This document shows, in pieces, positions 1 to 64,000 of a stretch of 64,000 nt of DNA (the stretch's first letter is position 1; each line of letters begins with the position of its first letter). The notes under the pieces are model-generated. The model searched no databases. It was not told the origin of the DNA and saw only the letters and a list, made by a program, of their open reading frames with translations. Position numbers and translations under genes: made by a program. The DNA comes from Tubulanus polymorphus (taxonomy: Eukaryota; Animalia; Nemertea), in contig NC_134026.1 in assembly GCF_964204645.1 (NCBI RefSeq), positions 19,874,150 to 19,938,149 of the forward strand. The letters run 5' to 3'.

Positions 1-439
1 TCGTTTGTATTAACCGTGAAATTAGTTAGTTTGCGAAGTTAGTTTGACGATGGACGAATTGACGATCAACAAAACCGTCAAACTCAAAGGAAATAATCCG
101 CCGCAGTATATCGAGTCCGGTATCACGTTTCTCGCGTTTGTCATAGCGAGTCGTGGGCTCGGTCCTCGATGCGATATGACCCGAAGATCCGCTATTGAAG
201 ATACGTATATCATCTACCGCGTTCTGGCAGATCAAAATGTATAATCTATTGCCCCGGTCGTGGGGTGATACGACCTAGTAAACTTTTTCGCTCGAAATGT
301 GCTCTAATAAAGTTATGCATTTTACCGTGTGATAGATTCGTCAAAATTAGCCATTCGTCCCTTTTGGTCAATCGTCGCTTCGTCAATCTGTTTTGACGAA
401 TTGACGATTGAAGAATATTGACAAAACCGTCAAAATTGT

Positions 440-1503
440 ATGGAAGCCCTGAAACGACATTACGAATTACGAGTTACGTTTTACAAATTACATTTTACGT
501 TTTACGAATTACGAGTTACGTTTTACAAATTACGAGTTAGGTTAACGATTTACCATATAAGCTCCCTGCATTGCGTATGTCGCGCGAGGTCAAGGTCTTA
601 TACAATTACGTTTTACGAATTACGTTTTACGACTTACGTTCTACGAATTACGTTTTACGAATTATGTTTTACGAATTTCGTTTTACGAATTACGTTTAAC
701 GACTTACGTTTTCTATTGACTTATTGGCTATTGCTTCAAAAGTTTTTCGGAAAAACACGGGCTTTGCAATGAAGTCGAATCATGACGAAGAATGAATCTG
801 ACTGAATTTATTTTGCATTTTGAAATATATACATGTATATCCGTGAAATTGAGGGAGTTTATCGTACGCATTTTTATTACAAGTAATAATGAGACCAAGG
901 AAGTCAAAAAGTGACATGATAATTTCAAAATGATCAAAAGTATAGAGATTCAGCCTGCATACGCCCGGATTCATTAGATAATAAATTACAAACACTAACA
1001 CTGTCCTGTTTGGCAAGGAAGGGCACGATGATTAAGACGATACAAAACTGGAAATTATTCGGGCTTCATGGAGATAAAAAGAAATTGGACTCCATATCGG
1101 TGCAGATACAATTCTTCAATTGTAACAAATGATCATAACAAGTCTTAGCTTTTAATTATGAAAATATATATTTTTATTTGAAAGAAAAGCGTTTGTCATC
1201 CATCATCGTTATTAGTTGAAGTATTCGGCAAAAAATTACAATCGATTTCACCACAGTGCTGCCTTCTGCTTGCTACCCAAAGTTTAATATTCACGACACG
1301 GAGAGTGCACCACAACCTTGACCTCTTGTGAGAAATTGAACCGAAATGTAGTGGTAAATCGTTGCCCAAAATAACTCGTAAGACGTAATTCGTAAAACGT
1401 AATTCGTAAAACGTAATTCGTAAAACGTAAAACGTATTTCGTAAAACGTAATTCGTAAAACGTAAAACGTAATTCGTTATGTCGTTTCGTTCAGGGCTTC
1501 CAT
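440..1503. mobile_element. Foldback-type non-autonomous DNA transposon with tandem-repeat-filled TIRs
   Basis: Termini ATGGAAGCCCTGAA / TTCAGGGCTTCCAT are inverted; both arms carry TTACG(A/T)(A/T) heptamer arrays in opposite orientation; exact 8-bp flanking duplication AAAATTGT at 432-439 and 1504-1511. Confidence 0.85.
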
Positions 1504-1836
1504 AAAATTGTCTCAAGAAGTCAAACTCAATATCCACATCGCACTAATAATAACCGCGGTACAATTATCGAGTCATGAATCAAGTTTCTTACCTCGGTCA
1601 GAGCCAGCCAAAATCCATCTATGGTCCAATGAAATTTGACAAAACACGCATCACAAATAGTTTTTAAAAAAGAGAATAAATAATAATACAGGACAAAATA
1701 CTGTATAGCCTAACAAAATGGCGGCTAGCAATTGTAAAATGATTTATCATCTGGTCCCGTTTCGGCCACTCACAAATGTTTGGCTTGAATTTTCTAATCG
1801 GCATTACGAATATATTGTTAAATGTTCTTTTTGTAG

Positions 1837-2168
1837 TCGTGGTCGAAGAAATTGCTTGCTAGAATCAAGGAAACCGATGCGGAAAGAGCTGAATTTTTAA
1901 AGAAACATTTACCAGATTTTACTGAGAAACTTGTTGATGATTATGACGCATTAAGCTTCTATGCCAGTCAGTAAAAAACACCGTCGACATTTCTGTCGCA
2001 ATTTCATTTAACCAATACTCTATGTTTTGTCATTTCAATCTTACAGCTGAGGACGATGAATACGATTTGGAAGGTGGTATCTATTTGCTCAGATATCGCG
2101 ACCCAGTCAATGAAAAAGAGCCATATCTGACTGTTTTGAAAGATGCCGGTTCTTTCGTTCAGATATAA
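1837..2168 (+). CDS. TCTP/TPT1-like paralogue A, last two exons (1837-1966, 2047-2168); 5' exons not found, presumably upstream of the window
   Basis: GT-AG splicing gives SWSKKLLARIKETDAERAEFLKKHLPDFTEKLVDDYDALSFYATEDDEYDLEGGIYLLRYRDPVNEKEPYLTVLKDAGSFVQI*. Exon sizes (130, 122 nt) and phases equal those of the 6967-8958 gene, and the peptide resembles the TCTP C-terminal half. Confidence 0.85.
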
Positions 2169-2417
2169 ATTTCGTGTCCTTCCCATCACCAAAAATGATG
2201 ATTTTACTATAATAATCCAAAAATAAAGTCTATATTGTACTCGGAGACAGCGGTGTTGAACGTGTTCTTTCATTGTGGATCCATTTCGATACCCGCGGCG
2301 AAGTATGCGCCGACGATTCGGACTCGAGAGAATATACATATATACTTGTGGGCTGCACTGCCACTTATGAGGACCAGGTCCGTAAGAGAAGAAGAGAGTA
2401 AACCGGGAGAACACGTC

Positions 2418-3222
2418 TTTACTGTATCAGCATCATAAGACAACTAACTTTATTTCCTATACTGTAAACTACACTAAAAAGAGTACATGTGGTCAAGTAA
2501 TTACATAGATCCATCATCTTGACAGCTGCGGTTCAAAGACTACTTCAAAGAATACTTCGGCTGTTGCCGACACTGCCGGGGGGCCAAGGTGTGGTTTAGC
2601 ATGTCAAGTCTGGTAGTAAAGTAAACAAAGTACGTAAGTAAATCTAGCAAATACGAGGAAAATTAAAAAATTAAAAGTAATTAAAACGTTATACATGAAT
2701 TCGAAGAAGGCAAATTTAAGTACAGTGAGTATAATGATAAGCGATCGTCTAATTTGAATTTCTAACAGGCATTGCGTTGTGTTTGTAACATATTTGATAT
2801 AATTATGAATTCTAAAATCATATTAGTTTAATGTAATCATCATTTAAACATTAATCTACATTTCCTACATTCATTGATAAACATAGTTCATAGAAATGTT
2901 ATTTATGAAAGCATATTGAAGAAATTGATAAGCATTTAAATACATGTAGCGGTATATATAATCATACGTAATTGAGAATTTCAGCAAATTAAGGTTATAG
3001 GCGTAAACAGTAAACATTTTAACGAGTCATTAATTACAGTCGGGGTGGCGCGTGATTTTCGTTCGTGTTTACTGTATCAGCATCATAAGACAACTAAATT
3101 TATTTCCTATAATGTAAACTACACTAAAAAGAGTACATGTGGTCAAGTAATTACATAGATCCATCATCTTGACAGCTGCGGTTCAAAGACTACTTCAAAG
3201 AATACTTCGGCTGTTGCCGACA
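2418..3222 (+). repeat. ~155-bp near-identical direct duplication (2418-2572 and 3068-3222)
   Basis: TTTACTGTATCAGCATCATAAGAC...CTGTTGCCGACA repeated 650 bp apart with about two substitutions. Confidence 0.9.
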
Positions 3223-4320
3223 ACTACTGTATACTCTTTACCAATAAGAAGAGGGCTCCAGGAAAAAATCTCAACCTCAGAATGCATCTTGTATACATTT
3301 TCTGTTTTACTCCGATGAGGGGCTTCGTTCTTCGGGCGCTCGCGCAAGCACACACCTAACTTTGGAACGTTTATCGTGTTAAAATGCCAACCCTTTCAGT
3401 GGCATAGTCACTAGGAGTGACGATGAAATCCGATAGATCCTGGCAGTCACCTGCCAGGTGACACGTTACTTACTAACCTACTTACTTTCACTAGATGACA
3501 ACCAGTCGAATCTGGCTGCTCAAACTTAATGTCTTACAGTCGTTTAAATGCTCTAGTACTGATAAAAAGTGCTGGCTATGTTTTTTATTAGCAAACTAGG
3601 TCATGTAAACAAATACGTGACCTAAATTTGACATAAGGAATGAAAAGATAGATATGTGCATGTCGGATACGAATTCGTGTTGCTCGGATTGAAAATGATC
3701 GTCGCTCACGTGGTGGAAGTCGATTTACGAAGATCTCCCGATAGGAATTACATGAAAAAGTTACGAGTCGCACCAGATCCTCCGCTCGAATTGTACATTT
3801 TAGCTGCTTTTAGAATGAATTTTGAGAGTTTTGATTTTTAGATGATTATTAATCAATAGATGCGTGTTAACGAGATGAGCCCCATTTTCAAATGGGTATA
3901 GGTCTTGCGCGTGACGTCATAGTTTGTTTGCTGGCCATTTCGAGGGTCTGTCATGTAAATCACATGTATATACATGTATATATGTTTATTCGACCCATGT
4001 GGCGTAGTCACTTTGAAAAAGCACAGGGCTGCAAGACCTTTGTAATATCTATTTCGACGAACGTTTTTGTGAACGTTTTCCAAGGAGAATACAAGGAGAA
4101 TTTTTTCATCTGGAAAAAATTGGTTATGATTTGTTTCTGGCAAAACATTTTGTGCATGAATTTAAAGTCAAGGCATGGGAGTTATTTTTTTTATAATCAT
4201 TTCTCAACTGTTCACACTCTTGCACTGGGATTGACCCGTTCCTGTTCAAACCATGTGTTCAATTCACTTCAATTCAATTTCAATATTTTTCATAAGAAAG
4301 CATGTTATAAGAAAGAAACA

Positions 4321-4430
4321 GGACCCAGTTCGACAGTCGTAAGTTAGAGTTAACTCTGAGTTTAAGTTAGTTCATTTTCAATGTTTTAACCCAGAGTCAA
4401 ATCTTAACTCGGAACTGTGGACATGGGCCC
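4321..4430. mobile_element. Degenerate PIF/Harbinger-type MITE
   Basis: GGACCCAGTT...CATGGGCCC imperfect termini and GAGTTAACTC internal palindromes; resembles elements at 57570, 57702 and 62541. Confidence 0.5.
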
Positions 4431-4519
4431 AGAACAAAAATAAAATTGAGAAGGCTTTCTTATGAGGGCCTAGCCACGGCCAAAAGGCTGCTATAGCAAG
4501 CACCGCTCGTTCGGTGTAG

Positions 4520-5453
4520 GCTCCATGTTGTCCTATTACAGCAACGGACAGCCACGTTCTCTATCACTTTGGGAAATGTTTTTGGCGATATGTTCTGCAT
4601 CTCCCTGCGGATATTGTTCTTCAGTTGGTCAAGTGTTCGAGGCTTCGGGCTCCCATAGATTCTCTCTTTCAGATGACCCCACTGGAAGAAGTCTGTGGGC
4701 GCAATGTCGTGTGGATAACCGGGCCACTCCACATCCTCATAGAGATTACTCGATCTGGAAAATGTTCACGGAGAAAATGTATTGATTCTCCGGTTATGCG
4801 AGGTGGAGCCATATCCTGATACGAATAATGTTATTTCTCCTTCGGGCCTGAGTACGCTGACAGAAATAGATTCTCGTATCACATTCGGTTGTTTACTTGG
4901 TTGATGGTAACTATGTGTCCTTGGTCATCCTCACAGAAATGCGGGCTAGCCACATTAGCCGCGATCACACGAGCATTTTTGGCCCGTACCAAATTTAGCT
5001 CGGAAAACTGTTCACACGGGTGCCAAATGGGCCCGAGCCTGTTTGGCCCGACAAAAATTGTTGGACAAGGCCAAGCAAAATTTTAGCACCAGACAAATGA
5101 TTGCGTTTGAATAGCAACTGGCACCGGAAATGATCCACTTCGCTTTGTTTGAGCATTTTTTAGTATCGAGTGAATGGTTTACGTGTGAACGCGCTCTCTA
5201 ATTAGGCACGGGCCAAAGTTGGCCCGAGCCTGATCCGTGCCAATTTGGCCCGGGCCAGATCGTCACCGTGTGATCGCGGCTATTGTCGCAGTTAAAAAAT
5301 CATTATAGAAACAAAATCTCGCATGCAGGGTTCCACGGTTGCGGTCCTTATTTGTCCTTCTTTTGGAAGAAGTTTGGACAAACTTCATCTTTGTGCTTTA
5401 TGTGCTTTATGCACATATTGTTTTGTCAGTCAAAGCATTTTTGGGACACCCTG
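4520..5453 (-). mobile_element. Decayed Tc1/mariner transposon with transposase remnant
   Basis: Minus frame EWPGYPHDIAPTDFFQWGHLKERIYGSPKPRTLDQLKNNIRREM resembles the WPxxSPDLxPxDFFLWGxLK Tc1/mariner motif; terminus TA-CAGGGTGTCCCAAAA at 5439-5455; interrupted by a MITE. Confidence 0.8.
4957..5281. mobile_element. MITE (PIF/Harbinger-like) inserted in the mariner remnant
   Basis: 15-bp perfect TIR AGCCGCGATCACACG / CGTGTGATCGCGGCT, 3-bp ATT duplication on both sides, internal GGCCCG subrepeats. Confidence 0.8.
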
Positions 5454-6336
5454 TATATGGATTAATTGATTTTATTCGAAAACATTAGAGCGATAGCCTG
5501 TGATCTAACATAAGATCCGTTTAGTTGAACTGTTTTATCAATTTGATAAAATGTGAAGAGATCTGATGCATTTTTTTTTATAAAACCTGTGAAATATCGT
5601 AAAAATGCGAAAAATTCAAGAAAACTGTAAAAAAATGTTTTGATAGCTTCTTATGCCAAACACGACGGAGCTCAGAATTTATTTCAGCTCAGAAATTCTA
5701 TCTTAATCTTATTAGATCGGGATGAGTAAACGCTCATATTATTGTATCTTTCAAAAAAAGTAAATTATGGTGAAAATTCAAGTGTTAATCAATTTAACCT
5801 CTGAGACAGTAATGAACTTGATCTATATTTCATTTCATTTCATTATACTGTACCGTACAAGCATTATATAATCTATTTACATTTATATTCAGGATAACAA
5901 ACTTTATATTGAGCCCGCTTATGGATAATTTATACGCCCAGTCGAACCGGAACTTTATAATACATGTACAATTTTGCGAATATTGATTATGAAATTACCT
6001 GTTGTGATACGCGTGCATGTATGTATTTATAAAACTTGTATGTTGTATTTTGGAGATATGATTTTAGAAAAAATAAAATTGTTCTTAAAATGATGGAGAT
6101 ATTTTTGAATTTAGAAAAGTCTGAAATCTTAACACCATTCGAACGTAATTATGGAAGGAACGCGGAGATGGTGGAGGCTGTGCCATTATTCAGCAGAAAT
6201 TGTCAAATTACGATTCAATAGAAATGCTACCAGAGACTTTTGAAGCATCGACAAAATCGGACATTATCAAGCCAAAATGGGGCAAGGAATATATATGTTC
6301 ACTACTATAGATCGAAGAAAATACGATTGCGGTGAT

Positions 6337-6374
6337 CCAGGGAAGTGTGATGAGATCTCATCACACTTCCCTGG
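6337..6374. repeat. Perfect 38-bp palindrome
   Basis: CCAGGGAAGTGTGATGAGATCTCATCACACTTCCCTGG is its own reverse complement. Confidence 0.9.
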
Positions 6375-6899
6375 CTGATCTACCATTAGTTACCGAGTGA
6401 CACTGGGCGATGATATATGATATGTTGAATTATATCATATATCATATTATTCAGCCCCTCTCAACCCCTGAAATGAACGACATAACAATATTGCGACCTA
6501 GACAACGATGATTACCACCCGTTTACTTTAGCACTGAAAATATGAATGATAAAAGGATTATAACACAGCCGGTTTTGAGCCGATTAATTTCTGCAATGCT
6601 TTTATACGACCCAGAGCAGCGTCATTGGGGGGACGCAATCAACCATAATGGATTCCCATTGAAATTATGTGACTACGTACAAACCCGCTCTCCCGTCCGA
6701 CTTCTTATAATCTTAGGGATTATATTCTTACGAGACTATAGCAGAAATGTATCTACAGTGTCAAAGTGGTATTTGCTAATATAGAAAATTGTTTCTCTTC
6801 GCTCCCCTCATCCAAAATAGGTGACGCCGCCTCAACGGCCGTGCACTTTTTAATAAGACCAAGGCTATAAAACCTGTATGAACAGATTACATACGTTTG

Positions 6900-6905
6900 T
6901 ATAAA
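6900..6905 (+). promoter_or_regulatory. Candidate TATA box of TCTP-like B
   Basis: TATAAA about 65 bp upstream of ATG 6967; a second TATAAAA at 6866. Confidence 0.4.
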
Positions 6906-6966
6906 GCCTGTGTGATTTGGACGAGACACAACTATACAATTCGAAAGGACACCAACGGACTTGAAA

Positions 6967-8958
6967 ATGAAAGTATTTCAAGATCATTTTACAGGTAATT
7001 TTCATAACCATTGATGAAATTCTCTGTTCGTGTTGTGACGATCTGAGAAAATCTAAGAAAGATGAAAGAGTATTTCTGAAGATAGCTATTAAGATATAGG
7101 CCTGGTCGAAACGCTTATCACGACTTGTACAAGTCTGGCATATTTTTTTACGTGCCCTATATTCATTTTGCCAACAAAGATAATTGGTGCATTTTAGTGG
7201 GAGTGCGCCTAATATTGCTTTTTTGGACATCATGTGACAAGTCCTTCAAAATTGGCATTTGGGTCAGCCCCTGAAATCATAAACTCAAGGAGACTTTACT
7301 TCTTTCTTAATGTGGAATATATTATATGTAAAGATAATTTGCATATTTGGATTGAATTAAAACAACAAGATAATCCTGTTACTTAAAGATGCCGGCCTTG
7401 AAGATTTGAGCATCGATTTCGAAAGATTCACTATTTGGTAATCTTTTTTCATCCGTTTTGGTATGTACTTGATTTGAGGCCAAATGTTAATCCCAAATAT
7501 GCGAGTTGTGAAATTGCTCCTTTTGGTATATTTTCAATAATTTTCTGCGTGAGTTCTCCTATAGGAACCGACATGTGTACCTAACAAAAAGTTCCACTGT
7601 AAATAGAAGAACTGTAAGTTAAGCTCCACGCGGGTCTCTCTGGCTTTTATGACTTATTCATTAATTCGATAATATGGAAGAACATACAAGCTACTAATTT
7701 CGGTATAACAGCCAATCAAATTGGTCCCTGGAGGTAAAGCCAGAGTACGCGGTCTGAGCCTGGTCAATCAGCAGATTAAGTCAGTGAAATATAAGGAATT
7801 GTTCACGGTTAGCAGTCACCTTTTTCAGGAGAAGACGTATTTAGCGATGCATATAAATACACGCTCGTTGATGACCTGTACTATACAGTAGATGGAAAGG
7901 TGAGTTTAGAAATCTAAAAAACAAAATTCATCCAAGTTCAAAATCTAAACACTTTAATGGAGAACCGGCTGAACTACTGCCACTCGCGACCGGTGGTATG
8001 CCGGTTCCCCATTGACACGACGAAAATTTACAAGGATTGTTCGTGTTTTTCAGTGGGTATCGTCGAAAACTGCAGTAAGCGAATCACTGATTGGTGGTAA
8101 TAGGTCTGCAGAAAATGATGAACAAGAGAAGGCTGATGTAGAATGGGAAGTAGACTTTATTGGTAGTAGCACTTTAAGAGAGATAACCACTGTTGCTTCC
8201 GTTACAGACTTCAAACAACAATGGAGCGTATGTATTTCAATGTTTGCAACTTGGCTGATTCGAGCTATCGGTGGGCGTCGTTGCGGGCCGTCTTCGGGCG
8301 GTGCTTTCGGGGTTACGAGCCCCTGTCGAGCGGCGCTGAAAAGACTTCGAACCCAGAAGCCGAAACGCGAAATTATTCGCAGACGACTTAGATCTCGGTC
8401 GTGTCGCACTCGGCAGAGCAGCTACCACACTGCGAACCGTTATGTCCTTTGACCGATGGATTTGTCCCGGGGGCGGCCCGTCCAGGGAGAATGTCTGGGG
8501 TAATAGGTCGTTCATTTCCGAGGCAGAAAGATTGCCATTATCTGGTCCCGAATCAGCCACTCAAATGTTTGGTCTCTATTTTCTAATCGGCAGCGAATAT
8601 AGTGCTAAATTTCCTTGAATATTGTAGACGTTCTCGAAGAAACTGCTTGCGAGAATCAAGGAAACCGATGCGCACAGGGTTGAACATTTCAAGAATGGTT
8701 TAAACGATTTAACTAAAAACCTTATTGCTGATTTCGACGCATCAAAATTCTATGCCAGTTAGTAAAAACGCTGTCTATATTACAGTCGCATTTTCATTCA
8801 ACCAATGCTCTATGTTTCGTCATTTTAATCTTGCAGCTAAAGATGATGAATTCGATTTGGAAGGCGGTATTTATGTGCTCAGATTTCTCGACCTCGTCAA
8901 TAAAGAACAGCCATATTTGACTGTGTTGAAAGCGGCGGGTTCTTTTGTGACGTTTTGA
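6967..8958 (+). CDS. Divergent translationally controlled tumour protein (TCTP/TPT1)-like paralogue B, 174 aa; exons 6967-6994, 7829-7899, 8054-8227, 8628-8757, 8837-8958
   Basis: All introns GT-AG and in phase (525 nt total). MKVFQDHFTGEDVFSDAYKYTLVDDLYYTVDGK resembles the TCTP N-terminus, SLIGGNRSAE resembles the TCTP1 signature, and the 28-nt first coding exon matches TPT1. Confidence 0.92.
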
Positions 8959-10131
8959 GTTTTGGTTGCCGTCTATAGCAACTTGTTGTTTTGTGTAGAA
9001 CTGTATTCGTCAGTCGTGTTTGTAAAGTAATTAGCCATGGCCTCACTGTCTTCGGCATGTTGTTGCTCAAATTCTCTGCTCACTGTCTGTCAGCTTTGTT
9101 TTTCATACCAAGGTTTTTTTTGTTATTATGCGGGAATTTAAATAAGGTATAGTCGATATAGAATGGGACACACTTGTTTCGGTCGGAAGCCGGGAAAGGG
9201 ATTTTATCTAAATTGATCGTTGACGACTGTGGATTTATTTGCCGAGCTAGTTCCCAAGCTCAGTGAAAATTCTAATTACTTTACCACCACGCAAATCTAA
9301 TCCAAGCAAGCCTCAGAATGACGACGCATTATGATGTATAATCCGATAATAAAGTCTGTTGTAGAGACATGATGATAATAATGTTAACGATAGTAATGGC
9401 AGATGCTTTTAAGCTTTCGCTCGCTTTTCGATGGACGCATGCTCAAAGCCCGGTTAATGCGTATGGAAAAAGCTGATTGCTTCATGTGTCCAAAAGAAAA
9501 TATGAAATGCGGAACAGATTATAACACCGCCGGTTTCTAGCCGATTAACTTCCACAATGCTTACGACCCAGGGTGGTGTCAGTGGAGGGGCCGTACCAAC
9601 CGTTATAGATTCCAATTTCACTGTACTCCACACTTAATGTTTTTCATTATTCATGCCATCAAGTTGATGTAAATATTGTTATAAAGTTGATGAAATAAAC
9701 TTCTATGAAAAGCCACTTTATAGAAATCAGTCGATATCGAATGTACGTAAGATATGAATCGTGCATATTTTACTTTCTTAAACCCTTTTTTCTCAAGGGG
9801 CCTGAACGTCGTAGTGATTGTACAGCCTAAGGCTCTGCTGAGGTCGCTATCATCAATCGTCGTAAAAGCAACCGGACAACAATCGAAAATTTGGCACAAA
9901 AGTTTTGTGCCAAATTTTCGATACTTGAAGGTGTCTTTCCGATACTTGAAGGTGTCCTGAGTTCACATAAGTATGTTCGGTGCCAAGCTCTAAAAACATT
10001 CATTTTCCTGTTCACTCGAGTGAATTGCAGACCATCACGTTTATTGTTGGGGCGCTAATTTCACATAAAATTGGAGAATTCGTTCGCATTAGAACATCAA
10101 TTTATAACGTATACATGTACTTAATTTTAGC

Positions 10132-10424
10132 AAAAGGTTAGGGTCCAGTTATATTGGCCGGGGTGCCAACCGGCGACTATTCACAGGCGCGAACCCACTA
10201 CTGCTCGACGCGGGATCTTTCCACCCTGGGCCGATTCGATCCTCCTTAGACAACCTGGTCAGCCTAGGCTCCCCGTGCTGGCCATATTGACGCCGAGCTT
10301 AGCGCGGACGCCCGGTCGAACGACATAGACCGACGACTGACAGTAATGTTATCCCGGCTTCAAGCTGTCCACCAAACCAAGCCTCCAAGTCGCTGGATTA
10401 CAGGAGTGCGCCACGACTCGCAGC
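10132..10424 (-). ncRNA. RN7SL: 7SL (SRP) RNA gene copy with an internal deletion in helix 8 (variant or pseudogene)
   Basis: Minus strand starts GCTGCGAGTCGTGGCGCACTCCTGTAATCCAGCGACTTGGAGGCT (Alu domain), contains AATATGG..GGAG..ACCAGGTTGTCTAAGGAGG..GGCCCAGG..GGAAA and CAGTAGTGGGTTCGCGCCTGTGAATAG, and ends in TTTT; TAAATA lies at -25 to -30. Confidence 0.93.
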
Positions 10425-11899
10425 TAGTAATAGTGCGCTCGTTTGTGGTATTTACCAGACAAACACCAGATGACACCGATTTACATTGTTACTGGCGCCT
10501 TTTAAATCAAATCAGTTCATTAGATAAAGGGCATAGGGCCAGTACGCATACATATACACACATACGTAACTGGGCTCTTTTTCACATTCTTGCTCCTTCA
10601 CCCGAATTCAAAGTTCCCTTTTCCCATGGCCCGCTGAAAACTCACTTTCGCACTCAATATCCCCACTCGACATTCTATGAAACCGGAATTCGCCAAGTAC
10701 CACGGGACGAATAACTTAGAGTATACATTAGTTATAAAATCAGAATAGCTGTTCGTGAACATATTCATATTTTTATCTATATAATAGAAGCAGGTATTTC
10801 AAAAGCCCCCTATTGAAATGTTGGTAACCGCGTTCGAATGCTAGTTTGTGGGAAAAAAGGGCGAATTGAAGACTTGGTAGGTGTAATCAGCGCAGCGTAG
10901 AATTCATTAAAAGCATTAGCGTCACAATCGTTTCTATGTGAATGAACCATCATAGCTATAGCCTGCAATCCGCAACTGACCGATGTCACATTGTTCATGG
11001 ACGCCCATCATTGTAGGGAAATTCTAGACAACGGATAGCGTTTTGCTGAAACTTGTGAAACTGCATTTGAATTGAAAGTTCCATCAAAGCATTTTATGCG
11101 ATGAAATTTATTAGAATGAAACCAAAAGAAGGTTTTCTCTTACATCCCTGTAGGCCTACAGTATGTTTGTACTAAACATTGAAACCCCTCCCACAACAGA
11201 GGTAAGCATTAATTGATTGAATACCCCCTTGGTGTAGATAACACAGAAACTTAGGATTTCCTGGTTACTGCCCTGTGTATTTCTATGTGGTTGAATAATA
11301 AACAGATGCTGTGACCTGTACGGAAGAGCAATGCGGCCAACAGCATTTTATTTTCAGTTCAAAAAGTCGACTTTTCGAAATAGTAATTCGACTTTTCGAC
11401 TTAATAAGTCGACTCTAACCACACTGTCATTGTAAACATGGCGGATGTTTATTTGACCGGGCACTTTCCGAACTAAACAGGGCACATTTTTACAATAGGC
11501 GGATGTATAATCATTGTGTGCAAAAAGGGCAATTTGCTGCAAACATTAACATGTTTTTCCTTGCAAAAGAAACTCAAATGCTTGAATATTGCATCTGCAG
11601 GGCTTTTTAATTTTCCTTCGGAGCTCGCCACTCGTGGATAGTTCTTCTTTACAATAATTAGTGCCCTTCTTACCCCTCCCTCCTATTATATCCATATATG
11701 CCCTGGATGCGCCCCTGCGTATCGATCCTTCTATATGAATGAACTACGTTTCTTTTTTTTCTATTTGTTTTTATGTTTTTTTATAAACAATACTATCATC
11801 AGGAGAATATAGTTGAATCAAACTTAAACTAAGTCAACGACGGCTCAATAATGTATGGAAATTCTCCTAATGATGTGCACGGCGGCAGCACCTTTCGGT

Positions 11900-12060
11900 G
11901 TGAGAATGGTATTTCCATTCCACATTGGAACCTATGCATATTTTGCAACCACGGTCGAGATGCCATGCTTTACGATAATGCTGCGTTTAAAGGTGATTGG
12001 TTTCTGTATTTGTTCATCAGGGGCGTTTAATATTGAATGTGTCCCTGGACCCCTCGTTGT
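11900..12060. mobile_element. Degenerate fragment of the Helentron-type element family seen at 46192 and 48387
   Basis: Reverse strand GGGGTCCAGGGACAC..TTCAATATTAAACGCCCCTG matches the family terminus and the start of its tandem unit. Confidence 0.65.
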
Positions 12061-13280
12061 TAGTTCGATGGTCATTCGGGACCACGGTCGGACAGTCGTC
12101 AAGGACTGGGGTTGCAGTTGGGACCGGTCCCTTCCGGTTTGAAATAAGGCGACAAACAATGAATTGAAACAGAACTGTTATAATCAGTTTTACTCGCTTT
12201 GCGCTACAGGCATTTATTTCATAGATAACAGAAAATATAAGCAGCATTTCAAATAAAATACATTTCAATTGATTGAAAATTATTGATTTATTATATGAAA
12301 TTAAATAAATGAATCCATCAAGAAATCCTAATTCTAATCGATTAATCTAATCAGCCAATCAGCAGTGTTCATTTTCAACACGAGTTGATTTGAAATCGAT
12401 CGCGTCCAATTAAGAAAATAATCATTTTGAAAAAAACATTCGTTGAAAATGCTACGATTAGAGAAGATAAGATATATTACACCCTAACCACACTAAGTGG
12501 GACATAGGGGATTACAGTATTTATAACAGAAAGAAAAGAAAATTAGCATTATCACATAGAATGCTATTATCATAATATATTGCACATCAGTTTTGTCAAA
12601 TTTGTATACCTTTTTCCAATGATGAATCACATAGTTCTGAAAGAGACTACTACAAAAAAATTACAACTTAGTTTTGAACGTTGCTTTCACAAATTCAGCA
12701 ATTTTCGTCAGGAGATTTAAATTTTCAGATCTCATCATCGCGATTAATCTTTCCAAAGGTGAGCAGCATAGAATAGAGTTGAATATCAAATTCAAAAAAT
12801 AGTATCAAGTTTTGGACACATGATGAAAACCATCGTCAACAGTTTTGAGATGAAATCTCATACATAACCTCAAACGCCTCTCCTCATTTGAAAAATAATA
12901 ACTAATCATAAGTCGAAAATTCCAAATGGTAAACAATGCCGCTTTTCATCTCTGAGTGAATCTATGTACATTTCTTTTCCGTGACTATTTTAGATACATA
13001 ATATAAGGAGAATTGCTGTTTAGATTGAACATAATGTTAACCATTTATTTCTCTGATTATTTTCTATGGCAGTACGTATATTATTTTTTTCACAGATTTC
13101 CCGTTTTGTAAGTCCCAGATTCCATTCCCAATGCCGTACAAATTTTCTTTTACGTGCGAAATGTTTTACACAATGCCCTCTTTATTCTACGGTAGTCACC
13201 TAAGCGTAATCACGAGAGAGGTGAACCAGGTTTACAACAGTTCTAGCCTAACAAAGCAACTTAAAGTCCAATCTCTAATT

Positions 13281-16200
13281 TTACTTAAACCACCTAACAC
13301 CGGAAACAACCATAACGAGTATCACCATATTCATCCTGTAGATGGTAGCACTGTTACAATAGTCGTAATCAAATTTCAAATTTCATAATCAGATGTGCAG
13401 CAATACACTAGGGCCGAGTTCACGTTTTCTCCCCTGATGATGTCTAATGACTTGCTGCAATCCTTGAAGCAACCTCGAACAAACGCTGAAAATCTGTAAG
13501 CCACTTTCTAAAATAAAACAAACGGACGTGAGTTAAAAACCGGCGACTTAGCAACTAACTTCGCCGGGAGGTAATTAAATCAGCTCACTTACCCCGCATT
13601 GATAACCTTCAGGACACGTTATGTTCAGTATGTTCTCTTTGTAAAATTTATGCAATTCAGGTCTTGGCTTGGCAGTCGCACCTGTTGCGTCTTCTGGATC
13701 AAATTTACCGCGTGAGCATCCTTCCGTAAAATAAAGCTCTCTTCCGGTCTCGTTTGCGGCGTTAGATATAAAACCACCTGAATCAAATAACAAAACATTT
13801 ACACTGTGGCGACATCAGCAACACTCCCCTAAATTCTCCCCTAAAACTTCAAGAAGCTTTTTCAAATTATCAAAACTTATGGTGTATAAGTGGCATGGAA
13901 ACTGTTAACGTTAAACATTTAAATCGAGTCACTTTTCTTTATTAAACCCTGCATTCAATGAAGACTTTTGGCAATCCTTCAATGTAGTGTAAAATGGATT
14001 AAAAGACGTTGTTTTAGTTCAACTGCCAGTAAAGTCTGGAGTCCTATTACCACCTACCAGGGGCCAGTTGCTCAAAAGTTGGAAAGATAAGCAACCCCGT
14101 TATAAATCCTTGGACGCAGTTTGTCAAAGCGTCACGATTCATCTACGAAACGCGTGGTATACATAGGTTATTATGAACAGATATTACCGGTACTTGGTAA
14201 CTATACAGACATAACCATATATTCTAACGTTTTGTCATGTATAACCGAAACTGACTGAGGTAGCCCACCAAATGCACAGGGGCTCGTATCATAAGTTTGG
14301 GGGTAAACAGTAGCTCAGATCATCCAGTATCCCTGGTACTATATATAGTTCTTTTTATATATGGTACCAGGGATACTGGATGATCTAAGCTACAGTTCAC
14401 CCCCAAACTTATGATACGAGCCCCCGTGACCAAATGTGCTCTCAAGTCAAGTTGAAATAGACATAAGATATTGATGTGACAAATGAACTTACTTTCTTCA
14501 GCTAATCGTTTAATCTTATCATATTGTGTCTTATAACCGTCTTCATGATATTCACAAGATGCGCAGACCATGTCTTGAACAGCTGACGCTGAAATAGATG
14601 AACCTAGGACCTACAACTTTAATGCGGTAGAATCTCTGGTAAAATGACAAAACTGATCATGGAAATCGTCTGAACAGAAAATAAAGTGGCGTTCTAAATA
14701 ATTGATATATTCTATAAGTACATAAACCATAATTTCCAAATATGGCATTTGGCAAAATTCAGTATCATCTATGAGGTCAGGGTCAAGGTCAAGCCCCGTT
14801 GGCCACTCACAGAGGTTGGCTGAGTTTCCTTTTTTTATAGTGGAAAACTTTCTTATCAATCAATGTATTTTTGGAATAAAATGTATTTCCAAGATATTAA
14901 GAATAATATCATGGATAATGAATGTGAATAAGTACTCCTTCACATATATAAGTGTTCCTTTCAGTATTTAAAAAAGTTTCTACAATAACTACATTTTTAA
15001 GGTTAACTTCTGAGAAATGCCCTTCCCTCAAATCTTGAAATATATCAAAACTGATCTTTCAGGTTCGATTTAGTAAAATTGATAGATAAAAAAGTTTCAA
15101 AATTTAGTGCGGCAGGCATAATTCCATTCACTGATTTTCATACTTAATGCTTTAGTTCCACCCGTTAATGTAAAAATTTCTCGGGTTCAAGCCAAGTATA
15201 GCGTGGAATAGTTCCCCGCGCAAAGATACATTAAAAAAGGAGTAATTCGAATGCGCACTCTTTCTCAAATGCGTTTTCTACCAACATACAGACAAACAGA
15301 CATACCGACAAACTGGCATGACAAAAAAATCTTTCGGGGGGGGGGGGGTAATTCGTCTACGAACTTTGCGTTTTTCGACTTACACACCGACAAACCGACA
15401 TACCCATAGTCGGTTTGTCAGTATGTCAAAATATATGACGCGTGACTAATCTATTTTTGGACAACCCTGTATTCAATATGGCGGGATATCATTTAAGTGT
15501 GAGCAGTCCATCAGTTATATGTATCGTCCCCCCAGACACGTGGCGCCCCTGTCAAGGCAAGGCCTATAAGCTTGACTTAACAAATCGACTGATGATTTTT
15601 TAAATGACCAACGGGTGGATTTAAAGTGCAAAAATCGTCACTAAAATTTAGTCAGATTGATTTCTACTCAATAAGATTTGCAAGTCCGTAGATAGCGTTT
15701 TGCCACTTTACTGTACGCTGCCTAAAATGTCCATTTCAACTTTGCTTGAGAGGATCTGGTGGATTCATTTTAGTAGCACGTACTAGAATAGGTCGTGATA
15801 GAACCAGCACCCAGATGGGTAGCTTAACTAAAACATTGTTTTTAATCCATTTTACACTGTATTGAAGGATTGAAAAAAGTCTTCATTGAAACGGGTTAAA
15901 TCATAGAAAAGAAACACCATTTATCAGTTTAACGATGCAATATGTTTAATTACCAAAAATTATGGTATGTAGGCATGGAAACATATCGTGGAACATTCAA
16001 ATTATGGAGTCACTCAACCACATTCAAAGAAGACTTGTCAATATAATCCATCAATAAAGTTTAAGATGTATTAAAATCTGATTAAAATCAACATCAGGCT
16101 GAGGCAAAGTTGAAAAAGACATCAGACAGCCGAAATAGATACAAAAATCAAGAATGCGATTTACTACCTCAATACGTTTTTGATCATATTCTATTCTGGG

Positions 16201-16315
16201 ACGGGAAACACAGTGCTTATCATCACGTTAAAATACCCTGAACAAATTTACCATGAGAAAACAGGACAAGTTAAACTGCTGCCGCCGCCACAAACATTAT
16301 CTGTAACTGATCCAT
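13281..16315 (-). pseudogene. Ly6/uPAR three-finger (quiver/sleepless-like) GPI-type protein gene, disabled; exons 16315-16252, 14603-14493, 13777-13593, 13507-13281
   Basis: Spliced product: signal peptide MDQLQIMFVAAAAV*LVLFSHG, then CASC..C..CPEGYQC..RGCFKDC..CC..(frameshift)..DYCN and a hydrophobic tail SATIYRMNMVILVMVVSGVRWFK. Ten Cys in LU spacing; TAA at 16271-16273; one base missing near 13381-13383. Confidence 0.8.
14275..14428. mobile_element. 154-bp palindromic MITE with CACAGGG terminus (P/hAT-like)
   Basis: Nearly the whole element is an inverted repeat; exact 8-bp TSD ACCAAATG at 14267-14274 and 14429-14436. Confidence 0.9.
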
Positions 16316-17471
16316 CCTTCCGTAGAGTCCTCTGTTACCAGTAGAACTGCTGTCGTCTGTATCCAGTAGAACTGATAGTCTGCCTCTCACGGGTGCTCTC
16401 CTATCTCAGCGGACACCGTTTGAGCTTCACAAAATATTTAGAAGTTATAGATAATGAAGGCGGTTTGAAGAATTTAATTTTATTCTATGAAAACAATTTT
16501 CAGTTGAACAAGAACGGATTTAATACATTATATAATAGTAATCTGAATTTTAAAATTCCTGGAGCTAGACTACATCCCTCTTTCCCGACTAAAGAACACT
16601 TTACTGAATTGCTGAAACATAGAGATACAGTCAAAACTGATTCTTCTGGACTAGAAACTATTCCATTAATTTCATCAGCTCAATTTCAGCCGGAAAAAAA
16701 CTCGTAATATATAAATATAATTAAATTCGTTCACTCTAAAACATGATCGATTATTTCATACCAAACGACCAGTTATAATTAAAGTTATAATTTTTATTTT
16801 GTCTTCCCTAAGCCGCGCATTGTATGGTTGTCACTAACAGTTACACATATCATTGTTTTATATTGTTTAATTTGAATATCGTTACTACTGTGGCAAAAAG
16901 CTAGCCGATAAAAACAAAGTATATACAGTGAAAATATTTATGATTTCGTGTAATTCTATTTTTACTGATAACTGAGGAGGGTTGGCTCGAAATTTCGATG
17001 TAAATAAATGTATCTCGTATACAAGTATTGTAACCATGATGATGATGATGACGATGATGATGATATTCGAATAAAGTTAAGATGATGATTTAACAACCAG
17101 TTATATTCTTGATTAGCACAAAGATGGGGAGTCTTAGACAGTTACTCTAGTTATACGCAAAGGAAACTCTATTGACTAGTCGTCACGGGTCGATCACTCT
17201 GCTTTGCTCTGAGCACTTGTCAACGCTTTTTGCAAACGCAAAATTCAACGATGATACTCCACCTGTTTATATCGCTGCTCACCTGTAAATGCAAAACAAT
17301 AGATGGAATTTGACGGTCTCAAACAAATCCCTTCGTCCACCTACTAGTGTAAGTATAAATACAATACCGAAATATTTAAGTGAACACCGTATACGTTATA
17401 ACAACGCTCTACCGACAGCTACCTACAGCTTTCAGCAAAGAAACAGTCATCCGGCGAATTCCGCATAGAAA

Positions 17472-18497
17472 ATGAAAGGAAAGGAGAATTTTGTTCATGG
17501 TTCAAGTGAAAACGGTCCACCTGGTAAATATAAACCGACTTTCCGAAAGAACAAAACCACTTTAAAGTATAAGAAGCGTTATTACATCATATTTCATTTC
17601 GTAAAAGGTCTAATTTACAACTATAGCGATGTATATACCAGTCAACCCCCGATATACCGCCCTCCCATTCACCGCCAGTCCCACCTACAGCCATGTACAT
17701 CTCAATACAAATACATAGTAAAACACCCCCGATATACCTCGATAATCGTTGTGCACCGATGTGGGCAGTATATCGGGTATTGATCACTGTATATGCCTTC
17801 GATAAAACGAATGCGGTGCCTTTCCTGAAAAAGTTGTCTCAGATACGCTCCATGAAACCGATAAACTTTTCCCGGTTTCTCCGACGTAATCATTTCCTCT
17901 AATATAATTCGTTCCACGAATTGAGAGATTTTCCACAACCCGTAAGGCCGCAAACTAACATAGTAAAAAACAGCGTTTAAATTTCACGGGCCCGTACATA
18001 TTCATATACAATTTCATCCGTAAGTGCATTAGATAATAGTAACGTAGGTTTTTTGCTTTGATTTTATAGGTTCGGTGTATTCGTGCCCAGTCTGCGCGCC
18101 TATAAAGATATTCTCCAGAAAAGACGCTTTGAAACGACACATGAAGAGACACGACGACAACGATGATTGGCTTCATTGCTCGATATGTTCGAGGCGATTT
18201 AGTCGTCGGGACTGTCTTCAGAGGCACTATAAAATGATACACGGAAGCGGTGTAAAATGTGACGCCATTCAACCGTCGACGTCAAAATCGTACACCCAGT
18301 CGTCAATGTCTCCTTCTACTACACCATTAGAAAATGATGCTCAAAATAACAAGAAACGCAGGGCCGCGGCAAACGGGATGATTTCTGAACATGAAAGTAC
18401 ACAGAACTTTAGGCCTATATATAATATAGTAATCAACGTTTATACAGTGGAACCTCGTTACAGCGATTTTTACGGGACCTGGAAATGTGTTTATTAA
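17472..18497 (+). CDS. Small C2H2 zinc-finger protein (two fingers); exon 17472-17523 spliced to 18070 onward; 3' end uncertain
   Basis: YSCPVCAPIKIFSRKDALKRHMKRH and LHCSICSRRFSRRDCLQRHYKMIH; phase-1 GT-AG intron; TATAAATA at ~17354; KKRR basic patch. Confidence 0.72.
17639..17789. mobile_element. pogo/Tigger-like MITE (further copies ~19320-19436 and 22979-23103)
   Basis: CAGTCAACCCCCGATATA...TATATCGGG..CTG termini; the AATCGTT(G/C)TGCACCGATGTGGG core is shared by the three copies. Confidence 0.75.
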
Positions 18498-18603
18498 ACG
18501 AATCCGATAGTTCGTTACATCCGGTAGTATGAAATTAATCAAATTTTCTTACCCGAGACGAAATTCTATATTTGTTATATCCGATGTATCCGAGGTTCCG
18601 CTG
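18445..18603. mobile_element. pogo/Tigger-like MITE
   Basis: TA-CAGTGGAACCTCG...CGAGGTTCCGCTG-TA; TA target duplication. Confidence 0.85.
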
Positions 18604-20649
18604 TATGTATGCGGTTTTATCGCGTGTTGGAAAACGCGTGAACGTGAAATTTTGAATCACGTTTTATTGCGTAGCAATCATTGCACAAATGCAAAAATTC
18701 GTATGCAATTTTTATTGCATTTTTGAAAGTTATAATATGTGAATATAGCGTGTGAATATAGCGTTTGACATCATTCCTTATTCGTCTAAGAAAAGAATAA
18801 GAAAAACAGAAAAGAAAATCGTCATTTTTACATTTTCTATTTACAAAATACATATTCTTATTCATATAGTACACATATATTCTTATTCATTTATATGTTA
18901 TTTTTTACTAAATACTCCGAGGAACATATCCATGTTTTGATCATCGACAGGAATAATCGATTACGGACAATAAACACATTTACACCCAGGTGTGGTATAT
19001 GGTGATCGGTATAGTAAAAACATTCTGGAAGTTTTAACAGTCCGGGTTCCGCTGTTTCGAAATCTATTTTGCGGAGGCATAGCCATTGCCCTAAACTAAG
19101 ATCATCACCGTCGTGTCGATATCTGATGTCGGTATAAATACGTCAAGTATCGTGATGTGAAAATATTTTCACTATTAGTAAAAAGTTCGATCTTCCTAAA
19201 TGCTGAACGAAAATATGGTCCTCATCTTTTTATACGTTCGTTTTCGTGCTCGATCTCGGCGAAACAGGATGCCCTATGGGTCCATTCTTGCAAATGTAGC
19301 GAAACACCTGTCTTAGTAGGGTATACCGCCCACATCGGTGCAGAACGATTTTGGCGGCATAGAGAGTATAGCGGTATATCGGGTGTGATTTACTACGTAT
19401 TTGTATAGTGATATACATAGAGAAAATCTGGCGGTAGGGCCACAACCGAAAAAATCTTGGGCGGGGCAATCACCAAAATGGGTAGGTAGGTAGGGATTTT
19501 TTTTCTTTATATAGAAAATACAATTTTGGGGGATTTTTTCTCTTTTTATAGAAAATCCAATTTTGGGTATACTTCTGAAATTGGGTAGGTCGCCGTAAAT
19601 ACTTTTTTTACAGGAACAAATTCTTAGTCAGGAATAAAATATATATATATGAATTAAAAATTTATTATATCTATAATTTTATGATGTGGATCTCAGTGCC
19701 GACATATGACGATTTGATTTAAAAGAAACAAATATTTACGAGAATGGAGAGTTTGATAGTTAGGGTAAGATTGCAAAATCTGATAGTACAAGTAAAATTG
19801 AAATTCAAAGACAAATGTACATACCATCATTTCGCTTTTCCGACGGAATTGGATATTCTTGGTAGATATTATTGAGCTAAATCTGATATCATTTAATTTG
19901 AATTTTTGGCGCATTTCAAAAGACTTTCCAGTGACGGTTCCAGAAGCGTACTTGTACTCCAGCAGAAAGAAATGAAAAGGGCATGTAGTAAAAAGTGCAA
20001 GTATCCGGACACAGCGCCAAAACATGGGTCAGGAAAATCTATGAATTCCAGTGTATTTTCATACAACTTCTGGACACTTGAGTGACATATAGAATAGCTA
20101 AATCTTGCGCTGCGGACTGCTGTTCTATTATTCGTGGGTGGAAAATTGCCCGGAAAAAATGATGCCATCGTATTTTCAAAAAGGGACGGAAGATTTGCGA
20201 TAGCAGCACGCGCCCTTAACGCTCCCGCCCCTGCTTTGACAGACACAACACGCTCCTGGCAGAAAGGTGATTACTTCAGCAGATTTAAAACCACATAATT
20301 AACGGTTAGATTACTTGCATCATACGGCGCAGTATACGGTACGCGCAAGACTCGAACATCGGTCAGTAATAGTTCTGACAGAAGGGGCAAATATTTATCC
20401 AGTTATTGTAGCTGAAAGTTTATTTAAGGTACGCAGAGTGAGCTAATTGCCCTATTGGTCTCGTTATTGACAAATCGCTAGATCTTGGCGAAGAAATAAT
20501 TTCCGTCTAGTGAGATTAGAACCGAGCACGGATCGACGACGAATATACGCACGAGGGTGGATACTTTCAGAAAGTGAGTTACGGGGATTGATTCGGGGAC
20601 TTCGCGCCTGAATCGAGGGGAATATGAAACAAGATTACGATACAGAAGC

Positions 20650-22827
20650 ATGATGGTAAGTCATTGATTTATTATTTCTTCATTTAAATACCTTTAGTCT
20701 GATCACCAGACGATGTTATGGATCGAACAACAGTTAGATACATAAGATGCCCATGCCTTGCCTACTTAGTAGTTAATAACCCATTCAGTATGGATCAGGG
20801 GGGTGATAAACCTCAGCTTATCAATTCAAAAGCGCGAAAGAAACTCTTCCAATTTAAGTGTCTCATTGTCACAATTCATATTTAGAAATAGTCCACGCAT
20901 TCCCTATAGGTAAATGTTGGCCTTTGAGTTCGCGCAATTATCATCATATTGCGATCCATTGCCCACAAGTGCAGCATTGTTTTCAAGCGTTCAGGTTGTC
21001 TACGAACTGTACCATTGACTTTTTCATCCATGGTTGAATCAAATATAGAACACTGCGTGCTACTGGATTTTCACTTCGATGTAAATAGGTATTCTTAAGC
21101 CAAATTAATAAATCAATTCATTAAATGAACACTCAATATCTTGATGCAATCTATTTACAGCCTGCACCAATACCGACATTTTTTTGCCCTTCCAAAATTT
21201 GATCACAGGACTTCACACATTTTGTTCATAATAATTGAAAATTGACTTAGCAATGGACTACAAATGCAGAACATTCAACAAACTTGACAACTTGAATGAT
21301 CTTTTCTAACTCGCTTTTCCAGGTTTCAAAAGACGAAATAGGCGCTTTTTTCAACCGGTTTAAGGTCTAGAGGGTGTAGGGATAGGGATTTTACTCTCTA
21401 CTTCCAATAAGCAATTTGCCTAACATGAACATATGAATGGTGCGACAGAAAACGATGATGATGAAATTGAAATTATGAAATAATGCATGGAAAACGTAAT
21501 TGCAAATTTTCAATATTGTCTATGTAGACATAGAAGTGACCTTAATGGATGTGACAAGTTGTTAAAAATCAACAACAAAGATAATTGGTGTATTTCAAAG
21601 CAGGAGTGCACCTTTTTGGAAATGAAAGAACCCTAAACAGATATAAGTTCTTCAAAATTAGCCCCTCAGTGCAGGAGTACGCCTAATATTGCCTTTTTCG
21701 GATATTGAGGTGCCTTTTTAGGCTTTGACAGGTCCTTCAAAATTAGCCCCCGGATCCGCCAACCTGTAATCAAAGTGTATCTCGTTATGTTTTTACATTT
21801 GCAGGATGCGTACAAGGCCATGAAAATATTCGTCATATCATGCTACATATTTTTCGGCGTCGCCGGAAATCTATTGATCATAATCGCCGTCGCTCGCAAG
21901 AAAAAACTACAAGTAACAACAAGCGTTTTCATCGTCAACGTCGCCATTTCCGACATGGTAGTCGCCGCCGTCGTGATGCCGACGATTCTGGTAAATCTGC
22001 TCACCGACGGACGCATGGTCGGCTACGACGAATGCGTGTTTTTCGCGTTCGTCCTGCTCACGTCGTGCGGCGTATCGTTGATCAGTCTTTCGTTGATCGC
22101 GTTCAACCGTTACGTCAACGTCTGCCATCACGCGTACTACAAACGCGTGTTCGAAAACCGTTTCGTCGTCGTAATGGTCGCCGCCGTTTGGAGTTTTTCG
22201 TTCTCGATAGTCGCCATCGGTAGTTTCACGCCGCTCGCGAAATTCAGCTACGACCCGCGGCTGTACACGTGCACGTACATCAACCGAGAATCGCGCGTGT
22301 ACACGTTATTGCTGATGACGGTCGGCATCGTTTTACCCTGCGTGCTGACGTCGTTCGGCTACATCAAAATCTTCCGGAAAATCCGCGACTCTCAGAACAA
22401 CATGATGGCGCACGCGTCCGCGACGCATAACAATAAGGAAAAGAAAGCCATATTCGCGATGTTTTCGGCGTTCGCGGCGTTCGCTATTTGTTGGTTTCCG
22501 TACGGTACGATTGCGATCGTCGACGCGTTCACGAAAGGAATCTCCGACGAGGCTCATTTGATCGTCGCGTGGCTCGCGTTCGGCAACTGTTCGTTGAACT
22601 GGCTCATCTACGGCGGGTTGAACTCGAATTTTCGACAAGGATACAAGAAAATCTTCGTTACCTGCCGCAGTCGCAACAAAAGAGCGATCGCCGATTCGAC
22701 GACGACACAGACGAACGGGAATCTACATCGAGCGAAACGGGATACTCGGACCTCCGTCGTAAATCTACCGCAGAGACAGATGATCAGCGCTAGTTCAACT
22801 GTTCCCACTTTATCGGAAACATCATAA
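20650..22827 (+). CDS. Rhodopsin-class GPCR, melatonin-receptor-like; probable micro-exon ATGATG 20650-20655 plus main exon 21805-22827
   Basis: Seven hydrophobic segments, GNxxxI, NVAISD, AFNRYVNVCH (NRY as in melatonin receptors), CWFPY, NCSLNWLIYG; acceptor TTTGCAG at 21804 and donor ATG|GTAAGT at 20655. Confidence 0.88.
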
Positions 22828-22978
22828 CATTACGTACTGCATATTTAAAAATGTATTCATTATAGAGGAGTGTAAATAAACAGATGCCGGTTCATTAATA
22901 CAGATCAGACACTACCCGATATCTCTAATCGTAGTAGTTTTTACAAAAATGAGAATAATTTCACTTCATAATGTAGTA

Positions 22979-23103
22979 CAGTCAACCCCCCCCCCCGATA
23001 TATCACCCACATCGGTGCAGAACGATTTTGGTGGTATAGAGAGTATGGCCGTATATCGGGGGCGGTGGTATATTGTTAATACTCGTATATCGGGAGTTGA
23101 CTG
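22979..23103. mobile_element. pogo/Tigger-like MITE downstream of the GPCR
   Basis: TA-CAGTCAACCCC...GGGAGTTGACTG inverted termini. Confidence 0.8.
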
Positions 23104-24141
23104 CAGTTAAAATGAAAATGAGAAATTTTCTGATTTTGAGAGTATTTTGATTATTTTGGGAGTGGTTGAGCTCCAGAAACTACTATCGACTAGTTAGTAG
23201 TCGTATTCAGGTCTGTTAATACTCGAATATTGCCGCTTATATTGATTGCCCTTTCAAATTAAAAGCATTGTCAGAGTCAATATTGTTCGACCGAGATCAA
23301 AACCGAGATGAAGTTTGTTTTGAATGTGCAGGCATTCTAAGAAGTATTGGCGAGCATTCCCGTAACAACACCGCGTATTGCTCTTATGAGATTCGATACA
23401 AATATCCATATCTACCTCGCAGATTGCTGAATAAACAAGAATGTTTGCCGACGAAATATACGTAACAATTTCAATTTCGTTAAAATATCTAATATAAAAT
23501 CCCAACCGATGAGTATATAGACATTTATTGCTAATCTAATGGATTGTCAAAATTGCACTATTACCTAGTTATTACAGATGAGAAATACCACTTACGGGAG
23601 AGGTACTGCTTGCTGCATACAAATGTTATAAATAAGCTAATTAGAAGTTAACATCATCTGTTCCCGAACTATTCAAACCTATCATGTTTGCATACATTAA
23701 CATTCTAGTATCTTTACCATGCATTTAAAATCCGAAAATTTTAGTATAGTTACAACGTTTTATTAAAATCACAATTTTCTGAACATATTTTCCTACTGAG
23801 GCAAATACCTTGTTTGGTCATGGGGAATTTATACATCAAGGGCGGATCCGGAAACAAACTCTGAGGGTCTTACCAAATTCTTTTCGGGCAAAGTAATTAG
23901 AAAAGGGCATTCTGTTAGTACCCTTTTGACAGAAAAAGCTGTTCATTTCACTGATATGAAGTGAAAGTGTTGTAAGTTCCCCTGAATCCACCCCTGACAC
24001 TGGCTAGCTTATTAAACAAGCAACTCTTTCATTCAAACTACATATAGTGAACAATACACCGATATGATTGATGATTGATGAAATATCAGTCTTTTCAGAC
24101 CAGATTACCTGATATATCTAATTTCAGTAGTTTGCGCCTAA

Positions 24142-24393
24142 CAGGGCGGCCACTTTCCACCAATTTACAAATTCCGATGTTACAACACAAAATTCCCTGA
24201 GTAAATCCGAGGAATTTCTTAAAATGTTACAATTCATTAATTTTTTATGAATCCCATTTTGATAAAGAAACGCTTGAACAAATAACATATCAAAATAACC
24301 TGAGTTTTCCAGGTTTATTTGGCAAAAATTCCCTGGTTCCCTGAGTTTTCCCTGATTTTTTGTTCCAGGTTTTTCAGGTCAGTGGCCACCCTG
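24142..24393. mobile_element. hAT-like MITE
   Basis: CAGGGCGGCCACT...AGTGGCCACCCTG termini with AAATTCCCTG subrepeats; no clear TSD; related fragments near 28840-29060 and 43860-43970. Confidence 0.65.
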
Positions 24394-24589
24394 AAAAATG
24401 AGAGTAATTTGAAATACAAGATAGTTGATAATTTGAAATACAAGATAGTAGTTTAATTGAAAATTAACTAGAAATCATTCTGATTTTGAGAGTATTTTTG
24501 ATATTTTTCGTCGTAGTTGAGCACTAAGAAAAAGAGCTTAATCTACTCTCAAATCATAGTTGTAGTCAGGTCTGGTCTGTTAATCGACA

Positions 24590-46083
<21,494 letters not shown>

Positions 46084-46191
46084 CGTGGCATCAGCTCAGA
46101 CCATCTGAAAATTACAATCACTATTAGGCCACGTGTCAATGCACTATTAGGCCACGTGTCAATGCACGTCAATTTCGGGGAGTCGGAGTAA

Positions 46192-47451
46192 ACTAGGGGT
46201 CCAGGGACACCATGCCCACTTGGGAAGTGGTTCCAAATGCTCAACAATCTAACAATTTCAATATTCAACGCCCCCTGGTGACCATATACAGAATCCAATG
46301 ACCTTGAAACTCACCACAATCATAGAACATGTCAGCAGCTACGATTTTGTAATTGATTGTGATAACAAAATATGCCTCGTTACCACTATAATATGGAAAT
46401 ACTAAGTTATTCTACTATTCAATGCCCCCCTGGTGACCATATTCAAAACCCAATGACCTTGAAACTCACCACAATCATAGAACATGTCACGAACTATAAC
46501 TTTGTAATTGATCATGGTAACAAAATATGCCTAGGTACAAATATAATAAGGAAATAATAAGTTATTCTACTATTCAATGCCCCCTGGTGACCATATAGAA
46601 TAACTAATGGCCTTAAAACTTGCCACAATCATGGATGATATCATGAGCTACAACTTTGCAATTGAATGTGGTTACAAAATATGCATTGATACGAATATAA
46701 TATAGAAATACTAAGATATTGCATTATTCAACGCCCCCTGGTGGCCATATACAAAAACCAATGACCTTGAAACTCACCACAATCATAGAACACGTTATGA
46801 GCTACACATTTCTAAATGATTGTGGTAACAAAATACGCTTAGGTATCAATATAATGTGGAAAAACTTTTTCCCACTTACGAACGAGTACTGCTGACACCA
46901 AAATGGCCGCCAATTGCGTCATAATTGGCCGATGAAAAATACCTGTCTCAGGTATAAAACATCCCTTTCCAAAGAATACCCATCACAAATTGCAATGAGA
47001 AATGATAAAACAGTAGGAAGCTACAGGACTCAGAATTTGGGCCAAAATTAACATTTTTGGGCACTAAAAAGGTCATAGGACGGCCATCTTGAGTCCGATC
47101 GACCCAATTTTTGTTATGCTGATGGGCCCTGGGGGAATTCACATATATCCGAAAGATCAAAGCGTCTTCAAAATTTCCCTCAAAAAGTTCAAAAATGTGT
47201 AAAAAGTGCTGATTTTGGCGAACAACAATGGCTGCCAGTCGGCCATCTTGAGCTGAAGATGTGTCTAGGGTAGATACATGTGTAACCCAAATATCAAGAC
47301 ATTACCTTGAAGTGTCTTCAAAACTTCCCAAAATAACTGGATTCCGTCTACGGATGGACGGACGCTACGACGGACGGACGAACGGACGAACGGACGGACG
47401 AAAAGTGAACGCAATAGCCCGCTGGGACTAAAGTCCCAAGTGTGCTAAAAA
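46192..47451 (-). mobile_element. Helentron-associated non-autonomous element (HINE/DINE-like), copy 1
   Basis: Subterminal IR GCCCACTTGGG / CCCAAGTG(G/T)GC, terminal hairpin, (GGAC)n microsatellite, four ~150-bp internal tandem units, CTAGT end in T-rich context. Confidence 0.85.
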
Positions 47452-47765
47452 GCCGGTTCAGGTCACATATTTTTGAGAAAGTGGATATTTTGCCAACACC
47501 ATTATTCTCGTATCATAGGAACGCTATTTTAGGATAGTACCGGTAATGCATGGGGGAGGGGCTTGTGCCTTACTTGGACCCTAATTTTTTTAGAATTCCT
47601 TTTAACTTCAGTTAGAGCAAGAAGAAGTTCAGGGTGAGAAGACGGTCCAGACAGTTATTAGGGTAGGCCTATATTTATTCAAGTTCAGTGTTAATCGGAA
47701 AAATAACATTTTTCATTGGTGTGAGTAAGTCAACTATTGAATAAGATCATAAATAGAAGGCAGGT

Positions 47766-48217
47766 GATATTTTGCCAATGCGGCATTATTCCTGTTAACG
47801 CTATTTTGCCAATGGCATGCTCTGATTGGCTAATTGACGCCGCGCATGCGCACTGAGGTTCACGACTTAGAAAATTCAAGGAAAGTATAGAGAACAGAGT
47901 TAGAGAAAATAGTAGCATAGAGCGGGATTCGAAGATTGTTAGCCTAACGTCTTTCCACTAGACCACCGAGCTCCTCAAATTTTTCACTACATATAGCCTC
48001 AAATTACCCTACCCCTATCCCTAGAGGTAAACACGGATCCTAAACCTCACCCTAACCCTCTAGACCCTCCAGCAGACCCTAACCCGGTCGAAACCCTAAT
48101 CCTACACCCAATGTAATGATTTTATTGTTATATTTTATAACTATATCTTATTATATAGGGCTTATAGCCATTGGCAAAATAGCGTTTACTAAAATAATGC
48201 CGCATTGGCAAAATATC
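47766..48217. mobile_element. MITE with ~50-bp TIRs carrying a tRNA-like segment and CCCTAA-like repeats
   Basis: GATATTTTGCCAATGCGGCATTATT...AACGCTATTTTGCCAATGGC (47766-47816) is inverted at 48167-48217. Confidence 0.75.
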
Positions 48218-48386
48218 CACTTCCTATGGAATTTGCTATCACGTATCGTGAATTTTTACCCTAAGATATTCCATAAATATAACCATAATCATACCAAAAA
48301 TAAGATAACATAGGTTTTAGAGAAAAAATAGCTATATGTCAGCGAAATTCAAAGACATGCATCATAACGTACTTAATACGTTTCTA

Positions 48387-49639
48387 ACTAGGGGTCCAGG
48401 GACACCATGCCCACTTGGGAAGTGGTTTCAAATGCTCAACAATCTAACAATTTCAATATTCAATGCCCTCTGGTGACCATATACAAAAACCATGACCTTG
48501 AAACTCAATACAATCATAAAACATGTCAGCAGCTACGATTTTGTAATTGATTGTGATAACAAAATATGCCTCGTTACTAATTTAAAATGGAAATACTAAG
48601 TAAATCTACTATTCAACGCCCCCTGGTGACCATATTCAAAACCCAATAACCTTGTAACTCACCATATTCATAGAACATGTCATGAACTACAACTTTGCAA
48701 TTGATCATGGTAACAAAATATGCCTAGGTACCAATCTAATAAGGAAATACCAGGTTATTCTACTATTCAACGCCCCCTGGTGACCATATAAAATAACTAA
48801 TTTCCTTAAAACTCACCACAATCATAGATGATGTCATGAGCTACAACTTTGCAATTGATTGCGGTAACAAAATATGTATTGGTACAAATATAATATAGAA
48901 ATACTAAGATATTGTATTATTCAACGCCCCCTGGTGGCCATATACAAAAAACAATGAACTTGAAACTTACCCCAATCATAGAACACGTTATACGCTACAA
49001 CTTTCTAATTCATTGTTGTAACAAAATATGCTTAGGTAACAATATAATGTCGAAAAACTTTTTCCCACCTACGAATGAGTACTAATGACACCAAGATGGC
49101 CGCCAATTGCGTCATAATTGGCGGATCAAAAATACCTATCTCAGGTATAAAACATCCCTTTACAAAGAATACCCATCACAAATTGCAATGAGAAATGGCA
49201 AACCCGTAGGAAGCTACAGGACCTAGAATTCTGGCCAAAATTGACATTTTTGGGCACTAAAAAGGTCATAGGACGGCCATCTTGAGTCAGATGGACCCAA
49301 TTTTTCTTATGCTGATGGGCCCTTGGTAGATTCAAATATATTCGAAAGATCAAGGTAATTGATCATATCGTCTTCAAAATTTCCCTCGTAAACTTCGAAA
49401 ATGTGTAAAAAGTGCTGATTTTGGCGAACAACAATGGCTGCCAGTCGGCCATCTTGAATCTGATAGGGCCAGTTTTTGGGCTGAAGATGTGTCTAGGGTA
49501 GATACATGTATAAACCAAATATCAAGACATTACCTTGAAGCGTCTTCAAAACTTCCCAAAATAACTGGATTCCGTCTACGGAAGGACGAAAAGTGAACGC
49601 AATAGCCCGCTGGGACTAAAGTCCCAAGTGGGCTAAAAA
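48387..49639 (-). mobile_element. Helentron-associated non-autonomous element, copy 2 (partial copies ~54170-54415 and ~61112-61348)
   Basis: Colinear with and highly similar to 46192-47451, including termini and tandem units. Confidence 0.85.
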
Positions 49640-50068
49640 CGGACCTATGTTGTACCAAACTCAATAACAAACGTATTATCGTATTTTCTTCTAGCCTCGA
49701 GTGAATCGAATTATGAGCGAAAATAAGCACCAATAGCAGGATTTTCGTCGTCATCGTAACCCGAGAAATAGGCGAATTAAATGCTACCCGAAAGTTTTGA
49801 GAAAAGGTAACTGGGTAATATTTAAGTATTATTTTCACTAAATAAAAGTAAATCGCCAAATTTTAATATTTAAATAAGACTGCGCCTCTCTAGACTCTAG
49901 GTCTTTTGGTGTTTGGTTGTAACACTGTAAATTCACCTCTGTTGACAGCTACCTAAGCCAAAATTTCAGTCTTCAATATTTATTCAAAGTTGATACAATC
50001 GAGATTTATGGCCAAATTTAGGCCCTGCACGCATCCGAAATGCGAAAACTGCCGCCTTGTGAAGTCGG

Positions 50069-50101
50069 GGGTTTTCCCCACAATATTCTATTTCCGGGTT
50101 C
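50069..50101 (-). promoter_or_regulatory. Putative ERCC6L2 promoter / 5'UTR exon region
   Basis: CpG-richer patch between the RNFT 3' end and the ERCC6L2 first coding exon; GAACCCGGAA and GGGGAAAACCC motifs; candidate donors near 49935-49953. Confidence 0.4.
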
Positions 50102-51615
50102 CCCGAAGATTTTTACTCGCTTGCCACAGTCGGAATGAGTTAGTTCACGTGTTCACCGCTACTGATACATAGACGGGCAGCACTTGGCAGTCATTATCTA
50201 AAATATCTGGCGGTTTTGAGAAAGAGGATAACAATTCTGCAACTCTTGACACACATCTTTTTCGAAACAACTAAGAACAAATTAATGATTTGGCAAAATG
50301 ATTCACCATCCATTGATTTACCTCAGTTGTACGTACATGTATTGACTAAAACCCACTGAATCCCCGGCCAACTTTAAGCCAGGGAACAATTTCCATGTCA
50401 CAACAGATAAGAAACAACTTACAGTAGGCTCCCCCTTATTCGATGCTCACTGGATAACCTGGTAAATTGCTCTGTAAGTCGGTGAGTTATAGTGAAATTC
50501 ATTTGGTAGAAACTTTCAATTTCCCCCCCCCCCCCCCCGATTCTCAGCTCAGTATCCTGCCTGCATCCTATTGAAATATTTTAAGTCCCAACACTACCAG
50601 GTAAATCAGGTCGAGTCCTACGATTTTCACGAGGGGTAGTCACTGTCCATTAGTCATCTAATCTATCCGTCAAGTTTATCAAAGCATCCTTGGAATACGA
50701 GTAAGTCCTCGAATAAAATAACCTCAATGCAGTTCAGCAATTTTGAATAATAAGTGGCAAGATTTATTAATCGTAGACCTCATGATCAATCTCACAAAAA
50801 GCATCGAGGGCATTTTCATACTTTTCACAACCTGTTCTGGAAATAATCAATTAGAAAAACTCGATTATCTTAAATACAATCAATTTATTTCAATGCATGC
50901 AATTATAATTCTCTTATCTACATCAGAAATGGCTTTAGTCTATGCTTTAGTCTTGATCAGTCGTACCTATCACCTCTAAAAGCTTTTCATGCTGTATTTT
51001 TCTACCTGAACTTTATAACTTTTATTTTCTAAAAAACAAAAGAGAAAATTTCATCGTTATTACATTTTGCTAATGAAAAGCCCTTCTGCCATGGCAAGAG
51101 ATTAGGAGTTTAGAGCCTGGAAGTGAACCTCACTACAACCTCGTTGTACAAAGTCTTAAATCGCTTTTTGAAAATGTCTGGTGTATCTATTCCATTTGTT
51201 TTCGTTTTTTCAATTAGAAGTATTGAATTATTTGAGAGGATGAGTCCAGGCTGCAGATCAAATGAGGTTGGAAAGTACATGTATAGGGGTAGGGATCGTT
51301 GTTGGAGCACCCAGTTAACTCAGCCTAAAAAATGATACCTCGTTTCTCCTAATCAACTGGATCATTTTGTAAACTGCAATAAAATTTGTGATAAGCTCAT
51401 TTCTATACCGGTAGCTGCTGGGTCTGTTATGGTTTGCACTGCACGACCCCCGTACTAACATCGTACCCAAGTTTCATCAAGATTGACCCACTAATAACAA
51501 AGCTAAGTTACTGAAAGACTCACGATAGACAGCATGAAAATGAGTCTCACAACGGAAGCCCGGGAACCAAAATACTTACACTGTTGTTGATAGAACTTGT
51601 TGGAATGTAGTTTAT

Positions 51616-54600
51616 TCAATAGAGTTGTATGGCAGCTGATGTGGAGCCATCCCTCCACGTAGGATTATCAACGATATTAGCGCGGCACATTGGACAGGTT
51701 CTCTCTCGATCGAACCATAACGAAACGCAGTCCTCGCAGAATATATGCTGAAAACGTGAAGTCGTGAAATATAAATGCGTTAAGTAAAGAATGCACCTGA
51801 TTAGCTAAAATGAACATGAATAAAAATCCTATATCAGTTCAGAATATAAATTCAATTTTGACTAACTTAATTTTGAAAAATATAACAAGAAACAAAATTC
51901 CTAATTGTATTAACCCTTTCAGTGCGTCTACACCGCAGTGCGGTGTATGAATCGGTGATGGATTTTGCAAGTACACCGCACTGCGGTGTATTGATTTAAT
52001 TAGTAATTATCTCTCCTGAAAAATGGCAGCACCTGTCAAACATAGTGAAATACTAGTAACTTACGATACACCGCACCGCGGAGTAGACGCACTACGGTGG
52101 TATTCCCGTTATTCAACACACTAGGGCGGGATTTTTCAAAATTATCTCCAGCACTATAGGGTATTGATTAGTCAGCACTGAAAGGGTTAAATACAAGTAT
52201 GGACTTTCCTAAATTTACATCATCGTGCATGTTTACTCCATAAACAAAATTAAATGTAAGTTAAGTATACTCGTAACTGCTTGAGTCCAAGCAGTTATAA
52301 TTCATAAAGATTTCATTCTAGGCCTATTCCTTATTCTAAAGACTAAGAATATGCACGCTTGCCGTTTATGTTTACTAGGCTGGCGCAGTTGCTAGAATCA
52401 TTTGTAGATTCTGGGAAAACTTTAACTTAGGCGAGGCACGCTTTTCATTCATATACATGTATCTAGCTAGCAGCAGTGAATAGATCAATACACCACATAG
52501 CAGCAAGTCTGTGTGACTCGCGTGTGTGCGACTCGCGTGTGTGCAAGCCATGAATATACTGGCACGTAAAAACGCAAGTGCGCTTTCGAAAGGAAATGTA
52601 GTTCCAACAACAAATAAATAACAGATTCCAAAATCAATTTATATTCAGAGGCGACTACTCTGATAGATAATTTCCCAGGTTGCTTAAGATTTCAGGGCTT
52701 TCAAGCAACTTTTGATCTTCAAATGCTGGTGCGAGCAAATATCTTTCTAATCAAAGCTATAACACCGTTAAAACTTAAGCTCAACTTGAATATTTACCTT
52801 ACAGCTCAGGATGATTGGTTCTTGAAAATGGTCCTGACATATCGGACACGAATCGCCAGCATTTTTCACGTCATCATCTCCGGCTAATTTACCGAAAACC
52901 TGAAAACGAACGATCAATCACGATTAGAAAAAGGTTTCGTCATCCATTTTATTTTCATCGTAAGCAATTTAGGCCAAAACCCACTTAAGATTATGATAAA
53001 TGAACAGAATTGTAGAAATATTTTGCTTTGAAATTTTCCTTATGAATCGCCAAGTGGGGATTTTTACCTACTAACAAGAATTGTGGAGTCTTACCTAGAT
53101 GATTTTTACCTACATTACCTATTAGCCTGAATGCAATCTCAACGGACTGTACTTAGTCGTGTTTATCGAAATGAATAAAAGCGCGCATTTATACGTACCG
53201 AATCGACGTAGAATTTAGCCCAGGCATCTCTTAATTCCAGCGATTTATTCCACATCATTATCATCTGGATTTAAACCGAAAGCAACATATGTCATTTCTA
53301 TTACGGCGTTCATGTCCTGCACGAGGACTGTACAGCACCATTTCACCCGATGAGGTCTGTGGTTAAGCCATGAAATATTTCAGTACAATTACCATTGAAC
53401 AATCAGTTTTTATATCAATGAGGCATGTTAAGGACCAAGGATCATTACTATCATTAGTACAGGTTAAAAATTGGGCCTTTTTTAATCATTTGGAGCATGG
53501 ATCCAAATCCCAGAATTCCGCAAAAATCCTCAAATTGTTATGCCCATCTGTTATGTTTTATTATGCCCATCTTGATTATCAATCTAGTAACTTGTAAACG
53601 TTATGTTCATCTTAATTTTCAATCTGGTGATTTGCAAAAAGGGAATTTTTTTTTCATTTGTCCCATCATCTGAATCGAATTCATCACAATTTTCAGTCAT
53701 TTTTTTCTGCAGTTTTTATGAGGAAAATATTCAAATGAAAAATAAATCATTTCTATTTCTTTTCCTGTCCCCTTCCATTTCAAAACGCCTATTATGAAAA
53801 ATTTCATATTTTCGTGAAAAGATCCGTACTCCAAATATTTCAAAAAGACCTTACATGTACTATGCGTACGGCTTTGAGCTGCAAATATGGGTACCGGTAC
53901 ATACCTTACATACTAGATACACGATAAGCAACACTGCTGAAAACCATTGCCCGCCGTTCACCGTGTCGGTGAGGAAATAGTACCACGGTGTTACAGGAGT
54001 TAAACATCGATAAAACTGACAAATATATTCCACGATCATGTAGTATTTACCCTAGAAACGATATATGATAAAATAAAATTTCAACTTTTTTCATGGGGAA
54101 TTTTTCATTCTTTTAATATTTCTTAATATAAAAAAGTCCATTTCAAGACCAGTTTCACTTCGATAATCCAGTTCTTTTCCCACCTACGAATGAGTACTGG
54201 TGACACCAAGATGGCCGCCATTTGCGTCATAATTGGCTGATCAAAAATACCTGTCGCAGGTATAAAACATCCCTTTCCAAAGAATACCCATCAGCCATTG
54301 CAATGAGAAATGGCAAACCAGTAGGAAGCTACAGGACTCAGAATTCAGGCCAAAATTGACATTTTTGGGCACTTAAAATAGGACGGCCATCACGAGTCCG
54401 ATCGACCCAATTTTTGTTGGAGTCCATATATGTTCCCTACGTTCATTACGTAGAAACACATTCATGTAATAGTGACAGTGTTTTTGTAAATAACTAAACT
54501 AAAACTAAAAGCATAGCGTTTTTCATTTCATGTACGACTTACCCTTCGTTTGAACGGGATCACCGCTCGTGGTAGAAGTGTTATCACAGTTTTCAGTATG

Positions 54601-57600
54601 ATTGCGATGAAGCGAATTACGAAATCGGTAATTCCCAAAACCCACAGTAACGTCCAGAAGTCGACGGTCGCACCAACGTTCGGCAGTTGGAATATCAAAC
54701 TGCAATCGAAAATATTATCGTATTTGATAATAATTAATAATATTTATTTCGCCATGTATATATGCAGTATAAATGATATATAGATTACAAACAATTTACA
54801 CACGTACATGGCAGGATGCGTGGAAAGCCAATGGAGGCAGTGTCCCGTAGGGATCCAAGCACCCACAAAAAAAGATCAAAATTTAATGAGATTAGGTAGA
54901 ATGAGGGTGAAATGGGAAAGCGAAATGGGAGTATCATTCGAAGAGCATCAAGACAAGCCATAGACAATGGTTCCTGGGCTCAGGCTTCAACTGGAACTCC
55001 GAAATTGTTAGTTCCCATTGCATTTAGGATATGTTGTACCTGGGCCCAATAGCTAAATAAGTCGAGACAATTTTTGGAATTTAGACCCCGTTCCTCAGTT
55101 ATGACATCATCCTTCAAGGTAATTTCCCTGAAAAACAGTTTATAGTGCCTAGTTCTGCTGCTAGGTGGCGCAATGGGCCCATTGTTTGCACTGCATAACT
55201 AGACCCCCTTATTGAAATCGTACCCAAGTTTCATCAAGATCGACTCGCTATTAATGAAGCAGAAAGGCAGATACACACAGGCCTACACACTCACAGACAT
55301 AGCCTACTAGACAGTACGAGAATAAGGGTCTCTCACGGAAGCCCGAGAACCAAAAATTCATAGGGTATCGTAATTTTAGTTATATTACAATACAGTCCAC
55401 CCGCTTAGATTTCATACGGGCTCAGCCTACTAGACAGTACGAGAATAAGGGTCATACGGATAGATTTCATACGGGCTCAAAAATCAAGAAATCCAGTGCA
55501 CATTAGTGAACTTGGTGGATCATCGCTGGCCGAAGCAGCATTATTGCCAGGTGCTCGTTCCAGCAAGTCACAATCAATTACCATACGATACCTTAAATAA
55601 AGCTTCTGTTCTCGTAAAACGTAGTAGATAATGAGTATGTTTCCGACGAGAAAACCGACTAATCCGAGTAACTTTCCAGTCGATCGCAGCTGTTGACTAG
55701 TATCGTTTTCCTGAAAAATGTGAAGTCAAGAATCTAAGCATTTTTGGCGCAGGGGCAACTGAATAATTGATCACAGGCAATATAATATGTATATCACTAA
55801 GGCCCTACCTTTTGTGCGATCTGTTTTTTCAGGAAGGCATTAGTCTGATAAAATGTACCGTACAGCCCGACAAGAATGAGAATACCTATTAAAACAGAGA
55901 TTACAAGCTGCAGTTGAGTACCAAGCCAGAGAGAAGGCCAATACTAGTTGCCTTATAAAAGTTTCAAATTTTCAAACCAAAACTTAACATGTTTAGATTG
56001 AATACTAGACGGCTATAGGCGCCAGCAGAATACAGGCCCCCCGCACCGCAAAGGGAGCTGTTGCAACTGTGCATGCATCATACAACAATATCTATCAAAA
56101 ATACAATATATGCGAATTCCTTGTCAAATCTATTTGAATGTAATGGAATTCTGGTTCCTACAACATCTTTATCGAGATTGAGGGTCTTGCAAGGGGAAAA
56201 TTGTGATTTCATTCATTCAAGTAACCCCATATCACACAGAAAGTGATGGTCACGTAATAAATCAACAGTTTCTATTTTGAAATTGATTGATTTTATTACG
56301 TTTTGTGTTTATCAATGTTGTATTTTTCTATTACACCTCCACTTAAATCATTCATCGATCGTCTTAAACTAGGGCTTATGGACGCAAGCGAACTCAGTTG
56401 TCATCATGAAGTGGCTGGCTATCAAATTTTCTGATCTCATGACCTTCAAATGACCTTGACCTTTTTGAGTCTCAAATTGTATTTCATTTTAAATTGTCAT
56501 CTGGGCATGGTCATCAAATTGCGACGGTTATGACTGTAGGCTATACCGTGAAAAACTAATTAAAACAGGTTCAATGTATGAAATTCTGGAATAAATTTCA
56601 GATAAGTCGTATGTACGAAGACTTTATCAGTAAGTATCGCATGATATTTTATTTAGTCACATTTCATTGAAAGCCACCTTATCAACAAAAGTCAACTAAA
56701 AATGTGAATTCAACAGTTGCAAAATAAATTTTCATGTAGTTCCTATACGGCACACAGGGCTAGCTAAAGAGATCCGATTGGTTAGAATTCATATTGTTTT
56801 CGCAACAGCCTAAATTCTTATATCCGTGGTATATCATGTACCGCACAATAAGGAGATCAAAATATTTACACAGATTTTTTACGACTTGTCACTTGTTACT
56901 TTTTTTTAACACAGAATTCAAGCGAACATCATCTATTTTTCACATCGTTGACCCCTGACATATCCGTGTCTTTGTTAAGGCACACTATTCATGGTTATTG
57001 AAAACATGGACAATCTTCAAGATCACGTTCCATAGGTCTGTGATAGATCTAACTCTCTTGAGTTACAATAAGTTCATATTCAATGTTCAGACCATGATAT
57101 TCAGAGAAGTGGTACATGTCATTCTTCGACTTTAAGAGGAAACACCAGGCACAAATCCGAAAGGTCTAATGGGCTTTGTACAAGACTCTCGAATGTTTTG
57201 ATAAGCCCAGTTATGAATGTACTCTTAACAACATTTTACACTGCCATATTACATGGAATCTTAAAAACTTCTCTTGCAAAATTAGTAAGATAAGGACAGG
57301 TTTTGTGCTTAATAATTGCTGTAAAATGCATGTCTCACCCATCAACAAAGGTAACACCTTTTATAATCTATGTCCAGTGGCAGTTGTACCGATGTGACGT
57401 TAAGTAAATTGTAAGAAGAAGGGTGTTTTCGCGTCAATTGACTATGCATAAGCACAGGGTTGCACACACAAATTGATTTGAAAAATAATTTAAAGAAAAT
57501 TTACAGAATTTAAGGGGGACTGCGGGGATTTGAGGGGGAAACTCAGAATTCTCGAGTTTTTAACCCCTGGGCCCGGTTTCACGAAAAAGTTTAAGCCTAA

Positions 57601-58275
57601 ATCGGTTATGTTTTAATTGTTGTCCTCATTGAAAACATGAAGTAACCAATGGCAATTATACCAAAAATTTTAGTTTAACTTGTTTGTGAAACTGGGCCCT
57701 GGGGCCGGTTTTATAGGCAGGTATTACTGGGATTGAATCCACAGGTAAACACAATTTACTTCAATAAAGGTAACCCCTGGATTAAAGGTAATAATGGTCT
57801 CTAAAACCGGGGCCCTGAATATAAGGGTATATAAGGAATTCGAGGACCCGTCGGGACCCTGTAAGTACTCACCGAATCGGTGTTCATATAACAGTTTACA
57901 CAGAACTAACAGTATGAACGGCGCGCTGTGTTGCATCAATTTCCACACTATTTTCAACGGCGCAACGTTCTGTCCATTGTTATTGTTATTACCACTGGCG
58001 TGTGTATGCCCGGCAGCGCCACCGCTGCCACCGCCGGCAGTTGCCGTGTTCTGATGATTCATCGTTTCCGAATCCGACGAGGGCATATTGACGACGAAAC
58101 TACCGTCGTTGTCTTCGTCGGACGGCTCCTGTTGACTCGACGTCGAGTTATTATCCGAGCTGCCGGTCGCCGCGTTCGTTCGAGCCTCGTTTAGGTCGAG
58201 GTTCGGGAAATAGTTTTGCAGAACGGCGGCGATCTCCGGCGGAATTTGTCGCTGTTGGCGACCGCTCGACGCCAT
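51616..58275 (-). CDS. RNFT2: RING finger and transmembrane domain-containing E3 ligase (RNFT1/RNFT2 family), ~8 coding exons
   Basis: First exon ends [17 protein letters not shown]; middle exons are hydrophobic ([29 protein letters not shown]); C-terminus [60 protein letters not shown] is typical of RNFT1/2. Likely co-orthologous to both. Confidence 0.9.
51914..52186. mobile_element. piggyBac-type MITE, copy 2 (opposite orientation to 38641)
   Basis: TTAA flanks at 51910-51913 and 52187-52190; same TIR and internal sequence. Confidence 0.92.
54963..55355. mobile_element. Second HINE-like interspersed repeat family (relatives ~30560-30740, ~36730-37070, ~51410-51573)
   Basis: Subterminal IR GGTTCCTGGGCT / AGCCCGAGAACC; shared CCTAGTTCTGC..CTAGGTGG..GGGCCCA..GTTTGCACTGCA and GTACCCAAGTTTCATCAAGAT blocks. 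Confidence 0.7.
57570..57814. mobile_element. Two adjacent PIF/Harbinger MITEs (57570-57698, 57702-57814)
   Basis: GGCCCGGTTTCAC..GTGAAACTGGGCC and GGGCCGGTTTTA..TAAAACCGGGGCC, each flanked by CTG. Confidence 0.8.
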
Positions 58276-59277
58276 TGTTGTCGTGATTTGCTATCTAATC
58301 TGCAATCGGAGGGAATAAATTTCTAATCAAAAGGAATTCGTCCAAAAAATTGTTTAAAAAAAGCCTGATGACATTTTTGAAAATTTAACGCTGTGCATCT
58401 CCTCAAAGTCGACCCATATCAGTATAATAAAGAGTTGATTGAATTAAAGAACTATTGCACAATCCTTTTTTAGAAGTCTTTTTGTTTTAAAAACAGTACG
58501 TTCCTCCTGGAACTGCTGAACTCAAAGTCAAACTGTCAATCAGGAATCATCAACAGAGATCATTCTCAGCCTAGGCTACTCTTCACGTTAGTCATTTGAA
58601 TTTGATTCGATAAGTACAATACAATACTTTAATAAATTTATTTACGATGAAATTCATGCGACGTAGTATTCAATTAATCATTACCTAATTGTTTAAAGTG
58701 ATCCTGGTCCAAAAAATGCAGGGCTTTTCACGAAACTAATATTACACATACGGCCTCAAAATCTTCTATACTGCAGTCGCTGCAGCATATCCCGTGAGAG
58801 GTCCTGAACCGCGAAGGCGCCAAATGGCAGTAAGAAGATAGAAACTCTGATTAGGCGTGACGACTGAAAAAGTACTATACTATACTTTCGATTCTCTTTT
58901 CTGAAATCCGAACTTCATGATCATGGTTAAAGTCATGTTTAGACGTGAATGAAATTAAAAAGTAACCAATGCGACCTCCAACTACATGTAGGGCGCCTGG
59001 TGTCCCGTGTGCGCGCATACTAGGATCTTCATAACACAAGAACCCGGAACTAATATTATTGGGAAATTCGGGGAAAACCCAGATCCCAATCCGCTTGTTT
59101 TCATTTTCGTTTTCGTTTTCGTTTATAAGCGAGACTTATTTAATTAGGGATTGGATATGTTTGCCGGTACATTATCCGCGAGCGTTTTAATTATTAGCAA
59201 GGTACCAGTAATCGTTTTTGGCTTAATTGTTTTCATTTCAGAAATGGATTTACAATACACCTGACGGCCAATTCGTC

Positions 59278-60570
59278 CACAGGGACTTGTCACGACTGAT
59301 AATGGATGAGACCAATGATGGGGGTACCAGTATCCCTGCAACTGTATAATAAAATAACAAGGGTGGCAACAAATTTTCAATCTGACAATGACTTCTCCAC
59401 TTCAATCGACTGTAATTCCAAAAATTCTCAACCGATTCACATGAAATAAGCTTTAATACAACCTAGAAGACTTTCTGCTTCGAACGAGCCTACAACCACC
59501 ACTCTCCGACAATTATCTCACAACGAAATCACCTTTTTTGACGAGAGATAGCTCAAAATGGAGGTGTACCGATTCTATGGTGGACAGCAAAATGGTCGTT
59601 TTTTTCAATTCAAACGATGATTTCTATGTGAGATCTTAGAGAAAACCCCAACAAACCATACATTTTTTAAAACTACGCGGTCATACCTGTACGCTTATCT
59701 CATTTATTTGTATAATCCACGCGATGGGTGAGCTCACAAGCTCAAAATCGAAAATGAGGACGAACACGGCGTTCAACTTGTCAGCAACTGGGCGGCCATT
59801 AATCACGTGATATCGTAGTAACGGGCTAAATATTTCACGCGCATTGATTGGCTTAGAGATTTCGAAAAACATTACAAAATTTATTAAAAGTTCTGTTAAT
59901 TAATAAAATATCCGTATTATGAAAATATAGTGCAACATTCGTCTGAGGGGTGGTATTATTAGCAAACATTTCCTTTTTTCAAGTCTACAGACGTAGACTT
60001 GTCGCGGTTTTATTAACATAGCCCGAACCTGCACGTCACGTGATTAATGGCCGCCAGCGCGATAGTGCGAGGTGACTTTTTCGTATATTTGTTCGATTTT
60101 GAGCTTGCGAGCTCACCCATCGCGTGGATTATACAAATAAATGAGATAAGCGTACGGGTATGACCGCGTAGTTTTAAAAAATGTATGGTTTGTTGGGGTT
60201 ATCTCTAAGATTTCACATAGAAATCATCGTTTGAAGTGAAAAATACGACCATTTTGCTGTCCACCATAGAATCGGTACACCTCCAATTTGAGCTATCTCT
60301 CGTCAAAAAACGGTGATTTCGTTGTGAGATAATGGTCCTAGAGTGGTGGTTAAAGGCTCGTTGGAAGCAGAAAGTCTTCTAGGTTGTATTAAAGCTTATT
60401 TCATGTGAATCGGTTGAGAATTTTTGGAATTACAGTCGATTGAAGTGGAGAAGTCATTGTCAGATTGAAAATTTGTTGCCACCCTTGTTTTTTATATTAT
60501 ACAGGGATAGTGGACCTGGTCATTGATATTGGTTTTATTCATTCACTATCAATTGTGACAAGTCCCTGTG
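59278..60570. mobile_element. 1.3-kb foldback element (P/Galileo-like) with ~530-bp arms
   Basis: 59278-59810 is inverted at 60036-60570; termini CACAGGGACTTGTCAC / GTGACAAGTCCCTGTG; exact 8-bp TSD AATTCGTC at 59270-59277 and 60571-60578. Confidence 0.92.
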
Positions 60571-62540
60571 AATTCGTCCTACCCACCTAGTCTTGTCCTA
60601 GTCCTAGATGGGCTTAGTGAAATATCCGATCGTGAAACTTAACCACAGATAGGTTACTGACTACTACCCACCCACAGGGGCTCGTATCAGAGTTGTAGGT
60701 AATGTAAATTTGATAATCTGTTAATATACCTAACCGCAATATTCAGAAAATATAGAATGTTTTGCACATTAAGCCCTCGATCATCAAAATCGGTGAAGGA
60801 TTTCGCGTCCAACTCAACATTTTAAATTTCCAATTCGGCAAAAACCGGCGTCATAGCATTTTCCGCTCCAGGCAATTTCGGCCCTAATTTCGCGTTCAAA
60901 GACATAATTCATGAACTATTATTAATCAGAAGGTATAACGGTATTAGTTTCATTAGAAGCAGCAAGCTATTAGCTTTCATATCATGGATTATTGAAATTG
61001 GATCATTAGAAATAACTAAGAAGTAAGAGACTGAAGTTGAGTAGTGTGTGAGCGTCGTTAGCCCCCTTGTTATTTTATATATACTCTATACATTGGATTA
61101 ACAGATTATCATTTTTAGCCCACTTGGGACTTAAGTCCAGCGGGCTATTGCATTCACTTTTCGTCCGTCGTCCGTTCGTCCGTCCGTAGACGGAATCCAG
61201 TTATAATGGGAAGTTTTGAGGATGCTTCAATGTAATGTCTTGATATTTGGTTTCTACCCCAGCTCAAAAACTGGCCCTGTCAAAATCAAGATGGCAGACT
61301 GGCAGCCATTGTTGTTTGCCAAAATCAGCACTTTTTACACATTTTTGTAATCAATGACTAACCCCTACTGGGGTTAGTCATTGATACCTGGTTTAATCCA
61401 TTCACTATCAATTGTGACAAGTCCCTGTGACGAAGTGGGACATCTTATCACAATTGAAAGTGGTGAAAATCAGTATAAACCCCAGTCCCTGTGTTATTGT
61501 TCCAGATCATTGAACACATTAGTCCCTGTGAATAGGCCTACAACTATTCTCTAAACACTTCCATTCTTCCATTAGATTAATTTCATGATGGCAGAGAATA
61601 GGCAGATTCGGTTTTGTTTTCATGTAATGAACTGAGGTGCGCAACTGAGGTGCATAAACTGAGTGCTCAGAATGAACCTCATCGCATCTATTTTTCACAA
61701 TTTTTCTGGGGAGGACTCCCAGACACACCCTTATGGCTTCGCCCCTTCGGCATTCACACTGTTACGGCTTTACCATCCGCGCTTTCATTTGCCCCCCCTT
61801 TTCAAAATTCTGGGTCTGCCCCTGCTTGTTGGAATTGGCTAAGGGAATTTGCTAGGCTATAGCACTTAACCCTAACCCAATAACCCTCTTACCCTCTGGA
61901 CCCTCAAACACCCTCTCGACCCAATTTTCACTCTAACCCTTTTTATCACAATTTGGCTAAATACCTCAATGTGAAATATAACTGGATTCAGTCTAATATC
62001 CAGTTCCTTTTGTGATAGTTTCCGAGGCCTTATCGTCATTAGTTCTTGAGAAGACTAAGGTGTGATATTTTGATAAGTATATCTTGTTATTTAGGCTATA
62101 GGCCTCTTTAACAAATGACAATCACACAAACTATAACTTACATAGTAATTATGGAGTCAAGATTTATTCCATATTTCTAGGACTAAGTGACACGGGATTG
62201 TGATATGGTTTGATCCAGAGAGTGAATGCACTGAATGTGTCCTGTTATCCAGTACTTCTACTACATGTAAGCTGCTAGTCTAAATACTGAATATTCATCG
62301 CTGCAACAGAATCTTCTTACCAAACATGTAAGTCGTTTCGTAAACACTTGACCAAGCTTATCGACATTGTTTATCCGTTATGCCTGTATGCATAATCACA
62401 GGAAAATCCTTGGAATGAACTCTTACAGAACCTGTGGACAAAGTTTCATAGACCAGAACCCATTTCCTCAGTTGCCGGTTAAGTTTTATTCTAAGAGTTC
62501 AGAAGAGCTCATTTCCAAAGTTTTATCTCTTTGGTTGGAT

Positions 62541-62787
62541 GGGCCAGTTCCATAGTCATGGCTTAGACTTAAGAACAGTCTAAGACCAACTTAGTTATGT
62601 AGTGCAATCTATCAACTTAAGACCGGTCTTAATATTTAAGACCACTTTTGGACTTAAGTCTCGTTGCACCGTTGTGACTTAAGTCCAAAAGTCGTAAATC
62701 TTAAGACTGGTCTTAAGTTGCTTGATTGGCTATAGAACTAAGTTGTCTTACAATGGTCAGTCTAGACCGTGACTATGCAACTGGCCC
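62541..62787. mobile_element. PIF/Harbinger MITE
   Basis: GGGCCAGTTCCATAGTCA..TGACTATGCAACTGGCCC termini; internally palindromic with CTTAAG repeats. Confidence 0.85.
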
Positions 62788-64000
62788 CTGGACTCGGGAG
62801 GTGCCAGTTCGTTGGAAAAACCATTTGTTCTGTTCATTACTGGTAGGTGTGGTGGGTTGGTAAGAGACGTCAAATCAAATCAATAGATTCATAGAAATTC
62901 TATCATAATGAGAAAAGTGTGGAATCCTATCACAAACTAGTGCTAACTCTTCCTGATAGATGGCAGCCATACTTAAAGCTTCACCATTATACCATGGAAA
63001 TGGTTGGAGTGTAAATAAATCGTAATCGTAATCGTAATCGGTGATTCCACTGGAGACGTGCACAGGGAAGCGAGTACGACAGGCAATTCAATTCACCATA
63101 GATTATCGAAACATATCCAGATACCTGGGGAATCTAATGCAACGTTATGAAGATACATGTCTCTCAAGGAGTTGACCTTTTTCCAATGATTGAAATGAAG
63201 ATTTTGTTGCACGAGGCGTATACTACATGCATTTTCAAATTTTGACATGAAATTGAATACCTGTTGATTATTTGACTAATTAATTAGTTTTTATCAATCA
63301 ACTTGTTAGCTAATGTTATCAAAAAAGAATTTGACAATGTAAATTTTTAGAAAAATCTAAGAATTTTTGATGTCAAAGTGAAATAAATTTGTTTGATAAA
63401 ACCCAATCTAACTACTTAAATAATTAGTGCTTTCTAATGAGCTTGCAGAACATTTTTAAGTTAATTGTTAGAAAGTGAAAAATTCTTTTTGTTCGATGTG
63501 GCCCGATCTACAGAAGTTTTTTCAAAACCAATTTTGAATTTTCTTGCAAAGTTTACATCAAAGCAGAAGATGCCTAGATCAATATTTTTGATGTTTGGTT
63601 CGTTGAAGACCTGATGAAAATTTTTTTTTAGAAATTTTTTTCTTGTCCTAATCAGAAGTAACTTTTTCCCATTAATTCACATTTCTAATGAATTTTACTT
63701 GATGTAGGTGTATTATTACTAACATTTTATTGATATTTATATTTTCCAAAATAAGGCTTGAGCTGATAATGCATTTATATGGTTATATCTAACAAAAAAG
63801 GCCCGAAACCACATTTAAAATCAACTCGGCTTTGGCGACTTTACTGCGCGTCGGTCAAAACAAATGGGTCTTCGGGGCAGTTTTGAAGAAACTCCCTAGC
63901 AAATGTAATTGATATAATACGAAAGTGGTGTTTGAAGTCTGAATCTGGCGTCTGATTTGCTGATGCCGTTTTCTTCTAATTCACCTGGTATTGTTCCTGA

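What the first reader, a model, noticed from the sequence alone, without database searches (positions are those of the whole stretch)
1837..8958. Tandem, rapidly diverging TCTP paralogues whose proteins differ more than their introns
Seen: two TCTP-like genes with identical last-exon sizes, absent from the ORF track as genes. By hand count the shared 83 aa differ at about 29 positions (~65% identity), while the 80-nt last intron is ~82% identical and the end of intron 3 still aligns. Known: TCTP is usually single-copy and strongly conserved, and is reported as a histamine-releasing factor in spider venom and parasite secretions. Inference: a lineage-specific TCTP expansion under relaxed or positive selection, possibly recruited as a toxin, mucus or immune effector. 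Changes cluster in the predicted second helix.
Basis: partly seen in the sequence, partly recalled or inferred. Interest (0 to 1): 0.8.

Follow-up and report, generated by a model that had tools for sequence, protein, structure and literature searches.

The report
Hydra-type TCTP pair in ribbon worm
A ribbon worm carries an intact, spliced gene for an unusual form of the growth-control protein TCTP next to a partly visible tandem copy; the two likely drifted apart under loosened constraint rather than being selected as toxins, and their closest named relatives are the TCTPs of Hydra-like animals, which likely points to an old second branch of this family.

Summary
The pair is real, but the headline is a unit artefact. 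Gene B (6967-8958, five exons) is the Tubulanus polymorphus TCTP homolog XP_074643142, spliced as predicted in two runs from two studies, with a predicted TCTP fold. Copy A shows only exons 4-5 in the window. The 29/83 amino-acid differences are confirmed, but in nucleotides the exons (78.3%) and the intron (82.5%) do not differ significantly (p 0.34). dN/dS is about 0.5-0.6; the helix region reaches 0.94, not above 1. That is relaxed constraint, not shown positive selection. Only two copies are seen at 80% likeness or more, and nothing found supports a toxin role. The stronger result lies elsewhere: both copies join, with 100/99 support, a divergent TCTP group whose only named members are hydrozoan (Hydractinia, Hydra). 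They share an acidic loop that replaces the family's Gly-Glu motif, while three TCTPs of two other ribbon worms keep Gly-Glu. An old hidden paralogue is the likeliest origin; long-branch pull (AU p 0.13) and transfer from a hydrozoan are not excluded. One more genomic exon-2 piece likely carries a 22-codon deletion and may be copy A's 5' half.

The parts
6967..6994 (+). Gene B coding exon 1 (28 nt, ATG start)
   Evidence: matches P0001; its letters stand before exon 2 in contigs of X4 and X5 (loose ends)
7829..7899 (+). Gene B exon 2 (71 nt)
   Evidence: GT..AG joint to exon 3 in X4 and X5
8054..8227 (+). Gene B exon 3 (174 nt), holds the GGNxSAE loop motif and the disordered loop
8628..8757 (+). 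Gene B exon 4 (130 nt), helical hairpin
   Evidence: joint 8227-8628 in X4
8837..8958 (+). Gene B exon 5, coding part to TGA; holds the acidic loop that replaces Gly-Glu
   Evidence: joint 8757-8837 in X4
8959..9714 (+). Likely 3' UTR of B (end inferred from the length of the X4 contig, if unspliced); poly(A)-type hexamer at 9694
   Evidence: (1290-nt record, letter 566 at 8990)
1837..1966 (+). Copy A exon 4 (130 nt), open frame, intact splice sites
1967..2046 (+). Copy A intron 4 (80 nt), 82.5% like B's 79-nt intron 8758-8836
2047..2168 (+). Copy A exon 5, coding part to TAA; AATAAA at 2222
1746..1836 (+). 3' end of A's intron 3, the upstream limit of likeness to B (8537-8627); not a known RNA family
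434..1509 (.). Inverted 14-nt minisatellite arrays (434-712 against 1372-1509), a fold-back-like repeat upstream of A exon 4, likely inside an enlarged intron 3
   Evidence: high depth
8356..8480 (.). High-copy repeat inside B intron 3
   Evidence: contigs of depth about 4000 against 28

Best explanation
Gene B is an intact, spliced TCTP-family gene of Tubulanus polymorphus and copy A is its tandem duplicate; both likely belong to an old second TCTP branch that hydrozoans also carry, and they likely diverged under relaxed constraint, with B predicted to act inside the cell as a TCTP-type binding protein rather than as a toxin. Shown: exon structure, splicing, family match, rates. Predicted: the TCTP fold (beta core, helical hairpin, disordered loop 40-59). 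Inferred step 1: an intron-bearing TCTP gene (exon 1 of 9 codons plus a 71-nt exon 2, as in the coral gene) gave rise to a branch in which an acidic loop replaced Gly-Glu before the last strands; hydrozoans kept that branch as their TCTP, and this worm kept it most likely beside a standard copy. Inferred step 2: a genomic tandem duplication (dS about 0.4, introns carried along) made A and B; with a spare copy, the exposed second helix changed at about the neutral rate (dN/dS 0.94) while the rest stayed constrained (0.30). Inferred step 3: repeats enlarged A's intron 3, and A's 5' half likely lost 22 codons (the strand and the GGNxSAE motif before the loop), so A is probably decaying or loop-shortened, while B is the working copy. 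The likely partners are those of cytosolic TCTPs (elongation factor 1B, microtubules, calcium; from the literature, untested here), probably with changed affinity because B has lost several otherwise conserved residues.
For: B = P0001 = XP_074643142.1; all of introns 2-4 spliced GT..AG in one X4 contig and intron 2 in X5, two studies, none of these joints in X1. Pfam TCTP 98 bits against cut-off 24.3; model pLDDT 86, TM 0.83 to human TCTP. Tree of 70 chosen rows: pair + 20 group-2 rows, 100/99; still 100/98 after dropping residues 131-174, so not due to the motif; 130-row mixture tree also joins them, SH-aLRT 92. Acidic-loop pattern in 22 of 28 group-2 proteins, 0 of 97 others, and in A and B. 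Named members: Hydractinia; Hydra TCTP 1 carries the same loop, read by eye in the supplement of PMC5793182. Three TCTPs of Carinoma and Amphiporus keep Gly-Glu. Coral gene has the same exon 1 and 71-bp exon 2 (PMC5793182). Rates: NG dN 0.224, dS 0.381, ratio 0.59 (bootstrap 0.31-1.16); ML 0.49, 0.2 rejected (LRT 6.3), 1 borderline (LRT 3.6). A's 249 nt hold no stop and no indel (neutral chance 0.17-0.35 and about 0.08) and match group-2 outgroups at least as well as B. Extra exon-2 piece in X1 runs on in frame like B exon 3 from E53, 20 of 30 letters by hand count, shuffle P 0.003-0.019. No cysteine, no hydrophobic leader, in-frame stop upstream of ATG.
Against: AU test does not reject placing the pair with a bilaterian-type group (p 0.134, lnL 42.7 lower), and the pair sits on a long stem. 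Group 2 was gathered by searching with B, the loop pattern was written after seeing the alignment, and rows for the 70-row tree were chosen by me (long branches left out). A and B lack the longer, mostly Cys-bearing loop that group 2 has before the last strand (Cys in 21 of 28). Only 1 of 20 looked-up clusters had a name, so the range of group 2 is unknown; if all are hydrozoan, the nested position fits transfer better than old paralogy. A standard TPT1 in this genome was not found or tested. The deleted exon-2 piece is not linked to A, rests on 30 letters, and has a weaker rival alignment (a 6-nt insertion with a lost donor). 83 codons give little power for selection tests. Function is untested.
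Confidence: 0.55

Rival explanations
1. The pair is a fast-evolving nemertean offshoot of the ordinary bilaterian TPT1 (or B is this worm's only TCTP), and its likeness to hydrozoan TCTPs is long-branch pull plus convergence.
For: AU p 0.134 for pair + bilaterian-type rows; long stem; C-terminal strand is of the standard short type; nemertean and cnidarian TCTPs are divergent in general (E 1e-19 to 1e-27 to Swiss-Prot TCTPs in PMC9415933; 18-51% identity among cnidarians in PMC5793182); the Amphiporus TCTP shares N-terminal features with B.
Against: Grouping holds with and without the motif columns; the loop includes an insertion absent from most other TCTPs and is matched residue by residue; 0 of 97 other proteins carry it; other nemertean TCTPs keep Gly-Glu.
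Confidence: 0.22
2. The ancestor of A and B came by horizontal transfer from a hydrozoan into the Tubulanus lineage and was then duplicated.
For: All named group-2 members are hydrozoan; the pair nests inside group 2 in the 70-row trees (21-row set 98/93); coral TCTP (identical by eye to P0010) is outside the group.
Against: B has the intron after the 71-nt exon 2 that the coral gene has and neither Hydra gene has (PMC5793182); it lacks the group's Cys-bearing loop; a sister position is not rejected (AU p 0.30) and is what the mixture tree shows; most group members are unnamed.
Confidence: 0.12
3. One reading: a young expansion under positive selection, recruited as a secreted toxin, mucus or immune effector (histamine-releasing factor).
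For: dN is close to intron divergence (38 of 194 against 27 of 166, p 0.49) although half the protein is constrained, which leaves room for a few selected sites; helix window P 0.095 on the intron-only yardstick; TCTPs leave cells without a signal peptide (recalled); TCTP is listed among putative nemertean toxins by homology (PMC9415933).
Against: No region with dN/dS above 1 in the ML fit; two copies only; no cysteine for the disulphide dimer that mammalian HRF activity needs (PMC6957494, PMC5966295 abstracts); that activity works through IgE, which the worm's invertebrate prey and fish predators lack (recalled); the three TCTP rows in the toxin tables of PMC9415933 belong to Carinoma and Amphiporus, none to Tubulanus.
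Confidence: 0.08

Closest known systems
TCTP / TPT1 / HRF family (Pfam PF00838; human 2HR9, 5O9L)
   Same: Pfam match over 1-167, predicted fold TM 0.83, GGNxSAE loop motif, acidic pI 4.7, exon 1 and exon 2 sizes as in the coral gene
   Different: About 26% identity in the structural alignment; Gly-Glu before the last strands replaced by an acidic loop; no C-terminal Cys; Glu12 equivalent is Asp, second conserved Glu is Lys in B (Glu in A); most invertebrates have one copy (PMC7202613)
Hydrozoan TCTPs (Hydra vulgaris TCTP 1, Q94587, and TCTP 2; Hydractinia XP_057300839)
   Same: Acidic loop, GNK/RS loop variant, one tree group; Hydra also has two divergent copies
   Different: Only 33-42% identity; A and B lack the longer Cys-bearing loop before the last strand; different intron set from the Hydra genes
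Nemertean TCTPs listed as putative toxins (Carinoma hamanako two, Amphiporus lactifloreus one; PMC9415933)
   Same: Divergent TCTPs in ribbon worms, two copies in another palaeonemertean
   Different: All three keep Gly-Glu (read by eye); listed by homology to Tox-Prot only
Venom TCTP of Loxosceles intermedia and mammalian HRF
   Same: Same family and fold
   Different: No evidence of secretion here; no Cys for a disulphide dimer; no mast-cell target in the worm's likely prey (recalled)
Other TCTP paralogue pairs (Trypanosoma brucei TCTP1/2; Drosophila virilis, D. mojavensis, D. grimshawi and Branchiostoma with two copies)
   Same: Two copies in one genome (PMC7407922; PMC7202613 supplement)
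   Different: The trypanosome pair differs mainly in 3' UTRs; here the proteins differ by a third and the pair belongs to a divergent branch

Membership tests
TCTP (PF00838), gene B | Pfam score above the curated cut-off over the domain | tested here: met
   98 bits against 24.3, residues 1-167
TCTP (PF00838), gene B | Beta core + helical hairpin + flexible loop fold | tested here: met
   predicted model pLDDT 86.4; Foldseek TM 0.83 to 2HR9, the 22 matches at E <= 0.001 that are listed are all TCTPs
TCTP (PF00838), gene B | TCTP1 loop motif (I/L-G-G/A-N-x-S-A-E; pattern recalled) | tested here: met
   residues 46-53
TCTP (PF00838), gene B | Gly-Glu of the TCTP2 signature (pattern recalled) | tested here: not met
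   Thr-Lys in B, Thr-Glu in A, where 73 and 59 of 97 other proteins have Gly and Glu; Hydra TCTP 1 also departs, so this lowers subtype, not family, membership
TCTP (PF00838), gene B | Binds eEF1B (most conserved interaction, PMC7407922) | not testable with these tools
   primary paper not held; no partner sequence at hand
TCTP, copy A as a complete gene | Exons 1-3 present and in frame | tested here: inconclusive
   not in window 1-1836; no genome; no such protein among 1078 candidates; one unlinked exon-2 piece with a likely deletion
Hydrozoan-type TCTP (group 2, defined here) | One supported side of a branch with group 2 | tested here: met
   100/99 and 100/98; alternative not rejected, AU p 0.134
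Hydrozoan-type TCTP (group 2, defined here) | Acidic loop in place of Gly-Glu | tested here: met
   A and B match; 22 of 28 group-2, 0 of 97 others
Hydrozoan-type TCTP (group 2, defined here) | Longer loop with Cys before the last strand pair | tested here: not met
   Pro160 in A and B as in 74 of 97 others; Cys in 21 of 28 group-2
HRF-type / venom TCTP | C-terminal Cys for the disulphide dimer (PMC6957494, PMC5966295) | tested here: not met
   0 Cys in B; none in A's 83 residues
HRF-type / venom TCTP | Presence in secretion or gland-biased expression | not testable with these tools
   only contigs held, which give no level or tissue
Positively selected duplicates | dN/dS significantly above 1 overall or in a region | tested here: not met
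   0.49 overall, 0.94 in the helix region; simulations

The most novel reading that the evidence does not exclude
Animals have a second, unrecognised TCTP subfamily, older than the cnidarian-bilaterian split and marked by an acidic loop in place of the Gly-Glu signature. Hydrozoans use it as their TCTP, model bilaterians lost it, and a ribbon worm kept it, still expresses it and duplicated it into a natural loop-shortened variant (or took it from a hydrozoan by gene transfer).
Probability: 0.45. Interest if true: 0.6.

Novelty: new variant of a known kind. Interest (0 to 1): 0.4.

Why it matters
TCTP is treated as a single-copy, conserved housekeeping gene in invertebrates and is often listed as a venom component by homology alone. 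If the grouping holds, the odd place of Hydra TCTP in published trees (read as possible gene transfer in PMC7202613) would be hidden paralogy, and B would be a natural variant for testing what the Gly-Glu motif does. The pair also shows how amino-acid against intron identity can mimic positive selection. If the grouping fails, this is an ordinary relaxed tandem duplicate.

Tried and rejected
No genome is held, so no genome-wide tBLASTn, no sequence upstream of the window and no search for a standard TPT1. Word-based protein searches found only P0001 in this species (1 of 3 candidates, 2 of 1078, 8 of 2182); they cannot see a distant TPT1, and the collection may be incomplete. No RNA holder was listed as such. 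Contig depth was not used as expression level. Intron likeness as a hosted small RNA: 4 Rfam matches up to E 5 in 1-10000, none at gathering score and none in these introns; consensus fold weak, 0 compensatory pairs: rejected. Gene conversion: no patchiness over 415 columns (longest identical run 21, p 0.57): not supported. Faster rate of B than A: A matched the outgroup more often in 16 of 20 group-2 outgroups, p under 0.05 in 4, not independent: suggestive only. Metagenome contigs for a dN/dS baseline: none. ESM Atlas only confirmed TCTP. Earlier findings of the scan: nothing. Papers: ten searches found none on this gene or on a nemertean-hydrozoan TCTP group; subscription journals are not covered, and supplement files 13-23 of PMC7202613 and the cut tail of the PMC9415933 archive were not searched.
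Full report
What is there. The window holds one complete TCTP gene (B: exons 6967-6994, 7829-7899, 8054-8227, 8628-8757, 8837-8958; 174 aa) and, 6.8 kb upstream on the same strand, exons 4 and 5 of a second copy (A: 1837-1966, 2047-2168). B's product is identical to P0001, named by its sources as a TCTP homolog of Tubulanus polymorphus, XP_074643142.1, on a 31.9-Mb contig; the species is a palaeonemertean ribbon worm. One 1290-nt contig of run X4 joins exons 2-5 at GT..AG borders and begins with exon 1 letters; a 224-nt contig of X5, from another study, joins exons 1-3; run X1 covers the introns and shows none of these joints. I infer that X4 and X5 are RNA runs; they are not on record as such. 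The predicted structure is a TCTP fold with helices 83-104 and 106-125 and a disordered loop 40-59.

29 of 83 residues differ and intron 4 is 82.5% alike, as stated. But the coding nucleotides are 78.3% alike, not significantly below the intron (p 0.34) or both intron pieces (p 0.21). Nei-Gojobori gives dN 0.224, dS 0.381, ratio 0.59, bootstrap 0.31-1.16. A pairwise codon model gives 0.49; 0.1 and 0.2 are rejected (LRT 19.6, 6.3) and 1 is borderline (3.6). Codons 15-40, chosen after seeing the data, fit 0.94 against 0.30 for the rest, and 0.94 is not different from 1. In neutral simulations 26-31 differences are expected by yardsticks that include the introns and 43.5 by synonymous sites alone (P of 29 or fewer 0.04); the densest 26-codon window has P 0.095-0.82. 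Synonymous sites differ more than the introns (p 0.03-0.05), so the short, signal-rich and best-aligned intron pieces probably understate the neutral rate. The result is relaxed constraint; a few selected sites cannot be excluded with 83 codons.

How many copies, and the state of A. Of 8 records of X1 laid on B's exons 2-5 at 80% likeness, besides B's own two contigs and four repeat contigs there is one with A's exon 4 and one with an exon 2 (62 of 70 letters). Copies below 80% cannot be seen. The extra exon-2 record has an intron acceptor before it and, after codon 30, runs on in frame with letters like B exon 3 from Glu53 (20 of 30 by hand count; shuffles of the same make-up reach this with P 0.003 in exon 3 and 0.019 over the gene). 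That would be a 220-nt loss taking out intron 2 and 22 codons, including one strand and the GGNxSAE motif. It is not linked to A, but one extra exon 2 and one extra exon 4 are most simply one gene. Against a long-dead A: its 249 nt have no stop or indel and keep splice sites (neutral chances 0.17-0.35 and about 0.08), and at several conserved sites A keeps the common residue where B has changed (E107, K114, E136, D167 in B numbering). No A protein is in the collection. Likeness to B stops about 90 nt into intron 3, next to repeats.

Where the pair comes from. An exhaustive search with B gave 239 hits at E <= 0.001, the best 150 listed; after B itself the best are 33-42% identical. I built trees from rows of 150-235 aa (129 of 166 proteins held, plus A) and from 70 rows chosen to drop long branches. 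A and B are sisters on a long stem (0.63; tips 0.33 and 0.12) and join a divergent group, here group 2, at 100/99; the join stays at 100/98 when residues 131-174 are removed. Group 2 and the pair share an acidic loop where other TCTPs have Gly-Glu (22 of 28 against 0 of 97; see the pairwise match). One of 20 looked-up clusters had a name: Hydractinia symbiolongicarpus. In the supplement of PMC5793182, Hydra TCTP 1 has the same loop and resembles P0055, the visible start of Hydra TCTP 2 looks alike, and the Acropora protein equals P0010, outside the group (read by eye). Three TCTPs from Carinoma and Amphiporus keep Gly-Glu (PMC9415933 supplement, by eye). Against: the AU test does not reject the pair inside a bilaterian-type group (p 0.134) or outside group 2 proper (p 0.30); the label 'bilaterian-type' is my reading of unnamed sequences; A and B lack group 2's Cys-bearing loop. 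The coral gene has a 9-codon first exon and a 71-bp second exon like B, whereas the Hydra genes lack that second intron (PMC5793182), which favours descent over transfer from a Hydra-like gene.

How it likely works. B has no hydrophobic leader, no cysteine, pI 4.7 and an in-frame stop upstream of its ATG. Mammalian histamine-releasing activity needs a disulphide dimer and acts through IgE (abstracts of PMC6957494 and PMC5966295). The most conserved TCTP interaction is with eEF1B (PMC7407922 passages). I therefore read B as a cytosolic TCTP-type binding protein with altered surfaces, most likely a second copy beside a standard TPT1; this is inference, untested. The toxin reading rests only on homology lists (PMC9415933), whose three TCTP rows are not from Tubulanus.

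What is known. Most invertebrates have one TCTP gene, some two; Hydra TCTPs fell among protozoan ones in one tree and were read as possible transfer (PMC7202613 passages and supplement rows). Cnidarian TCTPs are only 18-51% alike (PMC5793182 section 3.2), so 'strongly conserved' does not hold everywhere. My ten searches found no paper on this gene or on a nemertean-hydrozoan group. Papers seen: PMC9415933 (passages, supplement part 1 and rows), PMC7202613 (passages, supplement rows), PMC5793182 (abstract, passages, sections 3.2 and 3.3, supplement parts 1 and 4 and a search), PMC6957494 and PMC5966295 (abstracts), PMC7407922, PMC2481426, PMC5010892, PMC4638339, PMC13513372 (passages). PROSITE-type motif names and the lack of IgE outside mammals are recalled.

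Verdict. Observation partly confirmed; interpretation partly supported. A real tandem TCTP pair under relaxed constraint, no sign of positive selection or toxin use, and a likely link to a hydrozoan-type TCTP branch that deserves a named-taxon tree. New variant of a known kind; interest 0.4.

Noticed in passing
window 6536-6660 and 9496-9617: A 125-nt stretch, 75% alike, lies both upstream of gene B and in its likely 3' UTR; may be a repeat or a trace of the tandem duplication.
   Followed up: no
window 2414-2572 and 3064-3222: 159-nt direct repeat, 98% alike, 650 nt apart, just downstream of copy A.
   Followed up: no
window 434-712 and 1372-1509: Inverted arrays of a 14-nt unit, like the ends of a fold-back or MITE-type element; many copies in the genome by depth.
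   Followed up: partly
window 4313-4436 and 4950-5285: Very high-copy palindromic repeats (depth in the tens of thousands in X1) between A and B; the frame at 4460-4765 minus reads like a decayed Tc1/mariner-type transposase end (recalled likeness; no Pfam match).
   Followed up: partly
window 8356-8480: High-copy repeat inside B intron 3, also present in the spliced-transcript runs X4 and X5; no Rfam match.
   Followed up: partly
window 21709-22827: Single-frame rhodopsin-family GPCR, 372 codons, Pfam 7tm_1 E 1e-42.
   Followed up: partly
window 46191-47451 and 48386-49639: Two copies, 87% alike, of a 1.3-kb element holding four 154-nt tandem units.
   Followed up: no
window 32511-33965: 484-codon open frame with a leader-like start and one hydrophobic stretch, no Pfam match.
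   Followed up: partly
window 59278-59752 and 60092-60570: 475-nt inverted repeat, 92% alike.
   Followed up: no
PMC9415933 supplement: Carinoma hamanako, another palaeonemertean, has two divergent Gly-Glu-type TCTPs, so TCTP duplication may recur in this class.
   Followed up: partly
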